Program-made: the position numbers and the translations under genes | Shown: one piece after another, positions 1 through 64,000 of the stretch | Numbering within the stretch: position 1 is the first letter of the stretch | How the letters are laid out: each line of letters begins with the position of its first letter | The notes under the pieces: model-generated | What the model saw: the letters and a program-made list of their open reading frames with translations, nothing else | What the model was told of the DNA's origin: nothing | Database searches by the model: none | Source of the DNA: an uncultured Rhodobacteraceae bacterium | GTDB lineage: Bacteria; Pseudomonadota; Alphaproteobacteria; Rhodobacterales; Rhodobacteraceae | DNA: 64,000 nucleotides | Direction: 5' to 3' | NCBI GenBank assembly: GCA_951812615.1 | Contig: CATOSU010000007.1 | Coordinates: forward strand, 41,751-105,750

Positions 1-207
1 CTGCATCTGCATGTTGAGCCCTTCGATCCGCCGAGCGTCCTGACCAAGGATCATCGGCGCGATCCGGTCATGCACATCCGCTTCGGCGGCCGACGCGCCG
101 AAATAGGTTTCACCCAGACCGGTCAGCCCGACTTCGGTTTCAAGCCGCACCCACAGCAGGTTCGGGTGATCCCCGAGGCGAAGCGTTTCGACTGCACTGA
201 TCTTCAT
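1..207 (-). CDS. enolase-superfamily enzyme (mandelate racemase/muconate lactonizing enzyme family), first 69 codons only; the gene continues past the window start
   Basis: Reverse-strand translation from the ATG at 207-205 gives MKISAVETLRLGDHPNLLWVRLETEVGLTGLGETYFGASAAEADVHDRIAPMILGQDARRIEGLNMQMQ. This is the typical N-terminal capping domain of MR/MLE-type dehydratases. It is not in the ORF track because it is truncated by the window edge. Confidence 0.6.
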   Translation of the reverse strand, partial: MKISAVETLRLGDHPNLLWVRLETEVGLTGLGETYFGASAAEADVHDRIAPMILGQDARRIEGLNMQMQ

Positions 208-320
208 GTGGCCCCCGTTTGCAATGTGCCGGACGCCTGACCGCCGCGACCGGGTTCAGCGTGGCCGCAAACGGGGAAAAACGTCAACGGAAACATCGCC
301 CCGCGCGCCCGGGCCGGGGT

Positions 321-344
321 AGGATGGGTGATATCACCCATCCT
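321..344. repeat. 24-nt perfect palindrome AGGATGGGTGATATCACCCATCCT, copy 1
   Basis: Read directly. An identical copy lies at 13682-13705, and identity extends to 26 nt (GTAGGATGGGTGATATCACCCATCCT). It is intergenic, downstream of the VWA gene and upstream of the enolase-family gene. Confidence 0.9.
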
Positions 345-535
345 GCGATCTGCTGCATCCGGCTCCGGCAGAACCCAGGTGAATTGGTGTCGGTTTGCGA
401 GCGTTTGTCATGTGCACTGCCTCTCCAATCCTGTTCCATAGCTGAACATGCAAGGAGGAATGGCTGCGCAAATCAGGTTTTGCTGCCAATGCGTCAGGCT
501 GGTCTGTCCCGCATGGCGGACCATGACACCACCGC

Positions 536-1720
536 TCAGCGCGTCAGTTCCCGCATCCCGCGTTCCAGCCCGGCCAGCGTCATCGGGACCATGCGGCCCT
601 CGAAGATTTCCTTCACCATCTGGATCGAGTGGGTGTAGTCCCAGTATTTCTCGGGGATCGGGTTGATCCACAAATGCGAGGCCCACTGGTCGCGGGCGCG
701 CCCGAGCCAGACCTGGCCGGCCTCTTCATTCCAGTGTTCGTTGGCGCCGCCGGGATAGGCGATCTCGTAGGGCGACATGGAGGCATCGCCGACGAAGATG
801 CATTTGTAGTCCGGCCCGTAGGTGCGGAGCACCTCGTGCGTGGGCGTCTGCTCCGACCAGCGCCGGCGATTGTCGCGCCAGACCCCTTCGTAGAGGCAAT
901 TGTGGAAATAGTAATACTCGAGATGCTTGAATTCGGTGCGGGCGGCGCTGAACAGTTCCTCGACCACCTTCACATGCGGATCCATCGAGCCGCCGACATC
1001 CAGAAACATCACCACCTTTACCGCGTTGTGGCGCTCAGGGCGTTCCTTGACATCGAGATAGCCGTTTTCGGCGGTGGAGCGGATCGTGCCGTCCAGATCC
1101 AGCTCCATATGCGCGCCTTCCCGGGCCCAGCGGCGCAGGCGTTTCAAAGCCACCTTGATGTTGCGGGTGCCCAGCTCGACGGTGTCGTCGAGGTTCTTGA
1201 ACTCGCGCTTGTCCCAGACCTTGGTGGCACGCTGGTGGCGGCTTTCCTTCTGGCCGATGCGCACGCCTTCGGGGTTGTAGCCATAGGCCCCGAATGGCGA
1301 CGTGCCCGCGGTGCCGACCCATTTGCTGCCGCCCTGATGCCGGCCTTTCTGCTCTTCCAGTCGCTTTTTCAGCGTCTCCATCAGTTTCTCGAACCCGCCC
1401 AGCGCCTCGATCTCGGCCTTTTCCTCGTCGCTCAGGTGCTTTTCAGCCATCTTCCTGAGCCAGTCCTCAGGCAGGTCGATGGCGTCGAGCACCTGATCAA
1501 AGCTGATCTCTTCGAGCCCTTTGAAGGTGGCGGCGAAGGCGCGGTCGAACTTGTCGAGGTTGCGTTCGTCCTTCACCATCGCGGTGCGGGCGAGGTAGTA
1601 GAAGGATTCCACGTCATAGGTGGCCAGACCCACCTTCATGCCTTCGAGAAAGGTCAGGTATTCGCGCAGGGAGACCGGGATGGCGGCCCTGCGCAGATTT
1701 TCAAAAAACGGCTGAAACAC
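536..1720 (-). CDS. VWA domain-containing protein (CoxE-like)
   Basis: ORF 536..1861, trimmed to the GTG at 1720 (VFQPFFENLRRAAIPVSLREYLTFLEGMKVGL...), which is the conserved N-terminus of CoxE-type VWA proteins. The extension upstream of 1720 overlaps a better small ORF in another frame. Confidence 0.8.
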   Translation of the reverse strand: MFQPFFENLRRAAIPVSLREYLTFLEGMKVGLATYDVESFYYLARTAMVKDERNLDKFDRAFAATFKGLEEISFDQVLDAIDLPEDWLRKMAEKHLSDEEKAEIEALGGFEKLMETLKKRLEEQKGRHQGGSKWVGTAGTSPFGAYGYNPEGVRIGQKESRHQRATKVWDKREFKNLDDTVELGTRNIKVALKRLRRWAREGAHMELDLDGTIRSTAENGYLDVKERPERHNAVKVVMFLDVGGSMDPHVKVVEELFSAARTEFKHLEYYYFHNCLYEGVWRDNRRRWSEQTPTHEVLRTYGPDYKCIFVGDASMSPYEIAYPGGANEHWNEEAGQVWLGRARDQWASHLWINPIPEKYWDYTHSIQMVKEIFEGRMVPMTLAGLERGMRELTR

Positions 1721-1725
1721 GGGTG

Positions 1726-1896
1726 CTATCCGACGATGATGCGGTGAATGATAATCGTCACGATAAGTCCTGCGAGCGCAAAGGCAATGCCGCTGCCCGC
1801 CGCATATTGCGCCATGTCCAGCCGCGAGCCGCCGCGTTTCTTGGCCAGATAGACGCCCCACAGCGCGCCGATGACGGCGCCAGCCAGAATGATCAT
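1726..1896 (-). CDS. small membrane protein (56 aa), hypothetical
   Basis: My own translation: MIILAGAVIGALWGVYLAKKRGGSRLDMAQYAAGSGIAFALAGLIVTIIIHRIIVG. It has two hydrophobic helices and GC-rich third positions. It is packed 15 nt after the lipoprotein gene and 5 nt before the VWA start. It falls below the ORF-track length cutoff. Confidence 0.45.
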   Translation of the reverse strand: MIILAGAVIGALWGVYLAKKRGGSRLDMAQYAAGSGIAFALAGLIVTIIIHRIIVG

Positions 1897-1911
1897 GCGT
1901 GCCCTTGTCCC

Positions 1912-3267
1912 TTATGTGCGGGGGCGCAACGCGGCGATTTCATCCATTTTCGCACGCACGGCCCAGTCCGGGCCGAACCCGTACCGTGCCCAGCCGAGGC
2001 TGTCCAGTCTGACGCTGCGCGCTTCGGCTTCGCGGCCCAGCATCTCGTAGGCTTCGGCCTGCAACAGCATCAGCGTCGCCAGCAGCGCGGCGTTCTGATA
2101 CCGCGCCGCGGTGTCGATGCTGGGGCCGAGATCGGCCAGCGCGCCGCGGGCATCGCCGCGGGCGATGTCGTAGGATGCGGTCTGGGTGGAGATATAGGCG
2201 CGGTGCAGCTCGGTCCCCGGGGTGCGGGACAACAGCGTCTGCGCGGTCTCGAAATGGGTCAGCGCACCGGCGGGGTCGCGGGACTGTTGCGACCGGCCGA
2301 CCATATAGTGGCTGAACGCGCGACGGTGATCCTGCCAGCCCGAGGACGCGGCGGTCCGCAGGGCGCTGCCGGCGGCGCGCTGGCGCGACACCTCGGTCGA
2401 TCCGCGACCCAGTGCGGTTTCAACATCGTCGATCCAGCTGCGCGGGGTTTCGGACACGGCGCGGGCCGGGATGCCGCGGCCGGCCGGGTTCACCCGGTTC
2501 AGGACCGTGGGCAGGCGCGCGGCGACCTGTTGCCGGTTCATGCCACTGCGCAGCTCGGGGGCATAGGTGGCCTGCAGGATCAGCATATCGAACCCGGTCA
2601 GGACCGTGTGCACGTTGTCGTCGTTAAAGACCGATTGCGGCAGGCGATACAGATCGTTGAGCGGTCCCAGCGACTGCGCCAGTTCCTCGTGCAGGCAGTC
2701 GCGGGCTTCCTGCGGGCTGGCGTCGGCGGGGATGAAGATGCCCATGCGCGTGCGCTGGGTCAGGTTGGTCCAGCTGGTTTTCGGGCTGCGCCGGTTGCGG
2801 CGGAATTCGGACAGGCTGGACACGTTGGGCACGACGAAGCAGGCCGCCGTGGGCAGCGCGCGGCGGATGTCCTCGCGGCTGACGGCCTGAATGGTGATGT
2901 TGGCGTCCTGCCCGGACGGCACCTGACGGATGTCGATGCCGGCCTCGTTGCGCAGCCGGCCGATCAGCGCGCGCAGGTCCGATGCGATGTAAGGCGTGAC
3001 CTGACCGGTCAGGCGCACGGTCACCGGGGTTTCGAACCGGGTGAAGACGGGCAGGGCGCGGCCACTTTCCAGTTCGAAATGCAGGTCCAGAAAATCGCGG
3101 GCGATATTGGTGTTCGACGTGGCCGCGGCCGAAGGCCGGGTGGCCCGGAAGCTCTTGACCGGCGGCAGCGAGCTGTCAGCGAACTGCATCCGCGTGGCAG
3201 GCTGGTCCTTGGGTGCGGCGCTGCAGGCACCCAGAGCGAGCGCGGCGAGAACGATCAGCTTTTTCAT
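1912..3267 (-). CDS. lipoprotein with a C-terminal TPR-like region (possibly DUF2927-like)
   Basis: Signal peptide plus lipobox MKKLIVLAALALGAC. There is a HEELAQSLG motif mid-protein and a helical-repeat-like C-terminus. Its start overlaps the GNAT stop (ATGA). Confidence 0.75.
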   Translation of the reverse strand: MKKLIVLAALALGACSAAPKDQPATRMQFADSSLPPVKSFRATRPSAAATSNTNIARDFLDLHFELESGRALPVFTRFETPVTVRLTGQVTPYIASDLRALIGRLRNEAGIDIRQVPSGQDANITIQAVSREDIRRALPTAACFVVPNVSSLSEFRRNRRSPKTSWTNLTQRTRMGIFIPADASPQEARDCLHEELAQSLGPLNDLYRLPQSVFNDDNVHTVLTGFDMLILQATYAPELRSGMNRQQVAARLPTVLNRVNPAGRGIPARAVSETPRSWIDDVETALGRGSTEVSRQRAAGSALRTAASSGWQDHRRAFSHYMVGRSQQSRDPAGALTHFETAQTLLSRTPGTELHRAYISTQTASYDIARGDARGALADLGPSIDTAARYQNAALLATLMLLQAEAYEMLGREAEARSVRLDSLGWARYGFGPDWAVRAKMDEIAALRPRT

Positions 3268-3725
3268 GATGGCCTCTGGTAACGGATGAACGGGGTAACA
3301 TTGGCGATGCGGTCGTACAGACGGCGCGCGGTTTCGTTGAAATCCTGCGTCAGCCAGTAAACCGAGGGCGTGCCGTTGGCGTCTGCCGCCGCATAAACCG
3401 CCTCGATCAGCGCCCGGCCGACGCCGGTGCCGCGGGTTTCGGGCCGCGCGTACAGATCCTGCAGATAGCAGACATTCTCGACCTTCCAGGCGTGGCGGTG
3501 GAACAGGTAATGGGTCAGACCCACCGCGCGTCCGTCGATTTCGGCGATCAGGCAGGTGAATTCCTGCGGGTCGTCGCTCAGCAACCGTTCGAACGTGGTG
3601 TCATAGACGTCATCCGTGACGGCGGTTTTGTAGAACACGAGATAATCGTGCCACATTTCCGCCCAATCGGCGCGGTCTTCGGCACGCAGGGCGCGCACCG
3701 TGATGGTGGGTTTGGCAGCAGACAT
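3264..3725 (-). CDS. GNAT family N-acetyltransferase
   Basis: ORF 3264..3734. The ATG at 3725 is preferred over the upstream TTG. The RGTGVGRALIEAVY acetyl-CoA binding motif (Q/RxxGxG/A) is present. Confidence 0.85.
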   Translation of the reverse strand: MSAAKPTITVRALRAEDRADWAEMWHDYLVFYKTAVTDDVYDTTFERLLSDDPQEFTCLIAEIDGRAVGLTHYLFHRHAWKVENVCYLQDLYARPETRGTGVGRALIEAVYAAADANGTPSVYWLTQDFNETARRLYDRIANVTPFIRYQRPS

Positions 3726-4298
3726 GGGTCCCAATTTGGCAGACTAGGAGCAGTTTCGCCACATTTCGGGCGCATTGGGGCCAGTTTGTGTCTGAATTGT
3801 GGCAAAAGTTGGGCGGCGGGCCCGGTTGTCCCCGGACCGGAGACAAAGCCAGGTTATCCGGTCGACTGACCCCTGCAGGCGGCAAACCGCACCCGGATTG
3901 CGGCGCAGGAAACATGGCGCGCACTCTTAAGGGGAATAGTTTCGGGAGTATTTAATTCTGGGTTGGGTCTCGCGAATCGCACGGTGAAGGTGGCGGGTGA
4001 AACGACACGCAACAGGCAGGTGCCGCGAACATCGTTGCCGGAATCCACTCCCGGATTTTCGCTCGCGCTGTTGGTTCCGTCAGTTCTTGCCGTGCAGGCG
4101 CTGCCCGGCCTGCCTTCGCGGCAGGCGCGCTCAAATCCCCGGGATTGTCATCAAACTGAGGCAATTGCCGCCTAGTCCTGCACCCGGACAACGCCCGGGG
4201 CGGATGGGTCGGAGCGGGGCGGTCAGGGCCGTCCTGCCGCGGGCTCTTTCTGTTTTCCGGGCAATCGTGCAACCTCTCAGAGCCAGAAGGACACCGCT

Positions 4299-6203
4299 AT
4301 GAGGACTGAAAACGAAGACCTGTCGTTCGATGATTTCGACGAACGCATCAACCCGCGCCCGGAAGACTGCGATTTCGACCGGATTGTCGAAGCCGCAATC
4401 ACCCGCCGCGGCCTGCTGGGCGGGATGCTGGCCTATGGCAGCTTTGCCGCGCTTGGCACCACGCTGACGGCATCGTCCGCAAAGGCCGCCGCCGACCGGT
4501 TCGCCTTTGATGCCATCGCGGTTTCGACCAAAGACGCGATCACCGTACCGGCCGGGTACAAGGCCGAGGTTCTGGTGCGCTGGGGTGACCCGCTGTGGTC
4601 GGACGCGCCGGAGTTTGATCACGCGACCCGCGGCACCGCCGCCAGCCAGGAACGCGCCTTTGGCGACAATACCGACGGCATGGACGTGATCGCCCATGAC
4701 GGTCACCTGCTTTTGGTCGTGAACAACGAATACACCAACCGCAAGATCCTGTGGGGCAACAACCCCGATGCCAAGGCGGCGTCCGACGATGACATCGCCA
4801 AGGGCATGATGGCGCATGGCGTGTCGGTGGTTGAGATTGCCCGCGGCGAGGGCGGCTGGCAGATCGTCACGGACAGCCCCTATAACCGCCGGATCACGCC
4901 GCAGACCGACATGGCCCTGACCGGCCCGGCCGCCGGCCACGACCTGCTGAAAACCGACGCTGACCCGTCCGGCACCACGTCCAAGGGCACGTGGAATAAC
5001 TGCGGCAACGGCATGACACCGTGGGGCACCTATCTGGCCTGCGAGGAAAACTTCAACGGCTACTTCTCGTCCAGCGAACAGATCCAGGATCAAAAGCCGG
5101 TCACCATTTCGCCGGAAATGGCCCGCTATGGCATCAGCCCCGAAGACTGGGGCTACGGCTGGGCCAAGATCGACGACCGGTTCGACGTCGCCAAGACCCC
5201 GAACGAGCCCAACCGCGCTGGCTACGTGGTCGAGATTGACCCGACCGACCCGGCCTCGACCCCGCGCAAGCTGACCGCGCTGGGGCGGTTCAAGCACGAA
5301 AACGCCGAGGCCGTGGTCAACAATGACGGCCGCGTCGTGGTTTACATGGGCGACGACGAGCGTGGCGAATTCCTCTACCGTTTCGTTTCCAACGGTGTCT
5401 TCGCCCCGGGCGCCGATACCGATGACCTGCTTGAAAACGGCACGCTGTCGGTGGCGAAGTTCGGCGAGGACGGCACCGGGCAGTGGCTGGACCTGACCCC
5501 GGAAAGCACCGGCATGGCCTCGGCTGCCGAGATCTGCATCCACACCCGTCTGGCCGGTTCGGCGGTGGGCGCCACCACGATGGACCGTCCGGAATGGATT
5601 GCGGCCAACCCGAACGCGGCCGAGGTGTATTGCTGTCTGACCAACAACAAGAACCGGGGCGTGAAGCCAAATGCAGGCGGCGACGAAACGCCGGTGGGCG
5701 GCCCCAATCCGCGCGAGGCCAACAAATACGGCCAGATCGTGCGCTGGTGGCCGGCTGACGGTGATCACACCGCCGCGGGCTTCACTTGGGATCTGTATGT
5801 TCTGGCCGGTAATCCGACCGTGCATTCCGACATGCGCGCCGGGTCCGGCAACGTGACCGCGGACAACATGTTCAATTCGCCCGACGGTCTGAAGTTTGAC
5901 GACAACGGGCTCTTGTGGATCCAGACCGACGGCAAATACTCCAACACGGATGACTTCGCCGGTCAGGGCAACAACCAGATGCTGGCAGGTGACCCGGTCA
6001 CCGGTGAAATCCGCCGCTTCCTTGTCGGCCCGCGCGAATGCGAGGTCACCGGCCTGACATGGTCGCCCGACCGCCGGTCGATGTTCGTCGGCATCCAGCA
6101 CCCGGGCGAACGCGGCGACAGCCACTGGCCCGAAGGCGGCGACGCGGTGCCGCGCTCGGCAATTATCGTCGTCACCCGCGAGGATGGCGGGCTGGTCGGG
6201 TAA
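4299..6203 (+). CDS. phoX: alkaline phosphatase PhoX (DUF839 beta-propeller), Tat-exported
   Basis: Twin-arginine signal ITRRGLLGGMLAYGSFAALG. The length and motifs match the PhoX family (WGTYLACEEN, GRFKHEN, DRPEWIA, FNSPDGL). A GAAGGA Shine-Dalgarno sequence lies 7 nt before the ATG. Confidence 0.9.
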   Translation: MRTENEDLSFDDFDERINPRPEDCDFDRIVEAAITRRGLLGGMLAYGSFAALGTTLTASSAKAAADRFAFDAIAVSTKDAITVPAGYKAEVLVRWGDPLWSDAPEFDHATRGTAASQERAFGDNTDGMDVIAHDGHLLLVVNNEYTNRKILWGNNPDAKAASDDDIAKGMMAHGVSVVEIARGEGGWQIVTDSPYNRRITPQTDMALTGPAAGHDLLKTDADPSGTTSKGTWNNCGNGMTPWGTYLACEENFNGYFSSSEQIQDQKPVTISPEMARYGISPEDWGYGWAKIDDRFDVAKTPNEPNRAGYVVEIDPTDPASTPRKLTALGRFKHENAEAVVNNDGRVVVYMGDDERGEFLYRFVSNGVFAPGADTDDLLENGTLSVAKFGEDGTGQWLDLTPESTGMASAAEICIHTRLAGSAVGATTMDRPEWIAANPNAAEVYCCLTNNKNRGVKPNAGGDETPVGGPNPREANKYGQIVRWWPADGDHTAAGFTWDLYVLAGNPTVHSDMRAGSGNVTADNMFNSPDGLKFDDNGLLWIQTDGKYSNTDDFAGQGNNQMLAGDPVTGEIRRFLVGPRECEVTGLTWSPDRRSMFVGIQHPGERGDSHWPEGGDAVPRSAIIVVTREDGGLVG

Positions 6204-6224
6204 CCTGATCAGGGCACTGAAACA

Positions 6225-6262
6225 AAAGCCAGCCGCGTGACCCGCGGCTGGCTTTTCTTTTG
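6225..6262 (+). terminator. intrinsic terminator after phoX, possibly bidirectional with the moxR-like gene
   Basis: AAAGCCAGCCGCG / TGACC loop / CGCGGCTGGCTTT, followed by TCTTTTG. An A-run precedes the stem. It sits between convergent genes. Confidence 0.7.
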
Positions 6263-6313
6263 CGACGTTGAGGAGCCCGCCCGGGCGCGCCCCGGCAGGT
6301 CCGGGTCCGATCC

Positions 6314-7153
6314 TTACCGCTGCCCGCGCGCGATGAATGCGAGCCGTTCGAACAAATGCACGTCCTGTTCGTTTTTCAGCAGCGCCCCGTGCAGCTTCGG
6401 CAGGGCGGAGGCGCCGTCGCGTTTGAGGTCTTCGGGCGTCATGTCCTCGGCCAGCAGCAGTTTCAGCCAGTCCAGCACTTCCGATGTCGACGGTTTTTTC
6501 TTCAGCCCGGCAGTGTCACGGATCTCGAAAAATTGCGTCAGCGCGGTGGTCAGCAGCGTCTCCTTGATGCCTGGGTGATGCACCTCGACGATCTTGCGCA
6601 TCGTGTCTTCGTCAGGAAAGCGGATGTAATGGAAGAAACAGCGGCGCAGGAAGGCGTCGGGCAGTTCTTTTTCGTTGTTCGAGGTGATGATGACAATCGG
6701 GCGCTGCCGGGCTTTTATGGTCTCGCCGGTCTCATAGACGAAGAACTCCATCTTATCGAGTTCCTGCAGCAGGTCGTTGGGAAACTCGATATCGGCCTTG
6801 TCAATCTCATCAATCAGCAGGACCACCTTCTGATCGGAATCAAAGGCCTGCCAAAGCTTGCCCTTCTTGATGTAGTTTTTGACGTCATGCACCCGCTCTT
6901 CGCCCAGTTGGCTGTCGCGCAGGCGGCTGACGGCGTCATATTCATAAAGGCCCTGATGGGCGCGGGTGGTGGATTTGACGTTCCACTCGATCATTTCCAG
7001 CCCCAGCGCCTCGGCCACCTGACGTGCCAGCTCGGTTTTGCCGGTGCCCGGTTCGCCCTTGACCAGCAGCGGGCGTTCAAGGGTCACCGCCGCATTCACC
7101 GCGATGGTCAGATCCTCGGTTGCGACATACTCCTTGGTGCCCTGAAATTTCAT
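6314..7153 (-). CDS. MoxR-family AAA+ ATPase
   Basis: Walker A GEPGTGKT and Walker B LLIDEIDKA. The ~279-aa size is typical of MoxR/CoxD-like ATPases. Confidence 0.9.
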   Translation of the reverse strand: MKFQGTKEYVATEDLTIAVNAAVTLERPLLVKGEPGTGKTELARQVAEALGLEMIEWNVKSTTRAHQGLYEYDAVSRLRDSQLGEERVHDVKNYIKKGKLWQAFDSDQKVVLLIDEIDKADIEFPNDLLQELDKMEFFVYETGETIKARQRPIVIITSNNEKELPDAFLRRCFFHYIRFPDEDTMRKIVEVHHPGIKETLLTTALTQFFEIRDTAGLKKKPSTSEVLDWLKLLLAEDMTPEDLKRDGASALPKLHGALLKNEQDVHLFERLAFIARGQR

Positions 7154-7339
7154 GTTATTTCAACCCTTTGATCATTTGCGCACAGTCAAGTCTCTCCGCA
7201 GGCGCTTTTAACCCAAGGGCAGCCGGATTGTGTAGTGACAATCGTTAGCGCCTCAGATAAACGCAGCGGCATTAGGGGGAGCTGGAACTCTGAGGATTAA
7301 AACTTGACGGACGTTTCAGACCATACCGAGGGAGCCGAA

Positions 7340-7762
7340 ATGAAGCAGGAAACATTTCTGCCGGACGACTACCGTCCGGCCGAAGATGAACCGTTCATGA
7401 ACGAGCGTCAGCTCGAATACTTCCGCCGCAAGCTGTTGAACTGGAAAGCCGAACTTATGGCCGACAGTCGCGATACGATTGAAGGATTGCAGGACAGCAC
7501 ACGCAATATCCCTGATGTGGCCGACCGGGCCAGCGAAGAGACCGACCGCGCGCTCGAACTGCGCACGCGGGACCGTCAGCGAAAGCTGGTTGCCAAGATC
7601 GACAGCGCCCTGCGGCGCATCGAGGAAGGCGAATACGGGTATTGTGATGTGACCGGCGAGCCGATTTCGCTGAAGCGTCTGGACGCCCGGCCGATCGCGA
7701 CCATGAGCCTTGAGGCACAGGAGCGTCATGAGCGGCGGGAAAAGGTCCATCGCGACGATTGA
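7340..7762 (+). CDS. dksA: RNA polymerase-binding transcription factor DksA
   Basis: ORF 7304..7762, trimmed to the ATG at 7340, which has a GAGGGAG Shine-Dalgarno sequence 6 nt upstream. It has the DksA coiled-coil region (DxxDxA: DVADRASEETD) and a C-terminal finger region. Confidence 0.85.
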   Translation: MKQETFLPDDYRPAEDEPFMNERQLEYFRRKLLNWKAELMADSRDTIEGLQDSTRNIPDVADRASEETDRALELRTRDRQRKLVAKIDSALRRIEEGEYGYCDVTGEPISLKRLDARPIATMSLEAQERHERREKVHRDD

Positions 7763-7786
7763 TCGTGCGGGAGACACGTGAAAAAA

Positions 7787-7822
7787 GGGGGCGCCGTGGA
7801 AGACCGCGGCGCCCCTTTGCGT
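7787..7822 (+). terminator. intrinsic terminator after dksA
   Basis: GGGGGCGCCG ... CGGCGCCCC stem followed by TTTGCGTT. Confidence 0.6.
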
Positions 7823-7835
7823 TCGGGGAAATGAC

Positions 7836-8975
7836 ATGCGGACAGAGGATCTGACAGTCGCCGTGATCGGCGGCGGTATTGGCGGCACGGCCGTGGCGAC
7901 GGCGCTGGCACAGCGCGGGGCGGATGTCACGCTGTACGAACAGGCGCCGGAACTGTCCGAGGTCGGGGCCGGGTTGCAGATCAGCACCAATGGTCAGCGG
8001 GTTTTGCAGGCGCTCGGCGCGGTGTCGGGGCCGCCGGAGGGCACAACCGTGTCCGACGGCACGGTGTTTTGCGATGCCTCATCGGGGCGCGACGTGGCGC
8101 GGGTGGTTCCACCGCGGACCGGGCCGACATGGTACATGCACCGGGCCGACCTTCTGAACGTGCTGGTCAGGGCCGCGGACCGGGCCGGCGTGAAAGTGGA
8201 ACTTGGCAAACATCTGGTGCCCGGCAGCGCGCAGGCCGACCTTGTGATCGCGGCCGATGGCGGGCGCAGCAACTGGCGCAGCGCGATCGACGGGCCGGAC
8301 CGTCCGCAATTCACCGGTCAGGTGGCGTGGCGCGCGCTGGTCCCCTGCGACCCCGGCAGCCTTCCGCCGGTGGCACAGCTGTTCATGGGCACGCGGGCGC
8401 ATGTGGTGCTTTACCCGCTGCGCGGCGGGACGCTGGCCAATCTGGTTGCCATCGAGGAACGCCACGGCTGGATCGAGGAAGGCTGGAACATCGGGGGCGA
8501 CCCGGCCGAGTTTCAGCGCCGCTTCGTCGATTTCCGCGGCGCGGCGGGCGAGATCATCGGGCGCACGAAACGGGTGCATCAATGGGCACTGCACCTGCGT
8601 CCCGTGGCAGAGCGCTGGCACGATGCAAACACCGCGCTGTTGGGGGATGCGGCGCATCCGACCCTGCCGTTTCTGGCACAGGGCGCCTGTCTGGCACTGG
8701 AGGATTCGCTGGTGCTGGCCGCCGCGGTGCAGACCGCGACGGATATGCCGACCGCGCTGGCGCTGTATCAGTCCGAGCGGCAGGCGCGGGCGACGCGGAT
8801 CGTTGGCATCGCGCGCGGCAACGCGTGGCGGTTCCACCTGCCAAAACCCTGGGCCTGGGCGGCGCATCTGGTGTTGCGGCTGGGGGCGGGGCACCTGTCG
8901 CGCCGGCTGGAATGGGTCTACGATTATGACGCCGGGGCGGTGATTTCGTCCGGTTCAGGCGGATCTGTACCTTGA
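7836..8975 (+). CDS. FAD-dependent monooxygenase (salicylate hydroxylase / UbiH-like)
   Basis: N-terminal GxGxxG motif (VIGGGIGG). DG and GD motifs are present (AADGGRS, LLGDAAHP). Confidence 0.85.
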   Translation: MRTEDLTVAVIGGGIGGTAVATALAQRGADVTLYEQAPELSEVGAGLQISTNGQRVLQALGAVSGPPEGTTVSDGTVFCDASSGRDVARVVPPRTGPTWYMHRADLLNVLVRAADRAGVKVELGKHLVPGSAQADLVIAADGGRSNWRSAIDGPDRPQFTGQVAWRALVPCDPGSLPPVAQLFMGTRAHVVLYPLRGGTLANLVAIEERHGWIEEGWNIGGDPAEFQRRFVDFRGAAGEIIGRTKRVHQWALHLRPVAERWHDANTALLGDAAHPTLPFLAQGACLALEDSLVLAAAVQTATDMPTALALYQSERQARATRIVGIARGNAWRFHLPKPWAWAAHLVLRLGAGHLSRRLEWVYDYDAGAVISSGSGGSVP

Positions 8976-9045
8976 CGATGCGAATCGGGCGGCACAACTA
9001 ACTGGTTGGCGCGTCGACCGTCTCTCTGTCGAAAAGGTATCTGTT

Positions 9046-10023
9046 ATGGCTGTTTCCGAGCAAATTCCCGTCAATTCCGGTTTTGATGGCAAATCCACCG
9101 GTGCAGAGGTCGCCGCCGCGTTTGACCTGACCGGCAAAACGGCCGTTGTCACAGGCGGCTACAGCGGCATCGGGCTGGAAACGGTCCGGGTTCTGGCCGA
9201 TCGGGGCGCCAGCGTGATCGTGCCGGTGCGCTCGCCCGACAAGGCATCCGCGGCGCTGGCCGGAATTGCGGGTAACATCCGCACCCTGCCGATGGATCTG
9301 GGCGATCCGGGATCGGTGCGCAGCGCGGCGGACCAGCTGTGCGATGAACTGAACACGCTCGACCTCCTGATCAACAATGCCGGTATCATGGCCTGCCCGC
9401 TGGCGCGGGTCGGGCCGGGCTGGGAAAGCCAGTTCGGCATCAACCACATGGGGCATTTCGCGCTGACGCAGGGTCTGATGCCGCTGCTGGAGAACACTGG
9501 CGGTGCCCGCGTGGTTGCCTTGTCCTCGGGCGGGCACAAGATGGGCGACGTGAACTGGGACGACATTCAGTACCAGCATACCGAATACGACAAGTGGAAG
9601 GCCTACGGGCAGGCCAAGACCGCAAATGCGCTGTTTGCCAACGCGCTTTCGCGGCGGTTGCGCCCGGCCGGCGGGTTGGCATTTTCCCTGCATCCGGGGG
9701 CGATCTTTACACCGCTGCAACGCCACCTGCCGCAGGCAGAAATGATCGCGCTCGGCTGGCTGTCCGAGGACGGCTCGCCCTCGGACATGGCGCGGCGCGT
9801 GTTCAAGACGGTGGAGCAGGGATGTGCAACGACTCTGTGGGCCGCCACCGCGCCCGGGCTGGACGGCAAACCCGGGGTCTATTGCGAGGATTGCGACATC
9901 GCGGTGCTGTCCGATCCAGAGAACCCGGAAACCCGGTTCATCGGCGTGCGGGCTTATGCCTGCGACGATGACGCCGCCGAACGGCTGTGGCAGATCAGCG
10001 AGGCATTGCTGGCCGACGCCTGA
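9046..10023 (+). CDS. SDR family oxidoreductase
   Basis: TGGYSGIG cofactor motif, NNAG motif and a YxxxK catalytic motif (YGQAK). Confidence 0.85.
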   Translation: MAVSEQIPVNSGFDGKSTGAEVAAAFDLTGKTAVVTGGYSGIGLETVRVLADRGASVIVPVRSPDKASAALAGIAGNIRTLPMDLGDPGSVRSAADQLCDELNTLDLLINNAGIMACPLARVGPGWESQFGINHMGHFALTQGLMPLLENTGGARVVALSSGGHKMGDVNWDDIQYQHTEYDKWKAYGQAKTANALFANALSRRLRPAGGLAFSLHPGAIFTPLQRHLPQAEMIALGWLSEDGSPSDMARRVFKTVEQGCATTLWAATAPGLDGKPGVYCEDCDIAVLSDPENPETRFIGVRAYACDDDAAERLWQISEALLADA

Positions 10024-10027
10024 GCCT

Positions 10028-10807
10028 TCAGAGGTCCAGTTCGATCCAGACCGGCACGTGGTCCGAGGGTTTTTCCCGGCCCCGGACATGGGCATCGATC
10101 CGGCAGTCGCGCAACAGATCCGCGCATTGCGGAGTCAGCAGGAAATGATCGATGCGGATCCCGTCGCCGCGTTCCCATGATCCGGCCTGATAATCCCAGA
10201 AACTGTAATGCCCGCCGCCGCGGGTGCGGGCCCGGAACGCCTCGGTAAAGCCCAGATTGACGATCCGCCGCCATGCCGCGCGGGCCTCGGGCCGAAACAG
10301 CGCGTCCTCGGTCCAGGCTTCGGGGCGATGGGCGTCCTCGGCCTGCGGGATGATGTTGTAATCGCCCGCCATCAGCGCAACCTCTTCGCTGGCCAGCAGT
10401 TCGGCCGCCCGCGCTTCCAGACGTTTCATCCAGGCCAGCTTGTAATCGAATTTCGGCCCCGGCGCCGGATTGCCGTTGGGCAGGTACAGTCCGCAGACGC
10501 GCAGCGCCTGCCGGCCCACCACCGTCGCCTCTATCCAGCGGGCCTGTTCGTCGCTGTCGTCACCCGGCAACCCGCGCGACACATCCTCCAGCGGCAGTTT
10601 CGACAGGATCGCCACGCCGTTGAAACCCTTTTGCCCGTGGGTTTCCACGTTATAGCCCCGGTCCTCGAACAATTCCCTCGGGAAGTTTTCGTCGACGGAT
10701 TTGATCTCCTGCAGCAGCGCGACATCCGGCTGCGCCTCGTCAAGCCAGTCGGGCAGGGCGGCGATCCGGGCCTTGATCCCGTTGATGTTGAATGTGGCGA
10801 TCTTCAT
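10028..10807 (-). CDS. xthA: exodeoxyribonuclease III
   Basis: MKIATFNINGIKAR...LLQEIK...SDHVPVWIELDL are canonical ExoIII/APE motifs. Confidence 0.9.
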   Translation of the reverse strand: MKIATFNINGIKARIAALPDWLDEAQPDVALLQEIKSVDENFPRELFEDRGYNVETHGQKGFNGVAILSKLPLEDVSRGLPGDDSDEQARWIEATVVGRQALRVCGLYLPNGNPAPGPKFDYKLAWMKRLEARAAELLASEEVALMAGDYNIIPQAEDAHRPEAWTEDALFRPEARAAWRRIVNLGFTEAFRARTRGGGHYSFWDYQAGSWERGDGIRIDHFLLTPQCADLLRDCRIDAHVRGREKPSDHVPVWIELDL

Positions 10808-10969
10808 CGGCCCCTCCGCTGGCTGTCAGTGATCTATCGCCGATCGTGCGAAAGGGGGCAAGCGGGCCATTTGCCGACGCGGTCGGCGTGATGCGTTCGT
10901 GCAAAACGTGATGGTGATTCGCGTCCGCTCTGGGCGCGATTCCGCATGACATCTGCCCGATTTCGTGCC

Positions 10970-11054
10970 TGTGGATAAGTTTCTTTTCGCGGATCAGCGT
11001 CAGAGCCTTTTGATTTTTCGCCAATTTCTTGGAGCGCGCACCTCATGTGGATAA
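10970..11054 (+). promoter_or_regulatory. two perfect DnaA-box 9-mers (TGTGGATAA, the complement of TTATCCACA) in direct orientation
   Basis: Exact 9-mers at 10970-10978 and 11046-11054. They sit in a locally AT-richer divergent intergenic region between xthA and the repeat-peptide gene. Confidence 0.5.
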
Positions 11055-11156
11055 ACGGGGCCGCAACACACCTTTAAGGAGAGAAAGCATTTGACGAACC
11101 CGTTTAACGTGCAATCGTGAAGGGGCGTTCAACCACTCAAGCAGGAGAAAAGACCA

Positions 11157-11644
11157 TGACCGCACTTCGCAAAGTATACGAAACCACCACCCCCAAGACC
11201 ACGGCTGCGGATGAGGCCAGCCTCTTCGACGGAGACGGCACATTCCTGTTCTCCTCCGGTTCTGCCCCCAGCTGCAGCGCCGACGCGCTGAGCGGCGAAC
11301 AGACGGAAATGTTCTCCTCCGGGTCGGCTCCGACACTGCGCAGCACCGCGCTGAGCGGCGAAGGCGTGGAAATGTTCTCTTCGGGCTCCGCGCCTGTTGC
11401 GTCCTCCGCGGCCCTGACCGGTGAACTGGTTCAGATGTTCTCCTCCGGCTCCGCCCCGGCGGCCAGCGCGGACACGATGGCCGGTGACGGCATCCAGATG
11501 TTCTCGTCCGGCTCGGCCCCGACGGCTGCGGCCGACACCACAACCGGAGAAGGCACCCAGATGTTCTCGTCGGGTTCTGCCCCCGTGGCCACCAGCGATG
11601 CGGTGCGCGGCGACGGAACCGAGATGTTTTCGTCGGGCAGCTGA
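11157..11644 (+). CDS. tandem-repeat peptide/protein (162 aa) with 7 x (M/L)FSSGS(AP); hypothetical, candidate multi-cassette precursor
   Basis: ORF 11117..11644, trimmed to the ATG at 11157 with an AGGAGA Shine-Dalgarno sequence 7 nt upstream. It has a 21-aa period, and differences within the conserved blocks between repeat copies are synonymous. Confidence 0.7.
11246..11644 (+). repeat. 63-nt tandem repeat, about 6.3 copies, in-frame coding
   Basis: Motif starts fall at 11246, 11309, 11372, 11435, 11498, 11561 and 11624, exactly 63 nt apart. Confidence 0.95.
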
Positions 11645-11707
11645 TCTGACCGCGAAATGAGTGTTGGACACGGGGCGTTCAGGGAACGCCGTTCGAAGGA
11701 GAAATCA

Positions 11708-12784
11708 ATGTCGAATGTCGTACATCTGAATGTTCCGTCCCAACGTCAGAGCCAGCAGTCGCGCCACGGCGCGCTGCTTGGCGTCTTTGGCCGCCAGCGC
11801 CGATTTGGCGACGATGTGTTCTGGCTGAAGGAAAACGCTGAACTGCTGAACATACTGGAATGCACGCGGGCCGGGGTCGATCCCGCCGCCCTGTCCGTGC
11901 ACGAACCGTTTTATGCCGAAGTTGAGAAGCGGCTGGGGTTTTTCCCCCAGTATTACCGCTTCCTGTTGTCGATCTGCCTGGACCTCGAGGCGCTCGGTCT
12001 GCCGGGGTCCAAGGCCGAAGCACTGATACACTGGGCCGCGCGCGAGGGGCTGGCGGATGCCGAACTGTCGGACCTGCAACGCGCCGAGGCGCGCCGGCTG
12101 ATGATGCGCCGCGGGGTCGATCCGCTGCCCGAAGACACCGGCCTGACCGACCGGCTGCACGCCTTCATCGACCGCAGCGATACTTTCGCCTTGCCGAACA
12201 AGAAGGCGGCATATGAGTTGACCCATATCGTCTTTTATCTCAGCGAATACGGGCGCTGTGACCCGGGCCTGTCGGCCCGCGCGGTTACCAGCCTCGAATT
12301 TGCCGGGATCCTTGCCTATCTCGATCAGAATTCAGACCTGTTGTCCGAAATCTGCGTCGCCCTGCGCTATGCCGGACACATACCCTCGCAGATCTGGGAA
12401 GACTGGCTGGAACGCGAAACGCACCGGTTTTCAATGATACAGGGGCCGCAAACGACGCTTCAGGACGATTATCACGACTATTTTGTCTGCAACTGGCTGA
12501 TGGCAATGTCGGGCCGGGATGCCTTTGTCAAACCGGTGGCCGACGAACCGGCCACCTTTCACCAATCAGAGCCATGGGACGGGCCGCTGCGCCGGATGTC
12601 GGAATGCATGTTCGAAATGGCCGATGACCGGTCAGATGACTGGCACCGGATGCGCCCGGTGATCGAAGACACGCTGAGCGACACCGGTCACGACATCCTG
12701 TGCGAAGCTCTGCAAAGCACTGACAAGTTCGAAGCGTTCTTCGCCGGCTTCGCCCGGACCGGCCTGCGGGGAGTGGCGCTGTGA
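11708..12784 (+). CDS. hypothetical protein (358 aa), predicted all-helical, family not recognised
   Basis: ORF 11657..12784, trimmed to the ATG at 11708 with an AAGGAGA Shine-Dalgarno sequence 5 nt upstream. It has no signal peptide or TM segment and contains several E/D-xx-H motifs (YELTHIVFY, DDYHDYF, EALIHW). Its stop overlaps the next start (GTGA). Confidence 0.8.
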   Translation: MSNVVHLNVPSQRQSQQSRHGALLGVFGRQRRFGDDVFWLKENAELLNILECTRAGVDPAALSVHEPFYAEVEKRLGFFPQYYRFLLSICLDLEALGLPGSKAEALIHWAAREGLADAELSDLQRAEARRLMMRRGVDPLPEDTGLTDRLHAFIDRSDTFALPNKKAAYELTHIVFYLSEYGRCDPGLSARAVTSLEFAGILAYLDQNSDLLSEICVALRYAGHIPSQIWEDWLERETHRFSMIQGPQTTLQDDYHDYFVCNWLMAMSGRDAFVKPVADEPATFHQSEPWDGPLRRMSECMFEMADDRSDDWHRMRPVIEDTLSDTGHDILCEALQSTDKFEAFFAGFARTGLRGVAL

Positions 12785-13683
12785 CCGTGCTGGCGGCGCG
12801 GGCGGCCCCGGCCGGGGTGATTTTCGCTTCGGGTCTGGTGGTGCTTTATACCGGGCTGATTTCCGGGGCTGACGCGATCACCAAGCTGATCGCCGGCGGC
12901 TATGCCGCTCCGCAGCTTTACGCCTTTTCGGGGCTGATCGTGATCGGGCTGAGCCTGTTGGCCGACCGCCACGCCACCGGGCGGCGGGGCCTGCGCACCG
13001 GCTGCCCGCGGGCGATGGCGTTGCGGTCGGCGGCGACCGTCGCGGCGGCGGTGTCGTTTTTTCACGCCTTCCGGCTGCTGCCCTTTGCCGAGGTGTTTCT
13101 GTTCATCGGCCTGATGCCGATTCTGGCTGGGCTGATGTCCGGCCCGATCCTGCGTGAATATGTGCGCCCGGCGGCCTGGCTGGCGCTGATCGCCGGTTTT
13201 GCCGGCGTCGCCTGCCTGTTTCCGGCCGGGCCGGGCTCGGTCTCCGCTGGTCACTTGTGGGCGTTGGCGGTGGCGGTGTCGGGGACCTTCTCGATGGTGC
13301 TGGCGCGCTTTATCGGGCGGCATGAAAACAACGCGCTGGCGCAGGTGTTCTACCCCAACCTCGCACTGTTTGTGACCATGTCGGCGGCGCTGCCTTTCGT
13401 GTGGAGGCCGATGCCGGTGACGGATCTGGTCTGGGTCGCAGCCTATGCTGCACTGCTTTTCGCCGCGCGCTGGGTGCTGGTCGAGGCGCTGCGCCGGCTG
13501 GCGGCCTATACGGTCACACCACTGATGAACCTGCAATTTGTCTGGATGGCGGTGATCGGCGCCGTGGGCTTCGGCGAGTTTCCCGGCGCCGGCACCTATC
13601 TGGGCGTGGCGGTTATCATGGCCTCGGGCGCCTATCTGGTCTGGGAGCAGTTTTCACCGGGAAAGCCTGCGGCTGTGACGTAG
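12781..13683 (+). CDS. DMT superfamily (EamA-like) transporter
   Basis: About 10 hydrophobic segments and a two-EamA-repeat architecture. The GTG start overlaps the upstream stop. Confidence 0.85.
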   Translation: MTVLAARAAPAGVIFASGLVVLYTGLISGADAITKLIAGGYAAPQLYAFSGLIVIGLSLLADRHATGRRGLRTGCPRAMALRSAATVAAAVSFFHAFRLLPFAEVFLFIGLMPILAGLMSGPILREYVRPAAWLALIAGFAGVACLFPAGPGSVSAGHLWALAVAVSGTFSMVLARFIGRHENNALAQVFYPNLALFVTMSAALPFVWRPMPVTDLVWVAAYAALLFAARWVLVEALRRLAAYTVTPLMNLQFVWMAVIGAVGFGEFPGAGTYLGVAVIMASGAYLVWEQFSPGKPAAVT

Positions 13684-13705
13684 GATGGGTGATATCACCC
13701 ATCCT
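13682..13705. repeat. 24-nt perfect palindrome AGGATGGGTGATATCACCCATCCT, copy 2 (extends to a 28-nt palindrome here)
   Basis: It begins inside the TAG stop of the EamA gene and sits between convergent genes. GTAGGATGGGTGATATCACCCATCCTAC is fully self-complementary. Confidence 0.9.
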
Positions 13706-13712
13706 ACCGCAG

Positions 13713-14036
13713 TCAGATCGAAAACGAGGTGCCGCAGCCGCAGCTGGAGGTGGCGTTCGGATTGTCGATGACGAACCGCGCCCCGATCAGTTCCTCGGAA
13801 AAATCGATTGTCGCGTTTTCCAGAAACGGCAGCGACACGGCATCGACCAGCACTTTCTCCCCGCCGCCTTCGAGGACAAGGTCGTCGTCTTTCGGCGTGT
13901 CCAGCGCGATCTCGTACTGGAAGCCGGAGCATCCGCCGCCCTCGACTGCGACACGCAGCGCCTGACCCTGGGCTGCGGCGCCGATCTCGGCCAGCCGCTC
14001 GAAAGTGCGGGGGGTGACTTTTGGGGGCAGGTTCAT
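13713..14036 (-). CDS. erpA: iron-sulfur cluster insertion protein (ErpA/IscA/HesB family)
   Basis: ORF trimmed to the ATG at 14036. It has CSGFQY and the C-terminal CGCGTSF cysteine motif. Confidence 0.85.
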   Translation of the reverse strand: MNLPPKVTPRTFERLAEIGAAAQGQALRVAVEGGGCSGFQYEIALDTPKDDDLVLEGGGEKVLVDAVSLPFLENATIDFSEELIGARFVIDNPNATSSCGCGTSFSI

Positions 14037-14112
14037 GGATCTCTCCGGCGGTTCCAACTGGGCGCAAATGGCAATATAGAAACCCGCGGGACAGGCGACA
14101 AGGACAACTGCG

Positions 14113-15249
14113 ATGCGGGCGGCATATGCATCCGATCCGGGCCACGCGCGCGGGCGGCTGGTGGCAGAGGAGGAATCCGCGTTCCGGTCCTGCTTTCAGC
14201 GGGACCGCGACCGGATCATTCACGCCAGCGCCTTCCGCCGGCTCAAGCACAAGACGCAGGTCTTCGTCGAGCACGAGGGCGACAATTACCGCACCCGGCT
14301 GACCCATTCGATCGAGGTGGCACAGGTCGCCCGCACCATCGCCGGGGCGCTGGAGCTGAACCCGGAACTGACCGAGGCCGTGGCGCTGGCCCATGATCTG
14401 GGCCACACGCCCTTTGGTCATACCGGAGAGGATGCCCTGCACGCACTGATGGCACCTTATGGCGGCTTCGATCACAACGCGCAGGCAATCCGGATCGTGA
14501 CCCGGCTGGAGCGTCATTATGCCCGGTTCGACGGGTTGAACCTTACCTGGGAAACCCTTGAAGCCATTGCAAAACACAACGGGCCGGTCACCGGGGACCT
14601 GCCCTGGGCACTGGACGCCTGCAACCGGGTGTTCGATCTGGAACTGAGCACCCATGCCAGCGCCGAGGCGCAGGTCGCCGCGCTGTCGGATGACATCGCC
14701 TATAACAACCACGATCTGCATGACGGGCTGCGGGCCGGGCTGTTTACCGATGCCGATATCGCGCATCTTCCAATCGTGCGCGACGCTTATGCCGAGGTTG
14801 ACAGGCTCTGGCCGGATCTGGATCCGCGCCGCCGCCGGCACGAAGCGCTACGGCGGGTGTTCGGGGTGATGGTGTCGGACGTGATCGACACGTCCCGTGC
14901 GGCACTGGAGACGGCCGGCGCTTCGTCGGTGGCCGAGATCCGGCATTTGGGCCGACCGGTGATCCGGTTTTCGGACGGGCTCTGGTCCGATCTGCAGGAA
15001 ATCCGGGCGTTTTTGTTTTCCAGCATGTACCGTGCCCCGGCGGTGATGGAAAAACGCGCCGAGGTGACGCAGGTGGTCGAGGATCTATTCCCGTTGTTTC
15101 TGGACCGGCCCGCGCTGTTGCCCGAGCGCTGGCAGGCCGATGTCACCCGCGCTGCGGATGAAACCACGCTGGCGCGGATGGTGTCGGATTACATCGCCGG
15201 CATGACCGACCGCTTCGCGCTGCAGCAGCATGCCCGGCTGGTCGGCTGA
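14113..15249 (+). CDS. dgt: deoxyguanosinetriphosphate triphosphohydrolase-like HD-domain protein
   Basis: FQRDRDRIIHSxAFRRLxxKTQV and RLTHSIEVAQV, plus the HD motif (AHDLGHTPFGH). Confidence 0.9.
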   Translation: MRAAYASDPGHARGRLVAEEESAFRSCFQRDRDRIIHASAFRRLKHKTQVFVEHEGDNYRTRLTHSIEVAQVARTIAGALELNPELTEAVALAHDLGHTPFGHTGEDALHALMAPYGGFDHNAQAIRIVTRLERHYARFDGLNLTWETLEAIAKHNGPVTGDLPWALDACNRVFDLELSTHASAEAQVAALSDDIAYNNHDLHDGLRAGLFTDADIAHLPIVRDAYAEVDRLWPDLDPRRRRHEALRRVFGVMVSDVIDTSRAALETAGASSVAEIRHLGRPVIRFSDGLWSDLQEIRAFLFSSMYRAPAVMEKRAEVTQVVEDLFPLFLDRPALLPERWQADVTRAADETTLARMVSDYIAGMTDRFALQQHARLVG

Positions 15250-15792
15250 TCACTCAACCCCGATGAACACCACTGCCCAGACCTGCAACGCCTCCAGCTC
15301 TTCCTGCAGGGCGGCGTCTTTTTGCGGCGGATAGATGACCGCCGCCGGACCGAACCCGCCCAGCGCCAGCGGCCTGCCATTGGCGTGGGTGGCCAGGATC
15401 GGGCGCAGGCCGGTGATATTGTCCCACGGGATCTCGACCTGATACCCGTCCAGCGCCATGGGCAGCGCCGTGCGTTCGTCGGCCCCGGCAGCATACATCA
15501 CCGATGACAGGTAAGGCCCGGTCAAGCTCACATCCGTCCATGGGCCGAATTTGGGCAGCGTGATGCGCCCCTGGTCCAGCCCCGCCAGCATGGCGTCGTC
15601 AAACCCGACAGCGGCGGCGAAATTCAGGTCGAGATAGCCAAAGAAATTTGCGTCGTCTTCGGTTCCCGCGGGCATGTTGCCCGAAGGCAGGTCGCCGCCG
15701 ACGGTGACAATCACCCGGTCGCCGGGGGCGGTCATTTCGGCGGCGACGGTAAACGGGAGCAACAACAGCAGCAGGACTGTAAGGATACGCAT
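15250..15792 (-). CDS. secreted hypothetical protein
   Basis: N-terminal signal peptide MRILTVLLLLLLPFTVAA. Coding-like GC3. I could not confidently assign a family. Confidence 0.65.
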   Translation of the reverse strand: MRILTVLLLLLLPFTVAAEMTAPGDRVIVTVGGDLPSGNMPAGTEDDANFFGYLDLNFAAAVGFDDAMLAGLDQGRITLPKFGPWTDVSLTGPYLSSVMYAAGADERTALPMALDGYQVEIPWDNITGLRPILATHANGRPLALGGFGPAAVIYPPQKDAALQEELEALQVWAVVFIGVE

Positions 15793-15953
15793 CAGTTATT
15801 CCTCGGGTTGGGATTGCGTTCGTTTCGCATGGGCTTATGAATTGGACATAGCGAGAATCCGCGGTTCGACAAATGGATCGGGCCGGGTTTGAATTATCTG
15901 GCTGCACCTCTTAGATTGAAAGACAAGAGCAGTGTTCCGGGAGAGGCCTGAAG

Positions 15954-16073
15954 ATGCGTGATGAGGATGTCAGCCGGGTCGCCGACAAGATCGTCGAATA
16001 TCTGGACAAGAACTGGCTTTTGGTGATTGTCGTGATCCTTGCGGTCGCCGTCTTGATCCGGGTGGTGTCATAG
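15954..16073 (+). CDS. candidate small membrane protein (39 aa)
   Basis: My own translation: [48 protein letters not shown] Shine-Dalgarno sequence lies 7 nt upstream, there is one TM helix and GC3 is high. It overlaps the convergent channel gene by 6 nt and is below the ORF-track cutoff. Confidence 0.3.
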   Translation: MRDEDVSRVADKIVEYLDKNWLLVIVVILAVAVLIRVVS

Positions 16074-16754
16074 CGGATCACCTTCCGCCTCTTTCTTATT
16101 GTTTTCAATTTCTTTTTCCAGCGCTTCCCGTTGCTGTTCAAGCGCGCCGATGGCCTCCTCCAGCTCCGTTTTGTTTCCGGTCAGGTCGGTGATTTCCTGA
16201 CGGAAACTGCTCACCGCATCCTTGACCGAACTTTCGCTTCGCTTGCTCAGCAGAAAAAAGACCGAAGCCGCCACAAGCGCCAGATGCAGGTTTCCCGCCA
16301 TTGCTTCGGCTGCGGCGGGAAAACGGGCGGTTGCCTGCGGCGTCACATCGCCGAACCCCAGCGTCGAAAAAGCGACGATCGAAAAATACAGCGATGTCCA
16401 GTGGTCATGGACCCCGGCACCGTCAAAGGTCAGCCCCGTCTCCACGAACACATAGGCACAGGCAAAGATTGTGAACGTGCCGGACAGCAGCACGTGAAAC
16501 AGGAAATCCGACGCGCTGACCCGGGTGCTGAGCGCGATCGCCAGAAGGATCACGAAATAGGCATAGGCCAGTCCCAGAACGTAGTAGCCGCCGGTGCCGG
16601 TTATGAAGACACCCCAGAGCCCGAAGGCCTCGCGTATGTAGTTCGCACCAAGCGCCAGCGTCAGAGCGATGGCCAGGATCAGGATGCCGCGCCCGGCCGG
16701 GCGGGGCGGGCTCACATCAGGCTTGTCGGGCGGGGCCAAGTCAATCCCTCTCAT
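16068..16754 (-). CDS. potassium-channel family protein with a C-terminal coiled-coil
   Basis: ORF 16068..17042, trimmed to the ATG at 16754. It has the selectivity-filter-like TLGFGD, TM helices and a heptad-rich charged tail ([26 protein letters not shown]). Confidence 0.75.
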
Positions 16755-16810
16755 TGACCTTTCGGTCCCTGATGGTACACGCAGCTTTGCCAAAATGGGA
16801 AGACGGACGC

Positions 16811-18556
16811 ATGAACCTATTTGCCGAAATTCGCGCGCTGGTGCTCGGTGCGTTGCAGCAGATGCAGGCGCAGGGCGACCTGCCCGAAGGGCTGAGCTTT
16901 GACAACGTCGCGGTTGAACCGCCCCGCGACCCGGCACATGGGGACATGGCCACGAACGCGGCGATGGTTCTGGCGAAACCGGCCCGGATGAAACCGCGTG
17001 ACATTGCCGAAAAACTGGCCGCGCTGCTGGCTGCGGACGCACGGATTACCTCCGCCGAAGTGGCCGGTCCGGGCTTTCTGAATCTGCGTCTGGCCGATAC
17101 CGCGTGGCAGGGTGTGCTGCGGGCGATTCTTGAGACCGGCACCGCCTATGGCCGGTCGCAGATGGGGCAGGGCGCCCGTGTGAACGTTGAATTCGTCTCG
17201 GCCAACCCGACCGGGCCCTTGCATGTGGGCCACACCCGCGGCGCCGTGTTCGGCGACGCGCTGGCGGCGCTGCTGGATTTTGCCGGCTATGACGTCACCC
17301 GCGAATATTACATCAATGACGGCGGCGCTCAGGTCGACGTGCTGGCGCGGTCAGTCTACCTGCGCTACCTCGAAGCGCACGGACAGGATGTGGCCTTCGA
17401 GGACGGCACCTATCCCGGCGATTACCTGATCCCCGTGGGCGAGGCGCTGAAAGACAAGGTCGGCGACGCCTATCTGGATGAGCCTGAAGAGGTTTGGTTG
17501 TCCGAGATCCGGGATTTCGCCACCGACGCGATGATGGACCTGATCCGGGACGATCTGGCCCGGCTCGGGGTGAAGATGGACGTGTTCTTCTCTGAAAAAT
17601 CGCTCTATGGCACCGGGCTGATCGAGGCCGCGATCGAGGCGTTGCAGGATCGGGGCCTGATCTATACCGGCGTTCTGGAACCGCCCAAGGGCAAAAAGCC
17701 CGAGGATTGGGAACCACGCGAACAGACGCTGTTCAAATCCACCGAACATGGCGATGACGTGGACCGTCCGATCATGAAGTCCGATGGCAGCTGGACTTAT
17801 TTCACCCCGGATATCGCGTATCATTTCGATAAAGTTTCCAGAGGGTTCGACGCACTTATTGATGTATTCGGTGCCGATCACGGCGGTTATGTGAAGCGGA
17901 TGAAGGCGGCGGTTTCGGCGCTGAGCGACGGCCGGGTGCCGCTGGATATCAAGCTGACCCAGCTGGTGAAACTCTACAAAAACGGCGAACCGTTCAAGAT
18001 GTCGAAACGCGCGGGCACCTTCGTGACCCTGCGCGACGTGGTCGATCAGGTCGGGCCGGACGTGGCCCGCTTTGTGATGCTCACGCGCAAGAACGACGCC
18101 TCGCTGGATTTCGATTTCGACAAGGTGCTGGAACAAAGCCGCGAAAACCCGGTCTTCTACGTGCAATACGCCCATGCCCGCGTGATGAGCGTGCTGCGCC
18201 GCGCGGCCGAGGCTGGCATGGATGCCGGTGACGATGTTCTGGCCGCCGCGGATCTGGGCGGGATCACCCACGAGGCCGAGCTGGCGGTGGCCCGCAAGCT
18301 GGCGGAATGGCCGCGGCTGGTCGAGATCGCGGCGCGCACAAACGAACCGCATCGCGTGGCCTTCTACCTCTATGAACTGGCCGGTGATTTCCACGCGCTC
18401 TGGAACCGCGGCAACGAACTGCCCGAGCTGCGCTTCCTTCAGGATGACGGCGCCGCCGCCAGCCAGCCGAAAATCGCCCTTGCCCGGGCCGTTTCCGTTG
18501 TCATTTCCGCCGGGCTTGGTATTCTTGGCGTAGAACCGGCGCAGGAGATGCGGTGA
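16811..18556 (+). CDS. argS: arginine--tRNA ligase
   Basis: ORF trimmed to the ATG at 16811 ([11 protein letters not shown]). HIGH-type motif ([12 protein letters not shown]) and the KMSKR-like MSKRAG. Confidence 0.95.
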
Positions 18557-18633
18557 CAAACCGCCCGAGACCGCCGGACTGAGGCAGAACAAGAACCCGG
18601 CTGCGTCCGCGCAGATCGGGCAGTGAGGCGGAC

Positions 18634-19635
18634 ATGGCAGAGATCGACTACGCGCAGGGCGGAACCCCTGCGCCGGAACGGGCAAATCTCTCGACCCTCG
18701 TGAACATCGCCGGCGCGGTGATGTCTCTGGCGCTGTTGGTGGGCGTCGGCATCTGGGGATACAAGTTGCTGGCGCGCGATGTGACCGGGGTACCGGTGGT
18801 GCGCGCTGTCGAGGGGCCGATGCGGATACAGCCGGCGGAACCGGGCGGCGAGCCGGCAGACCATCAGGGTCTGGCCGTCAATGACGTGGCTGCGCGCGGC
18901 AGCGCTGCGGCCCCGGCCGACCGTCTGGTACTGGCGCCGCAGCCCGTGCGCCTGATGGACGAGGATCAGCCGTCGGGCGAAGTTGCCACCGAGGCCGCCG
19001 TGACGGAAACGCCGGCCCCGCTGCGCGCCGATCCCGGCGTCGCTGCGCTGGTCGAGCAGCTGACCGAAGGGGTCGAGCCGATGCTGCCCTCCGGCGATGA
19101 TGCCCCGACGCCGGTTGTTGCCCTTCTGGAACAGCCGCTGCTGACCGAAGAGGATCCGGCAGAGGAACCCGAAACGCCGCCGGCAGACCCGGAAACCGCC
19201 GCGGATCCGGACCCGGCGCCGGAAGAGGACCAGGAAGACATCGCCGTTGCCATTGTCGATGGCCCCGGTGTGGCCCGGTCGCTGCGCCCGCGCGTGCGCC
19301 CGGATCGGTCCGACGTCGCCACCGTCGATCCTGTTGCCGCCGTGGTCAGCTCGGTTCTGGACGTCGACCCCGACACCCTGCCGGCCGGCACGCGGCTGGC
19401 ACAGCTCGGGGCCTATGACAGCGCCGAGGTTGCGCGCACTGAATGGGACCGCATCAACGGGCGTTTCGCCGACTACATGGAAGGCAAACAGCGGGTCATT
19501 CAAAAGGCATCGAGCGGCGGGCGCACCTTCTACCGCCTGCGCGCCATGGGGTTCGAGGACCTGAGCGACGCCCGACGGTTCTGCGCCGTGCTGGTGGCCG
19601 ACAACGCCGATTGCATCCCGGTGACAACAAGGTGA
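18634..19635 (+). CDS. SPOR domain-containing protein
   Basis: One N-terminal TM segment, a Pro/Glu/Asp-rich linker and a C-terminal SPOR fold sequence (AQLGAYDSAEVARTEW...FYRLRAMGFED). Confidence 0.85.
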   Translation: MAEIDYAQGGTPAPERANLSTLVNIAGAVMSLALLVGVGIWGYKLLARDVTGVPVVRAVEGPMRIQPAEPGGEPADHQGLAVNDVAARGSAAAPADRLVLAPQPVRLMDEDQPSGEVATEAAVTETPAPLRADPGVAALVEQLTEGVEPMLPSGDDAPTPVVALLEQPLLTEEDPAEEPETPPADPETAADPDPAPEEDQEDIAVAIVDGPGVARSLRPRVRPDRSDVATVDPVAAVVSSVLDVDPDTLPAGTRLAQLGAYDSAEVARTEWDRINGRFADYMEGKQRVIQKASSGGRTFYRLRAMGFEDLSDARRFCAVLVADNADCIPVTTR

Positions 19636-20636
19636 ATTTCGGTGCGACGATACTCGATGCCGAAGGGCTGCGCCTGACTGCGGAAGAAACCCGCCTGTTT
19701 CGCGACACCAACCCGTTCGGGTTCATCCTGTTTGCGCGCAATATCGGGACTGCCGACCAGATCCGGGCGCTCTGCGCCGACATGCGCGATGCGGTCGGGC
19801 GCGAGGCGCCGATCCTGATTGATCAGGAAGGCGGACGGGTTCAGCGGATCTGGTCGCCGATGGTGCGCAACTGGACGCCGCCGCTGGATTTTGTTGCGGC
19901 TGCCGGGGGCGGGGCCGAACGGGCCATGTACCTGCGCTACCGGCTGATCGCGGCAGAGCTGAGGGCATTGGGGATCGACGGCAATTGCGCGCCCTGCGCC
20001 GATCTGGCCGGGCCGCAGACGCATGAATTCCTGAAAAACCGCTGTTACGGCGACAGCCCGGACAGGGTTGGCGCGCTGTCGCGCGCGGTCGCACAGGGGT
20101 TGCTGGACGGTGGCGTGCTGCCGGTGGCCAAACATCTGCCGGGCCATGGCCGGGCGCATCTGGACACGCATTTCGACCTGCCGCGCGTTGCGGCCGGGAT
20201 CGGGGAACTGGGAGATACGGATTTCGCCGCCTTCCGGGCCGTGGCGGACCTGCCCATGGGCATGACCGCGCATGTGGTATATTCCGCCCTGTCGGATCAG
20301 GCCGCCACCGTGGCGCCCGAGGTGATCGGGGCGATCCGCACACAGATCGGCTTTGACGGGCTGTTGATGACGGATGACATTTCGATGAAGGCACTGCAGG
20401 GCAGGACCGAAGACCTTGCGCAGACCGCGCTGGCGGCGGGATGCGATGTGGTGCTGCTGTGCAATGCCACGCTGGCCGACCGGCAGGCCGTTGCGGCCGT
20501 GTCTGGTCCCATGACCGCTGCGGCGCAGAGCCGGGCCGAAGCCGCGCTGGCGGCACGTCACGACCCGGACCCGTTTGATATCGACGCCGCCGAGGCCGAA
20601 CTGGCCACCCTCACCGGGGGCCGGGCCTATGTCTGA
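19632..20636 (+). CDS. nagZ: beta-N-acetylhexosaminidase
   Basis: ORF 19443..20636, trimmed to the GTG at 19632, which overlaps the SPOR stop (GTGA). Motifs ILIDQEGGRVQR, KHLPGHG and TDDISM. Confidence 0.9.
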   Translation: MNFGATILDAEGLRLTAEETRLFRDTNPFGFILFARNIGTADQIRALCADMRDAVGREAPILIDQEGGRVQRIWSPMVRNWTPPLDFVAAAGGGAERAMYLRYRLIAAELRALGIDGNCAPCADLAGPQTHEFLKNRCYGDSPDRVGALSRAVAQGLLDGGVLPVAKHLPGHGRAHLDTHFDLPRVAAGIGELGDTDFAAFRAVADLPMGMTAHVVYSALSDQAATVAPEVIGAIRTQIGFDGLLMTDDISMKALQGRTEDLAQTALAAGCDVVLLCNATLADRQAVAAVSGPMTAAAQSRAEAALAARHDPDPFDIDAAEAELATLTGGRAYV

Positions 20637-21417
20637 CGACCTGTTTTGCGAGGACGCGATGTCGGTCAATGAACGGATGGCGGCCGAGGCGCTGATCGTG
20701 GATGTGGACGGCTACGAAGGCCCGCTTGATATCCTGCTGACGCTGGCGCGCACGCAGAAGGTGGACCTGCGCAAGATCTCGGTGCTGGAACTGGCGCATC
20801 AGTACCTTGGCTTTGTCGAGAAGGCCAAGGCGCTTCGCATCGAGCTGGCCGCCGATTACCTTGTCATGGCCGCGTGGCTGGCCTTCCTGAAATCGCGTCT
20901 TCTGTTGCCGCCGGACCCTGCGGACGAAGGCCCGTCGGGCGAGGAGCTGGCTGCGCATCTGGCGTTTCAGCTGGAACGGCTGCAGGCCATGCGCACCGCG
21001 TCGGCACAGCTGATGGCGCGGGACCGGCTGGGACGGGATTTCTTTGCCCGCGGGCAGGGCGAAGACGTGACCCGCATCCGCACCGTGCAACATACCGCGA
21101 CGCTTCTGGACCTGATGCAGGCCTATTCCCGGGTGCGCACGCGCGATGAATTCCGGCCCTACGTGATGGACCGCGATTCCATCTTCACGATGGAACAGGC
21201 GCTGGACCGGATGCGTGGCCTGATCGGGTTTTCCGGCAGCTGGGCCGACATGGCCAGCTATTTGCCCGAAGGCTGGGAAACCGACCCCAAGCGCCGCCGT
21301 TCGGCCACGGCCTCGACGCTCGCGGCAGCGCTGCAGCTGGCCAAGGAAGGCGTCATGGAAATCCGTCAGACGGACACGTTTGCCCCGATCCAGCTGCGCA
21401 AGAAGGAGGGCTCATGA
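20629..21417 (+). CDS. scpA: segregation and condensation protein A
   Basis: Trimmed to the ATG at 20629, which overlaps the end of nagZ. GPLDILLTLARTQKVDLRKISVLELAHQY is typical of ScpA. Confidence 0.9.
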   Translation: MSDDLFCEDAMSVNERMAAEALIVDVDGYEGPLDILLTLARTQKVDLRKISVLELAHQYLGFVEKAKALRIELAADYLVMAAWLAFLKSRLLLPPDPADEGPSGEELAAHLAFQLERLQAMRTASAQLMARDRLGRDFFARGQGEDVTRIRTVQHTATLLDLMQAYSRVRTRDEFRPYVMDRDSIFTMEQALDRMRGLIGFSGSWADMASYLPEGWETDPKRRRSATASTLAAALQLAKEGVMEIRQTDTFAPIQLRKKEGS

Positions 21418-22067
21418 GCGACGGCGACGAGACCGAGAGCCTTTTCGAAGCGCCCCCCATGGCCGAGCAGGAACGCATGGTCGAAGCCGTGCTGTTTGCC
21501 AGCGCGGAACCGGTCAGTGTGCGCGATCTGGAGGCGCGGATGCCGCATGGCTGCGACCCGACCGAGGCGTTGCAGCACCTGCGCCGGCGCTATGAAGGCC
21601 GGGGCGTTCAGGTGGTGCGGATCGGCGACGCCTGGGCGATCCGCACGGCGCCGGATCTCGGGTTCCTGATGCAGAAGGAAACCGTCGAAACCCGCAAGCT
21701 GAGCCGGGCGGCCATCGAAACGCTGGCGATCATCGCCTATCACCAGCCGGCGACGCGGGCCGAGATCGAGGAGATCCGCGGCGTATCGGTGTCGCGCGGC
21801 ACGATCGACCAGTTGCTGGAAATGGAGTGGATCCGGTTCGGGCGGCGCAAGATGACACCGGGGCGGCCGGTGACCTTTGTGGTGACGCCGGAGTTTCTGG
21901 ATCATTTCGGGCTGGAAACCGCGCGCGATCTGCCGGGGCTGAAGGAACTGCGCGCCGCCGGCCTGCTGGAAAACCGGCCGTTGCCGGGTGCGGAACCCGC
22001 TGGCGGCGACGAAGACGGCGAGGCCGACGGTCAGCCCGAGCTGTTCGAGGAGCCCGACGACGCGTAA
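21414..22067 (+). CDS. scpB: segregation and condensation protein B
   Basis: ATGA overlap with scpA. Winged-helix ScpB motifs (VEAVLFAS..PVS, ETLAIIAYHQP.TRAEIEEIRGV). Confidence 0.9.
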   Translation: MSDGDETESLFEAPPMAEQERMVEAVLFASAEPVSVRDLEARMPHGCDPTEALQHLRRRYEGRGVQVVRIGDAWAIRTAPDLGFLMQKETVETRKLSRAAIETLAIIAYHQPATRAEIEEIRGVSVSRGTIDQLLEMEWIRFGRRKMTPGRPVTFVVTPEFLDHFGLETARDLPGLKELRAAGLLENRPLPGAEPAGGDEDGEADGQPELFEEPDDA

Positions 22068-23056
22068 AGCCCGGGCACCAGCCCTTCGGCGGCGGCCTTG
22101 AGTGTGTCGCGGTCGGTGCCTGCTGGCATCGCGGTGCCGTAGATCACCGTGTAACGGTGCCCGAGCTTCGACAGCAATTCCCAGAAATAGCGCAGCGATC
22201 CGATCATCGCGCCGAAATGCGGATTGCCGCCTGATAACCTGCGCGCCCATGCGCGGGTGCGGTAATACCCGTCGGAATTGCAGGCGTTCAGGGCCGCGGG
22301 CACGATTGCGGCACCGGTTTCCTTTGACAGTTCGGTCGGGCCGCCGCGCCATTCCGGTTCGGTCAGGTGCCCGGCTTGCCGGTCGGCAACCCGGCCCGAG
22401 CCGAAAATCAGCACCGCGCCGCCGCCGTCAAGGTGATCGATGATGTTCTGCCGGATGCTGCGGGCATGGGTGGCGCGGTTTTCTTTGCTGATCCGCACCG
22501 GAATGATCAGGTCCGGGCCCAGAAACCGTTCGGTTTCCTGATTGGCGACGACGCGGATATCAGGGCGGACCTGATGCAGGATCTTCATATGCGCGCAGAA
22601 CTCGAACAGGCCGGTGGGATGGGTGGCCGCGATCAGCACCGGTCCGGTTTTCGGCACATTGTCCAGCCCCTGCGCTTCGAACTCGGTGCCGCCCTCCAGC
22701 GACATGACCCGGTTCAGCAGGTCGATGCCCTGCAGGCCCTGAACCTGCCGCAGGATGTCTTCGCTCTCGCGCATCGCAAAGAAAGGGCGCCCGCTGAACA
22801 GCCGGCTGACCGCGTCGCCGGTGGCCAGCGCGGCGCGGATCGCGGCAATGGTGAACCGCCCGCGGGATTTCAGGTGCAACCGGTCGCGCAGGATTTCGTC
22901 GAGCGGTCGGGACGTGTCGGATGCTTCAGGAATGGGCGGATACCTTGCCAATATCTCCGGGCGGAACGGTTGACGGTTGGACCTGCCGCTTTTTTGCCCT
23001 ATTTTGATGCTACGCGTCACGCGAGCAGAAATAAAGGGGGCCGAAATGGGCGCCAA
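22031..23056 (-). CDS. acyltransferase-like protein (PlsC/lysophospholipid acyltransferase-like); start uncertain
   Basis: Has an HxxxxE/D-like block (ATHPTGLFEF) and a FGSGR block. The annotated TTG at 23056 would overlap the divergent gene start, so the alternative GTG at 23020 or TTG at 22951 is possible. Its 3' end overlaps scpB by 37 nt. Confidence 0.55.
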   Translation of the reverse strand: MAPISAPFISARVTRSIKIGQKSGRSNRQPFRPEILARYPPIPEASDTSRPLDEILRDRLHLKSRGRFTIAAIRAALATGDAVSRLFSGRPFFAMRESEDILRQVQGLQGIDLLNRVMSLEGGTEFEAQGLDNVPKTGPVLIAATHPTGLFEFCAHMKILHQVRPDIRVVANQETERFLGPDLIIPVRISKENRATHARSIRQNIIDHLDGGGAVLIFGSGRVADRQAGHLTEPEWRGGPTELSKETGAAIVPAALNACNSDGYYRTRAWARRLSGGNPHFGAMIGSLRYFWELLSKLGHRYTVIYGTAMPAGTDRDTLKAAAEGLVPGLYASSGSSNSSG

Positions 23057-23333
23057 TCAGATCGCGAATATGGTCATGAAGATCTTCATGCGCAAAGCGA
23101 TTTCTAAGGGCATGGACATGGGCTTCAGCGCCGTGTCCAAGCAGGGTGGCGGAAACCGTCGCGCGCAGCAGCAGCAGATCCATGACGACATGGACTACGA
23201 CAGTGAGGTGCCGCAAAAACGGCAACTGACCCCGGAAGAAAAGCGCCAGCGTCAGGAAGTACGCCGCGCCCGCCGTGCCGCCCGTCAGGCAAAGCAGGCG
23301 ATGAAAGTAAGCGGACGCGCAACGCGGATGTAA
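23046..23333 (+). CDS. small basic hypothetical protein (95 aa)
   Basis: ATG at 23046 with an AAGGGGG Shine-Dalgarno sequence 6 nt upstream. The C-terminal half is Arg/Lys/Gln-rich. Confidence 0.5.
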   Translation: MGANQIANMVMKIFMRKAISKGMDMGFSAVSKQGGGNRRAQQQQIHDDMDYDSEVPQKRQLTPEEKRQRQEVRRARRAARQAKQAMKVSGRATRM

Positions 23334-23390
23334 GCACCGCGGACCGCTCGCCGGGCCGTTTCTGACAAAGACCTGAACCGCCGCGCGGTC

Positions 23391-24473
23391 TTATGCAGGC
23401 GCGCGGAAATGCTTGCTGAGCTTGAGCCCCTGACCCTGATAGTTCGAGGCCAGATCCGCGCCGTACAGCATTTGCGGCACTTCGGACATGCGTTCATAGA
23501 CCAGCCGCCCGACAACCTGCCCATGTTCCAGCACGAACGGTGCTTCGTGGCACCGCACCTCCAGCACGCCGCGCGATCCGGCCCCGCCGGCGCCTGCATG
23601 GCCGAAACCCGGATCGAAGAACCCGGCGTAATGCACGCGAAACTCTCCCACCATGGCAAGATAGGGCGCCATCTCGGCGGCATAGGCGGGCGGAATATGC
23701 ACCGCCTCGCGGCTGACCAGGATGTAGAACGCGCCGGGGTCCAGAATGATGCGCCCATTGGCGCTGCGGACATCTTCCCAGTATTCGGTCGGGTCATAGT
23801 GGCCGATCCTGTCCAGATCGATTACCCCGGTGTGTGGTTTCGCCCGGAACCCGACCAGATCCGTATCGCCGGGCTGCAGATCCACCGAAAAGCCCAGACC
23901 GTCCTGAATGACCACCTCGCCGTCCACCAGCGGTGTGTCGTCATGCAGCGCCCGCAATTCGGGATCGCTCAGCACCGCCTGGCCCTGACGGAACCGGATC
24001 TGGTTCAACCGCATACCGGGCCGCACAAGCACCGAGAAAGAGCGCGGGCAGATCTCGGCATAAAGCGGACCGGTATAGCCCGGCGGCACCCGGTCAAACT
24101 CGGTCCCGCCATCGATGATCACCCGGGTCAGCAGATCCAGCCGCCCGGTGGAGCTTTTGGCATTGGCCACCGCTGACACCGCCCCGGGCAGGGCCAGCGA
24201 TTCCTGCAACGGCACAAGATAGACACAGCCCTTTTCCAGAACCGCGCCCCTGTCGGAAATGTCGATCCGGTGCATTTCGAACTCTGACAGCCGGTTCAGA
24301 ACGCTCTGTCCCTGTCCGGCCAGAAAGGATGCCCGGACCCGGTAAGCGACCGATCCAAGGCGCAAATCAAGACTCGCGGGCTGTATCTGGCCTTCGGTCA
24401 GCGGAGCATCGGGGGCAATCGCCCCGCGGTCGACCATGTCGGCGATCTGGCGGTCCGAGCTGACACCGATCAT
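23391..24473 (-). CDS. 2'-deoxycytidine 5'-triphosphate deaminase (long, double-domain form)
   Basis: About 360-aa dCTP-deaminase-like protein (IQPASLDLRLG ...). The ATG at 24473 is preferred over the TTG at 24479. Confidence 0.8.
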   Translation of the reverse strand: MIGVSSDRQIADMVDRGAIAPDAPLTEGQIQPASLDLRLGSVAYRVRASFLAGQGQSVLNRLSEFEMHRIDISDRGAVLEKGCVYLVPLQESLALPGAVSAVANAKSSTGRLDLLTRVIIDGGTEFDRVPPGYTGPLYAEICPRSFSVLVRPGMRLNQIRFRQGQAVLSDPELRALHDDTPLVDGEVVIQDGLGFSVDLQPGDTDLVGFRAKPHTGVIDLDRIGHYDPTEYWEDVRSANGRIILDPGAFYILVSREAVHIPPAYAAEMAPYLAMVGEFRVHYAGFFDPGFGHAGAGGAGSRGVLEVRCHEAPFVLEHGQVVGRLVYERMSEVPQMLYGADLASNYQGQGLKLSKHFRAPA

Positions 24474-24501
24474 CGGCAACCTTCTGACATCGGAAAGAAT
24501 T

Positions 24502-24578
24502 TGGTCGGGCTAGCAGGACTCGAACCTGCGACCTTCCGTCCCCCAGACGGACGCGCTACCAGGCTGCGCCATAGCCCG
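24502..24578 (-). tRNA. tRNA-Pro (anticodon GGG)
   Basis: The reverse complement CGGGCTATGGCGCAGCCTGGTAGCGCGTCCGTCTGGGGGACGGAAGGTCGCAGGTTCGAGTCCTGCTAGCCCGACCA folds as a cloverleaf. It has a 7-bp acceptor stem, anticodon loop CTGGGGA, TPsiC GGTTCGAGTCC and an encoded CCA. Confidence 0.9.
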
Positions 24579-24667
24579 AACAATGCGGGGCGAATGATGT
24601 CCCGCGATGGACCGCCTTCATAGCGGTTTTGATCCGGGGAGCAAGAGGGAATCAGGGCCACGCCGGT

Positions 24668-25504
24668 TCAGGTCGGGCCGGATCCGGCGCTCTGTTCCAG
24701 CCGGGCGCGAATCTCTGCCGCCACGGCGCTCAGCAAATCGACGCTGGCCGGCGGCAACCGGTCCAGTGCGGCCAGTTGCCCCAACGCACCGGGCGCGACC
24801 TGCAATTCGGCTTCGGGTGGCGGATCGGGCGCGTCGACGACACGGGCGCGCGGCGGTCCGGCTTCAACCTCGGGTTCCGGCTCCGGTTCGGGCTCCGGTT
24901 CCGGCTCGGGCCGGGCAGAGCGGTGCAGGAATGACGGCAGTTTCGGTTCGTCGGGCAGTTCGTCGAACAGGTCCGGTTCCCCGCTGGCGGTTTCGGGTTC
25001 CGGCTCGGGCTCCGGTGCAGGTTCTGGCTCCGGCTCGGGGGCGAGCTCCGGCGCGGGCGGTTCGGCGGCGGCCGGTTCTTCCGGGCTGGGCTCCGGCGCG
25101 GCGCGGCGCGCTTTCCGGCTCTGGAATGTCACCACGTTGGGGGTCTCTTCGGCCTCCGGCGCGGCATCGTCGGTCACGGATTCGGTGGCGCTTGCCTCGA
25201 TCACATCTGCCTCGGGCGCGGCCTCATCCTCCAGCGCCCGGGAAAGTGAAGAAACGTGTTCAACCCCTTTTTCCCTAAGGATTTTCTGCACGCCCTTGAT
25301 GGTCATTCCCTCGTCGTGCAGCAGGGTCTTGATGCCGCCGATCAGCAGCATGTCGGCAGGTCGGTAATACCGTCGCCCGCCGGCGCGTTTGACCGGTTTG
25401 ACATGGCTGAACTTGCTTTCCCAGAATCGCAACACATGGGCCTGTACGTTCAGCCAGTCCGCCACTTCGCTGATGGTGCGGAATGCGTCGGGCGCCTTTT
25501 TCAT
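24668..25504 (-). CDS. MerR family transcriptional regulator with a long Pro/Glu-repeat linker
   Basis: N-terminal MerR HTH ([25 protein letters not shown]). The mid-region contains [16 protein letters not shown] and [14 protein letters not shown] runs. It lies directly downstream of ihfA. Confidence 0.85.
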
Positions 25505-25513
25505 CGGTGCAGC

Positions 25514-25822
25514 CTAGCGTTTGTTACCAGCCGCGACGCGGTCTTTCATCAGATGGGACGGGCGGAAAGTCAGAACCCGGCGCGGCTGAATCGGGACCTC
25601 TTCACCGGTTTTCGGATTGCGGCCCATGCGCGCGGATTTATCGCGCACGCTGAACGTGCCGAAAGAAGAGATCTTGACCTGTTCACCGCGCACCAATGCA
25701 TCGGAAATATGTTCCAGCATGGTTTCAACCAATTGGGCGCTTTCATTCCGCGAAAGTCCCACCTCGCGAAAAACGGCCTCGCTCAGATCCATGCGAGTCA
25801 GAGTTTTCGAGCTCATTGTCAT
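25514..25822 (-). CDS. ihfA: integration host factor subunit alpha
   Basis: [10 protein letters not shown]...[30 protein letters not shown]. Confidence 0.95.
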
Positions 25823-25914
25823 CCCCGTTGTTTTGGCAAGGATACGGGGTGCGGTTTCAGGCTGTCAATCTACAAGAATTGCAATGGCTTGGTTCCGCTG
25901 ATTGATGCGTGAGA

Positions 25915-26886
25915 TCACCAGCGCAAAATCACCGAACCCCAGGCCAGACCGCCACCGATCGCCTCGGTCACCAGAAGATCACCCGGCTTGATCTGTCCGC
26001 GCTCACATCCGACCGACAACGCCAGCGGGATCGACGCGGCAGAAGTGTTGCCGTGATCCTGAACCGTCACCACCACCCGGTCCATGCCGACGCCCATCTT
26101 CTTGGCCGTGCCCTTGATGATGCGGATATTGGCCTGATGCGGTACGATCCAGTCGACATCGGCGCTGGTCAGCCCGGCCTTTTCCAGTGCCGTTTCGGCC
26201 GTGGCCGTCAGTTTCTCGATGGCGTGGCGGAACACCTGATTGCCCTGCATGCGCAGATAGCCAGTGGTCCGGGTGCTGACCCCGCCATCGACATAAAGCA
26301 GGTCACGGTAGCGGCCGTCGGAATGCAGATCGGTCGCCAAAATGCCGCGGTCGTCCGATGTGCCGGTTCCGTCCTGCGCCTCCAGCACCAGCGCGCCGGC
26401 GCCGTCCCCGAACAGAACGCAGGTGCTGCGATCGGTCCAGTCCATGATTCGCGAAAATGTTTCGGCGCCGATCACCAGAACCCGCCGGGCCTGTCCCGAC
26501 ACGATCAGTGCATTGGCATTGGACAGCGCATAGACGAACCCGGCACAGACCGCCTGAACGTCAAAAGCAAAGCCCTGTGTGATGCCCAGTTCGGACTGCA
26601 CCATCGTGGCGGCGGAGGGGAAGGTGTAGTCCGCGGTTGACGTGGCCAGGATGATCGCGTCGATATCCTGCGGCCCGCACCCGGCCCGGTCCATCGCGGT
26701 CCGCGCAGCAGCGGTCGCCATCGTCGAGGTGGTTTCATCTTCGGCGGCGAAATGGCGGCGTTCGATTCCGCTGCGGGTGCGGATCCATTCGTCTGACGTT
26801 TCCAGAGTGCTTTCGAATTCAGAATTCGGCACGACCCTGGCCGGAAGAAAATGTCCGACACCTGTCACGACTGCCCGGGGTTGCAT
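25915..26886 (-). CDS. fabH: beta-ketoacyl-ACP synthase III
   Basis: Active-site context AVCAGF, HQANIRI and GGGLAWG. Classic plsX-fabH neighbourhood. Confidence 0.95.
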   Translation of the reverse strand: MQPRAVVTGVGHFLPARVVPNSEFESTLETSDEWIRTRSGIERRHFAAEDETTSTMATAAARTAMDRAGCGPQDIDAIILATSTADYTFPSAATMVQSELGITQGFAFDVQAVCAGFVYALSNANALIVSGQARRVLVIGAETFSRIMDWTDRSTCVLFGDGAGALVLEAQDGTGTSDDRGILATDLHSDGRYRDLLYVDGGVSTRTTGYLRMQGNQVFRHAIEKLTATAETALEKAGLTSADVDWIVPHQANIRIIKGTAKKMGVGMDRVVVTVQDHGNTSAASIPLALSVGCERGQIKPGDLLVTEAIGGGLAWGSVILRW

Positions 26887-26908
26887 ATTATTGTTTTACC
26901 TATCGTTG

Positions 26909-28012
26909 TCAGTCGTTCTGCGGACTGACGGGCTGAGTTTCAGCATCTTGGGTAACCGATGCGGTGGATGCAACCCGCTCGGCGAGTTTTTTGGAAAAGC
27001 CCGATTGCGCCAGCTGGAACGCCAGCTTGACCGCAGCCGACACACCCGTTGCATCAGCGCCGCCATGGGATTTGACGACCGTTCCGTTCAGACCCAGAAA
27101 CACCCCGCCATTGACGCGGCGCGGGTCGATCCGCTTGCGCAGGCGCTGCAGCGACGTGATCGCAAGCACCGATGCAAGGCGCGACAGGGGGGAGTAGCGG
27201 AAGGCTTCCCGCAGCAATTCACCGATCAGGCTGGCTGTGCCCTCACCGGTCTTGATCGCCACGTTGCCGGTGAAACCGTCGGTGACGATCACGTCGGCAA
27301 GATCGCCGGGAATATCGCTGCCCTCGACAAAACCGACAAAGTCGAAATTGGCGGATTTGGCCTGCGACGCGATCATGTCATGCGCGGCCTTCAGCTCGGG
27401 CCGGCCTTTATGCTGCTCGGTCCCGACATTGAGCAGCCCGATCCGCGGGCGTTTCAGGCCCATCCCGTTGCGGGCATAGGACGCACCCATCATCGCGTAT
27501 TGCAGCAGGTCGGGGGCGTCGGCGCGGATATCTGCGCCCACATCCAGCATCACGTTGAAGCCCTGCGGGTTGCGCGACGGCCAGAGCACCGCGATCGCCG
27601 GACGGTCCACGCCCGGCAATTTGCGCAGCCGGATCATGCTGAGCGCCATCAGCGCGCCGGTATTGCCGCAGGACACGGCGACCGTGGCTTCGCCGTTGCG
27701 CACGCTTTCCAGCGCCGACCACATCGACGTGCCTTCGCCATGGCGCATCACATAGCTGGGCTTGTCCTCCATCGACACCACGTTCGGGGCGTCGCGGATT
27801 TCCACGCGCCCCTGAAGGATTTTGCGCCGGGATACCAGCCGTTCCAGCTCGGACCGGGGGCCGTGCAGAATGAACCCGATATCGGGGTTCTTGCGGGCAG
27901 ACTTGTAGATGCCTGCAACCACGGCTGCAGCGCCTGCATCGCCGCCCATCGCATCGACAGAAATAACAGTGCGTTCAGGCTGTTGAGCGTTATGGTCCGG
28001 CTCGGCCGTCAT
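26909..28012 (-). CDS. plsX: phosphate acyltransferase PlsX
   Basis: ISVDAMGGD... and the GFTGNV motif. Lies downstream of rpmF. Confidence 0.95.
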   Translation of the reverse strand: MTAEPDHNAQQPERTVISVDAMGGDAGAAAVVAGIYKSARKNPDIGFILHGPRSELERLVSRRKILQGRVEIRDAPNVVSMEDKPSYVMRHGEGTSMWSALESVRNGEATVAVSCGNTGALMALSMIRLRKLPGVDRPAIAVLWPSRNPQGFNVMLDVGADIRADAPDLLQYAMMGASYARNGMGLKRPRIGLLNVGTEQHKGRPELKAAHDMIASQAKSANFDFVGFVEGSDIPGDLADVIVTDGFTGNVAIKTGEGTASLIGELLREAFRYSPLSRLASVLAITSLQRLRKRIDPRRVNGGVFLGLNGTVVKSHGGADATGVSAAVKLAFQLAQSGFSKKLAERVASTASVTQDAETQPVSPQND

Positions 28013-28033
28013 CTATCGCCCGTGCGCCGCGTC

Positions 28034-28240
28034 TTATGCGGCGTCTTCGTCCAGATCGATGTCGTCGGTCAGGGCAACGATTTCCCGATCGTCGTAATGG
28101 CCGCAGGCGGCGCAGACGTGGTGCGGACGCTTGAGTTCGCCACAGTTCGGGCATTCGTTCGGATTGGCAGCCACCAGAGCGTCATGCGCCCGGCGATTGT
28201 TGCGACGGGATTTGGATACTTTGTTCTGTTGGACAGCCAT
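28034..28240 (-). CDS. rpmF: 50S ribosomal protein L32
   Basis: [19 protein letters not shown] ... [14 protein letters not shown]. Confidence 0.95.
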
Positions 28241-28440
28241 GTCTCAACCTTCATCCTTCAGGGGCCGTTTTTTGTCCGAGCGGCCCGGAGTTGCAATTCG
28301 TCTTCGGCAGCGCGACAAGCGTGTAGGCCGCTGCCTGCACTTTGTCCAACCCTTTGTCCGATGAGGGCGCGAAAATACTGCGATTTCCGCCCGGCGCAAG
28401 CAGAAATTTCACGCCAGCGCAGAAAGACGGTAAGTGCCTG

Positions 28441-29040
28441 TCAGTCATCGGATTTCAGTTGGTCGCGCAGGTCGGCCAAACCGGCGAAGGGGCGGGCGTC
28501 TTCGTCGCGCATCGGCGTTTTGCCCGGTTCGGTGTAAACCGCTTCGCCCAGATCGGCCCCGTCGGCGTGGGGATATAGCGGCAGATTGAGCGCCAGCGCC
28601 TCGGCCAGAACAGCCGCGAGGTCGATTGTTTCGGGCAGCGGTTCGACGCTGTCATCTTCGGGCATTTCCGCTTCGGTGTCCTCGGGTTCGGTAAAGGAAA
28701 CGGTGTAAAGCCGGGCAATGTCTGCCTCGATCCGGGTGGTCACCGGGTCCAGCGTGACGACACAGGGCTGTACCACGGTCGCACCCAGCCGCGCCGTCAG
28801 CCGCCAGTCGCGCCGGCCTTCGGCGGTCAGTGCGCCGCTGAGGCGCACCTTGCGCAAACCAAGCAGGCCGAGATCGGCGGCCAGCGCGGCGCGCCGGTCA
28901 TCCGGAAGGGTCAGGTCAAACGGGTTCGGCCGGTTCTGGGCCAGTTCGGAAACGCGCAGCGGGCTGAGATTGGACAGGGTCAGGGATTTCGTTCCTTGAA
29001 TCGGGGGTAACTGATCTGCTAATCGGGATAAAAGGCGCAT
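28441..29040 (-). CDS. YceD-family (DUF177) protein
   Basis: ORF 28441..29178, trimmed to the ATG at 29040. It holds the conserved position upstream of rpmF and has an acidic C-terminal half containing EALALNLPLYP. Confidence 0.8.
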   Translation of the reverse strand: MRLLSRLADQLPPIQGTKSLTLSNLSPLRVSELAQNRPNPFDLTLPDDRRAALAADLGLLGLRKVRLSGALTAEGRRDWRLTARLGATVVQPCVVTLDPVTTRIEADIARLYTVSFTEPEDTEAEMPEDDSVEPLPETIDLAAVLAEALALNLPLYPHADGADLGEAVYTEPGKTPMRDEDARPFAGLADLRDQLKSDD

Positions 29041-29063
29041 GGCGCTGATACAAGAGGGCGGGC

Positions 29064-29531
29064 ATGTTCGGGTATCCACGGGGGCGGATTGCCGTTTTGC
29101 GCAGTTTGGCAGCAGCAGCGATTCTGCTGGTCGTGGCGTCCTGTTCGCAGGACACCAGAAAACACGGCTATGTGCCACCGCCCGAGGATCTCGCCCAGAT
29201 CAAGGTCGGGGTCAGCACCCGCGACACCGTGATCGAAACCATCGGCGCGCCATCCTCGTCGGGTATCCTGAACGAAGGCGGGTTTTACTACGTCGCCACG
29301 CATACCCGCAAATATGGTGCACGGGCGCAGCGGATCGTCAGCCGGGACCTTGTTGCCATCAGTTTCGACAGCCGCGGTGTGGTCAGCGGTGTGCAGCGCT
29401 TCAGCCTCGAAGACGGGCGGGCGGTGCCGATTGAACGCCGCGTCACTGATACCGGTGCGGACAATCAGACCTTCCTGCGTCAGCTGGTGGGCAACCTTTC
29501 AAACTTCAACCCGGGCCTCGCGACGCAATAA
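29064..29531 (+). CDS. bamE: outer membrane protein assembly factor BamE (SmpA/OmlA lipoprotein)
   Basis: Lipobox LLVVASC and the HGY.P....L..IKVGVSTRD.V motif. Confidence 0.85.
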   Translation: MFGYPRGRIAVLRSLAAAAILLVVASCSQDTRKHGYVPPPEDLAQIKVGVSTRDTVIETIGAPSSSGILNEGGFYYVATHTRKYGARAQRIVSRDLVAISFDSRGVVSGVQRFSLEDGRAVPIERRVTDTGADNQTFLRQLVGNLSNFNPGLATQ

Positions 29532-29614
29532 CCCGCCACCGGTCACGCCGTTGTCACAACTTGTGTGGTACCGGTCCGGCACTTATGTTGAGGGTAAGAG
29601 CGGTGGAGGGTCCG

Positions 29615-30355
29615 ATGCAGGTGGTGATGCCCCGGATGACCAGAGGGCGCTATTGCGCCCGTATCGCGCAGTGCCCTGCGGATCTCGCAGCGGCGCTGGC
29701 ATTGCGGACGCGGGCCTTTGGCATCGGCGAACTGGATCGCGACCAATTCGACGATCTCTGCGTGCATGTTCTGATCGAGGACGTGAAGACCGGCAAGCTG
29801 GTTTGCTGTTTCCGGATGCTGGTTCTGGAAGGGGGCGCGGACATTCCGCGCACCTATTCGGCCCAGTTCTACGAATTGTCGGCGCTCAAGTCTTACGAGG
29901 GTCGTATGGTCGAGATGGGGCGTTTCTGCGTGGATCCGGACTGGTCCGATGCCGACATCCTGCGCGTGGCCTGGGGCGCGATGACCAGCTTTGTCGATCA
30001 GAACGACATCGGCATGCTGTTCGGCTGTTCCTCCTTCGCCGGGACCGAAACCGGGGAATACCTCGACGCCTTCGCGATGCTGAAACACCGGCATCTGGCG
30101 CCGAAACGCTGGCTGCCCAAGGTCAAGGCCCCGAACGTGTTCCGCTTTGCCCAGCGCCTGCGGCGCAAGCCGGACGTCCGCAAGGCGATGCTGCGGATGC
30201 CGCCATTGCTGAAAACCTACCTGATGATGGGCGGCTGGGTCAGCGACCATGCCGTCGTCGACAAGCATATGAACACGCTGCACGTGTTCACCGGCGTGGA
30301 AATCGGCGTGATCCCGCCCGCGCGCAAACGGCTGCTGCGCTCGGTGGCCGGCTGA
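29615..30355 (+). CDS. GNAT-fold N-acyltransferase of the OlsB/GlsB (aminolipid N-acyltransferase, Acetyltransf_5) type
   Basis: ORF 29561..30355, trimmed to the ATG at 29615 with a GGAGGG Shine-Dalgarno sequence upstream. Motifs: RGRYCARIAQ..ADL.AA.ALR...F, EMGRFCV and LLKTYL..GGWV. Confidence 0.75.
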   Translation: MQVVMPRMTRGRYCARIAQCPADLAAALALRTRAFGIGELDRDQFDDLCVHVLIEDVKTGKLVCCFRMLVLEGGADIPRTYSAQFYELSALKSYEGRMVEMGRFCVDPDWSDADILRVAWGAMTSFVDQNDIGMLFGCSSFAGTETGEYLDAFAMLKHRHLAPKRWLPKVKAPNVFRFAQRLRRKPDVRKAMLRMPPLLKTYLMMGGWVSDHAVVDKHMNTLHVFTGVEIGVIPPARKRLLRSVAG

Positions 30356-30436
30356 AGCGATCCACCGCCGGCTTGCCCATGGGCGGTACCGCCGGTTACC
30401 GTGACGGACCAAAGCAACCGGAATGCGAGGCCGCCG

Positions 30437-31486
30437 ATGTCTTCAAAAAATGTGTTCAGCGGGCCCGATGCGGTCCGGGACTTTCTGGACCCCGGCAAGC
30501 TGCCCTATTCGCCGCTGGTCGAACTGCCCGCCGCGCTGAACCCGCTGGCCGGGGACGGCGTTCGAATCCTGCTCAAGATGATGAACCTGCACCCGCTGGG
30601 CAACGTGAAGGCCGCGCCGGCGTTCAACATGATTGCCGAACGGGCCGCCCGCGGGGATCTGGACGGGGTGCACCGCCTGATCGAAAACTCCTCGGGCAAT
30701 ACCGTGTCATCGCTGGCGCTGGTCGCGCGGCAGTTCGGCGTGCCGGAAACCAGTTCATACGTGCCGGCCGAAATATCCTGGAACAAGCTGCTGATGCTGT
30801 TGTTTTACGGGATCGAACCGATCGTGAACGAAGAACCGGCCAACCCGACCGAAGGCGATCCGCGCAGCGGCATCAACAAGGCGCGTGCCGATGCTGCGGC
30901 CGCTGACACGTGGAACCCCGGGCAATATGACAACCCCGACAATCCCGATGCGCACGAGAAATGGACCGGCCCGCAGATCTGGGACCAGTCCGACGGCCGG
31001 CTGAGCCTGTTCTGTTCCAGCCTTGGAACCACCGGGACGCTGATCGGGACATCGCGCTATCTGAAATCACAACGCGCTGACCTGCCGGTTCTGGGCGTCA
31101 TGCGTGCGCCGGATAATTACGTGCCCGGTCCGCGGACGGAAAAGCTGTTGAACCTGGTGGGGTTCGACTGGCGGGCGCATCTGGATCACATTGCCACCGC
31201 CGAAACCGGAGAAAGCTACCGCCTGAGCATGGAGATGAGCCGGCTGGGCCTGCTGGTCGGGCCCAGCTCGGGGCTGGCGCTGGCCGGATTGCTGCAGCAT
31301 TTGCGCAAGACACAGGAGGCAGGCGGGCTGGACGCCCTGCGAAACAGCGATGGCGAGGTGTTGTGCGTCTCGATCTGCTGCGACGGGCCGTTGCCGTATC
31401 TGGACGAGTATGCCCGATATGTTGACAAGGCTCATTTCCCGGAGATCCGCAACGAGGCGCTGTTGCGCAACAAGCCGACACAATAG
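30437..31486 (+). CDS. PLP-dependent enzyme, cysteine synthase/CBS (PALP) family, divergent
   Basis: ORF 30401..31486. The ATG at 30437 has a GAGG Shine-Dalgarno sequence. A candidate PLP lysine sits in LGNVKAAPAF (atypical, not the usual KDR), and there is a GTTGT loop (SLGTTGTLIG). Confidence 0.75.
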   Translation: MSSKNVFSGPDAVRDFLDPGKLPYSPLVELPAALNPLAGDGVRILLKMMNLHPLGNVKAAPAFNMIAERAARGDLDGVHRLIENSSGNTVSSLALVARQFGVPETSSYVPAEISWNKLLMLLFYGIEPIVNEEPANPTEGDPRSGINKARADAAAADTWNPGQYDNPDNPDAHEKWTGPQIWDQSDGRLSLFCSSLGTTGTLIGTSRYLKSQRADLPVLGVMRAPDNYVPGPRTEKLLNLVGFDWRAHLDHIATAETGESYRLSMEMSRLGLLVGPSSGLALAGLLQHLRKTQEAGGLDALRNSDGEVLCVSICCDGPLPYLDEYARYVDKAHFPEIRNEALLRNKPTQ

Positions 31487-31565
31487 GCCCTGCATTGTTC
31501 TTGGGGATCTGCAGGGGTAGGCTGAACCGACGGCCCGGGAACCGGACCGCCAAGGAGTGTTTCGC

Positions 31566-32462
31566 GTGCAAAGTTACAGCCCCGAGTCCTTTGCAAGGAG
31601 TCGCCCGACCTATTCGCTCCCCGGTTTCGATGGGGAGACGCTGACGCAGGATGCATTGGATTTTTTCTTCATCTTTTGCCCCAACAACTCGGGCAAAATC
31701 GTCATGTCGCAATACCTGGCCGCCCAGATCGGCGGGTACCTGCCCCCGTTTGGCAATAACGAGGGCCAGTCGGTTCCCGGCGTGCGCGAGATCATGCGCG
31801 TCAATCCGTGGGATGAAACGCAATTGTACGACTGGCCCGCGATCCGCCAACACTGGCAGCGCCTGGCAAAGGGGCGCGTGTTTGTCGAAGCGTCGCCGCC
31901 GAACCTGTTGCGCGCGGAGGCGATTCGATCCGTGTTCGGGGCTGACAGCAGCGCGCTGTTGTCCGTTTGTGATCCGGTGCAGCATGTTTCGTCCTGCGTC
32001 AGCCGGTATGGCGGCGGCCCGGCCGTTTTTCGCAATGTCACCCGAAAGTGGCTGTGGAAGGCGGGTAAAATTCTCGACATCCAATCGCGTCACCCCCAGT
32101 TTCCGCTGATCCGCTACGAGGATTTCGTGCGAAACCCGCAGGTTTTGAATGACAGGCTCGGATTGGCGCTGCGGGACTATGACGTCGCCGGCAAGGACGG
32201 GTCGGGCCTGACCGGGATCCAGTCCGGTTATGCCCGCGCGGTTGCCTTCCTGCGTCCCGAAGAGATCGAGACGATTGCCGCAGTTCTGCGGGACGGCGCA
32301 GAGGTTGTTCAGGCTCTGGGCTACGGCTTCCCCCATGGCGGAATACTGGAGCAGATTGCAGAGCGCGAACCGGGTGAGTTCGACATCGGTCAGGCCCGGC
32401 GCGCCGCATGGGAGGCGCGTCGCTCCTCCGCCGGCGACAGGAAGAAGAAACATCTGCGCTAG
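31566..32462 (+). CDS. sulfotransferase-like protein
   Basis: ORF 31557..32462. The GTG at 31566 is preferred (AAGGAG 8 nt upstream). It has a P-loop-like 5'-PSB motif FIFCPNNSGK and a basic tail. GC looks visibly lower than in neighbouring genes. Confidence 0.6.
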   Translation: MQSYSPESFARSRPTYSLPGFDGETLTQDALDFFFIFCPNNSGKIVMSQYLAAQIGGYLPPFGNNEGQSVPGVREIMRVNPWDETQLYDWPAIRQHWQRLAKGRVFVEASPPNLLRAEAIRSVFGADSSALLSVCDPVQHVSSCVSRYGGGPAVFRNVTRKWLWKAGKILDIQSRHPQFPLIRYEDFVRNPQVLNDRLGLALRDYDVAGKDGSGLTGIQSGYARAVAFLRPEEIETIAAVLRDGAEVVQALGYGFPHGGILEQIAEREPGEFDIGQARRAAWEARRSSAGDRKKKHLR

Positions 32463-32528
32463 CGTGATCCGGCAGACAGGCGCGTGGTTGCCATTGACGG
32501 TCTGGCCGCGTCCGGCTAGCTGCCGGGC

Positions 32529-34334
32529 ATGGCGCGCGCACCCCTCCTGCAACTGAACGGCATCTCGCTCACCTTCGGGGGCGAACCGGTTTTCGACGGT
32601 CTCGATCTTGTGATTCAGCCCGGCGACCGGGTGGCGCTGGTCGGGCGCAACGGGTCCGGCAAATCCACGCTGATGAAGGTGATGGCCGGGCTGGTGGAGC
32701 CGGACCGGGGCGATGTGATCGTCCCGCCGGGCCAGAGCGTAGGCTACATGGAACAGGACCCGGACTTGTCCGGGTTTGCCACCCTGGGCGACTGGGCCAG
32801 CTCAGCGCTTGCACAGGGCGAGCTCTACCGGGTCGAGCGGGCCGGCGAGGGGTTGAAATTCGACCCCGAGAAACCGGTCAGCGCGGCCTCGGGCGGGGAA
32901 CGCCGACGGGCGGCGCTGGCACGTCTGATGGCCGAGGCGCCCGGTCTGATGCTGCTGGACGAGCCGACCAACCATCTGGATATCGAGGCCATCGCCTGGC
33001 TGGAGCGGGAATTGTCGGCCACGCGCACCGGTTTCGTCGTGATCAGCCACGACCGGGCTTTCCTGCGGGCCCTGACACGGGCGACACTATGGATCGATCG
33101 CGGCATCGTGCGGCGGCAGGAAAAGGGGTTCGAGGCGTTCGAGACCTGGCGCGACACGGTCTGGGCCGAGGAAGATCTCGCCCGGCACAAGCTGGATCGC
33201 AAGATCCGGGAAGAGGCGCGATGGGCGGTCGAAGGCATCAGCGCCCGGCGGACCCGAAATCAGGGGCGGCTGCGCGCGCTCGGGGCGTTACGCGCCGAAC
33301 GCGCGGCACAGATCCGGCGACAGGGCACGGCGGACATGGCGCTGGCCACGGGGCCGAAATCCGGGCGCAAGGTGATCGAGGCCCGCGGGCTGACCAAGCG
33401 GTTTGCCGACGAGACGATCGTGCAGGATTTCTCCATGACTGTGCTGCGCGGGGACCGGGTGGCGGTGGTCGGTCCGAACGGGGTCGGCAAGACCACGCTG
33501 CTGAACCTGCTGCTGGGCCGGGTGCAACCCGATGCCGGCACTGTGACGCAGGGCACCAATCTGGAGGTGGCCTGTTTCGATCAGGCCCGCGCCGCTCTGA
33601 ACCCCGACCAAACGCTGTGGGATGCGTTGACCAACGCGCCGGGTATGCGGGTTTCGGGGCGGTCGGATCAGGTGATGGTGCGCGGCACGCCGCGGCATGT
33701 GGTCGGCTATCTCAAGGATTTCCTGTTCGACGAGCGGCAGGCGCGGGCGCCGGTGCGGTCCTTGTCGGGCGGGGAAAAGGCGCGGCTGCTGCTGGCGCGT
33801 CTGATGGCGCAAAGCTGCAACCTGCTGGTGCTGGACGAACCCACCAACGATCTGGATGTCGAAACGCTGGACCTGTTGCAGGAACTGCTGGACGATTTCG
33901 ACGGCACCGTGCTGCTGGTCAGCCATGACCGCGACTTTCTGGACCGGGTTGCCACCGCCACGGTGGCGATGGAAGGCGACGGGCGGGCCACCGTATATGC
34001 CGGTGGCTGGTCCGATTACCAGTCTCAGCGTACGGATTATCGGGTAGAAAAGCCTGATAAAACAGCACCCAAAAAGGACAAGTTAAAGAAAGAGACCAGC
34101 CCGCGAAAGGGTCTGAGCTTTACCGAAAAACACCGTCTGGAGGCCCTGCCGGCAGAAATGGAACGGCTGGAGGCCGAGATTGCCAAGCTCGAGGAACTGC
34201 TGGCCGATCCGACGCTTTTCACGCGCGAGCCGGTTAAATTTGCCAAGGCCAGCGAAGCGCTGGTCGAACGTCAGCAAAAGCTTGACGCCGCCGAGGACGA
34301 ATGGCTTTTGCTGGAGGAAAAGGCCGAGGGCTGA
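32529..34334 (+). CDS. ABC-F family ATPase (Uup-like)
   Basis: Two ABC cassettes (GRNGSGKST, GPNGVGKTT; LSGGERRR, LSGGEKAR) and a C-terminal coiled-coil. There is no membrane domain. Confidence 0.9.
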   Translation: MARAPLLQLNGISLTFGGEPVFDGLDLVIQPGDRVALVGRNGSGKSTLMKVMAGLVEPDRGDVIVPPGQSVGYMEQDPDLSGFATLGDWASSALAQGELYRVERAGEGLKFDPEKPVSAASGGERRRAALARLMAEAPGLMLLDEPTNHLDIEAIAWLERELSATRTGFVVISHDRAFLRALTRATLWIDRGIVRRQEKGFEAFETWRDTVWAEEDLARHKLDRKIREEARWAVEGISARRTRNQGRLRALGALRAERAAQIRRQGTADMALATGPKSGRKVIEARGLTKRFADETIVQDFSMTVLRGDRVAVVGPNGVGKTTLLNLLLGRVQPDAGTVTQGTNLEVACFDQARAALNPDQTLWDALTNAPGMRVSGRSDQVMVRGTPRHVVGYLKDFLFDERQARAPVRSLSGGEKARLLLARLMAQSCNLLVLDEPTNDLDVETLDLLQELLDDFDGTVLLVSHDRDFLDRVATATVAMEGDGRATVYAGGWSDYQSQRTDYRVEKPDKTAPKKDKLKKETSPRKGLSFTEKHRLEALPAEMERLEAEIAKLEELLADPTLFTREPVKFAKASEALVERQQKLDAAEDEWLLLEEKAEG

Positions 34335-34378
34335 CCCCCGGCGCAGGGGACGCGGTTGCCGTGTCGCCCGGAACGCCA

Positions 34379-35236
34379 TCAATCGCGTGGTGGATCCCGC
34401 CCCGGCCGGCGCGCCCACAGGCGGGACAGCGGCCGCCACCAGAGCCACGTACCGCCCAGATCGTGCACCACGGCGCCGGACCCCAGCTTGAACCGGTTGT
34501 GTCCGGGGGTCCGGCCGCACAGCAGGCCGAGGTCGATCTGGGCCACACCGTCCTGCGGCAGCCGCTGCATCGCGGTCCACAGCAGCAGGTTATGGGCTGA
34601 CAGCGCGCGGCCCCGCGCGGTGGTGATCCCGATGTGATAACTGGCGCCTGTGCCGTGCAGCAGGAACAGCTGTGCCGCCACCGGTTCACCCTGTTCAACA
34701 GCTTCGATCAGCAGCGTCCGGTCCGGCGCCACCGCCGCCCAGGCGCAGCTCAGCGCCTTTGGCCAGCCGCGATAGCCGCGGGCGCGCGCCTGTTCTTCCT
34801 CGGCCCGCAACAACCAGTGGTCCGGATCGGGCGGCATGGGCCGGACGGACACCCGCAGCGTCTGCCGTTCGCCGTGGCGCAGCCGGTTGCGCCATTTGCC
34901 CTGCATTGCCCGGCGCATCGCGTCCCGGTCCGGTGACAGCGCCAGATGGGCGGTGCGGCGCGCGCGGGCCAGCGGCAGCGCACCGGCTGCGGCCAGCCCG
35001 GGGCAGGGCGCGTCGGGCGACAGAAACACCGGGTGCGGCGGCAACGCGCCCGTCAGCGCCGCCGGATCAGCGCAGGCAAAGCGGGGGATCATGGTGACCG
35101 GCAGACCGGCGATGCGCCGGTGCAGCGTCAGATACCCGCCCAGATCTGACACGGTCGCGCCATAGACCCGCAGCGCATCGGCAAAGGTGGCGCTTTGCTG
35201 CAATGGAATTGCGTGCAGCGGCGACAGATCGAACAT
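34379..35236 (-). CDS. GNAT-fold acyltransferase (FemAB/Acetyltransf_6-like)
   Basis: [18 protein letters not shown]...LFLLHG..ASYHIG. is a pattern typical of FemAB-like / lipid II:glycine transferase-like GNATs. Confidence 0.65.
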
Positions 35237-35288
35237 CGCCCGAGCCTATCGCCGCCTGTCTAACGGGTGGTTAACACCTCAGCCGGGC

Positions 35289-35337
35289 GCCGTTTTCTTG
35301 CAAAGAAAACGGCCCGGAATTTTTGAAAAATTCCGGG
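35289..35337 (-). terminator. tandem hairpin terminator downstream of tyrS
   Basis: Two abutting perfect hairpins, GCCGTTTTCTT-GCA-AAGAAAACGGC and CCCGGAATTTTT-G-AAAAATTCCGGG. On the minus strand a T-rich tract follows the first stem. Confidence 0.65.
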
Positions 35338-35342
35338 CTGCG

Positions 35343-36590
35343 TCAGCCGTCGAGTTGCACCAGCGCGTGACGTTTCTTGCCCGCCGACAGCTTGACCGGC
35401 GACGCCAGCGCGCTGCTGTCCAGCATCAGGCCTGCGTCAGTCAGCGGCGCATCGTCCAGCCTTGCACCGTTTTCCGCGATCAGGCGCTTGGCCTCCTTGC
35501 CGGATTTCGCCAGCCCCGAGCGGACGATCAGCTGCACCACCGAAACCGGAAGATCACCGGGGTCCAGCGTCAGCGTCGGCAGGTCGTCGCCCACACCGCC
35601 CTTTTCGAACACTTCCCGCGCCGTCGCCTCGGCCGCCGCCGCCGCGTCTGCCCCGTGGCACAGCGTCGTGACTTCGTTGGCGAGGATGATCTTGGCGGCA
35701 TTGACCTCGGAACCTTCCAGTACGCCCAGACGTTCGCATTCCGCGACCGGCAGTTCGGTGTAAAGCTTCAGGAACCGGCCCACATCCGCATCCGTCGTGT
35801 TGCGCCAGAACTGCCAGAACTCGTAGGGGCTGCGCATGTCGGCATTGAGCCAGACCGCGCCATCCGCGCTCTTGCCCATTTTCTTGCCGTCCGACGTGGT
35901 CAGCAGCGGCGTGGTCATCCCGTAGATCTCGTGGTCCAGAACGCGCCGCGTCAGGTCGATGCCGTTCACGATGTTGCCCCACTGGTCCGACCCGCCGAAC
36001 TGAACCAGACAGCCATAACGCCGGTTCAGTTCGAGGAAATCATAGGCCTGCAGGATCATGTAGTTGAATTCCAGAAACGACAGCGACTGTTCGCGATCCA
36101 GCCGGGACTTGACCGATTCAAAGCTCAGCATCCGGTTCACGCTGAAATGCCGCCCGATATCGCGCAGGAAATCGAGGTAGTTCAGATCGTCCAGCCACTC
36201 GGCATTGTTGATCATCAGCGCGCCGCCGGGACCGTCGCCGTAATCGAGGTACTTGGCAAAGACCTGCTGGATCCCGCTGATGTTTTCATCGATCGCTTCG
36301 GGTGTCAGCAGCGGGCGCTCATCCGCCCGGAAGGACGGATCGCCCACCTTGGTGGTGCCGCCGCCCATCAGCGTGATCGGCTTGCCTCCGGTTTTCTGCA
36401 GCCACCTGAGTGTCATGATCTGGATCAGGCTGCCCACATGCAGCGATTTCGCCGTGGCGTCAAAGCCGATATAACCCGGCACAACCCCCGCAATCAGCGC
36501 GTCGTCGAGCCCCTGATAATCGGTGCAGTCGGCGAGGAACCCGCGCTCCATCATCACGGCGATGAAATCGGATTTGGGGTGGTAGGTCAT
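35343..36590 (-). CDS. tyrS: tyrosine--tRNA ligase
   Basis: The true gene lies inside the 943-aa ORF, with its ATG at 36590 ([17 protein letters not shown]). HIGH-type motif (SLHVGS), KMSKS (KMGKS) and a C-terminal S4 domain. Confidence 0.95.
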
Positions 36591-36653
36591 GGCTTGCCTC
36601 GGGTTAAGATTGCGGGGCACTCTATAGGCGGCAGTCAGGCAAAGGAAAAGGCC

Positions 36654-37793
36654 ATGAATAAGGCCCGGGGTCAGTTGGGGCCCGTAACCGCACTGGGCGC
36701 GATGAGTGGTACGTCGCTCGACGGGGTCGACGCGGCCGTGCTGGTGACCGACGGGACAGAGATCCTGTCCTTCGGCGACAGCCGCTACCGGGCCTATTCC
36801 GACGCCGAGCGTGACACGCTGCGGGCGGCGCTGGGGCAGTGGTCGGGGACGCAGGCCGAGGCGGCCGGGCGCGTCGTGGATGCGGCGCATCGGGAATTGC
36901 TGTCGAGGTTTTCCGGGGTCGGGGCCGCGGTCGTCGGGTATCACGGCCAGACGCTGGCCCATGCCCCGCGCACGCAGGGCACGTTTCAGGTCGGCGACGG
37001 CGACGTGCTGGCCGAAGCGCTGAACCTGCCGGTGGTCTGGGATTTCCGCAGCGATGACGTGACCATGGGCGGGGAGGGCGCGCCGCTGGCGCCGTTTTTC
37101 CATTTTGCCTGTGCCCGCTGGGCCGGGGCGACGGGGCCGGTGTGCTTTCTCAATCTCGGCGGGGTCGGCAACCTGACCTATGTGGACCCCGCGTTCGACC
37201 GGCCCGAGGATCCCGGTGCGCTGCTTGCGTTCGACACTGGTCCGGCCAACGCACCGATCAACGATCTGGTGCTGGCGCGCACTGGCCGGCCGATGGACGA
37301 AGACGGGGCGCTGGCGGCCCAGGGCAAGGTGGAAACCGGTGCGCTGGAGCTGTTTCTGGCGGAGCCGTATTTCGCCCGGATGCCGCCCAAATCTCTGGAC
37401 CGGAACGATTTTTCGGAAATGATCGGGCTGGTGTCCGAGCTGGCCGATACTGATGCGGTGGCCACGCTCACCGCCATGTGCGCCGCCGCCGTGGCACAGG
37501 GCATGCAGCATTGCCCGCGCCCGCCGGACCGGGTTCTGGTCACCGGCGGAGGCCGGCTCAACCCGGTGCTGATGCAGATGCTGGCGGTGTCGCTCGATTG
37601 TCCCGTGTTGCCGGTGGAAGAGATCGGGCTCAACGGCGACATGCTGGAGGCGCAGGCTTTTGCCTATCTTGCGGTGCGGGTGCTGCGCGGCCTGCCCACC
37701 TCCTGCCCGTCCACCACCGGGGTGCGGGCCGCGGTGGGCGGCGGCACCGTCAGCCGCCCGGGCGCGATTGCCGATGCCGGCGCAGTCACGTAA
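36654..37793 (+). CDS. anmK: anhydro-N-acetylmuramic acid kinase
   Basis: The true gene lies inside the 868-aa ORF, with its ATG at 36654. Motifs [24 protein letters not shown]...GG.GAPL and GGG..N. Confidence 0.9.
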
Positions 37794-37817
37794 CCTGCGG
37801 GCAGGGAGGATAACCCG

Positions 37818-38213
37818 ATGCTGATCCCGGCCACACGTTATCACGACTGCGACGCCGCGCTGACCTTCATGACCGATGTGCTGGGGCTGGAACCACACGC
37901 GGTGCATCGCGGCGAGGACGGGGCCATCGTGCATGCGGAAATGAAGCTTGGCACCGGGCTGATGATGTTCGGGCCGTGGGACAAGGGACCGTTCAGCGCA
38001 TTCATGGCTGACCCGCGCGCGGCGGGCGGTGAAACCACGTCGATCTATGCGGTGGTCTCCGACCTTGCAGCCCGGTACGACCGCGTTGTTGCCGCCGGGG
38101 CCGAGGTGATCATGCCGCTCGAGTCTCAGGATTATGGCGGCAGCAACTTTTCTGTCCGCGATCCCGAAGGCCATGTCTGGAGCTTCGGTGATTATGATCC
38201 GATGAAGGCCTGA
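37818..38213 (+). CDS. VOC (glyoxalase/bleomycin resistance) family protein
   Basis: GGGAGGA Shine-Dalgarno sequence upstream. Typical size and the C-terminal DPEGHVWSF motif. Confidence 0.85.
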
Positions 38214-38214
38214 G

Positions 38215-38673
38215 ATGGGGGCGGCCTTTTTCTATCACCTGACGCGGCGGCCGCTGGAGGCGACCCTGCCGGTGCTGCTGGACCGCGCCGGGCAGGCGGG
38301 CTGGCGCGTGGCGGTGCGGGGCACAGACGCAGGCCGCATGGCGTGGCTCGACGAAAAGCTGTGGCTGGGCCCGGAAGAGGGGTTTCGGGCGCACGGGCTG
38401 GCCGGCGGACCCCATGACGCGGAACAACCGGTTCTGCTGGCCACCGAAAAGACCGCTGTGAACGCGCCCGATTGTGTCATGATCATCGACGGGGCGGCGG
38501 TGGAGGCGGAAGAGGTGAACACGCTGGAACGGGTCTGTATCCTCTTCGACGGCAACGATGACAGGGCGCTGAACCATGCCCGCGGGCAGTGGAAGGCGCT
38601 GAAGGATGCCGGTTGTGCGGCGCAATACTGGTCCGAGGAAAGCGGCCGCTGGGAAATGAAGGCCGAAACCTGA
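38215..38673 (+). CDS. holC: DNA polymerase III subunit chi
   Basis: [14 protein letters not shown]....Q.GWRV.VRG is the alphaproteobacterial HolC N-terminus. Size is about 150 aa. Confidence 0.85.
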
Positions 38674-38735
38674 GGCACGTGCGGGTGTTCCCGGATGGAT
38701 CAGGGACGGTGCAGGCGTGGATTGAGCGTTTCCGG

Positions 38736-39317
38736 CTACCGCACCAGCACCATGCGCCCATCGCCGATCTCGATCCGGCTCCAGCGCTGCAGATAGCTCA
38801 TGCCCAGCAGGGACCCGAACAGCTCACCCTCGTTCACGTAGGCGGCCACGTTGCGGTCCTCGATCCCGCCCAGCGCGACGTGATCCAGCCGCACCGGCGC
38901 GGTGCGGACCTCTCCGTTCGCGGTCATCGCCCGGTCATAATAATTCAGTTCGTCCAGATCGAACCCGGCCCGCTTTGCGTCTTCCCGGCTCAGCACCACG
39001 CCCGAGGCGCCGGTGTCGATCACGAACTGCACCGGTGTGTCATTGATCCGCAGCGTCAGGTAATAATGCCCGTCCGGCGCGCGCGGAACCTCGACCCTGC
39101 CATCGGTGTCGAAAACCGCTTGCGTCGGGCGCACGGTCTGGGAGATGTCATCCCACAGCCCGACCACGGCGATGGCGCCGAGAAAGATCAGCACCCAGGC
39201 CCCGGCCTGTTTCACCATCTTTCCCAACGAAGCCCGGTTCTGAATCACGTACCAGCTCACCAGCACAGCGCCCAGCAGGCCGAGATAGGCCAGGTTTGCC
39301 CAATTGTCCGGTGTCAT
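38736..39317 (-). CDS. membrane-anchored retropepsin-like aspartic protease (TIGR02281-type)
   Basis: Two N-terminal TM helices followed by the FVIDTGAS catalytic motif. Confidence 0.8.
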   Translation of the reverse strand: MTPDNWANLAYLGLLGAVLVSWYVIQNRASLGKMVKQAGAWVLIFLGAIAVVGLWDDISQTVRPTQAVFDTDGRVEVPRAPDGHYYLTLRINDTPVQFVIDTGASGVVLSREDAKRAGFDLDELNYYDRAMTANGEVRTAPVRLDHVALGGIEDRNVAAYVNEGELFGSLLGMSYLQRWSRIEIGDGRMVLVR

Positions 39318-39373
39318 GCACAGCCCTTCCGCTCAGACACCGGATATAAGCAGCAGAACGCAAATCGCAACGG

Positions 39374-41041
39374 TCAGGCCGCCGGGTTCATCGCGGCCTG
39401 GGCGCAGAAACACGAGGCGCCCATCGCCGCGTCGGCCCGCGCCAGTGCAAGATCCAGACTCTGTCGGATATGAACGATTTCAATGGTTTCCCCGCGATTC
39501 TTCAGGCAATCATGCAGGCCTCGCAGGGACCAGATATTGTCCGGATGCACCGTGGCCCGGCTGAGCTGTCCGCCCAGACCCAGATCCTCGCGATAGACCG
39601 CCTCGGCCTCGGCGACGTGGCCCTGTTCCAGCAACAGCGCGCCCAGCGCGTGCCGCGTCGGCTGCATCCAGCCCCAGGGTTCGTCATAGGGCAGCGTGTC
39701 GTCCAGCGCGACGGATTTGCGCAGATGGGCATAGGCCGCGTCGTAATTGCCCTTGCGGTACTCGATCTCGCCCCGGACCATTTCCTTGGCGATTTCCAGC
39801 ATGTCGACGATGCGGTTGTTGTGCATCAGGCGGCTGTCGGGCACCCGGTTGCAGGCGGCAAGGAACACCTGTTCCTCGGCCTCGGCCTCTTCGACCCGGC
39901 CCAGCGCGGCAAAGGCCACGGCGCGGGCATAGTGGGTGAAGGCGGTGCCGGTCTTGTAAAGCTCCTGATCCTCGGGCGGCTGCATGCGGATCGCCTCTTC
40001 CCAGCGACCGAACCGGACAAGGATATGCGGCTCCAGCCCCATGTAGCTCTCGAAGAAATCGGCCATCGGCGGGCTCTCGATGCGCAGCATGTCCTCGGGG
40101 ACGGTTTCGGCCATGCCGCGCACCGCGGTCAGCGCCGGTTCGATCTGGCCCAGAAACAGCGCGCCGTAGACGACAAAGTGATAATCGTGCTGGCGGTAGC
40201 CGGTATAGATGTTGAACGCGCCTTCGCGTTCGTAATATTTCAGGTCCGCCTCCACGGCCTTTTCGTTCCAGCGCACCACTTTTTCGTAATCGCCGCAGAG
40301 TACGTCGATATGTGTGGGCATATGCACCAGATGGCCGGCATCGGGCACCAGCGTGCGCAGCACATCGCCGGCCTTCAGCGCCTTTTCGGGGTGCGGCGAC
40401 ATCTCCATCAGGTGAACATAAAGATGCAGCAGGCCGGGATGCGCCATCGCCGGGCCGCCGGCGTCCAGCGCGGCTTCCAGCACCATCTGCGCCTCGGCGG
40501 TAAAGGCGCCCTCGGCGGGTTCGCCCCGGCGCAGGTCCCACATTTTCCACGGCGTCAGGTTCATCAGCGCCTCGACGAACGCGGACCGCACGTCGAGATG
40601 GCCGGGATGGGCAAGGTGCACGTCGCGCATCGCATCGGCAAAGGCGCGGTCCCACGCCTCCATCCCGTCGGTGATGTCGCGTTGGGGATAGCGGGCGGGC
40701 AGGGCGTTGATCAGGTCGCGTTCCACGGCACTGATGCCCTCTAAACGCGCCAGCGCCTCCTGCGTGGCGTCCCAGGCGCGCGCCAGCGCCTTGGCCCGGC
40801 CGCGGTCGTCGAACAACGACCACGGCATGTTGTAGTTCGGCCCGGCGGCATAGGCGATGCCCCAATACGCCATGGCGCATTCCGGATCCGCCTTCAGCGC
40901 GCGTTCATAGCAGGCGATTGCTTCGTCGTGGTTGAACCCATAGGTCCAGTTCAGACCGCGGTCGAACCACAGCTGCGCCTCTGCCGATGACGTGGAAATC
41001 GGGCAGCTGTAACTGCCAAGGTCATAGCCGTAATCTGTCAT
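39374..41041 (-). CDS. tetratricopeptide repeat protein
   Basis: ORF trimmed to the ATG at 41041. TPR-like helical repeats occur throughout (HDEAIACYERALKADPECAMAYWG...). Confidence 0.75.
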   Translation of the reverse strand: MTDYGYDLGSYSCPISTSSAEAQLWFDRGLNWTYGFNHDEAIACYERALKADPECAMAYWGIAYAAGPNYNMPWSLFDDRGRAKALARAWDATQEALARLEGISAVERDLINALPARYPQRDITDGMEAWDRAFADAMRDVHLAHPGHLDVRSAFVEALMNLTPWKMWDLRRGEPAEGAFTAEAQMVLEAALDAGGPAMAHPGLLHLYVHLMEMSPHPEKALKAGDVLRTLVPDAGHLVHMPTHIDVLCGDYEKVVRWNEKAVEADLKYYEREGAFNIYTGYRQHDYHFVVYGALFLGQIEPALTAVRGMAETVPEDMLRIESPPMADFFESYMGLEPHILVRFGRWEEAIRMQPPEDQELYKTGTAFTHYARAVAFAALGRVEEAEAEEQVFLAACNRVPDSRLMHNNRIVDMLEIAKEMVRGEIEYRKGNYDAAYAHLRKSVALDDTLPYDEPWGWMQPTRHALGALLLEQGHVAEAEAVYREDLGLGGQLSRATVHPDNIWSLRGLHDCLKNRGETIEIVHIRQSLDLALARADAAMGASCFCAQAAMNPAA

Positions 41042-41095
41042 GAACGCCTCCCGTGCTGGCCCCAGCATAGCCTGCCCGGCGCGGGCGCCAATGAT

Positions 41096-42325
41096 TCAGA
41101 TCACACCGCGCCGTTCGATACGGCCCATTTCCAGCATCAGCAGAACACCGACCACCGACATTGCCGCGATGCCGCCGGTCATCGGGATCAGCGTGCCGTT
41201 GAACATCTGCCCGACCGCCGCCCCCAGCGCGGCCCCGAGGATGGTGGAAATCGCGCCCATGACCGAGGCCGCCATCCCGGCAATATGGCCCATCGGCTCC
41301 ATCGCGACAGAGTTGAGATTGCCCAGCGTGGTGCCAGCCATGAAGAATACCGAGGTCTGATAAAGCACGAACAGGTAGAAATTGAACGCTGTCGCTTCCA
41401 TCCCGATCCCGACGATCAGCATGGCCCCCGAAATCACGACCTGCGCCACCAACGACCAGGTGATCATCCGCCGCATCCCCACGCGGACGACCAGCGCGGC
41501 GTTGAGAATGCTGGCCGAGCCGGCAATCAGCGCGATCACGAAGAACCAGCGGGCGAAGCTCTCGGCCTCGTCGAAGATCACGTCGTAGACCGGCTGAACC
41601 ATGGATAGCATAGTGAACAGGATCGCCAGGCACAGGGTCTGAACCGCGATGGACAGGCGCACCGTGGGATCGGCAAAGACCTGTTTTGCAGCATCCGCCA
41701 GCAACGGCGCGCGAAATGCCCGGCGGTGCGCGCGGGGCAGGGTTTCCGGCAGGCGCACGCCCATCCAGCTGGCGCTGATCAGGGAAAACAGGATGAAGGC
41801 CAGAAAAATGCCGCGCCAGCCGATCAGGCCCATGATCCCGCTGCCGATCAGCGGCGCGAATGCCGGAAAGATGGTGAAGACCATCATCGCCAGCGACATG
41901 ATCCGCGCCATTTCCCGACCCGCAAAGAGATCGCGGATAATCGCCAGCCCGACCACACGCGGTGCGGCGGCGGCGATGCCCTGCGCCACGCGGGCGGCCA
42001 GCACCACCTCGAGCGAACTGCTGCGCCATGCCACGAGGCAGGCAATGATGAACAGCGCCGCACCGCCGTAGACCACCGGCTTGCGTCCGAAGGCGTCTGA
42101 CAGGGGGCCTGTGAAAAACGTCCCGATGCCCATGCCCAGAATGAAACTGGTCAGGATCAGCTGTGCCCGGTTCATATCCTCCGGGCTCAGTTCTTCGCCG
42201 ATCTCGGGCAGGGCCGGCAGCATCGCGTCCATCGAAAAGGCGATGGTCGCGAACATCATCGCGACCAGCGCGATGAATTCCGGTTTGCTCACCGCGCTGC
42301 GGACGCTGGCCTGTACGTCGTTCAT
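41096..42325 (-). CDS. MFS transporter (Bcr/CflA drug-resistance subfamily)
   Basis: 12 TM segments and the GPLSDAFGRKP motif. ATGA overlap with the upstream channel gene. Confidence 0.85.
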   Translation of the reverse strand: MNDVQASVRSAVSKPEFIALVAMMFATIAFSMDAMLPALPEIGEELSPEDMNRAQLILTSFILGMGIGTFFTGPLSDAFGRKPVVYGGAALFIIACLVAWRSSSLEVVLAARVAQGIAAAAPRVVGLAIIRDLFAGREMARIMSLAMMVFTIFPAFAPLIGSGIMGLIGWRGIFLAFILFSLISASWMGVRLPETLPRAHRRAFRAPLLADAAKQVFADPTVRLSIAVQTLCLAILFTMLSMVQPVYDVIFDEAESFARWFFVIALIAGSASILNAALVVRVGMRRMITWSLVAQVVISGAMLIVGIGMEATAFNFYLFVLYQTSVFFMAGTTLGNLNSVAMEPMGHIAGMAASVMGAISTILGAALGAAVGQMFNGTLIPMTGGIAAMSVVGVLLMLEMGRIERRGVI

Positions 42326-42672
42326 TCGCTTGGGTCCCTGTCGGTATTGGCCGGGTGATCTTCCCGGTGGTTACCGAGCCGGCCGATCAGCCATTCGGTG
42401 TGTTCCTCGCGCTTGCGCATGGCAAACAGGCCGAATTGCTGGATCGCAACCGCAAAAATGCCAAGGCCGAAGAAGATCAGAACCGTGGTTGCGATTTTGC
42501 CGATGGCAGTGGCGGGTACAAGATTGCCATATCCGACGGTCGAGATAGTGATGACGGTAAAGAAATAGCTGTCGAGCCAGCTCCAGCGCTCGACATAGTG
42601 AAAGAAGACGGTGCCCGACACGACGACAAACACCACCGAAAGAACCAAGGTGAGGACATAGGGTTGTCTCAC
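42322..42672 (-). CDS. miniature two-TM potassium-channel-like protein (116 aa)
   Basis: ORF 42322..42714, trimmed to the GTG at 42672, which overlaps the DsbA stop (GTGA). Selectivity filter TVGYGN. Confidence 0.7.
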   Translation of the reverse strand: MRQPYVLTLVLSVVFVVVSGTVFFHYVERWSWLDSYFFTVITISTVGYGNLVPATAIGKIATTVLIFFGLGIFAVAIQQFGLFAMRKREEHTEWLIGRLGNHREDHPANTDRDPSE

Positions 42673-43319
42673 GCCTGCGCCTGCTCCCTTAACTCCGCGA
42701 TCACCTGTTTCCACAGCTCCGGTGGCTGTGCGCCGGGCACGGCATGCTGCTGCGCGACGATGAAGGTCGGGACCGAGTTTATGCCCATCTCGCGGCTATG
42801 CACGTCGCGGGCCCGGATGTCGTCGCTGTCGGCGTCCGATGCCAGCAGGCGCAGCACGACCGAAGCGTCCATGCCGACGGCGTCGGCGATATCGGCCAGA
42901 ACCTCGTGATCGCCGATGTCACTGGCTTGCACGAAATAAGCATCGAACAGCGCATCGACCGCTTTCCCCTGCAGGTTTTCGATCCCGGCCCAGTGGATCA
43001 GGCGGTGCGCGTCGATGGTGTTCGGCGTGCGTTTCATACCTTCGAAATCGATGTTCAGCCCGGCATCTTCGGCATGTTGCACAACCGGGGCATAGGCCCG
43101 CACCGCGCCGTCCTTGCCGCCAAACTTGCCTTCCAGGTAAGCGCGGCGGTCCATGCCTTCTGGCGGCATGTCGGGGTTGAGCTGAAACGGGTGCCACTCG
43201 ATCCGGAACGGATGGTCGGGGATCTCGGCCAGCGCCTTGTCCAGATGGGTTTTGCCGATATAGCACCACGGGCAGATCGGATCGGACATGATGTCCAGAC
43301 GCACGGTACGTTCAGTCAT
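42669..43319 (-). CDS. DsbA-family (FrnE-like) thiol oxidoreductase
   Basis: ORF trimmed to the ATG at 43319, which overlaps the upstream stop (ATGACTGA). CPWC active site. Confidence 0.85.
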   Translation of the reverse strand: MTERTVRLDIMSDPICPWCYIGKTHLDKALAEIPDHPFRIEWHPFQLNPDMPPEGMDRRAYLEGKFGGKDGAVRAYAPVVQHAEDAGLNIDFEGMKRTPNTIDAHRLIHWAGIENLQGKAVDALFDAYFVQASDIGDHEVLADIADAVGMDASVVLRLLASDADSDDIRARDVHSREMGINSVPTFIVAQQHAVPGAQPPELWKQVIAELREQAQA

Positions 43320-44832
43320 GGCGGTTGGCCTCGAATTGGTCTCGCAAAACCCGGCGCAGCAGCTTGCCATTGGCACCTGTGGGCAGAGCGGAAAGGTGGA
43401 TATAGACCCGCGGGGTTTTGTAATGGGCGAGCCGTTCTTCCACATAGGCGTGCAGAGCGGTTTCGTCTACCCGTGCGGGCGCGGTGTAAAATGCGGCGAT
43501 AACGCGGGTATCGGTTTTGACCTCCACCTCGGTCACCGCGGCCAGGGTGATATCGGGATGGGTGTTGAGCACCGCCTCGACCTCGATAGGGGACACGCGG
43601 TAGCCGCCGGCATTCATCATGTCGTCGGACCGTCCCAGATAGGCGATCTGATCGTCCGCACCCATCGCGCCCTGATCCCCGGTCAGAAACCAGTCGCCCC
43701 GGAAGCGGGCCGCGGTTTCCTCCGGCTCGTTGAGATATTCCAGCATCAGCCCCGGATCCGATCGGTGAACTGCAATCGTCCCTTCCTCGCCGCGCGGCAC
43801 CGGGCCGTCCTCGCCGAGGATCGCGATGCGGCGACCGGCCTGCGGCTGGCCCAGCATGTCGTCGCGGGCCGGATGCGCGGGGCTGGCGGAAATGAAGGTG
43901 GAACATTCCGACATGCCATAGGCCTCGAACAGGTCCGTGCCGCTGACCTCCGCCCATTTGCGGTGCAACGTCCGCGACAGCTTTTCCCCGGCGCAGAGTC
44001 CGTGCCGCAGGTCAGGCAGGTCCAGCCGGTCATGATCCTGCAGGATCTTGCGGTAAACCCCCGGCGCGGCCGCAAAGATGGTCGCTTTATGAGTGCGCAG
44101 CAGGGCCGGAAGATCGGCGATATCGGTGCCGGGTTCGGGGATCAGCGCGGTTGCCCCCATGGTCCAGGGGTCCATCAGCCCGGTGCCCAGCGTGTAGGTC
44201 CAGTTGAACGCGCCGGCGTGGCACAGGCGGTCCGACGGACCCAGCGCGTACCAGCCATCCATCATCATCTGCCGGGCCCAGATCGCGCGATGCGCATGGG
44301 CCACGGCCCGCGGCCGGCCCGAGGTGCCTGAGGTATAAACGGCATAGGCCATGCGCCCGGGATCGCCCATCGCATAATCCGCGGGCGGCAGGGCGCGCAT
44401 GTCACGCAGGTCCGCGACGGTGACGATCCCGGGATGATCGGGGCAGGCAACATCGGGATCGTGAAACAGCCCGGCCGGGTCCAGATCGGCGATGATCCGG
44501 GCCACCTCGGGTTCGGTCAGTTGCGACGAGGTGGGCACCGGCACGATGCCGGCGGCGATGGCGGCCAGATAGGCCAGCGGGAAATCGACGGTGTTGCCCA
44601 GCCGCAGAACCACGATGTCGCCGGGTCTGAAGCCGCGCGCCAGCAGGCCGGTCGCGGTGCCGCGCACCGCCTGTTCCAGCCGGGCAAAGCTCCAGCTGTC
44701 GGCCCCGGTACCGGACAGGATCGCCAATGCGCATTTGTCGGGCGTGTCCCCGGCGCGGCCCAGCACATGCGCAGCCAGATTGAACGGGGCAGGGCAGGGC
44801 AGCGGCGGGCCTTGATCGAATAGCGACAGCAT
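43312..44832 (-). CDS. AMP-binding acyl-CoA synthetase/ligase
   Basis: AMP-binding motifs (YTSGTSGRPRAV, the YGMSE core, and the GDWF.TGD region). Confidence 0.85.
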   Translation of the reverse strand: MLSLFDQGPPLPCPAPFNLAAHVLGRAGDTPDKCALAILSGTGADSWSFARLEQAVRGTATGLLARGFRPGDIVVLRLGNTVDFPLAYLAAIAAGIVPVPTSSQLTEPEVARIIADLDPAGLFHDPDVACPDHPGIVTVADLRDMRALPPADYAMGDPGRMAYAVYTSGTSGRPRAVAHAHRAIWARQMMMDGWYALGPSDRLCHAGAFNWTYTLGTGLMDPWTMGATALIPEPGTDIADLPALLRTHKATIFAAAPGVYRKILQDHDRLDLPDLRHGLCAGEKLSRTLHRKWAEVSGTDLFEAYGMSECSTFISASPAHPARDDMLGQPQAGRRIAILGEDGPVPRGEEGTIAVHRSDPGLMLEYLNEPEETAARFRGDWFLTGDQGAMGADDQIAYLGRSDDMMNAGGYRVSPIEVEAVLNTHPDITLAAVTEVEVKTDTRVIAAFYTAPARVDETALHAYVEERLAHYKTPRVYIHLSALPTGANGKLLRRVLRDQFEANRHD

Positions 44833-44897
44833 GGAGGCTGGCTATCGGTCCCGGCTCCGCGTTGCAACCATTCGCGGTAGTGCGTATAGAGCGGGGC

Positions 44898-45521
44898 ATG
44901 TCAGAAAGTGATCCCGAAGCGCTGTTGCAGCTTGCCCGGCAATCCGCTTCCGCGGCGGATGCCGAACCTCTCGACCTTGGCGCAAGGGTACGTGAATTGC
45001 GAAAATCGCATGGCTGGACGCTGGAACAGGCGGCGGTGCGCGCCGGACTGGCGCGTTCGACCCTGTCCAAGATCGAAAACGGGCAGATGTCGCCGACCTT
45101 CGAGGCGTTGAAGAAACTGGCCGAGGGGCTGCAGATCTCGGTTCCGCAACTGTTCACGCCGACCCGGGACGAACATGTCAACGGGCGCATGGCCGTGACC
45201 CGCGCGGACGAGGCCCAGCCGGCACCGACGGCGACCTATGAACACGACCTGCTGGCGCAGGCGCTGACCCGCAAGAAGATGCTGCCCTACCACACCCGCG
45301 TGCGGGCGCGCTCGATGGAAGAGTTCGACGGCTGGGTCCGACATGCCGGCGAAGAGTTCCTCTATGTTCTGACCGGGGTCGTGCGGCTCTACTCGGAGTT
45401 CTACGAACCGGTCGACATGCGCCGCGGCGACAGCGCCTATTACGACGCGGCCATGGGGCATAACGTGATCTCACTCAGCCCCGAGGACGCCACGATCCTG
45501 TGGGTGACATCGCTGGAATGA
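44898..45521 (+). CDS. XRE-family transcriptional regulator with a C-terminal cupin domain
   Basis: ORF trimmed to the ATG at 44898. HTH sequence RELRKSHGWTLEQAAVRAGLARSTLSKIENG, followed by a cupin region. Confidence 0.85.
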   Translation: MSESDPEALLQLARQSASAADAEPLDLGARVRELRKSHGWTLEQAAVRAGLARSTLSKIENGQMSPTFEALKKLAEGLQISVPQLFTPTRDEHVNGRMAVTRADEAQPAPTATYEHDLLAQALTRKKMLPYHTRVRARSMEEFDGWVRHAGEEFLYVLTGVVRLYSEFYEPVDMRRGDSAYYDAAMGHNVISLSPEDATILWVTSLE

Positions 45522-45556
45522 TCTGAATGGCCTGTGTGCGCGGCGCGGCCGGAGCC

Positions 45557-45780
45557 GGGGCGCCGCCCCGGACCCCGAGGTATTTGACAACAGAAGAATG
45601 GAGGGGGTGGTCCACCCCCCGCAACCGGAGCCACGAGGGGCTTCTCCTGTTGCGGTCATCGGCTCCTCAGCCTGTTCCGCCTGCAAATCCTCGCCCGAAA
45701 ACGTAAAGAAACCTCTAACTTCTTCTGTTTGAAAATACCCCGGGGGTGAATGGCCGCAGGCCAGAGGGGGCAGCGCCCCC
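45557..45780. repeat. imperfect inverted-repeat element (MITE/REP-like), about 220 bp
   Basis: Left arm GGGGCGCCGCCCCGGACCCCGAGGTATTTGACAACAGAAGAATGGAGG. The reverse complement of the right arm is GGGGGCGCTGCCCC...CCCCGGGGTATTTTCAAACAGAAGAAGTTAGAGG. It is intergenic, between convergent genes. Confidence 0.5.
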
Positions 45781-45792
45781 TGTGCGGACGGG

Positions 45793-46443
45793 TCAGGGAA
45801 ACAGCCGCCGGAGCGCCCAGTGACCGACGCCCACGGCGATCACCTGCATGACAATGAACATCGGGATATGCCCGGGGTAGATCCCGGCAAAGGTGTCCGA
45901 GAACCCGCGCGCGATGGTCACCGCCGGGTTGGCGAAGCTGGTCGAGGACGTAAAGAAATAGGCGCCGGTGATATAAAGCCCGACCAGCGCCGGCACCGCT
46001 TCGGGTCGCGATTTCAGCCCGCCGAAGATCACGAAAAGCAGCCCGAACGTGGCCAGGATCTCGGAAAACCACTGGGCGGTGCCGGTCCGGTGCATGGTGG
46101 TCGAGCTTTGTAGCACCGCAAGATCGAACATCACATGCGCCGCCCAGACACCAAGAATGCCGCAGATCACCTGCACCACGACATATTGCAGCGCCGGCCC
46201 CGGCGCGATTTCGCCGCGCAGGGCAAAGGCCAGCGTCACCGCCGGGTTGAAATGTGCGCCCGAGACCGGCCCCAGCGTGGTGATGATCGCGAAAAGCATC
46301 GCGCCGGTGGCGATCGCATTGCCCAGCAGTGCCAGCCCGTCATTGCCGCCCGACAGCGTATCGGCCATGATCCCCGATCCGACCACGCCAATCAGCAGCA
46401 TGGCGGTGCCCAGACCCTCGGCGGCCAGTTTGCGGTATTCCAT
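45793..46443 (-). CDS. MIP/aquaporin family channel
   Basis: Two NPA boxes (HFNPAVT, FANPAVT) and six TM segments. Confidence 0.9.
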   Translation of the reverse strand: MEYRKLAAEGLGTAMLLIGVVGSGIMADTLSGGNDGLALLGNAIATGAMLFAIITTLGPVSGAHFNPAVTLAFALRGEIAPGPALQYVVVQVICGILGVWAAHVMFDLAVLQSSTTMHRTGTAQWFSEILATFGLLFVIFGGLKSRPEAVPALVGLYITGAYFFTSSTSFANPAVTIARGFSDTFAGIYPGHIPMFIVMQVIAVGVGHWALRRLFP

Positions 46444-46520
46444 GGCGCCTCTCTCCCCTTCATGTCTCTGTTTGCCGTATCATTCGGACGCTGCGGAGGC
46501 CAGTCCGCGTTGCGGGCCGG

Positions 46521-48338
46521 TCACTCGGCCTCGTACCACCACGTGTCCGCGATCAGACCGGGCCGGTCGCCATAGACCGGAAAGTTCCCGGGATGGCGGA
46601 TCTGGCGGTCATGGGCAACGCGGCCAATGTCAAATTGCCAGATCGGGATGACATAGCGCCCCGCTGTCAGGATCCGGTCCAGCGCGCGCACGGCCGACAG
46701 GAAATCCTCGCGGCTCTGAGCGTTCAGCAGGTGATCGATCACCGCGTCCGCGGCGGCGGACCGGACCCCCATCAGGTTACGTGTGCCCGGCTGATCGGCG
46801 GTTTCCGAGCCCCAGTAAAGGCGTTGTTCATTGCCCGGTGACAGCGACAGATCGCGGCGGAAGGTGGTCATGTCGAAATCCAGCTCGGCCTCGCGGGCGG
46901 CAAACTGCGCGTTGTCGACCACCTCGGTGGTCATCACGATGCCCAGCCGTTCCATCGCGCGGGTGTAAATCTCGACCACCGCCTTCATGTCCCCGGCACC
47001 CTGACGCAGCAGGACGGATATCTCGAACGGCTGGCCGGCGGTATTGCGCAATTGCCCCGTCTGAACGGTCCAGCCCGCCTCGGCCAACAGTTTCACCGCC
47101 TGACGCAGGTTGCGCCGGTTGCGCGCAGTGCCGTCGCTGACCGGCAGCGCATAGCCTTCGAGCGTGCCGGGCGGCAGTTCTGTGGCATGGGGCGCCAGCA
47201 GGTCGCGCACGGCCCCCGTCGCGGGACCGGCGCGCATGGCCAGTTCGGAGTTGGAGAAAAAGGAGGTGATGCGTGGCTGCACCCCACCGGTGACGGTGTC
47301 GTTGATGAACTCGAAGTTGAAGGCCAGCAGCATGGCTTCGCGCACGCGCCAGTCGTCGAACGGCGCGCGGCGGGTGTTCATCACGAACCCGGTCATGCCC
47401 GACGGGCGGTTATGCGGAATCTCGGTTTTCACCACGTCGCCGCTGCGCACGGCAGGGAAATCATACAGCGTGTCCCAGGCGTCGGCATTGTATTCGCGCA
47501 GCACGGTCAGTTCGCCGGCCTTGAACGCTTCGAACAGAACCGACTGGTCGCCAAAGAACTCGATCCGCAATTCGTCGAAATTCTGCGTGCCCCGGCGGAA
47601 CGGCAGGTCGCGGCCCCAGTAGTCAGGATTGCGGCGCAGCGTCAGCGACCGCCCGGCGTCGAACGCGCTGACCACATAGGCGGCGGTGCCGATCGGTGCT
47701 TCGCTCAGGCCCGAGGCGGTGAAATCCTTGCCCGCCCATTGCGCCTTTTTCAGGATCGGGCGCATCCCGGCGATCAGCGCCAGTTCGCGGTTCTCCTCGC
47801 TGAATCTCAGGCGCACTTTGCGTGGGCCGGTCTGTTCGATCCGCTCGACCCGCGACCACAACCCGCGATAGCGCAGGTGGCCTACGGTGCCCAGCGTTTC
47901 GTAGGACCAGATCACGTCATCGACGGTAACCGGGGTGCCATCGGAGAATCGGGCCTCCTCGCGCAGGGTGAATTCGACCCATGACCGGTCCGGCGCGGTC
48001 TCCACCGATTCGGCCAGCAGGCCGTAAAGCGTAAACGGTTCGTCCCATGACCGGGCCATCAGGCTCTCGTAAGCCCAGAACCGGAATTGCCACGGCACGG
48101 TGCCTTTGCGGACGAAAGGATTGAGGCTGTCGAACCCTCCGGTATTGCCGAACACCGCCCGCCCGCCTTTCGGCGCCTCGGGGTTGGCGTAAGGCAGCGA
48201 CACAAAATCAGGTGGCAGGGCCGGGTCGCCGTACATAGCTATGGCGTGATCGGCGCCGGCGGCCGGTCCGCAGAGCGCGAGAATCGCGCCCAACACCGTG
48301 CCGCGCAACGTCACGAGATGGAAATATTCAGATCCCAT
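46521..48338 (-). CDS. ABC transporter substrate-binding protein, family 5 (peptide/YejA-like), orphan
   Basis: It has a signal peptide, and its ~600-aa length matches SBP_bac_5-type proteins. No permease or ATPase genes are adjacent. Confidence 0.85.
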   Translation of the reverse strand: MGSEYFHLVTLRGTVLGAILALCGPAAGADHAIAMYGDPALPPDFVSLPYANPEAPKGGRAVFGNTGGFDSLNPFVRKGTVPWQFRFWAYESLMARSWDEPFTLYGLLAESVETAPDRSWVEFTLREEARFSDGTPVTVDDVIWSYETLGTVGHLRYRGLWSRVERIEQTGPRKVRLRFSEENRELALIAGMRPILKKAQWAGKDFTASGLSEAPIGTAAYVVSAFDAGRSLTLRRNPDYWGRDLPFRRGTQNFDELRIEFFGDQSVLFEAFKAGELTVLREYNADAWDTLYDFPAVRSGDVVKTEIPHNRPSGMTGFVMNTRRAPFDDWRVREAMLLAFNFEFINDTVTGGVQPRITSFFSNSELAMRAGPATGAVRDLLAPHATELPPGTLEGYALPVSDGTARNRRNLRQAVKLLAEAGWTVQTGQLRNTAGQPFEISVLLRQGAGDMKAVVEIYTRAMERLGIVMTTEVVDNAQFAAREAELDFDMTTFRRDLSLSPGNEQRLYWGSETADQPGTRNLMGVRSAAADAVIDHLLNAQSREDFLSAVRALDRILTAGRYVIPIWQFDIGRVAHDRQIRHPGNFPVYGDRPGLIADTWWYEAE

Positions 48339-48500
48339 TTTGGCAACAATCCCGCTCAGCCCTTTTTTTCTTGAACGAAAAGCTAACGGGGGAGTCGCGT
48401 CTTTTCAAACTTTTAGCTTGGATAACGTGAAGTAATTGATTATAAAGAGATCACTGCTCGATAGGTTTCTTGCCTGTATGAAACCTGCCTCAATAACTTA

Positions 48501-48528
48501 ACGCCGGCTTCGTGCCGGCGTTTTTTTT
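48501..48528 (+). terminator. orphan intrinsic terminator on the plus strand
   Basis: ACGCCGGC-TTCGT-GCCGGCGT followed by a T8 run. Both flanking genes are on the minus strand. Confidence 0.7.
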
Positions 48529-48849
48529 GGCGTTGCGCCGTCTCACTCTGAAGCCGCATCGCACCTCATGAACTTGCAACAGCGTATGTGAACGGGCCGC
48601 CTCGAAAACAGCGCCTGGCCGTCGAAGCAATTCAGAGCGATGAACCTCATCTCAACGGGCCGGGGCGCGGCGAACCGACGTTTCGGCAGGTTGCTATATC
48701 CCGGAGCGGTCCGCGCATCGGTGGTGTTTTGCACATCCTCACCAGATCGCCGGGCGGATGGGCCGCCCGCCGCTGGACGCGCAGGGTGGAAATCATTTAT
48801 CCAGATCCGCCCTGCACAATACGACTGTCCGACCGCGCGATTTGCGGCC

Positions 48850-49764
48850 TCAATACTTCTCGGGCACGTAGAGTTCGCCCGGCAGAACCCGGCGTTCGTA
48901 GTCCGAATTGTACACCCGTTCCGGCAGAATCACGTCTTCATTCGGGACCGGTCCGTAGGGCACCAGGCTCAGCAGGTGGTCGATACAGTTCAGCCGCGCC
49001 CGTTTCTTATCGTTGCCTTCGACGATGTACCACGGCGCCTCGGGAATGTTCGTGCGGGAAAACATCTCTTCCTTGGCCTTGGTGTACTGTTCCCAGCGGA
49101 CCCGGCTTTGTAGATCCATCGGGCTCAGCTTCCACTGTTTCAGAGGATCGTGGATGCGCATGAGGAATCGCATCTGCTGTTCTTCATCCGTGATCGAGAA
49201 CCAGTACTTGATCACCCGGATGCCGGACCGGACCAGCATGCGCTCGAATTCCGGTACGTCCCGGAAGAACTCTTCGACCTGATCCTCGGTGGCAAACTCC
49301 ATCACCCGTTCCACGCCGGACCGGTTGTACCAGGACCGGTCGAACAGCACGATCTCTCCGCCTGCCGGCAGATGCGGCACGTAGCGCTGGAAATACCATT
49401 GCGTCTTTTCCCGGTCGGACGGGGCGGGCAGGGCAACAACACGGACAATGCGCGGGTTCAGCCGCTGGGTGATACGCTTGATCACGCCACCCTTGCCGGC
49501 ACTGTCGCGGCCTTCGAACAGAACGACGATCTTTTCGCCGGTATGCTGAACCCAGTCCTGCAGCTTGATCAGCTCTGACTGCAATTGCAGCAGTTTGACG
49601 AAATAGTCCTTGCGCTCCAGCGTCGGGGGATGCGCTTCGCGGTAGATCCGTCGGATCTCCAGCGACAGCGCGGGTTCGGAAATTTCAAGTTCGTAATCTT
49701 CGTCCAGCGTGTCGGCCAGTTCGGCCGCCAGCCAGTCCATTCCGGGATCGTTTTCTATGTCCAT
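48850..49764 (-). CDS. ppk2: polyphosphate kinase 2
   Basis: ORF trimmed to the ATG at 49764. PPK2 motifs FEGRDSAGKGG, FDRSWYNR and PWYIV. Confidence 0.9.
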   Translation of the reverse strand: MDIENDPGMDWLAAELADTLDEDYELEISEPALSLEIRRIYREAHPPTLERKDYFVKLLQLQSELIKLQDWVQHTGEKIVVLFEGRDSAGKGGVIKRITQRLNPRIVRVVALPAPSDREKTQWYFQRYVPHLPAGGEIVLFDRSWYNRSGVERVMEFATEDQVEEFFRDVPEFERMLVRSGIRVIKYWFSITDEEQQMRFLMRIHDPLKQWKLSPMDLQSRVRWEQYTKAKEEMFSRTNIPEAPWYIVEGNDKKRARLNCIDHLLSLVPYGPVPNEDVILPERVYNSDYERRVLPGELYVPEKY

Positions 49765-49928
49765 AATATCATTCTCGAATACGGTCAGTTTCGGTTCATT
49801 CAGCAAACACTGCGATGCCAACAGAATTGTAACATCCACAGCTGGGGAAGGCGAACAACGCCATTTCCCGTTTTCTTTGCAGGTGCAGCATGGCAATGTG
49901 TACCCAAACCTACAGAGAGAGAAAAGCC

Positions 49929-50702
49929 ATGTCACTTACAGGCAAGACAGCCGTTGTTACCGGATCGAACTCCGGGATTGGTCTGGGCATCGCGCGGTCG
50001 CTGGCGCAGGCCGGTGCGAACGTGGTTCTCAATTCCTTTACCGACCGCGAGGACGATCACGCGCTGGCGGCAGAGATTGCAGACGACGCCGGCGTGACCG
50101 CCCGCTATATCAGGGCCGACATGTCGAAGGGTGAAGACTGCCGCGCGCTGATCGAACAGGCCGGTGCCTGCGATATCCTGGTCAACAATGCCGGCATTCA
50201 GCACGTTGCCGCGATTGATGCGTTTCCGGCCGACAAATGGGACGCGATCATCGCGATCAACATGAACTCGGCGTTTCACACCACCGCCGCAGCGTTGCCG
50301 ATGATGCGTGCGGCCGGCTGGGGCCGGGTCATCAACGTGGCCTCGGCCCATGGCCTGCGGGCCAGCCCGTTCAAATCCGCCTACGTGACGGCCAAGCACG
50401 GGGTAGTCGGAATGACCAAGGTCGTTGCGCTGGAAACCGCGCAAGAGCCGATCACCTGCAACGCGATCTGCCCGGGCTATGTGCTGACCCCGCTGGTCGA
50501 GGCGCAGATCCCCGACCAGATGAAGACCCACAACATGGATCGAGACACGGTCGTGCGCGAGGTCATGCTGGCGCGCCAGCCGTCCAAGGAATTTGCCACG
50601 GTCGAACAGATCGGCGGCACCACCGCGTTCCTGTGCTCGGATGCTGCCGCCCAGATCACCGGCACCACGATCAGCGTCGATGGCGGGTGGACAGCAATGT
50701 GA
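49929..50702 (+). CDS. bdhA: 3-hydroxybutyrate dehydrogenase (SDR)
   Basis: ORF trimmed to the ATG at 49929. Motifs TGSNSGIG, NNAGIQHV and YVTAKHG, with the C-terminus ITGTTISVDGGWTA. Confidence 0.85.
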   Translation: MSLTGKTAVVTGSNSGIGLGIARSLAQAGANVVLNSFTDREDDHALAAEIADDAGVTARYIRADMSKGEDCRALIEQAGACDILVNNAGIQHVAAIDAFPADKWDAIIAINMNSAFHTTAAALPMMRAAGWGRVINVASAHGLRASPFKSAYVTAKHGVVGMTKVVALETAQEPITCNAICPGYVLTPLVEAQIPDQMKTHNMDRDTVVREVMLARQPSKEFATVEQIGGTTAFLCSDAAAQITGTTISVDGGWTAM

Positions 50703-50709
50703 GCCGCGC

Positions 50710-52410
50710 TCACTCCTTGGGGACGCCTGCCAGTTCCAGCGCCTGATAAAGCGGTTCACCGCCTTCGGCGTCGCCGATCGTAGAGCTGCGCCGCCGCTTG
50801 GCGATTGTCATGCCCGGCATCAGATGCAGGTATTCGGCGGCGTATTTCCGGGCTGTGTCCATGTGGCCCAATCGGGCGTGCGAAGCGGCCAGAACCATCT
50901 GAAGCGTCGCGTAACCGGTCGTGATCTGCATCCCGCGTTCCGCGGCGCGGATGGCGGCGGTGTCGTTGCCCTGCAATGCATGCGCAATGGCGCTTCCGCC
51001 TTCGCAGGCCGCAAGCAACGGATCGAAGTGGCTCAGGCGCCGGTACCTCTCAAAACAGTCCAGCGCGAGCCTCGTCTCTCCCATCCAAAGATAGCTCCAG
51101 CCGGCATAAGTCAGAAGCCTGACATTGGAGGGCGACTTGCGCAGGACGCGCCCGATCCTGTCGCGGGCGGACGAAACATCGTGCGATTGCATGCGGTCGA
51201 ACAGTGCAACGCTGAGTTCCAGGAGCGGGGTTTGGTCTGGCAGGCTGCGCGCGGCCGCGACCCAGCCGGGTACCATGTCGATGTAAACGCTGAGCGAATC
51301 ATAACCCACGGTCGCGGCCGCAAGGGTGAGTGCAATCGCTTCGCCATAGGCTTCAGCAAAGTCCGGCTGCATGTCGATTGCGCGTGCAAGTGTCGACAAC
51401 GTGTCGTGAAAAACCTCTTCGCTGGTGTTGCGGAACTTCATACGCCCGATCAGCAGGACCTGATTTGCGGTCAATTCGGTTTCGGGAACCGTCGTCAGCC
51501 GGGAATGTTCCAGATCCAGGATCATGCCCATCACTTCGGCGGCCAGCGCTTCGCCGGTCTGGTCCTGCCAGTCAAAGATATCATCCAGTGCGCCGTCATA
51601 CTTGCCGGTCCAGACCTGGGCCCCGTCGGGGCCGCGCAGGCGGGCCTCGAGCCGCAGCTTGTCGCCCCGGGTGCGCAGCCGGGATTGCAGGACGTAAACG
51701 TCCGCCGCACCTTCCGGACTTGCCAGGGTGACGCGCATCCATTGCAGGGTGCCGAGATAAGACAACAGATCGCTGGACAGGGTTTCGCTGACATCGCGGA
51801 CGTCCTCGTCGTCGCCCGAAGCTGTGACCGGTGCGATGACCAGTTGCGGGATTTCGCCGTCGTCGGCCCCGACGGTTTGCGGTGGCAGCGGGCGCGCCCG
51901 GGTCCAGACGCGTACCGGGCGGGCGATGTTTTTCAGCTCGCGCTCGCCAGCCTCGTCAAAGGAAGGAGTAAGCGTGCCGTCAAGGCTGATGAAGACCGCG
52001 TCCGAGACGATGATGCCGCCGGGTTCGCATTCCCTTTCCAACCGGGCGGCGATGTTCACGCCGTCGCCCAGAACGTCGGCCTCTTCGTGAATGACGTCGC
52101 CGGCATGTACGCCGATACGCAAGGAAAACAGGGCGTGGCCGGCCATGCGGTTCTGGATCTGCATCGCGCAGTTCACGGCGTCGACGGCGCTGGCGAAGGC
52201 CATGAGCCAGCCATCGCCCAGCGTCTTGACGATCTTGCCGCGGTTGCCGGAACAGGACGGGCCGATCACCGTGGCCGAGATGTCGCGCAGGGCCGCCAGC
52301 GTCGCGGTCTCATCCGCCCCATCAGGCGCGAGTATCCTTCGATGTCCGCGGCCAGAATCGCCGACAGCCTGCGTTCCATGCGTCATCGCCCTCGCTTCGC
52401 TCAAAAACAT
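50710..52410 (-). CDS. class III adenylate/guanylate cyclase domain protein with a C-terminal TPR region; the 5' end appears frameshifted
   Basis: Cyclase motifs KTLGDGWLMAF, GVHAGDV and GDGVNIAARLE. The expected first strand and metal-binding Asp (ERRLSAILAADIEGYSRLMG) is encoded in a different frame, starting at the ATG at 52379. See findings. Confidence 0.75.
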   Translation of the reverse strand: MFLSEARAMTHGTQAVGDSGRGHRRILAPDGADETATLAALRDISATVIGPSCSGNRGKIVKTLGDGWLMAFASAVDAVNCAMQIQNRMAGHALFSLRIGVHAGDVIHEEADVLGDGVNIAARLERECEPGGIIVSDAVFISLDGTLTPSFDEAGERELKNIARPVRVWTRARPLPPQTVGADDGEIPQLVIAPVTASGDDEDVRDVSETLSSDLLSYLGTLQWMRVTLASPEGAADVYVLQSRLRTRGDKLRLEARLRGPDGAQVWTGKYDGALDDIFDWQDQTGEALAAEVMGMILDLEHSRLTTVPETELTANQVLLIGRMKFRNTSEEVFHDTLSTLARAIDMQPDFAEAYGEAIALTLAAATVGYDSLSVYIDMVPGWVAAARSLPDQTPLLELSVALFDRMQSHDVSSARDRIGRVLRKSPSNVRLLTYAGWSYLWMGETRLALDCFERYRRLSHFDPLLAACEGGSAIAHALQGNDTAAIRAAERGMQITTGYATLQMVLAASHARLGHMDTARKYAAEYLHLMPGMTIAKRRRSSTIGDAEGGEPLYQALELAGVPKE

Positions 52411-52496
52411 TGAACCCAGGCACAGCAGCTTCCAAGCCGGATGTCAGCCCGAACCCAGCGATTTGCTGCGCGTGTCCGGCCGGTGCATCGCCACGG

Positions 52497-52784
52497 TCAG
52501 TCCTGTCGCTTCCGCTTTTTCTGGCCCTGGGACTCGACGTTGCGATTGCCGCCCTGGATACCGATCTCTTTCCCCGGTTTTCGTTTCTTGCCGGGTTTGG
52601 ACGTCAGGGCCGGATTGGTGATCTCGGGCGCGGCAACGCCCTCGACCTGGTCTGTTTTGCTGGCGCCGTGATAGGTGTCTGCGGCCTGGTACGGCCTGCC
52701 ATCAGGGTCCGCGGGGTCCGCAAAACAGGGCGTACCGGCAAATAATGCGAAAACGAAAGGAAAAGAAACAAGCCTGACAGCCAT
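52497..52784 (-). CDS. small secreted Lys-rich hypothetical protein
   Basis: ORF trimmed to the ATG at 52784. Signal peptide MAVRLVSFPFVFALFAGTPCFA and a basic C-terminus. Confidence 0.5.
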   Translation of the reverse strand: MAVRLVSFPFVFALFAGTPCFADPADPDGRPYQAADTYHGASKTDQVEGVAAPEITNPALTSKPGKKRKPGKEIGIQGGNRNVESQGQKKRKRQD

Positions 52785-52864
52785 GGCGTCCTCGCAATCG
52801 TTACACAACTGCAAGAGTAGGGCACCGGCACGCGCATTGCAAATCCTGCCCGGCCCGGTGTCCC

Positions 52865-53542
52865 TCAGGTGGCGGGAGGCTCGGTGGGATCCTTGCCGTT
52901 GGGATAGACCAGCCCGGCCGAGATCACCAGCTTGGCCGCGTCTTCCACGGACATGTCCAGCTGGATCACATCTTCCTCGGGGAAAAACAGCAGGAAGCCT
53001 GATGTCGGGTTCGGCGTAGTCGGCACGAAGATGCTCAGCAGCTTGCCGCCGGTTTCCGCCCGTTCCGACACTTCGCCCCGGGCGGTGGTCGAAATGAACC
53101 CGATGGCCCAGATCCCCCGCCGCGGATACTGAATCAGGCAGGCCTTTTCGAAGGACCGTTCGGACTGGGCAAAAACGGTTTCCGAGATCTGCTTGATCCC
53201 GGAATAGATCGACCGCACGACCGGCATCCGGTCCACTAGGCTTTCGGCGTAGCGGATCAGCGAGCGGCCGATCAGCCCCTTGGCGATCCAGCCAACGATG
53301 ATCGTGAAGATCAAAAAGAAGATGACGCCGACGCCGCGCAGGTCCACGCCGATATATTGCTCGGGCCGGAAGCCCGACGGCACCAGCGGCAGCACGACCC
53401 CGTCGATCCAGCCGATCGTGGTCCAGATCAGCCAGATCGTCAGCCCGACCGGCGCGATCACCACAATCCCGGTCAGGAACGATGCCCTCAGCCCGGCCAG
53501 CAGGCCGGGGCGCCGTGGTTTTTCATCGAATGGTGTCGTCAT
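52865..53542 (-). CDS. DUF502 domain-containing membrane protein
   Basis: Two TM helices and conserved blocks P.V..IY...KQ and TTPNPTSGF. The ATG at 53542 is preferred over the TTG at 53551. Confidence 0.85.
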   Translation of the reverse strand: MTTPFDEKPRRPGLLAGLRASFLTGIVVIAPVGLTIWLIWTTIGWIDGVVLPLVPSGFRPEQYIGVDLRGVGVIFFLIFTIIVGWIAKGLIGRSLIRYAESLVDRMPVVRSIYSGIKQISETVFAQSERSFEKACLIQYPRRGIWAIGFISTTARGEVSERAETGGKLLSIFVPTTPNPTSGFLLFFPEEDVIQLDMSVEDAAKLVISAGLVYPNGKDPTEPPAT

Positions 53543-53623
53543 GCGTCGCAAATACCCCGGTGGGAAAATAAGGGTTTTGCACCCCCTCTACAATGCTTTG
53601 CTGCAGATGCGACAATATCACGT

Positions 53624-54532
53624 TCACACATTGATTAATGCACAGGCAATTGCCGCCGCCAGCCGGGCATTGTTGCGGACCAGTGCAATGTTAGCCGTCA
53701 GCGACCGGCCGCCGGTGGCTTCGAATATGCTTTGCAGCAAAAACGGCGTGACCGCCTTGCCGGTTACCCCGCGTCTGGCGGCCTTGGCCTGTGCAGCGGA
53801 GATCACCGGGGCAAGCTCATCCGCCGGGATTTCGTCCGCCGCCGGGATCGGGTTGGCGATCAGCTGACCGCCGGGCAGGTCCAGCGCCGCGCGCATCCGG
53901 TGGGCCCGGGCAATTTCCCCGGCCGTGTCCAGCCGCAGCGGCGCGTGCAGCGGTGACGACGCCGACCAGAAGGCCGGAAACGCGTCCTGACCGAAGGCGA
54001 TGACCGGCACGCCGAGGGTTTCGAGCACCTCCAGCGTTTTTTCCACGTCCAGTATGGCCTTTGCCCCCGCGGCAACCACCGTGACCGGCGTCCGGGCCAG
54101 CTCCTGCAGATCGGCGGAGATGTCGAACGAGGTTTCCGCGCCCTTGTGCACGCCGCCGATGCCACCGGTGGCAAATACGTCGATCCCGGCCAGCCGGGCG
54201 CCGATCATGGTTGCGGCAACCGTGGTGGACCCGGTCCCGCCGCCGGCAAGGCAGACGGCCAGATCTGCGCGCGACAGCTTGGCCACGTTTTCGGCGCGGG
54301 CCAGTTGCTGCAGCCGCGTGTCATCCAGCCCCACATGCAGCCGGCCGTCCAGCACGGCGATCGTTGCCGGCGTTGCCCCCGCGGCGCGAATGTCACCTTC
54401 CACCAGCCGGGCGGTGTCCACGTTATGCGGATAGGGCATCCCGTGGGTGATGATCGTGCTTTCCAGCGCCACGACAGGCGTGTTTTCGGCCCGGGCGCGG
54501 GCCACCTCGGGCGAATATTCGATGTCGATCAC
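53624..54532 (-). CDS. psuG: pseudouridine-5'-phosphate glycosidase
   Basis: The true gene lies inside ORF 53624..54817. The GTG at 54532 overlaps the kinase stop (GTGA). Motifs VALESTIITHGMPYP and ATGGIGGVH. Confidence 0.9.
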   Translation of the reverse strand: MIDIEYSPEVARARAENTPVVALESTIITHGMPYPHNVDTARLVEGDIRAAGATPATIAVLDGRLHVGLDDTRLQQLARAENVAKLSRADLAVCLAGGGTGSTTVAATMIGARLAGIDVFATGGIGGVHKGAETSFDISADLQELARTPVTVVAAGAKAILDVEKTLEVLETLGVPVIAFGQDAFPAFWSASSPLHAPLRLDTAGEIARAHRMRAALDLPGGQLIANPIPAADEIPADELAPVISAAQAKAARRGVTGKAVTPFLLQSIFEATGGRSLTANIALVRNNARLAAAIACALINV

Positions 54533-55407
54533 AGCGGGGTTTCTCCGGACACATAGGCGGCGGCGCTTTGCAGAGCGTGAAACAGGGCGACATCGGGCGG
54601 CTCGCCCCGCGCCTCGGCCACGATATGCGCGGCCATGAAGGTGTCGCCGGCACCGGTCACGCGGGTCACCAGCACCTCGGGCGGGGTTGCCGTCAGGATG
54701 CCGGCGGCGTTGCCATCGGCGCTGGTGTTGCCGCCGTCGGTGACCAGCGCGCGCCGCGCACCGCGGTCCAGCAGGCCGGCCGCAGCCTCGGGCGCCGTGT
54801 CGAAACGGGTCTGGCACAGCAGCCCGGCCTCTTCGAGGTTAACATAGAGCGTGGCCCGCCCGTGGGTCAGAAACGGCAGCAGCCGCTCGGCCTTGCCGGG
54901 CGAGGCGGGCGCAACGCGCAGGTCGGCGCGGGCAAAGGCCGGGCTGCGGGCGATGGTTTTCAGCAGGTCCAGCGTCAGGTTCCCGTCCAGCGCAACCAGC
55001 CCCTGAAACGACGCAAGCGCGCCATCCAGCACCGGGCGCAGGATCTTCTCTCCGGCCGCTTCCAGCGAATGCGCATCGGCAATGGCGGCAATCAGCCCGT
55101 TGGCGCCTTCGACCGCCATGTACCGGTCGGTCGGCAGATCATCCGAGCGGTAGAGATGCCCGGTATCCAGCCCCAGCCGGTCGCAGGCGGCGATCAGTTC
55201 CTCGCCTTCCGCGTCGCGGCCAACGGCGCTCAGCAGAACCGGGCGCATGCCGAACCGGGCCAGCGTCATCGCGATGTTCAGCGCCACGCCACCGGGCAGG
55301 CGGGTGATGCGGCCGGGCACGTCCGAACCCTGCCGCATGTGGCTGGCGGACCGGCCGATGACGTCCCACAGCACGCTGCCGACGCAAAGGATGCGCATGT
55401 CGTTCAT
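54529..55407 (-). CDS. psuK: PfkB-family carbohydrate kinase (pseudouridine kinase-like)
   Basis: PfkB signature (VTGAGDTF) and translational coupling to psuG. Confidence 0.8.
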   Translation of the reverse strand: MNDMRILCVGSVLWDVIGRSASHMRQGSDVPGRITRLPGGVALNIAMTLARFGMRPVLLSAVGRDAEGEELIAACDRLGLDTGHLYRSDDLPTDRYMAVEGANGLIAAIADAHSLEAAGEKILRPVLDGALASFQGLVALDGNLTLDLLKTIARSPAFARADLRVAPASPGKAERLLPFLTHGRATLYVNLEEAGLLCQTRFDTAPEAAAGLLDRGARRALVTDGGNTSADGNAAGILTATPPEVLVTRVTGAGDTFMAAHIVAEARGEPPDVALFHALQSAAAYVSGETPL

Positions 55408-55449
55408 GCGCGGGTTCTGGCGTTTTAATTGAACGGGCGCAACCCGCGT

Positions 55450-56241
55450 TCAGGGCACCGCAAATGTCAGGGCCGCCCACAGCGTTTCCCAGACCGCGCC
55501 CTGTGCCGGGTCCATCTCGCGCAGGACCACGGCGTCGAGCAGGTAGGCGTGACCCGGCGCGACAGGCAGGGTGACGGTGCCGTCTGCCCCGGTGCGGTGC
55601 AGCGTGATTTTCACCGTGCCGTCCGGTGCGCGGTCGAACATTTCAACCTGCGCCTCCGCGCGCGGTCCGCCCCGGTATAGCAGCAGGACCTGCATTCGTT
55701 GCAGTGGTCCGGCATAGGGGTTGGTGAGCGCCACGAACTCGGTTTCCATCCCGACCGCGCGGTCTGACCCGCGCCCGTGCCCGACCGCCACCAGCGATTT
55801 TGCGAACCGGGTGTAGCTTTCCTTGAAATCCGACTCGGGCAGGCCCCGGGCGCGATGCCGGGTCAGGATGTCGGGGAAATCCTTGTGCTCGGCGAAGGTC
55901 TGAAACTTCTCCCATGTCTTGTAGGTCACGTTGTCCGGGGTCGTCTGGTGCACAAGAACCGTCAGACCGGGCGTGCCGGCGGTGGTCTCCAGCGCGGGTA
56001 CATCGCCCATCCGGCCTTCGACAGGGGCAGTCCCGTCCGGGCCGATCACGTCAAACCGGGCGATGCTGCGCTCGAAATATCCCAGCGCGATGCCGCTGAA
56101 CTTCTGGCCATTGCGGATATCCGCGACCAGCGGCGCACCGGTTTCGACTTGATACTCGGCCGGATCAATCCAAAACTCATGCGCAACCGCCGGGACCGGC
56201 AGGGTTCCGAGGATCAGGGCAAAAAGGCAGGCAGGGCGCAT
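55450..56241 (-). CDS. DUF4198 domain-containing periplasmic protein (metal-uptake associated)
   Basis: The true gene lies inside ORF 55450..56760, with its ATG at 56241. The signal peptide ends in AVAHEFWI. Confidence 0.8.
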   Translation of the reverse strand: MRPACLFALILGTLPVPAVAHEFWIDPAEYQVETGAPLVADIRNGQKFSGIALGYFERSIARFDVIGPDGTAPVEGRMGDVPALETTAGTPGLTVLVHQTTPDNVTYKTWEKFQTFAEHKDFPDILTRHRARGLPESDFKESYTRFAKSLVAVGHGRGSDRAVGMETEFVALTNPYAGPLQRMQVLLLYRGGPRAEAQVEMFDRAPDGTVKITLHRTGADGTVTLPVAPGHAYLLDAVVLREMDPAQGAVWETLWAALTFAVP

Positions 56242-57385
56242 GTGGGCAAACTCCCGGAGTGACAGGCTAAAGCTGTGGCCTTGTGCGATTCTGTCAAGCC
56301 TGTGGCTGATCCTGTGCGCCGCGCAGGCACTGGCGCATGAGGTGGTTCCGACCATCGGGGACCTCAGCGTAGAGGATGGCCAACTGACGCTGAACCTGCG
56401 CGTCAATGCCGAGGCGCTGGTTGCGGGCATTGATCTCGACGGGCTGGAGGACACTGACGAATCGGATGAGGCCGAGCAATATGACCGGCTGCGCGCGATG
56501 GCGCCTGCCGAATTGTCGCCGCTGGTCGCGCGCTTTGCTGACCGCTGGGCAGGTGAGGTGAAGATCGAGGCCGGCGGTCCGGTCAGCCTGTCTTTCGCCG
56601 GCGCCGGGATCCCCGACAGCGGCGACGCCGGCCTGCCGCGACACACCACCCTGACATTGACCGGCCCGGTGCCGCGCGCGGCCCGGACCCTGACGCTGCA
56701 CTGGCCGAAAGGGGCCGGTTCACTTGTTCTGCGGCAGCACGGCGTGCCGGAGCCCTTCACCGGTTATCTGCAGGGTGGCGAGACCACGCCGCCCATCGCG
56801 CTGGCCGGCGGCACGCAGCAAACCGGCTGGCAGGCGTTCCTGTCTTACATCCCCGTCGGCTTCGACCATATCCTGCCCAAGGGGCTGGACCATATCCTGT
56901 TCGTGCTGGCGCTGTTCTTTCTCAGCACCCGTCTCAGGCCACTGATCTGGCAGATCTCGGCCTTCACGCTGGCCCATACCGTGACCCTGGCGCTTGGCGC
57001 GCTGGGATGGGTGCAAGTGCCCGCGCATATCGTCGAGCCGCTGATCGCCGCCTCGATCGCATTTGTTGCCGTGGAAAACCTTTTTACAGACGCACTGAAC
57101 CGCTGGCGGCCGCTTGTCGTGTTCGGGTTCGGTCTGTTGCACGGGCTGGGATTTGCCAGCGTATTGGGAGAGTTCGGCCTGCCGCAGGGGCAGTTCATCC
57201 CGGCGCTGATCGGGTTCAATGTGGGCGTCGAGCTGGGCCAGCTCACAGTGATTGCGCTGGCCTTTGCCGTGGTGGGGTACTGGTTCAGGAACAAACCGTG
57301 GTACCGGGCCCGGATCGCGATGCCGGCTTCGGCGGTGATTGCCGTGATCGGACTCTACTGGGTGGTGGAGCGGGTTTTTCTATGA
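56240..57385 (+). CDS. HupE/UreJ family protein, long form with an N-terminal periplasmic extension; start uncertain
   Basis: The C-terminal ~190 aa carry HupE-like TM helices (GFDHILPKGLDHILFVLALFF, GLLHGLGFA, GVELGQL). The ATG at 56240 overlaps the divergent start by 2 nt. Confidence 0.75.
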   Translation: MWANSRSDRLKLWPCAILSSLWLILCAAQALAHEVVPTIGDLSVEDGQLTLNLRVNAEALVAGIDLDGLEDTDESDEAEQYDRLRAMAPAELSPLVARFADRWAGEVKIEAGGPVSLSFAGAGIPDSGDAGLPRHTTLTLTGPVPRAARTLTLHWPKGAGSLVLRQHGVPEPFTGYLQGGETTPPIALAGGTQQTGWQAFLSYIPVGFDHILPKGLDHILFVLALFFLSTRLRPLIWQISAFTLAHTVTLALGALGWVQVPAHIVEPLIAASIAFVAVENLFTDALNRWRPLVVFGFGLLHGLGFASVLGEFGLPQGQFIPALIGFNVGVELGQLTVIALAFAVVGYWFRNKPWYRARIAMPASAVIAVIGLYWVVERVFL

Positions 57386-57522
57386 ACCGCTGGTCAATTC
57401 GCCGGTGTGTTTGACACCTTTTTCGGCCACAGGGGCGAGTTTGACCGTTGCAGGTGCCACGAGGGTTGCAAGTTATCAGGGCTGAAAGCCCGTCGCGCAG
57501 CGCCGGGCCGCCCGTGACGCCT

Positions 57523-58143
57523 TTAACGCATCGCGCGGATTAGCTCGCCGATCTGCGCCGCCGGGTCCCCGGCGCCCCAGATCTCCTCGCCGATGCCGAA
57601 GAAATCGGTATAGGGCGCCAGTGCGGCGACCGTGTCGGCGTCGATGCCGCCCTCGGCCACCACCGGCACCTCGATCATTTCTGACCACCATTGGAACAGT
57701 TCGGCCTCTGCGACCTTGCCGTCGCCCAGCCCGCCGGCCCGCACCGGACCGAAGCTGACATAATCCGCTCCGGCCTCGCCCGCGGTCATGCCGTCATGCC
57801 GGGACGTGCCGCAATGCGCGCCGACGATCGCGTCCGGGCCCAGTTCCTTGCGCGCGTCGCGCACCGAACGGGCCGCGTCCGACAGGTGCACACCATCGAG
57901 CCCCAGCCGCTGCACCAGCATCAGGTGGTCCGAGATGACCAGCGCGATATCGCGCGCGTGCGTCAGTTCGCGCAGCACGTCCGCGGCCCGGGCAACAGTG
58001 TCTTCGTCCCGCGTGGCCAGCGTCAGGCGCACACAGGCGGTTTCATGGGTGTCCAGCACCCGGGCCAGTTGACCGGGAAAGGACCCGAGGTCGAAGGCGG
58101 GGGGCGTGACAAGGTAGATCTGCGGCTGTTCGGGGTCAGACAT
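57523..58143 (-). CDS. thiE: thiamine phosphate synthase
   Basis: TMP-TENI family pattern (IYLVTP..., GLDGVHL, ADYVSFGPV, VAEGGI). Confidence 0.8.
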   Translation of the reverse strand: MSDPEQPQIYLVTPPAFDLGSFPGQLARVLDTHETACVRLTLATRDEDTVARAADVLRELTHARDIALVISDHLMLVQRLGLDGVHLSDAARSVRDARKELGPDAIVGAHCGTSRHDGMTAGEAGADYVSFGPVRAGGLGDGKVAEAELFQWWSEMIEVPVVAEGGIDADTVAALAPYTDFFGIGEEIWGAGDPAAQIGELIRAMR

Positions 58144-58286
58144 GGGACTTTCGGCATTCCTGTTGCGCGGGGTCTAGCGAAATCCCGCTGCGATGGGAAC
58201 CGGTTTTCCTGACCGGGGCCGCGGCGGCCACCCTTGCCGGTTCCGGCCGGTTGCGCCATAGACCGCTGACAAATAGCGGAGCCCGA

Positions 58287-59030
58287 ATGCCAACCGACAC
58301 GCCCCAACCCGTTATCGTCCTTGTGCGTCCCCAGATGGGCGAAAACATCGGCGCGGCTGCGCGCGCGATGTGGAATTTCGGACTGGACCGGATGCGGCTG
58401 GTGGCGCCGCGCGACGGCTGGCCGAACCCGGCTTCGGTGGCGATGGCCAGCGGGGCGGGGCGGCTGCTGGACGAAGCGGCGCTGAGCCCGACCACGGCAG
58501 AGGCGGTGTCCGACTGTTCCTACGTCTTCGCCACCACGGCGCGGCAGCGCGGGCTGACCAAACCGGTGTTCAGCCCCGAGGCGGCGATGGCCAAGGCTGC
58601 CGAAAAAATTGCGGCGGGAGAAAAGGTGGCCGTCCTCTTTGGCCCCGAACGCGCCGGGCTGGAAAATGACGACATCGCGCGGGCCAACGCCATCATCACC
58701 GTTCCGGTGAACCCCGAATTCTTTTCTCTGAACCTCGCCCAATGCGTGCTGCTGACGGCCTATGAGTGGCGCCGCGCCTCGGCCGAAATCACCGCCGAAA
58801 CCGTCGAGATGGGCAAGGCCGACTGGGCCACCGGTATCGAAATGGAAAAGCTGGCTCAGCATTACGAGGACCGGCTGGACGCAGCCGGGTTTTTCTATCC
58901 GCCGGAAAAGGCCGACGGCATGAAGATCAACCTGCGCAACCTGTGGAGCCGGATGCGGCTGACCCGCGCGGATGTGCAGATGCTGCACGGTGTCATGCGC
59001 CAGATGGTGCGCTGGAAGGAACGCGGCTGA
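58287..59030 (+). CDS. SpoU/TrmH-family RNA 2'-O-methyltransferase (TrmJ-like)
   Basis: ORF trimmed to the ATG at 58287 (GGAG 7 nt upstream). Motifs P.MGENIGAAARAM.NFG, LFGPERAGL and SLNLAQ. Confidence 0.8.
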   Translation: MPTDTPQPVIVLVRPQMGENIGAAARAMWNFGLDRMRLVAPRDGWPNPASVAMASGAGRLLDEAALSPTTAEAVSDCSYVFATTARQRGLTKPVFSPEAAMAKAAEKIAAGEKVAVLFGPERAGLENDDIARANAIITVPVNPEFFSLNLAQCVLLTAYEWRRASAEITAETVEMGKADWATGIEMEKLAQHYEDRLDAAGFFYPPEKADGMKINLRNLWSRMRLTRADVQMLHGVMRQMVRWKERG

Positions 59031-59087
59031 TCGGGTGGACGGTGCCACCGGTCCCCCTAGGTTCAGCCTGACAGACGAGAGAACGAC

Positions 59088-60236
59088 ATGAGCGAAAAAC
59101 GCAACATCTTCGAAGAGGTGTCTGGCCCCGGGGACGCGCGGCCCGCCGCGCAGCCGGGCCTGATCGACAAGGGCCGTGGTTCAGGCCGGCGGGCGATCCG
59201 GGCCTGGCAGGTTGTCCTGTTCGTTCTGGTCATGGCGATGATCCTTGTAGGTGGCCTGACCCGCCTGACCGACAGCGGGCTTTCGATCACCGAATGGCGT
59301 CCGATCACCGGGGCGCTGCCGCCGATGAGTGAGGCGGACTGGCAGTCGGAATTCGAAAAGTATCAGGAAATCGACGAGTTCCGCATTCAGAATCAATGGA
59401 TGGAACTGGCCGATTTCAAAGTGATCTACTGGTGGGAATGGGGCCACCGGCAACTGGGCCGGATTGTCGGCCTGATCTGGGCGATCGGCTTTTTCGCCTT
59501 TCTCGCCCTGCGCAAAATCCCGACCGGCTGGACCATGCGCCTGCTTGTGCCCGGCGTTCTGGGCGGGGTGCAGGGGGCCGTCGGATGGTGGATGGTGTCC
59601 TCGGGTGTCACGACCGGCGAAGGCATGGTCGATGTCGCCAGTTACCGGCTGGCCACCCATCTGGGGCTGGCTTTTGCGATTCTGGCCCTGCTGGCATGGA
59701 ATATCTTCCTGCTGGGCCGCGATGAACGCGACCTGATGCAGGCCCGCCGGGTCCGCGAAACAAAATTGTTCGGCCTGTCTACCGGGCTCCTGCATTTTGC
59801 ATTCCTGCAAATCCTGATCGGCGCGCTTGTGGCCGGGATCGACGCCGGGCGCGGCTATACCGACTGGCCGCTGATGGGCGGGCAGGTGTTCCCGCCGGAC
59901 GCGGCTCTGTTCGAGCCGTGGTGGCGCAACCTGTTCGAGAGCCCCGGGCTGGTGCAGTGGATCCATCGTGTCACGGGTTATCTGCTGCTGGTTTTCGGCA
60001 TCGTCATCTGGCTGCGTGGGCGTCACAGCCCGAACCCTTCGACCCGGTTCGCATTCATCCTGACCTTCGCGGTGCTGGCCCTGCAGGTGGTGCTGGGTAT
60101 CTTCACCGTGATCTATGCCGCGCCGCTGCATATCGCCATTCTGCATCAGCTGCTGGCCATCGGGCTCTGGACCGCGATCCTGAACGCCCGTTACCGCAGC
60201 GCTTATCCGCAATCTGCTTCCGTGAGAGGATCCTGA
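59088..60236 (+). CDS. ctaA: heme A synthase (COX15/CtaA)
   Basis: Motifs GGLTRLTDSGLSITEW and WEWGHR. It has multiple TM helices with conserved His residues. Confidence 0.9.
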   Translation: MSEKRNIFEEVSGPGDARPAAQPGLIDKGRGSGRRAIRAWQVVLFVLVMAMILVGGLTRLTDSGLSITEWRPITGALPPMSEADWQSEFEKYQEIDEFRIQNQWMELADFKVIYWWEWGHRQLGRIVGLIWAIGFFAFLALRKIPTGWTMRLLVPGVLGGVQGAVGWWMVSSGVTTGEGMVDVASYRLATHLGLAFAILALLAWNIFLLGRDERDLMQARRVRETKLFGLSTGLLHFAFLQILIGALVAGIDAGRGYTDWPLMGGQVFPPDAALFEPWWRNLFESPGLVQWIHRVTGYLLLVFGIVIWLRGRHSPNPSTRFAFILTFAVLALQVVLGIFTVIYAAPLHIAILHQLLAIGLWTAILNARYRSAYPQSASVRGS

Positions 60237-60239
60237 CCC

Positions 60240-61709
60240 ATGACCGCATATAACGACCTGATGGCCTATCAGCGCGACACCGAGGCGCTGAGCCTTGTGG
60301 CGTGGCGGCTGAGCTGGGACCAGGAAACGGTGATGCCGCGTGGCGCGGCGGGGCAGCGCGGCGCCGAGATGGCCGCGCTCGAAGCGGTGCTGCACGCGCG
60401 CCGGTCGGATCCCCGCGTCGCGGACTGGCTGGACGCTGCCGAACCTGCGGACGAGGTGGCCACCGCACAATTGCGGGAAATCCGGCGCAGCTATGACCGG
60501 GCCACCAAGGTGCCGGCCGATCTGGCCAAGACGCTGGCCGGGCTGACATCCGAGGCACAGGGGATCTGGGCGCAGGCCCGCGCCGACGAAGACGTCTCCG
60601 CCTTTCTTCCGACCCTGAAAGAGGTGGTAAGGCTCAAGCGGGAAGAGGGGCAGGCGCTGGCAGCCGGCGGTGACGTCTACGACGCCATGCTGCAGGATTA
60701 CGAACCGGGCACCAACAGCGCAGAGATCACCGCGCTGTTCGATGCGATGCGCGTGCGGCTGGTCGCGCTGCGGGCGGCCATCCTGGAAAAACCGATGCCG
60801 GCGGGCCTGACCGGCACATTTGCCGAACCGTCGCAGATGAAACTCGCCCGCGAGCTGGCCCGCACCTTTGGCTATGACATGAATTGTGGCCGGGTGGACA
60901 AGGCGGTGCACCCGTTTTCCTCGGGCAGCGGGACGGATGTGCGGATCACCACACGCACGGACCCCGAAGACCCGTTCAACTGCATCTATTCCACCATCCA
61001 CGAAACCGGCCATGCCAGTTACGAACTGAACATCGACCCGGCCTATCTGCTGACCCCGCTGGGCCGCGGTGTGTCGATGGGCGTGCACGAAAGCCAGAGC
61101 CGGATCTACGAAAACCAGCTGGGCCGGTCGCAGGCCTTCACCGGCTGGCTCTATTCGCGGATGGGCACGGCGTTCGGCGATGCCGGCGCCCCGGATGCCG
61201 ATGCGTTCTATGCCGCGGTGAACCGGGTCAAGAACGGGTATATCCGCACCGAGGCGGACGAGGTGCAATGTAACCTGCACATCATGCTGCGATATGATCT
61301 GGAACGCGCGCTGATGGCCGGCGATCTGGAGGTCGACGGGCTGGAAGCCGCGTGGAACGACCGGTTCCTTGCCGATTTCGGCTATGCCGTGGACAAACCG
61401 TCAAACGGGCTCTTGCAGGATGTGCACTGGTCGGTGGGGCTGTTCGGCTATTTCCCGACCTATAGTCTGGGCAATGTCTATGCCGGCTGTCTCCATCAGG
61501 CGCTGCGCGGGGCCGTACCGGAGCTCGACACACAGTTGGCCGCGGGCGACACGTCGGGGGCAACGGGCTGGCTGCAGGAAAATCTGCAACGCCACGGCGG
61601 GCTCTTTGCGCCGCGCGCGGTCATAGAAAAGGCCAGCGGGATTGCCCCGTCCGAAGCGCCGCTGCTGGAGTATCTCGAAGAGAAATTCGGCGCGCTCTAC
61701 GGGCTTTAG
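60240..61709 (+). CDS. carboxypeptidase M32 (Taq-like metallocarboxypeptidase)
   Basis: HETGHASYE (HExxH), HESQSR and the IRTEADEV motif. Confidence 0.9.
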   Translation: MTAYNDLMAYQRDTEALSLVAWRLSWDQETVMPRGAAGQRGAEMAALEAVLHARRSDPRVADWLDAAEPADEVATAQLREIRRSYDRATKVPADLAKTLAGLTSEAQGIWAQARADEDVSAFLPTLKEVVRLKREEGQALAAGGDVYDAMLQDYEPGTNSAEITALFDAMRVRLVALRAAILEKPMPAGLTGTFAEPSQMKLARELARTFGYDMNCGRVDKAVHPFSSGSGTDVRITTRTDPEDPFNCIYSTIHETGHASYELNIDPAYLLTPLGRGVSMGVHESQSRIYENQLGRSQAFTGWLYSRMGTAFGDAGAPDADAFYAAVNRVKNGYIRTEADEVQCNLHIMLRYDLERALMAGDLEVDGLEAAWNDRFLADFGYAVDKPSNGLLQDVHWSVGLFGYFPTYSLGNVYAGCLHQALRGAVPELDTQLAAGDTSGATGWLQENLQRHGGLFAPRAVIEKASGIAPSEAPLLEYLEEKFGALYGL

Positions 61710-61733
61710 ACCCCGGCGCCTGCAGAAAAAGTC

Positions 61734-61769
61734 GCGCGAACGCCGCCCCAAACCGAGAGGCGTTCGCGC
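61734..61769. terminator. hairpin between convergent genes (M32 carboxypeptidase and DoxX), possible bidirectional terminator
   Basis: Perfect 11-bp stem GCGCGAACGCC / GGCGTTCGCGC with a 14-nt loop. An A-run lies before it and a T-containing tract after it. Confidence 0.45.
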
Positions 61770-61789
61770 AATGTCCGTTTCGCGATAGC

Positions 61790-62185
61790 TCAGGCCGCGG
61801 CGGTGCGGCCGCCCAGAACGGCATCAGCCGACAGCCGGCCTGCGCCCAGCCCGGCCAGCGCGACATAGCCACCGGCCAGCGCGATGTTCTTGAGAAACAT
61901 CGTCATCTGGATCTGATCGTTCGGGTCGTTGTGGTAAAGCACGGTCGACACCACGCAGAACCCGGCCAGTGCAAGGCTGACCAGACGGGTCTGGTACCCG
62001 GCGATCAATGCCAGCCCGGCAAGGATTTCAAACAAGATGGCCGGCCAGGCCAGAAAGCCCGGAATGCCGCCCGAGGCCATGTAGCCGGCAAAGCCCTGAA
62101 CATCGCCCAGCTTGAAAAGCCCGGCCATCAGGAAAAAACCGCCCAGCAGAATCCGGGCCGCCAGCGGTGCAATTGTATTGATCAT
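61790..62185 (-). CDS. DoxX family membrane protein
   Basis: About 130 aa with four TM helices and a typical DoxX N-terminus (ARILLGGFFLMAGLFK). Confidence 0.85.
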   Translation of the reverse strand: MINTIAPLAARILLGGFFLMAGLFKLGDVQGFAGYMASGGIPGFLAWPAILFEILAGLALIAGYQTRLVSLALAGFCVVSTVLYHNDPNDQIQMTMFLKNIALAGGYVALAGLGAGRLSADAVLGGRTAAA

Positions 62186-62472
62186 GTGTCTGTCCCTTTG
62201 TTGGGTGTGTGCAGCCTAGGTAACGTCACGTTCTGCGCACTCAATCTGAGTTTTCGCGCAGGTTTGGTGCGCATTCGCACAGCCGGGCAATGTTACGCCG
62301 ATGCCGGCACGGTGCCGCCGGGGGACGTCTAAAATTGACACGATCCCGCCTTGGCCCAAACGCATTTGGTCCGGAGCGTCGGTTTCACTTGGGGAAAACA
62401 GGAATGCTCGCCATGCAGGCCGTTTGCGTCTCGCTGCTCTTTTTCGGATTTGTGATCGGTCCGCTGATCGCC

Positions 62473-62512
62473 TGAAACAAAACGCCGTTGCCCGGTCCGG
62501 CCGGGCAACGGC
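62473..62512 (-). terminator. intrinsic terminator downstream of gyrA
   Basis: Perfect 12-bp stem GCCGTTGCCCGG / CCGGGCAACGGC. On the minus strand it is followed by GTTTTGTTT. Confidence 0.6.
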
Positions 62513-62588
62513 CTCTGCTTGTCAACTCGTTCTTGCGTTACATGTTCCGCGTCCCGCCGCCGCGATCACGGCCTGCGGTCCGCCCGGG

Positions 62589-64000
62589 TCAGTCGTCGAC
62601 CTGCATGCTGTCTTCTTCTTCATCGCCCTGATCCGCAATCCAGGCGACACTCACCACTTCCTCGCCGCGGCGGGTATTGAACACCTTGACGCCGCCGGCG
62701 CTGCGCGAGCGGAAGGAAATACCCTCGACCGGCACACGGATCGATTGCCCGCGCGACGTGGCCAGCATGATCTGGTCGTCCAGTTCCACCGGGAATGACG
62801 CCACCACCGGGCCGCCGCGCATGGCCTTGTCCATCGCCGCAACACCCATGCCGCCGCGCCCGCGCACCGGGTAGTCGTGCGACGAGGACAGTTTGCCTGC
62901 ACCGCCCGAGGTGATTGTCAGGATGAGGTTTTCCACTGCCGACATTTCCACGTATTTTTCGTTGCTGAACGTGTCACTTGCCGCGACTTCTTCATCCTCG
63001 CCCGCGTCTTCATCGGTCAGCCCGGCCACCGCGCGGCGCATTTTCAGATAGGCGGCCCGGTCCTCGGGCGACGCTTCGAAATGCCGGATTACCGACATCG
63101 AAACGACGCGGTCGCCATTGCTCAGCCGGATGCCCCGGACCCCGGTTGAATCGCGGCCCTTGAACACGCGCACCTCGGTGGTCGGGAAACGGATCGCCCG
63201 GCCCGAGTTTGTGACCAGCATAACGTCATCTGTTTCCGAACAAATCCGGGCGTTTACAAGCTCTACCTCATCCGGCAGCTTCATCGCGATCTTGCCGTTG
63301 CGCTTGACGTTGGTGAAATCCGACAGCGCATTGCGACGCACGTCACCGGCCGAGGTGGCGAACATGATCTGCAGGTTTTCCCATTCGTCCTCGGGCACGT
63401 CCACGGGCATGATCGCCGCCACGGACACGCCTATGGGGATCGGCAGGATGTTGACGATGGCCTTGCCCTTGGCGGTGCGCCCGCCCAGCGGCAGGCGCCA
63501 TGTCTTGAGCTTGTAGACCATGCCATCGGTGGTGAAGAACAAAAGCTGCGTATGCGTGTTGGCCACAAACAGCGTGGTGACCACGTCCTCTTCCTTGGTC
63601 TGCATACCGGCCAGCCCCTTGCCGCCGCGGCGCTGCGCACGGAAATCGGCCAGCGGGGTGCGCTTGATATAGCCTTCGGAGGTCACGGTCACGACCATGT
63701 CCTCGCGCTCGATCAGGTCCTCGTCCTCCATGTCGCCGGACCAGTCGACGATCTCGGTGCGGCGCGGCACGGCAAAGCGGTCGCGGCTGTCGGTCAGCTC
63801 ATCGGTGATGATGCCCATGATCCGTTCGCGCGAACCCAGAATTTCGAGGTATTCCCGAATGTTGGCCGCCAGTTCTTCAAGTTCGTCGGTGACCTCCTTG
63901 ACGCCCAGCTGGGTCAGGCGCTGCAGCCGCAGGTCCAGAATGGCACGGGCCTGTACCTCGGTCAGGTTATAGGTGCCGTCGTCGTTCATCTTCGACAGCG
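62589..64000 (-). CDS. gyrA: DNA gyrase subunit A, C-terminal ~470 codons; the gene continues past the window end
   Basis: GyrA C-terminal beta-pinwheel repeats and an acidic tail (QGDEEEDSMQVDD). The upstream part matches the coiled-coil/tower region (LTEVQARAILDLRLQRLT). Confidence 0.95.
   Translation of the reverse strand, partial: LSKMNDDGTYNLTEVQARAILDLRLQRLTQLGVKEVTDELEELAANIREYLEILGSRERIMGIITDELTDSRDRFAVPRRTEIVDWSGDMEDEDLIEREDMVVTVTSEGYIKRTPLADFRAQRRGGKGLAGMQTKEEDVVTTLFVANTHTQLLFFTTDGMVYKLKTWRLPLGGRTAKGKAIVNILPIPIGVSVAAIMPVDVPEDEWENLQIMFATSAGDVRRNALSDFTNVKRNGKIAMKLPDEVELVNARICSETDDVMLVTNSGRAIRFPTTEVRVFKGRDSTGVRGIRLSNGDRVVSMSVIRHFEASPEDRAAYLKMRRAVAGLTDEDAGEDEEVAASDTFSNEKYVEMSAVENLILTITSGGAGKLSSSHDYPVRGRGGMGVAAMDKAMRGGPVVASFPVELDDQIMLATSRGQSIRVPVEGISFRSRSAGGVKVFNTRRGEEVVSVAWIADQGDEEEDSMQVDD

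Follow-up and report, generated by a model that had tools for sequence, protein, structure and literature searches.

Graspetides of the plesiocin/thuringinin type are made from multi-core precursors with repeated conserved cores. The Phr/RRNPP signals of Bacillus come from precursors that are Sec-exported and usually single-copy, and their partner is a TPR receptor. In cyanobactin precursors of the PatE type, conserved and variable segments alternate in tandem within one small ORF. Polyprotein peptide precursors, such as yeast alpha-factor (MF-alpha1), fungal Kex2-processed repeat proteins and those of the ustiloxin type, carry tandem identical short peptides and spacers, vary in copy number and yield lineage-specific peptides; they are eukaryotic, use the secretory pathway and have dibasic Kex2 sites (PMC7329392, for part of this comparison). 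A DUF6895 protein is named as a lasso-peptide epimerase in the title of Shi et al. (ACS Catal 2026, doi 10.1021/acscatal.5c08590, a reference in PMC13352647 and PMC13453073), and, going by that title as given in PMC13352647, this is the only published DUF6895 function.

The repeat-peptide locus and its closest counterparts

In the window (the whole 64-kb stretch of DNA analysed), a repeat-peptide gene, a DUF6902 gene and an EamA permease gene follow each other in this order. The peptide and DUF6902 genes are separated by 63 nt, and the GTG start of the EamA gene overlaps the DUF6902 stop codon (GTGA). The features were as follows.

11156..11644, + strand: repeat-peptide gene, 162 aa and a stop codon (ATG at 11156-11158, TGA at 11642-11644)
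11156..11230, + strand: leader of the peptide, residues 1-25, MTALRKVYETTTPKTTAADEASLFD, from a leader profile of 71 peptides
11231..11641, + strand: array of seven G-(D/E)-x-(T/V/I)-x-(M/L)-F-S-S-G-S units and six spacers of A-P plus an octamer
11708..12784, + strand: DUF6902 protein, 358 aa, a proposed peptide-modifying enzyme, with RBS AAGGAG at 11696-11701
12781..13683, + strand: EamA/DMT-family permease, 300 aa (PF00892, E 3.9e-11)

Related loci were considered testable if at least 250 nt upstream of DUF6902 were available (n=77; all labelled Rhodobacteraceae or Paracoccaceae, with two exceptions). A leader-plus-repeat peptide was encoded directly upstream of DUF6902 in 77/77 of them; at the loci examined, peptide and DUF6902 form an obligatory pair. 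This operon-like arrangement is the generic one of a RiPP precursor and its tailoring enzyme.

The peptide is like a graspetide precursor in having a leader and then several copies of one conserved short core, and a single adjacent enzyme is predicted to modify every copy. Unlike in graspetides, there is no ATP-grasp ligase (no neighbouring gene encodes an ATP-grasp domain), the core is without the ester-forming pattern of Thr/Ser plus Glu/Asp, and the partner is DUF6902. The tandem alternation of conserved and variable segments is shared with PatE-type precursors, but here the functional unit would be the conserved segment, the locus belongs to the syntenic core chromosome and not to a mobile gene cluster, and no YcaO heterocyclase, subtilisin-like PatA/PatG-type protease or prenyltransferase was found among the neighbouring genes. 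Like the DUF6895 epimerase, as far as its title describes it, DUF6902 is encoded beside a small ribosomal peptide, and about 220 of its residues align to the DUF6895 profile (E 4.5e-23); unlike that epimerase, its best match is the separate Pfam family DUF6902, its substrate would be a linear tandem-repeat peptide, and no lasso cyclase, leader peptidase or RRE gene was found among the neighbours, in the window or at related loci. Compared with the eukaryotic polyprotein precursors, the tandem short peptides, spacers, variable copy number and lineage specificity recur, but there is neither a signal peptide nor a recognisable protease site. Finally, the active unit would resemble Phr/RRNPP signals in being a lineage-specific, pentapeptide-sized C-terminal motif, but DUF6902 had no significant similarity to RRNPP receptors (NprR ranked 39th by Foldseek, E 1.6).

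Coding status of the repeat ORF

A preliminary description of this DNA had placed the ATG at 11157, which is one base off and would set the wrong frame; its transcribed peptide is nevertheless an exact match to the 162-aa translation. The RBS AGGAGA was found 7 nt before the ATG as described, at 11143-11148. The peptide has no N-terminal hydrophobic stretch, as read from its sequence, and therefore no signal peptide, again in agreement. It is acidic (net charge about -13), and Ser, Ala, Thr and Gly make up 58% of its residues. In the leader profile the N-terminus is conserved as M-x-A-(L/Q)-x-K and the C-terminal end as S-L-(F/H)-D.

After a leader of about 25-30 aa, the [ML]FSSGS blocks begin at residues 31, 52, 73, 94, 115, 136 and 157 (nucleotides 11246, 11309, 11372, 11435, 11498, 11561 and 11624), confirming seven repeats with a period of exactly 63 nt or 21 aa. 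The conserved blocks had been said to differ only synonymously, and the invariant columns (G, F, S, S, G, S, A, P) indeed vary at third codon positions only. The codons used were TCC, TCG and TCT for Ser, with AGC in the last copy; GGA, GGC, GGG and GGT for Gly; GCC, GCG and GCT for Ala; CCC, CCG and CCT for Pro; and TTC for Phe, with TTT in the last copy. At the nucleotide level the units were 54-71% identical (mean 62%), which is why Tandem Repeats Finder called only 2.4 copies at the array. For the gene in the window, these data support the earlier view that the repeat is kept by selection on the peptide and not by recent duplication.

GC3 was 0.79 in the peptide frame, against 0.75-0.83 in neighbouring genes and 0.55-0.60 in overlapping rival ORFs. 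A relaxed block pattern ([ML][FY], then the variant classes of relatives at the remaining four positions) matched seven times in the peptide frame and twice in all other frames of the window. The start codon, RBS and 5' region could be aligned across 20 loci of other genomes. Because changes are synonymous only, GC3 is like that of the neighbours and the start codon and RBS are conserved, the ORF is, on these coding signatures, a real gene under selection at the peptide level.

It might be supposed instead that the region is a non-coding tandem DNA repeat, or that the true gene lies on the opposite strand, since the minus strand carries long ORFs overlapping the repeat-peptide gene and the exact product is missing from a protein collection (about 15 billion entries) that contains the DUF6902 and EamA proteins of the same contig. 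We find this scarcely credible: the third-position variation of the conserved columns appears in the peptide frame only, GC3 in the rival frames is low, and motif, leader, start codon and RBS are kept across genera although the DNA of the repeat units is only about 60% identical. Annotated homologues also exist (e.g. MCE8524352.1 and WP_299552768.1). As the product is absent from that collection while both operon partners are present, the gene appears to be often missed by gene callers, and here it is apparently unannotated.

The motif had been described as lying outside known families, and no curated family was found to cover it in Pfam and NCBIfam scans; the peptide had no match in Pfam, NCBIfam or PADLOC even at E up to 10. 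NCBI labels the homologue WP_299552768.1 (P0154) as DUF6749, and neither P0154 nor the window peptide matched a DUF6749 model in the Pfam and NCBIfam copies at E up to 10. Literature searches with the peptide motif variants, DUF6902, DUF6749 or their Pfam accessions found no paper, and a broader search on RiPPs and Rhodobacteraceae found nothing relevant.

Unit of selection in the repeat array

The preliminary description had named the tabulation of copy number among relatives as a check. Across related loci, the peptides carried 3 to 15 copies of the motif, differing even between close relatives, with spacers of 3 to about 16 residues between blocks. The last residue of the pentamer was the C-terminal end of 69 of the 75 peptides scored. 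In the family-wide unit profile G stood at 100% and F at 96% (Y 3%), and the two positions after F were S, T or C in about 99% of units (FCSAS in L006). The pentamer was uniform within a genome and clade-specific (FSSGS, FTSGS, FTSGL, FTCGL, FTSSM and others). Between L010 and L011 the spacers are the same and DUF6902 is 96% identical, but every copy has changed between TCN and ACN (Ser to Thr). The AGC Ser codon of the last copy was kept in 7/7 peptides compared, so the units are orthologous position by position, and gene conversion has not homogenised them. That sister genomes differ in every copy in a coordinated way is unusually clear evidence of selection on a product made in many copies, and would merit study whatever the function.

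Since the peptides end at the block, the spacers shrink to 3 residues and the pentamer is uniform per genome and clade-specific, this comparison of relatives indicates that the functional, selected unit is the conserved pentamer block and not the variable octamer. The preliminary description had likened the peptide to a multi-core RiPP precursor. Its idea of a ribosomal multi-core precursor stands, but the PatE-like layout of variable cores between conserved flanks does not; the opposite layout, which it had mentioned as a second reading with many copies of one conserved core, is favoured by the peptides ending at the pentamer and by the copies changing together. That the octamers are product cores, with FSSGSAP and G(D/E)xxx as recognition sequences for processing enzymes, draws support from the window peptide, where the octamers differ from each other, each has conserved sequence on both sides and a conserved block closes the array. 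We consider it very improbable. The segment between blocks is just 3 residues at 49 spacings (e.g. FTSGS-TAL-FTSGS and FTSGL-VQM-FTSGL), frequently so in Seohaeicola nanhaiensis, in the Pseudooceanicola peptides L038 and L039 and in Shimia peptides. In many genomes (e.g. L007 and L042) the spacers form runs of identical copies from recent duplication instead of being diversified, and they are of low complexity (Ala/Ser/Thr/Gly/Asp). The supposed recognition blocks themselves switch between clades, all copies at once, and the neighbourhood offers none of the PatE-type processing genes, PatA/PatG-type protease and YcaO among them.

Structure prediction, another check named earlier, gave a weak beta-rich AlphaFold2 model with no significant Foldseek match. 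A peptide folded as a beta-solenoid or fibre, with 21 residues per coil and stacked Ser/Thr ladders, and with DUF6902 having either no connection to it or a part in its assembly, has in its favour the periodic beta strands of the model (pTM 0.48), and its Foldseek neighbours were left-handed beta-helices, bactofilin, an ice-binding protein and FapC; the joint switch from Ser to Thr could likewise be put down to a ladder position. It is improbable, however, since mean pLDDT was 57.9 (42.7 to 57.9 over five models), all structural matches were non-significant (E at least 0.59, query TM at most 0.30), and the ORF ends at the motif without capping sequences. In addition, single proteins combine units of 8, 20 and 21 residues, and the units of L038 and L039, mostly of 8 residues, cannot share one solenoid register.

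The DUF6902 protein

The 358-aa protein matched the Pfam profile PF21843 (DUF6902) over its full length, positions 1-351, with E 7.6e-166 and 551.7 bits (gathering cut-off 27), and its start was confirmed by 358-aa homologues. The match of the same protein to PF21836 (DUF6895) covered profile positions 20-257 of 289, with 82.5 bits against a cut-off of 23.8. By these profile matches DUF6902 is homologous to DUF6895, and as the second match is far weaker than the first, DUF6902 is a sister family. The AlphaFold2 model (pLDDT 89) had an all-alpha fold. Nine polar residues (K41, E45, R84, S121, D122, D210, E214, Y255 and H256) were near-invariant down to 20-30% identity. Given these residues, the above-cut-off match to DUF6895 and the epimerase published for that family, DUF6902 likely acts as a peptide enzyme.

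No relative of DUF6902 was found in the PDB by single-sequence or profile searches, and Foldseek found nothing significant for the model (best E 0.41, TM at most 0.32); catalysis is therefore unproven, and DUF6902 could be a binding protein. Its non-significant Foldseek neighbours were helical-repeat peptide binders (ARM, HEAT and TPR) and transcobalamin. These neighbours and the all-alpha fold fit a different reading, in which the peptide is an unprocessed, disordered repeat protein whose MFSSGS blocks are linear motifs that bind a partner multivalently without any chemical modification. The partner would be the all-helical DUF6902 or another protein, and the role that of a regulator, scaffold or sponge, possibly under DnaA control. 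Variable copy number and spacer length also suit multivalent linear motifs. We judge this reading unlikely, although it deserves serious weight. The homology of DUF6902 to a family with an enzyme known from a published title and its many invariant polar residues speak against it, as does the restriction to Ser, Thr and Cys after Phe, which points to chemistry beyond binding.

At least 568 species-level genomes encode relatives of DUF6902, and no plasmid-borne copies were found.

Gene neighbourhood

By Pfam, the neighbouring genes encode MoxR, DksA, an FAD monooxygenase, an SDR, exonuclease III, DUF6902, EamA, an Fe-S protein and a dGTPase. As the flanking genes are housekeeping genes in synteny, adjacency of the pair within Rhodobacteraceae partly reflects shared ancestry. 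The EamA gene lay directly downstream of DUF6902 in 71/80 loci and was missing from 9/80 and from L089, and export would therefore not be universal. A permease gene co-transcribed in most genera speaks against an unmodified binding peptide, while its absence from some clades agrees with one; so does the finding that the surroundings of the peptide gene hold neither a protease nor an RRE domain nor any other hallmark or tailoring gene of RiPP systems.

One small feature lies between the peptide and DUF6902 genes.

11674..11690, + strand: stem-loop GGCGTTC-AGG-GAACGCC

In 32/70 loci a GGGGCGTTC motif preceded the ATG of DUF6902 by about 40 nt, and an alignment fold of the stem-loop had 6 pairs with one compensatory change. 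A terminator or attenuator was rejected, as there is no T tract, stability in a 77-nt context was not above that of shuffled sequences and only one pair is compensatory.

Proposed function

The best explanation, which we put forward as plausible though just short of probable, is that the peptide is a multi-copy RiPP-like precursor modified by DUF6902. It would consist of a leader and seven copies of a short core, G-(D/E)-x-(T/V)-x-(M/L)-F-S-S-G-S, separated by fast-evolving, probably disordered spacers. DUF6902 would recognise and chemically modify each copy, so that each round of translation would supply the one modified motif many times over. The chemistry might be epimerisation, by homology to the DUF6895 protein known from its title as a lasso-peptide epimerase. 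It might otherwise involve the side chains of the two residues that follow Phe, as hinted by the near-exclusive use of Ser, Thr and Cys there. The modified motif would either remain part of the polypeptide or be released in short peptides with ...MFSSGS at their end, and in most genera the co-transcribed EamA permease would export the product. We infer catalysis of DUF6902 on the peptide, the type of modification, cleavage and export alike. Several findings weigh against this explanation: DUF6902 has no PDB relative, the neighbourhood lacks RiPP hallmark genes, EamA is not always present, the AlphaFold2 model of the peptide is weakly beta-rich, the small ORFs beside distant DUF6902 proteins do not resemble the repeat unit, and the Donghicola lineage keeps DUF6902 under purifying selection with no peptide gene next to it.

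If the peptide is such a modified precursor, DUF6902 gains a substrate and an assay, and the only DUF6895-type chemistry known, as named in the title cited above, would reach beyond lasso peptides. The precursor would also provide a signature that can be mined: a leader, n x G(D/E)xxx(M/L)F(S/T/C)(S/T/C)xx, with the stop codon following directly on the last copy. Its ecological reach can be gauged from the number of species-level genomes with a DUF6902 relative and from the presence of the peptide partner at every testable locus fetched.

Distant DUF6902 loci

A repeat peptide (FISGS x4) also preceded DUF6902 at a more divergent locus of the Rhodobacteraceae type. Distant DUF6902 proteins (22-43% identity), from Robiginitomaculum genomes and metagenome contigs, had a small ORF of 86-94 aa immediately before them, and the flanking genes were different at each locus. 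These small ORFs encode signal peptides and have no repeats. They were rejected as homologues of the repeat unit: an HMM of 438 units scored them no better than shuffled sequences, and their likeness by eye (L-Y/F-x-G-x-G) was therefore dropped. A metagenome scan with a narrower alignment gave 2 loci.

Loci of the Donghicola type have DUF6902 but lack both the peptide gene and EamA, and most family-invariant residues of their DUF6902 are replaced. They were considered as a decayed natural knockout. Their dN/dS of 0.08 indicates purifying selection and is close to that of normal DUF6902 (0.06-0.09), so it is not evidence of decay and the natural-knockout result is ambiguous.

Upstream region

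The region before the peptide gene has three features.

10970..10978, + strand: DnaA-box 9-mer TGTGGATAA (box 1), followed by a T-rich tract
11046..11054, + strand: DnaA-box 9-mer TGTGGATAA (box 2), about 100 nt upstream of the peptide ATG
11055..11155, + strand: conserved 5' region with GTGCAA.CGT, GGGGCGTTCA (11122-11131) and the RBS, from an alignment of 20 loci

These are the only two perfect copies of TGTGGATAA in the window. A perfect DnaA box was found in the equivalent upstream region of 46/72 related loci, usually with a second one 76 nt away, and only 1 was found elsewhere in 771 kb of flanking sequence. A replication origin was rejected as the explanation, since cumulative GC skew climbs steadily through the window without a turning point. 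Rfam gave no RNA family match in 10700-11800.

The conserved boxes suggest an intracellular, cell-cycle-linked role, in keeping with an unmodified peptide that binds a partner. They also enter a broader proposal, which we regard as doubtful, that the locus represents a new class of ribosomal peptide product in the core genome of the marine Roseobacter group. Its precursors would carry the 3-15 lineage-specific, pentapeptide-sized units, which would be modified by DUF6902 as a new enzyme family and released as a small signal, cofactor or metabolite, and the DnaA-box pair would tie expression to replication or growth state. Bacteria of the Roseobacter group count among the most abundant heterotrophs of the sea and among the best studied.

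The distance from box 2 to the peptide start is conserved, and the side facing xthA is variable in both length and sequence.

A repeat-peptide gene upstream of DUF6902

The repeat array is encoded by the first gene of a three-gene unit on the forward strand, with these neighbours and signals (upstream and downstream genes from Pfam scans of the window):

Upstream, in order: MoxR (− strand), DksA, FAD monooxygenase and SDR
Between SDR and the peptide gene, − strand: exonuclease III (xthA; Pfam), divergent to the peptide gene
11143–11148, + strand: AGGAGA, ribosome-binding site of the peptide gene
11156–11644, + strand: repeat-peptide gene (ATG 11156–11158, TGA 11642–11644), 162-aa product
ATG at 11708, + strand: DUF6902 protein, 358 aa, ribosome-binding site AAGGAG, PF21843 at E 7.6e-166
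Third gene, + strand: EamA/DMT permease, its GTG start overlapping the DUF6902 stop
Downstream: Fe-S assembly protein (− strand), dGTPase and ArgRS

The preliminary description had placed the ATG at 11157, one base too far (that frame yields a garbled translation); translation from 11156 gave exactly the peptide it had transcribed, with AGGAGA 7 nt 5′ of the ATG as it had stated. Seven (M/L)FSSGS blocks were spaced exactly 21 residues apart, and the columns G, F, S, S, G, S, A and P differed solely at third codon positions, in line with the synonymous variation already noticed. DNA identity between units was 54–71% (mean 62%), low enough that Tandem Repeats Finder detected only 2.4 copies. A relaxed form of the motif occurred 7 times in the peptide frame, against two occurrences in the remaining frames of the whole 64-kb window combined, and GC3 of the peptide frame was 0.79, compared with 0.75–0.83 for neighbouring genes and 0.55–0.60 for overlapping ORFs in other frames. 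The repeat peptide was confirmed, with maintenance at the level of the peptide; that the ORF is not a gene at all is hardly credible.

No Pfam, NCBIfam or PADLOC model matched the window peptide, in keeping with the earlier remark that its motif belonged to no recognised family. One homologue carries the NCBI name “DUF6749 domain-containing”, a match that Pfam and NCBIfam profile scans did not reproduce. Neither the motif nor DUF6902 nor DUF6749 was mentioned in the literature searched. The window peptide, as the 162-aa form or a 175-aa version with a GTG start, was absent from a collection of ~15 billion proteins containing the DUF6902 (P0001) and EamA (P0382) proteins of the same 476,679-nt contig; thus the gene was apparently missed by annotation in the source genome. 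Homologues retrieved numbered 40 for the peptide and 1495 for DUF6902, which suggests that gene callers systematically overlook this peptide family.

Conservation of the peptide–DUF6902 pair

With each species represented by a single genome, a scan identified at least 568 loci with a DUF6902 relative, and the best 80 were compared. All were labelled Rhodobacteraceae, Paracoccaceae or less specifically, except two (a Granulosicoccus-assigned MAG and one with the label Alphaproteobacteria). Contig ends cut three loci, leaving 77 with at least 250 nt 5′ of DUF6902; an ORF with at least three motif copies was located upstream in 76 of these, and the other (L006) had the variant block FCSAS. Existence of the gene, its conservation, its pairing with DUF6902 and the homologies are what the data show directly.

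The peptides began with a leader of ~30 aa, starting M-x-A-(L/Q)-x-K and ending S-L-(F/H)-D-G-(D/E)-(G/A)-T-x-(M/L), followed by 3–15 copies of F-(S/T)-(S/T/C)-(G/S/A)-(S/L/A/M...). In most cases G-(D/E)-x-(T/V)-x-(M/L) stood ahead of an internal copy, with A-P and a variable stretch after it. In the 330 units that were 21 residues long, the Gly at six positions N-terminal of Phe was invariant (100%), the Phe position was Phe in 96% and Tyr in 3%, and the two following positions were Ser, Thr or Cys in ~99%.

In the window 63 nt separate the peptide stop from the DUF6902 ATG, and EamA directly accompanied DUF6902 in 71 of the 80 loci. The neighbourhood from MoxR to NagZ was syntenic across related genomes, indicating that the locus is core chromosome and that the adjacency of peptide and DUF6902 within the family is partly inherited.

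DUF6902 proteins of 22–43% identity were present in Robiginitomaculum genomes and metagenome contigs (L081–L086, L091 and L092), within a three-gene module of a ~540-aa protein, a small protein of 86–94 aa and DUF6902. The ~540-aa protein had no Pfam match; by eye, its N-terminus resembles a winged helix and precedes a hydrophobic segment. Genes flanking the module differed between contigs, as those of a portable element would, so a small ORF directly 5′ of DUF6902 recurs apart from the Rhodobacteraceae synteny. These small proteins had a signal peptide, were non-repetitive and contained the motifs (L/F)Y(R/Q/N)GDF and (L/M)YxGxG; as relatives of the repeat unit they were rejected, their likeness being no better than that of shuffled sequences.

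In Donghicola sp. and a relative (L087 and L088), DUF6902 occupied the usual syntenic place, with neither a peptide ORF nor an EamA gene at the locus. This DUF6902 was highly divergent, scoring 102 bits against the family profile and carrying substitutions at most family-invariant positions, and was under purifying selection (dN/dS 0.08). Its function looks changed, not decaying, and these loci therefore give no verdict either way on co-dependence of peptide and DUF6902.

The conserved block as the probable functional part

Four lines of evidence favour the conserved block over the variable octamer as the probable functional part. The C-terminus coincided with the last residue of the pentamer in 69 of 75 peptides, and five others had a 5-residue tail. 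Pentamer-to-pentamer distance was usually 21 or 20 residues and was 8 in 49 cases, leaving a “variable” part of just TAL or VQM; such 8-residue units made up most of the peptide in Seohaeicola nanhaiensis (L038) and in a Pseudooceanicola MAG (L039). Middle spacers were identical, recent duplicates in many genomes (e.g. L007 and L042), and copy number varied among close relatives (e.g. 6 and 9 in L008 and L032). Thus the multi-core reading first proposed is favoured in its converse form, many copies of a conserved core, and the 3-residue and duplicated spacers argue against octamers as product cores; a PatE-like precursor of that kind is very improbable.

This mixture of 8-, 20- and 21-residue units is also at odds with the common register of a β-solenoid. 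AlphaFold2 did give a weak periodic β model of the peptide (pLDDT 57.9), its structural neighbours (β-helix, bactofilin) all being non-significant, and we consider such a fold improbable.

As the fourth result, the pentamer was of one type per genome and clade-specific between genomes (FSSGS, FTSGS, FTSGL, FTCGL, FTSSM/L/I, FTTSL, FTTSA/G, FSSGA, FSSCS, FPSGS, FISGS and FCSAS). In L010 and L011, with DUF6902 proteins 96% identical, spacers corresponded unit for unit, and every copy was FSSGS (TCN) in one and FTSGS (ACN) in the other. The final-Ser codon of the last copy was AGC in 7/7 peptides compared, from several lineages, indicating that the units are positional orthologues without homogenisation by gene conversion. 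Judged from these alignments, the joint change of all copies is driven by selection.

Two block types shared one array in L026, L074 and the Ruegeria pomeroyi peptide P0128; examples are FTSGS combined with FTTSA, and FSTSC copies lying between FSSGS blocks at the two ends. These arrays are an exception to uniformity within a genome and may give two products per precursor.

DUF6902 and a proposed mechanism

On sequence evidence DUF6902 is assigned as a member of its own family and a relative of DUF6895 (82.5 bits to PF21836, cut-off 23.8 bits), and to no class beyond that. The family was narrow: when 1.84 billion representative proteins were searched exhaustively by HMM, only 206 had an E value of up to 0.001. 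No relative was found in the PDB, whether by sequence or by profile search. The AlphaFold2 model was all-α, with ~20 helices (pLDDT 89, pTM 0.88), and Foldseek gave no significant PDB match (best E 0.41, TM ≤0.32); the top-probability one, likewise non-significant, was transcobalamin (TM 0.31). In an alignment reaching down to 20–30% identity, K41, E45, R84, S121, D122, D210, E214, Y255 and H256 (window numbering) were near-invariant, and H173 was kept in most proteins; the invariant polar residues fit a putative active site. The sole functional lead came from the literature: a DUF6895 protein has been reported as a lasso-peptide epimerase (title in the reference list of PMC13352647); going by that title alone, the superfamily may act on ribosomal peptides.

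The best-supported reading, which we hold at a little under even confidence, is a multi-copy RiPP-like precursor. DUF6902 would recognise and modify every G(D/E)xxx(M/L)FSSGS unit, one array would yield many equivalents of a single product, and the EamA permease would export it in most genera. Candidate chemistries are epimerisation, by analogy with DUF6895, and a reaction on hydroxyl or thiol side chains, proposed because Ser, Thr or Cys is strict after Phe. Everything further, from expression and modification to cleavage and export, is what we infer. Pfam scans of the neighbours found no protease gene at the locus, so cleavage of the precursor is putative only. An unprocessed, disordered protein whose blocks serve as multivalent docking motifs is a rather unlikely alternative.

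The multi-copy precursor would work most like plesiocin-type graspetides, whose multi-core precursors also repeat conserved cores, or polyprotein precursors such as α-factor and fungal Kex2-processed repeats. The ATP-grasp ligase of the former and the Kex2 sites of the latter were not found at the locus, nor were PatA/PatG of cyanobactin PatE-type systems, YcaO or a lasso cyclase. We rate as new here a putative multi-core precursor, RiPP-like in kind, whose partner belongs to a new family.

Elements in the intergenic regions

The following elements were detected on the + strand:

10970–10978: perfect DnaA-box 9-mer TGTGGATAA (reverse complement of TTATCCACA), between xthA and the peptide gene
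11046–11054: second perfect copy of TGTGGATAA, 76 nt from the first
11122–11131, 11672–11681 and 21601–21610: 10-mer GGGGCGTTCA
11674–11690: small hairpin formed by the GGGGCGTTCA copy preceding DUF6902

The two DnaA boxes were the only perfect ones in the window. At least one occurred at the same place in 46 of 72 related loci, mostly as a pair with the 76-nt spacing kept, and 771 kb of flanks contained one elsewhere. GC skew of the window indicated no replication origin there; the pair may constitute a promoter under DnaA control or a DARS-like site that titrates DnaA. The three copies of GGGGCGTTCA compare with 0.26 expected, and the 10-mer precedes both the peptide and DUF6902 ATGs by ~30–40 nt. 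The copy before DUF6902 was kept in 32 of 70 loci and that before the peptide in fewer.

Follow-up and report, generated by a model that had tools for sequence, protein, structure and literature searches.

An ancestral operon of marine Rhodobacteraceae that may encode a multi-core peptide precursor, a DUF6902 tailoring enzyme and an exporter

Introduction

Among the described systems closest to the subject of this report are enzymes that act on lasso peptides. DUF6895 is reported to be a family of epimerases for such peptides (Shi et al., ACS Catal. 2026, 16:1757, doi 10.1021/acscatal.5c08590; listed as a reference by PMC13352647 and PMC13453073). The lasso peptide MS-271 has a metal-dependent epimerase, MslH, which reportedly inverts a residue near the C-terminus of the precursor and has the fold of a calcineurin-like metallophosphoesterase (PMC8179263, PMC10406935, via PMC13352647). 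Several short cores set between spacers, in a copy number that varies between species, characterize the precursors of multi-core RiPPs such as the cyanobactins (PatE type), ustiloxin and the orbitides and lyciumins of plants; that of ustiloxin is a fungal repeat protein processed by Kex2 (PMC7329392). Tandem imperfect repeats of ∼20 residues also occur in beta-solenoid proteins and functional amyloids (CsgA, FapC). Bufferins and some other RiPPs arise from precursors that carry Sec signal peptides, and the enzyme of the bufferins belongs to MNIO/DUF692.

Few marine heterotrophs are as abundant or as well studied as the Rhodobacteraceae of the Roseobacter group, and much research is devoted to their chemical interactions with algae. 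Here we describe a three-gene locus within a 64,000-nucleotide stretch of Rhodobacteraceae DNA (the window). Its 358-aa protein resembles the reported DUF6895 epimerase in being helical and encoded beside a ribosomal peptide gene, here a putative one; it differs in belonging to a separate family, DUF6902, and in having a linear multi-copy motif rather than a lasso as its putative substrate. The parts of a lasso cluster (Asn-synthetase-like cyclase C, transglutaminase-like leader peptidase B, PqqD-like RRE) are absent between xthA and erpA, and DUF6902 has neither sequence nor fold similarity to MslH. In contrast to the multi-core RiPP loci, that of the window lacks cyanobactin proteases, DUF3328/UstY enzymes and Kex2 sites and differs in enzyme family and core; it is chromosomal, syntenic and family-wide, whereas theirs are patchy. 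Sec signals are a feature that bufferins share with ∼90-aa partners of distant DUF6902 genes, but MNIO/DUF692 is unrelated to DUF6902, and the repeat protein of the window is signal-less and paired with a DMT exporter. Stacked strands are predicted by AF2 for this repeat protein as well, but unlike CsgA and FapC it has no signal peptide and no curli/Fap export machinery, and its unit length is irregular in several genera. A literature search on DUF6902, DUF6749, the motif and Rhodobacteraceae repeat precursors found no publication on the system.

Results

The xthA–erpA interval holds three ORFs and no others, all on the forward strand. The first (11156..11644) encodes a 162-aa repeat protein from an ATG at 11156, not at 11157, from which the frame runs into stops, and has an AGGAGA ribosome-binding site at 11143–11148. 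After a gap of 63 nt follows the gene for the 358-aa, all-alpha DUF6902 protein, a candidate peptide-tailoring enzyme (11708..12784; AAGGAGA ribosome-binding site at 11696–11702), whose stop codon shares the four nucleotides GTGA with the GTG start of a gene for a 300-aa EamA/DMT transporter (12781..13683). The flanking genes are xthA on one side and, on the other, those for an ErpA-like A-type carrier (convergent with the EamA gene), dgt and argS. GC content in the upstream spacer is 0.51–0.56, as compared with 0.64 for the whole window. The GC3 of the three-gene block (0.75–0.83) equals that of its neighbours. Apart from the corrected start, the preliminary description of this DNA had read the layout accurately: the three genes, the 63-nt gap, the AAGGAGA site, the GTGA overlap, the AT-richer left side with two DnaA boxes, the 28-nt palindrome and the housekeeping neighbours are all present.

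The repeat protein consists of a conserved N-terminus (MTALRK) and seven units of ∼21 aa (63 nt each). Its core motif reads LFSSGS in the first copy (11246..11263) and MFSSGS in the remaining six (11309..11326, 11372..11389, 11435..11452, 11498..11515, 11561..11578 and 11624..11641, all on the forward strand), the last of which is followed directly by the stop codon. Orthologues carry 3–15 copies of G-[DE]-x-[TV]-x-[ML]-F-[ST]-S-G-[SLA]; over 569 instances the positions are conserved at 91% (G), 84% (D/E), 88% (T/V), 92% (M/L), 95% (F), 98% (S/T), 87% (S) and 83% (G). Copies are spaced by 21, 20 or 8 aa, the spacers between them are variable and begin with Ala-Pro, and the motif forms the exact C-terminal end in 65 of 71 orthologues (species). 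At the other end the family shares M-x-A-[LQ]-x-K, with M1 and K6 invariant and A3 nearly so. Comparison of the core codons of the seven window copies gave 65 synonymous against six non-synonymous differences, which indicates that selection acts on the peptide. Some genera have units of 8 aa (TALFTSGS, VQMFTSGL), and Shimia, Seohaeicola and Pseudooceanicola mix these with units of ∼20 aa; units this short point to a short functional core. The protein of the window, which has no signal peptide, matched nothing in Pfam or NCBIfam, and one orthologue bears the NCBI name DUF6749.

The 358-aa protein, at first thought assignable to no family, is a full-length member of Pfam DUF6902 (PF21843): residues 1–351 align to profile positions 1–351 of 351 at an E-value of 6e-166 and 552 bits (cut-off 27). 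A match to DUF6895 (PF21836) over residues 30–250 (profile positions 20–257 of 289; E 4e-23, 82.7 bits, cut-off 23.8) scores far below this, and by sequence the protein is a relative of DUF6895 and not a member. AF2 predicts an all-alpha structure (pLDDT 88.6, pTM 0.89). Neither the DUF6902 profile, by sequence, nor the model, by fold with Foldseek, found a meaningful neighbour in the PDB (best Foldseek E 0.33); a structural comparison of this kind had been proposed for the protein. A few alpha/alpha-toroid proteins were considered as fold relatives and discarded as too weak (TM ≤0.3).

Nine residues (K41, E45, R84, G182, D210, L212, E214, W230, H256) are invariant family-wide in DUF6902, and the invariance of polar residues at 22% identity suggests that it is an enzyme. 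The E/D-xx-H motifs that had been put forward as a sign of metal binding find no support, because H173 and H256 are conserved family-wide while their acidic partners, and the motif EALIHW, are not. Mutual information between the motif variant and the columns of DUF6902 picked out only hypervariable, phylogeny-driven columns.

The transporter matches Pfam EamA in two stretches (E 4e-11) and has the two domains and the length of ∼300 aa of the EamA/DMT superfamily; an NCBIfam search reached no specific equivalog. The gene lies downstream in ∼90% of related loci, and in several of these its start overlaps or directly adjoins the stop codon of DUF6902. Because it is missing from ∼10% of the loci that retain the other two genes, EamA is accessory to the locus.

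DUF6902 is present in at least 568 GTDB species genomes. When the xthA–erpA interval was compared across Rhodobacteraceae, as had been proposed, the three genes co-occurred in nearly all of 80 sampled species, in the order xthA, repeat gene, DUF6902, EamA, erpA, dgt, argS. Synteny extends over the whole region from a FAD monooxygenase gene to argS in nearly all of the 80 loci fetched, which cover many genera. Ruegeria pomeroyi is one of the species that carry the locus. We found the repeat ORF in 77 of 81 loci, the remainder being truncated contigs or loci in which it is placed further upstream, so that repeat ORF and DUF6902 stand together in essentially every Rhodobacteraceae locus sampled. 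We conclude that marine Rhodobacteraceae (Roseobacter group) have this operon from their ancestors by vertical inheritance and that it is not a recent insertion. In one syntenic locus without the repeat ORF (L082), DUF6902 has decayed to 26% identity with the window protein (E 7e-15) and has lost the motif residues; there the two genes decay together.

Distant DUF6902 genes in unrelated contexts always have a small ORF directly ahead, and this pairing recurs in six unrelated genomic contexts beyond the family. The partners are of two types. Those of 57–62 aa are leader-plus-core peptides ending in ...VYDDDKYFA[IV][MV]K or VICDSDHYCFVVK, and in two distant loci their ORF overlaps DUF6902 by 4 nt. 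Those of ∼90 aa carry a Sec signal and [ML]Y[TK]GxG; the textbook form of these signals suggests modification in the cytoplasm followed by Sec export. None of the small partner peptides belongs to a Pfam or NCBIfam family.

Upstream of the repeat gene lie two exact DnaA boxes (TTATCCACA) on the reverse strand (10970..10978 and 11046..11054), 76 bp apart. These are the only perfect boxes in the 64 kb, and two or more were seen in one of 100 shuffles. Among 71 species, 29 have both boxes in perfect form and a further 16 have one; the spacing of ∼76 bp is kept (75–77 bp in all loci but one), and the distance to the ATG of the repeat gene is fixed while that to xthA is variable. About a third of the species that retain the operon lack the boxes. 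They had been proposed as the left boundary of a cassette, and prove instead to be a conserved part of the upstream region of the operon. A chromosomal origin (oriC) is recognized by clustered DnaA boxes that coincide with a switch in GC skew and, in Rhodobacteraceae, by the vicinity of parAB (PMC6699656). We rejected an oriC at this site, which has no more than two boxes and in about a third of species has lost them; no GC-skew switch is visible at 11 kb at a coarse 2-kb scale. A GTGCAAnCGT element on the forward strand (11109..11118), which reaches at least 80% conservation in an alignment of 26 intergenic sequences, is a candidate promoter or 5′ UTR element. Rfam at E ≤1 gave no match between 9000 and 17000.

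Between the repeat and DUF6902 genes the forward strand carries a hairpin, GGCGTTC-AGG-GAACGCC (11674..11690). A stem of at least 6 bp lies ∼21 nt ahead of the DUF6902 ATG in 73% of 79 loci as compared with 33% of shuffles, and the sequences of its arms vary between loci while their complementarity is kept. Support for a conserved, sequence-predicted hairpin at this position is moderate, because RNAalifold found no consensus structure in a MAFFT alignment of the intercistronic region. The 28-nt perfect palindrome (13680..13707) starts one base ahead of the TAG stop of the EamA gene, between that gene and the convergent erpA; as RNA it would form a hairpin of −33 kcal/mol (z = −6). It has a second copy at 319–345 and was absent from the 90 related loci searched. 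This disposes of its supposed role as the right boundary of a cassette; it is likely to be a bidirectional hairpin or a dispersed element.

Discussion

The reading that we favour, to which we give about even credence, is that the locus encodes a multi-core ribosomal peptide precursor together with its tailoring enzyme and an exporter, and that it is preceded by two conserved DnaA boxes. We infer that the peptide is the substrate of the enzyme, and that its modification, cleavage, export and DnaA control would proceed as follows. The repeat protein would serve as the multi-core precursor, with its conserved N-terminus, 3–15 units, spacers starting with Ala-Pro and a last unit at the very C-terminus. 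DUF6902, as a cytoplasmic helical enzyme, would recognize the motif and modify the residue at the invariant aromatic position or one adjacent to it; given its homology with DUF6895, the most likely chemistry would be an acid/base epimerization that uses the invariant Lys, Glu, Arg, Asp, Glu and His. That the repeat protein stops exactly after the motif is a hint that its C-terminus is recognized, comparable to the near-C-terminal inversion reported for MslH. The hairpin between the genes may keep precursor mRNA in excess over enzyme mRNA, a protease encoded elsewhere would release the units, and a small product would leave through the translationally coupled EamA/DMT exporter. The two conserved upstream boxes suggest that transcription of the operon is tied to DnaA.

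The preliminary description had already seen here a substrate, a processing protein and an exporter. That idea has gained strength from the co-occurrence of the first two, the small ORFs ahead of distant DUF6902 genes, the joint decay in one locus and the kinship to DUF6895, a reported peptide epimerase; the exporter is an accessory. As is general for RiPPs, a short co-oriented precursor gene adjoins a dedicated enzyme gene and the pair is kept across contexts; the conserved N-terminus and the repeated cores may represent a leader or recognition region and core peptides. Against a RiPP stand the lack, within the locus, of a protease, of an RRE and of any further RiPP enzyme known so far; a chromosomal position that is fixed and an inheritance that is almost always vertical, both of them uncommon among natural-product clusters; the usual cargo of DMT transporters, which is small metabolites rather than peptides; and the absence of EamA from ∼10% of loci.

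The main rival explanation, which we consider unlikely, makes the repeat protein a folded beta-solenoid or fibre-forming protein with one coil per 21-aa unit, like functional amyloids or bactofilin-like proteins; DUF6902 would then be a chaperone, modifier or partner dedicated to it, and the transporter would be incidental. AF2, which often yields solenoids for tandem repeats, predicts a beta-solenoid-like fold with moderate confidence (pTM 0.66), in which strands recur every 21 residues and stop at the conserved Phe; the unit has some hydrophobic periodicity (positions −9, −3, −1 and 0), and Foldseek places beta-helices and the FapC amyloid near the model, though always weakly (E > 3). However, the pLDDT of this model is only 68 and none of the Foldseek matches reaches significance. 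The unequal unit lengths found in Shimia, Seohaeicola and Pseudooceanicola would be incompatible with a solenoid, copy number ranges from 3 to 15, the spacers are hypervariable, and the partners of distant DUF6902 genes are short peptides without repeats. An improbable second rival, that the protein is a disordered carrier of multivalent short linear motifs, acting as an intracellular regulator or titrator, possibly linked to DnaA or replication, which DUF6902 binds or modifies, would suit the fixed upstream distance of the DnaA boxes, the neighbouring xthA and dgt, which act in DNA metabolism, the variable number of motifs and the lack of a signal peptide. It leaves the exact C-terminal ending and the coupled exporter unexplained; moreover, no known binding motif was recognized, and the boxes are missing from about a third of operon-bearing species.

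Two further explanations concern the locus as a whole. That the three genes are unrelated neighbours, held together merely by conserved local gene order, deserves mention because the entire region from the FAD monooxygenase gene to argS is syntenic, which makes adjacency alone weak evidence within this family; yet the small ORF and DUF6902 are paired in six contexts outside it, in L082 the decay of DUF6902 goes with the loss of the repeat ORF, and stop and start codons overlap by 4 nt, so that we regard this explanation as very improbable. Hardly credible is the view of the three genes as a mobile natural-product cassette of recent insertion, with the DnaA-box region and the palindrome as its limits. 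The preliminary description had placed an apparent insertion between xthA and erpA, and the AT-richer spacer and the perfect palindrome at the 3′ end are in keeping with it. It is refuted by a gene order that nearly all of the 80 species share, across many genera; a GC3 equal to that of the neighbours, the conservation of the DnaA boxes within the block and the second copy of the palindrome also speak against it. No tRNA and no flanking direct repeat were found at the three genes, and tblastn gave no plasmid homologue. A genomic island, to be recognized by polymorphism at the site, atypical composition and a tRNA, integrase or direct repeats, is not indicated.

If the multi-core precursor reading is correct, an undescribed peptide system would occupy a fixed locus in at least several hundred species and be a candidate lineage-wide signal or metabolite. 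A fuller joint version of it, which we put forward tentatively and think doubtful as a whole, holds that the system is a near-core roseobacter trait: an undescribed class of multi-core peptides with a single dedicated maturase, from the sister family of DUF6895 and with no solved fold relative, wired to DnaA and exported by a DMT transporter. Its product would be a penta- to undecapeptide around Phe-Ser-Ser-Gly-Ser, containing a D-amino acid or otherwise modified, and might act in marine communities as a lineage-wide signal, cofactor or public good. Function would be given to two unknown domains, DUF6902 and the repeat protein (DUF6749 in one orthologue), the chemistry of DUF6895 enzymes would reach beyond lasso peptides, and the precursor would be a rare bacterial case of a polyprotein-like, multi-core form. 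In view of the conserved DnaA boxes, production of the peptide might also depend on the state of replication.

Gene order between xthA and erpA

As the preliminary description had it, xthA (10028-10807) and an ErpA-like gene (13713-14057), both on the minus strand, enclose three co-oriented plus-strand ORFs. The first (11156-11644; 162 aa, seven 63-nt units) begins with an ATG at 11156, downstream of an AGGAGA ribosome-binding site, rather than at 11157, from where the frame gives stop codons. The 63-nt gap and AAGGAGA site reported before the second ORF (11708-12784; 358 aa) are both present, as is the claimed overlap of its TGA with the GTG start codon of an EamA gene (12781-13683; 300 aa).

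With each GTDB species represented by a single genome, a scan revealed relatives of the 358-aa protein, a member of Pfam family DUF6902, in at least 568 species, titled Rhodobacteraceae or Paracoccaceae in nearly all cases. When the window proteins were compared by tblastn with 80 fetched loci, the order FAD monooxygenase, xthA(-), repeat(+), DUF6902(+), EamA(+), erpA(-), dgt(+), argS(+) was found almost everywhere. GC and GC3 of the three operon genes match those of their neighbours (GC3 0.75-0.83), and no tRNA, flanking direct repeat or plasmid homologue was found. The shared order, the neighbour-like GC3 and the location of upstream DnaA boxes within the conserved block lead us to reject the earlier reading of these genes as a cassette inserted between xthA and erpA. 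The expected co-occurrence holds for the repeat gene and DUF6902, while EamA is missing from ~10% of the loci that retain this pair; the conserved core of the operon is therefore the peptide and DUF6902.

The locus is also present in two records with gammaproteobacterial labels, L014 (titled Granulosicoccus sp. MAG) and P0052 (titled Microbulbifer sp. S227A), which have probably been mis-binned or mislabelled; xthA, erpA and dgt around the L014 copy resemble those of Rhodobacteraceae (78-83% identity). Beyond erpA, a minus-strand ORF of 180 aa (15250-15792), an N-terminal segment of which resembles a signal peptide, matches no NCBIfam family and was found in some syntenic loci only (L004, L018, L029 and L031).

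Intergenic elements

The perfect DnaA boxes at 10970-10978 and 11046-11054, which have no perfect counterpart elsewhere in the 64 kb, had been taken as the left border of the cassette. Of 71 species, 29 have both boxes perfect and ~76 bp apart, and a further 16 have one perfect box; the ~11-kb loci contain, bar one, no other perfect box. Intergenic alignment places them at a constant distance from the repeat-gene ATG and at a variable distance from xthA, so that they belong to the conserved operon block and mark no border; they are conserved across many genera and absent in Shimia, Litorivita and some others. Located 3' of the boxes in this alignment, ~40-50 nt upstream of the ATG, the element GTGCAAnCGT (11109-11118) is conserved in nearly all aligned loci and has no Rfam match. 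The boxes suggest DnaA-dependent regulation. A replication origin is unlikely: there are just two boxes, these are lost in about a third of species, no GC-skew switch is apparent near the locus at coarse scale, and the locus does not fit the Rhodobacteraceae origin criteria (PMC6699656).

The proposed right border, a perfect 28-nt palindrome between the convergent EamA and ErpA-like genes (13680-13707), fares no better. The window has two intergenic copies of the 26-nt palindrome GTAGGATGGGTGATATCACCCATCCT, at 319-345 and 13680-13707, and 90 related loci lack its core GGGTGATATCACCC. The palindrome, which probably folds into a hairpin where the two genes converge, may be a dispersed element specific to this genome; alternatively, it may serve a dimeric regulator as operator.

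The repeat protein

Of 81 loci, 77 were found to have an orthologous repeat ORF; the remainder lie on contigs that are broken off or carry the ORF further upstream. The proteins contain 3-15 copies of a motif, mostly MFSSGS in the window, with the consensus G(91%)-[DE](84%)-[AG]-[TV](88%)-x-[ML](92%)-F(95%)-[ST](98%)-S(87%)-G(83%)-[SLA] over 569 instances, usually followed by A-P and then a hypervariable spacer. Lineage variants include FTSGL, FSSGA, FTTSL, FTCGL, FSSCS and FASGS. Motif spacing is mostly 21 or 20 aa, with bare 8-aa units (TALFTSGS, VQMFTSGL) in some genera, and in 65 of 71 species the last motif residue is the exact C-terminal end of the protein. The N-terminus, M-x-A-[LQ]-x-K, is conserved too. 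Core codons of the seven window copies differ by 65 synonymous versus 6 non-synonymous changes, and nucleotide identity between units is just 63-72% overall; selection therefore acts on the encoded peptide. No family model matches the protein, one orthologue of which is named 'DUF6749 domain-containing protein' by NCBI. The exact 162-aa product is absent from the searched protein collection, so that gene callers either miss this ORF or place its start elsewhere.

The DUF6902 protein

The 358-aa protein, previously left without a family, is a full-length match to Pfam DUF6902 (E 6e-166) and more weakly matches the sister family DUF6895 (E 4e-23, above the DUF6895 cut-off). DUF6902 is small, with 177 clusters at 50% identity among 1.84 billion representatives. 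AlphaFold and Foldseek, the check suggested in the preliminary description, gave a confident all-helical model (AlphaFold2, 29 homologues; 20 helices, pLDDT 88.6, pTM 0.89) and no PDB relative by sequence or fold search (best Foldseek E 0.33), the few alpha/alpha-toroid proteins returned having TM values of 0.3 or less. Among members down to 22% identity, K41, E45, R84, G182, D210, L212, E214, W230 and H256 are invariant and D122, R125, E127, R149, Y169 and H173 nearly so. Polar-residue conservation of this kind is typical of enzymes, and the pattern would fit one. Metal binding had been proposed from three E/D-xx-H motifs. Of these, EALIHW is not conserved, and the other two have conserved histidines (H173 and H256) but no conserved acidic partners; the proposal is therefore unsupported.

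Literature searches found no publication on DUF6902, the repeat protein or its motif. The sole published information found that bears on the 358-aa protein is the title of a 2026 ACS Catalysis paper, as cited in PMC13352647 and PMC13453073, which names DUF6895 as a lasso-peptide epimerase family.

Partners of distant DUF6902 genes

Because adjacency within the family could merely reflect synteny, distant DUF6902 genes in other contexts were examined. Every one outside synteny lies directly downstream of a small ORF; the neighbouring genes vary from locus to locus, and no known RiPP enzyme is among them. Peptides of 57-62 aa in four loci (L084-86, L087, L090, L091; L084 3816-4004, L087 802-987, L090 3862-4047, L091 5819-5992) combine a helical, leader-like N-terminal part with a conserved core at the C-terminus, ...[IV]VYDDDKYFA[IV][MV]K or VICDSDHYCFVVK. 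They match no Pfam or NCBIfam model and constitute a second partner family, unrelated to the repeat protein; in two of the four loci the ORF overlaps DUF6902 by 4 nt. A third family, of ~90 aa (L081 3267-3542, L083 44-307, L088 246-518, L089 2-121), carries Y-x-G-D-F and [ML]-Y-[TK]-G-x-G motifs, the latter recalling [ML]-F-[ST]-S-G in sequence. A textbook Sec signal is present in the three full-length members; the fourth ORF, in L089, is broken off at the contig end.

One further locus, L082 (GCA_041224595.1, JBGFGN010000157.1; DUF6902 at 5001-6005), keeps the order xthA-DUF6902-erpA-dgt but lacks both the repeat ORF and EamA. The DUF6902 here has diverged strongly, with the conserved family motifs gone, and looks like a gene decaying after partner loss.

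A possible ribosomal peptide pathway

The best-supported model, to which we would give an even chance, is a ribosomal peptide pathway comprising multi-core precursor, DUF6902 tailoring enzyme and DMT exporter, the same logic as in known precursor-maturase-exporter systems. From adjacent and co-conserved genes we infer substrate, modification, cleavage and export: the repeat protein would be the precursor, DUF6902 would modify it, possibly by epimerization if the analogy with DUF6895 holds, an enzyme encoded elsewhere would release the cores by proteolysis, and the product would leave through the exporter, with transcription perhaps under DnaA control. New here are the DUF6902 enzyme family, the motif, the polyprotein-like precursor, the conserved DnaA boxes, and the almost universal vertical inheritance, at one fixed locus, within a clade of ecological importance.

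The main rival is that the repeat protein folds as a stacked-strand solenoid, as in a moderately confident AlphaFold2 model (pLDDT 68, pTM 0.66) for which Foldseek gave only beta-helices and the FapC amyloid as neighbours, none of them significant. A rigid solenoid is, however, made less likely by unit lengths that vary irregularly in several genera, by the hypervariability of the spacers and by the partners of distant DUF6902 homologues, which are not repeat proteins. Alternatively, the repeat protein may be disordered and act as a multivalent regulator with a link to DnaA.

RNAalifold on a MAFFT alignment of the region preceding DUF6902 gave no structure. A short GC-rich hairpin nevertheless lies ~21 nt 5' of the DUF6902 start in 73% of 79 loci, versus 33% of shuffles, and its arms differ between loci yet stay complementary.

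In three complete or chromosome-level assemblies (L016, L037 and L004) the locus lies at 42-50% of chromosome length (2.21/4.44 Mb, 2.33/4.73 Mb and 1.99/4.71 Mb, respectively), a position that would be close to the terminus if oriC is near the start of these records.
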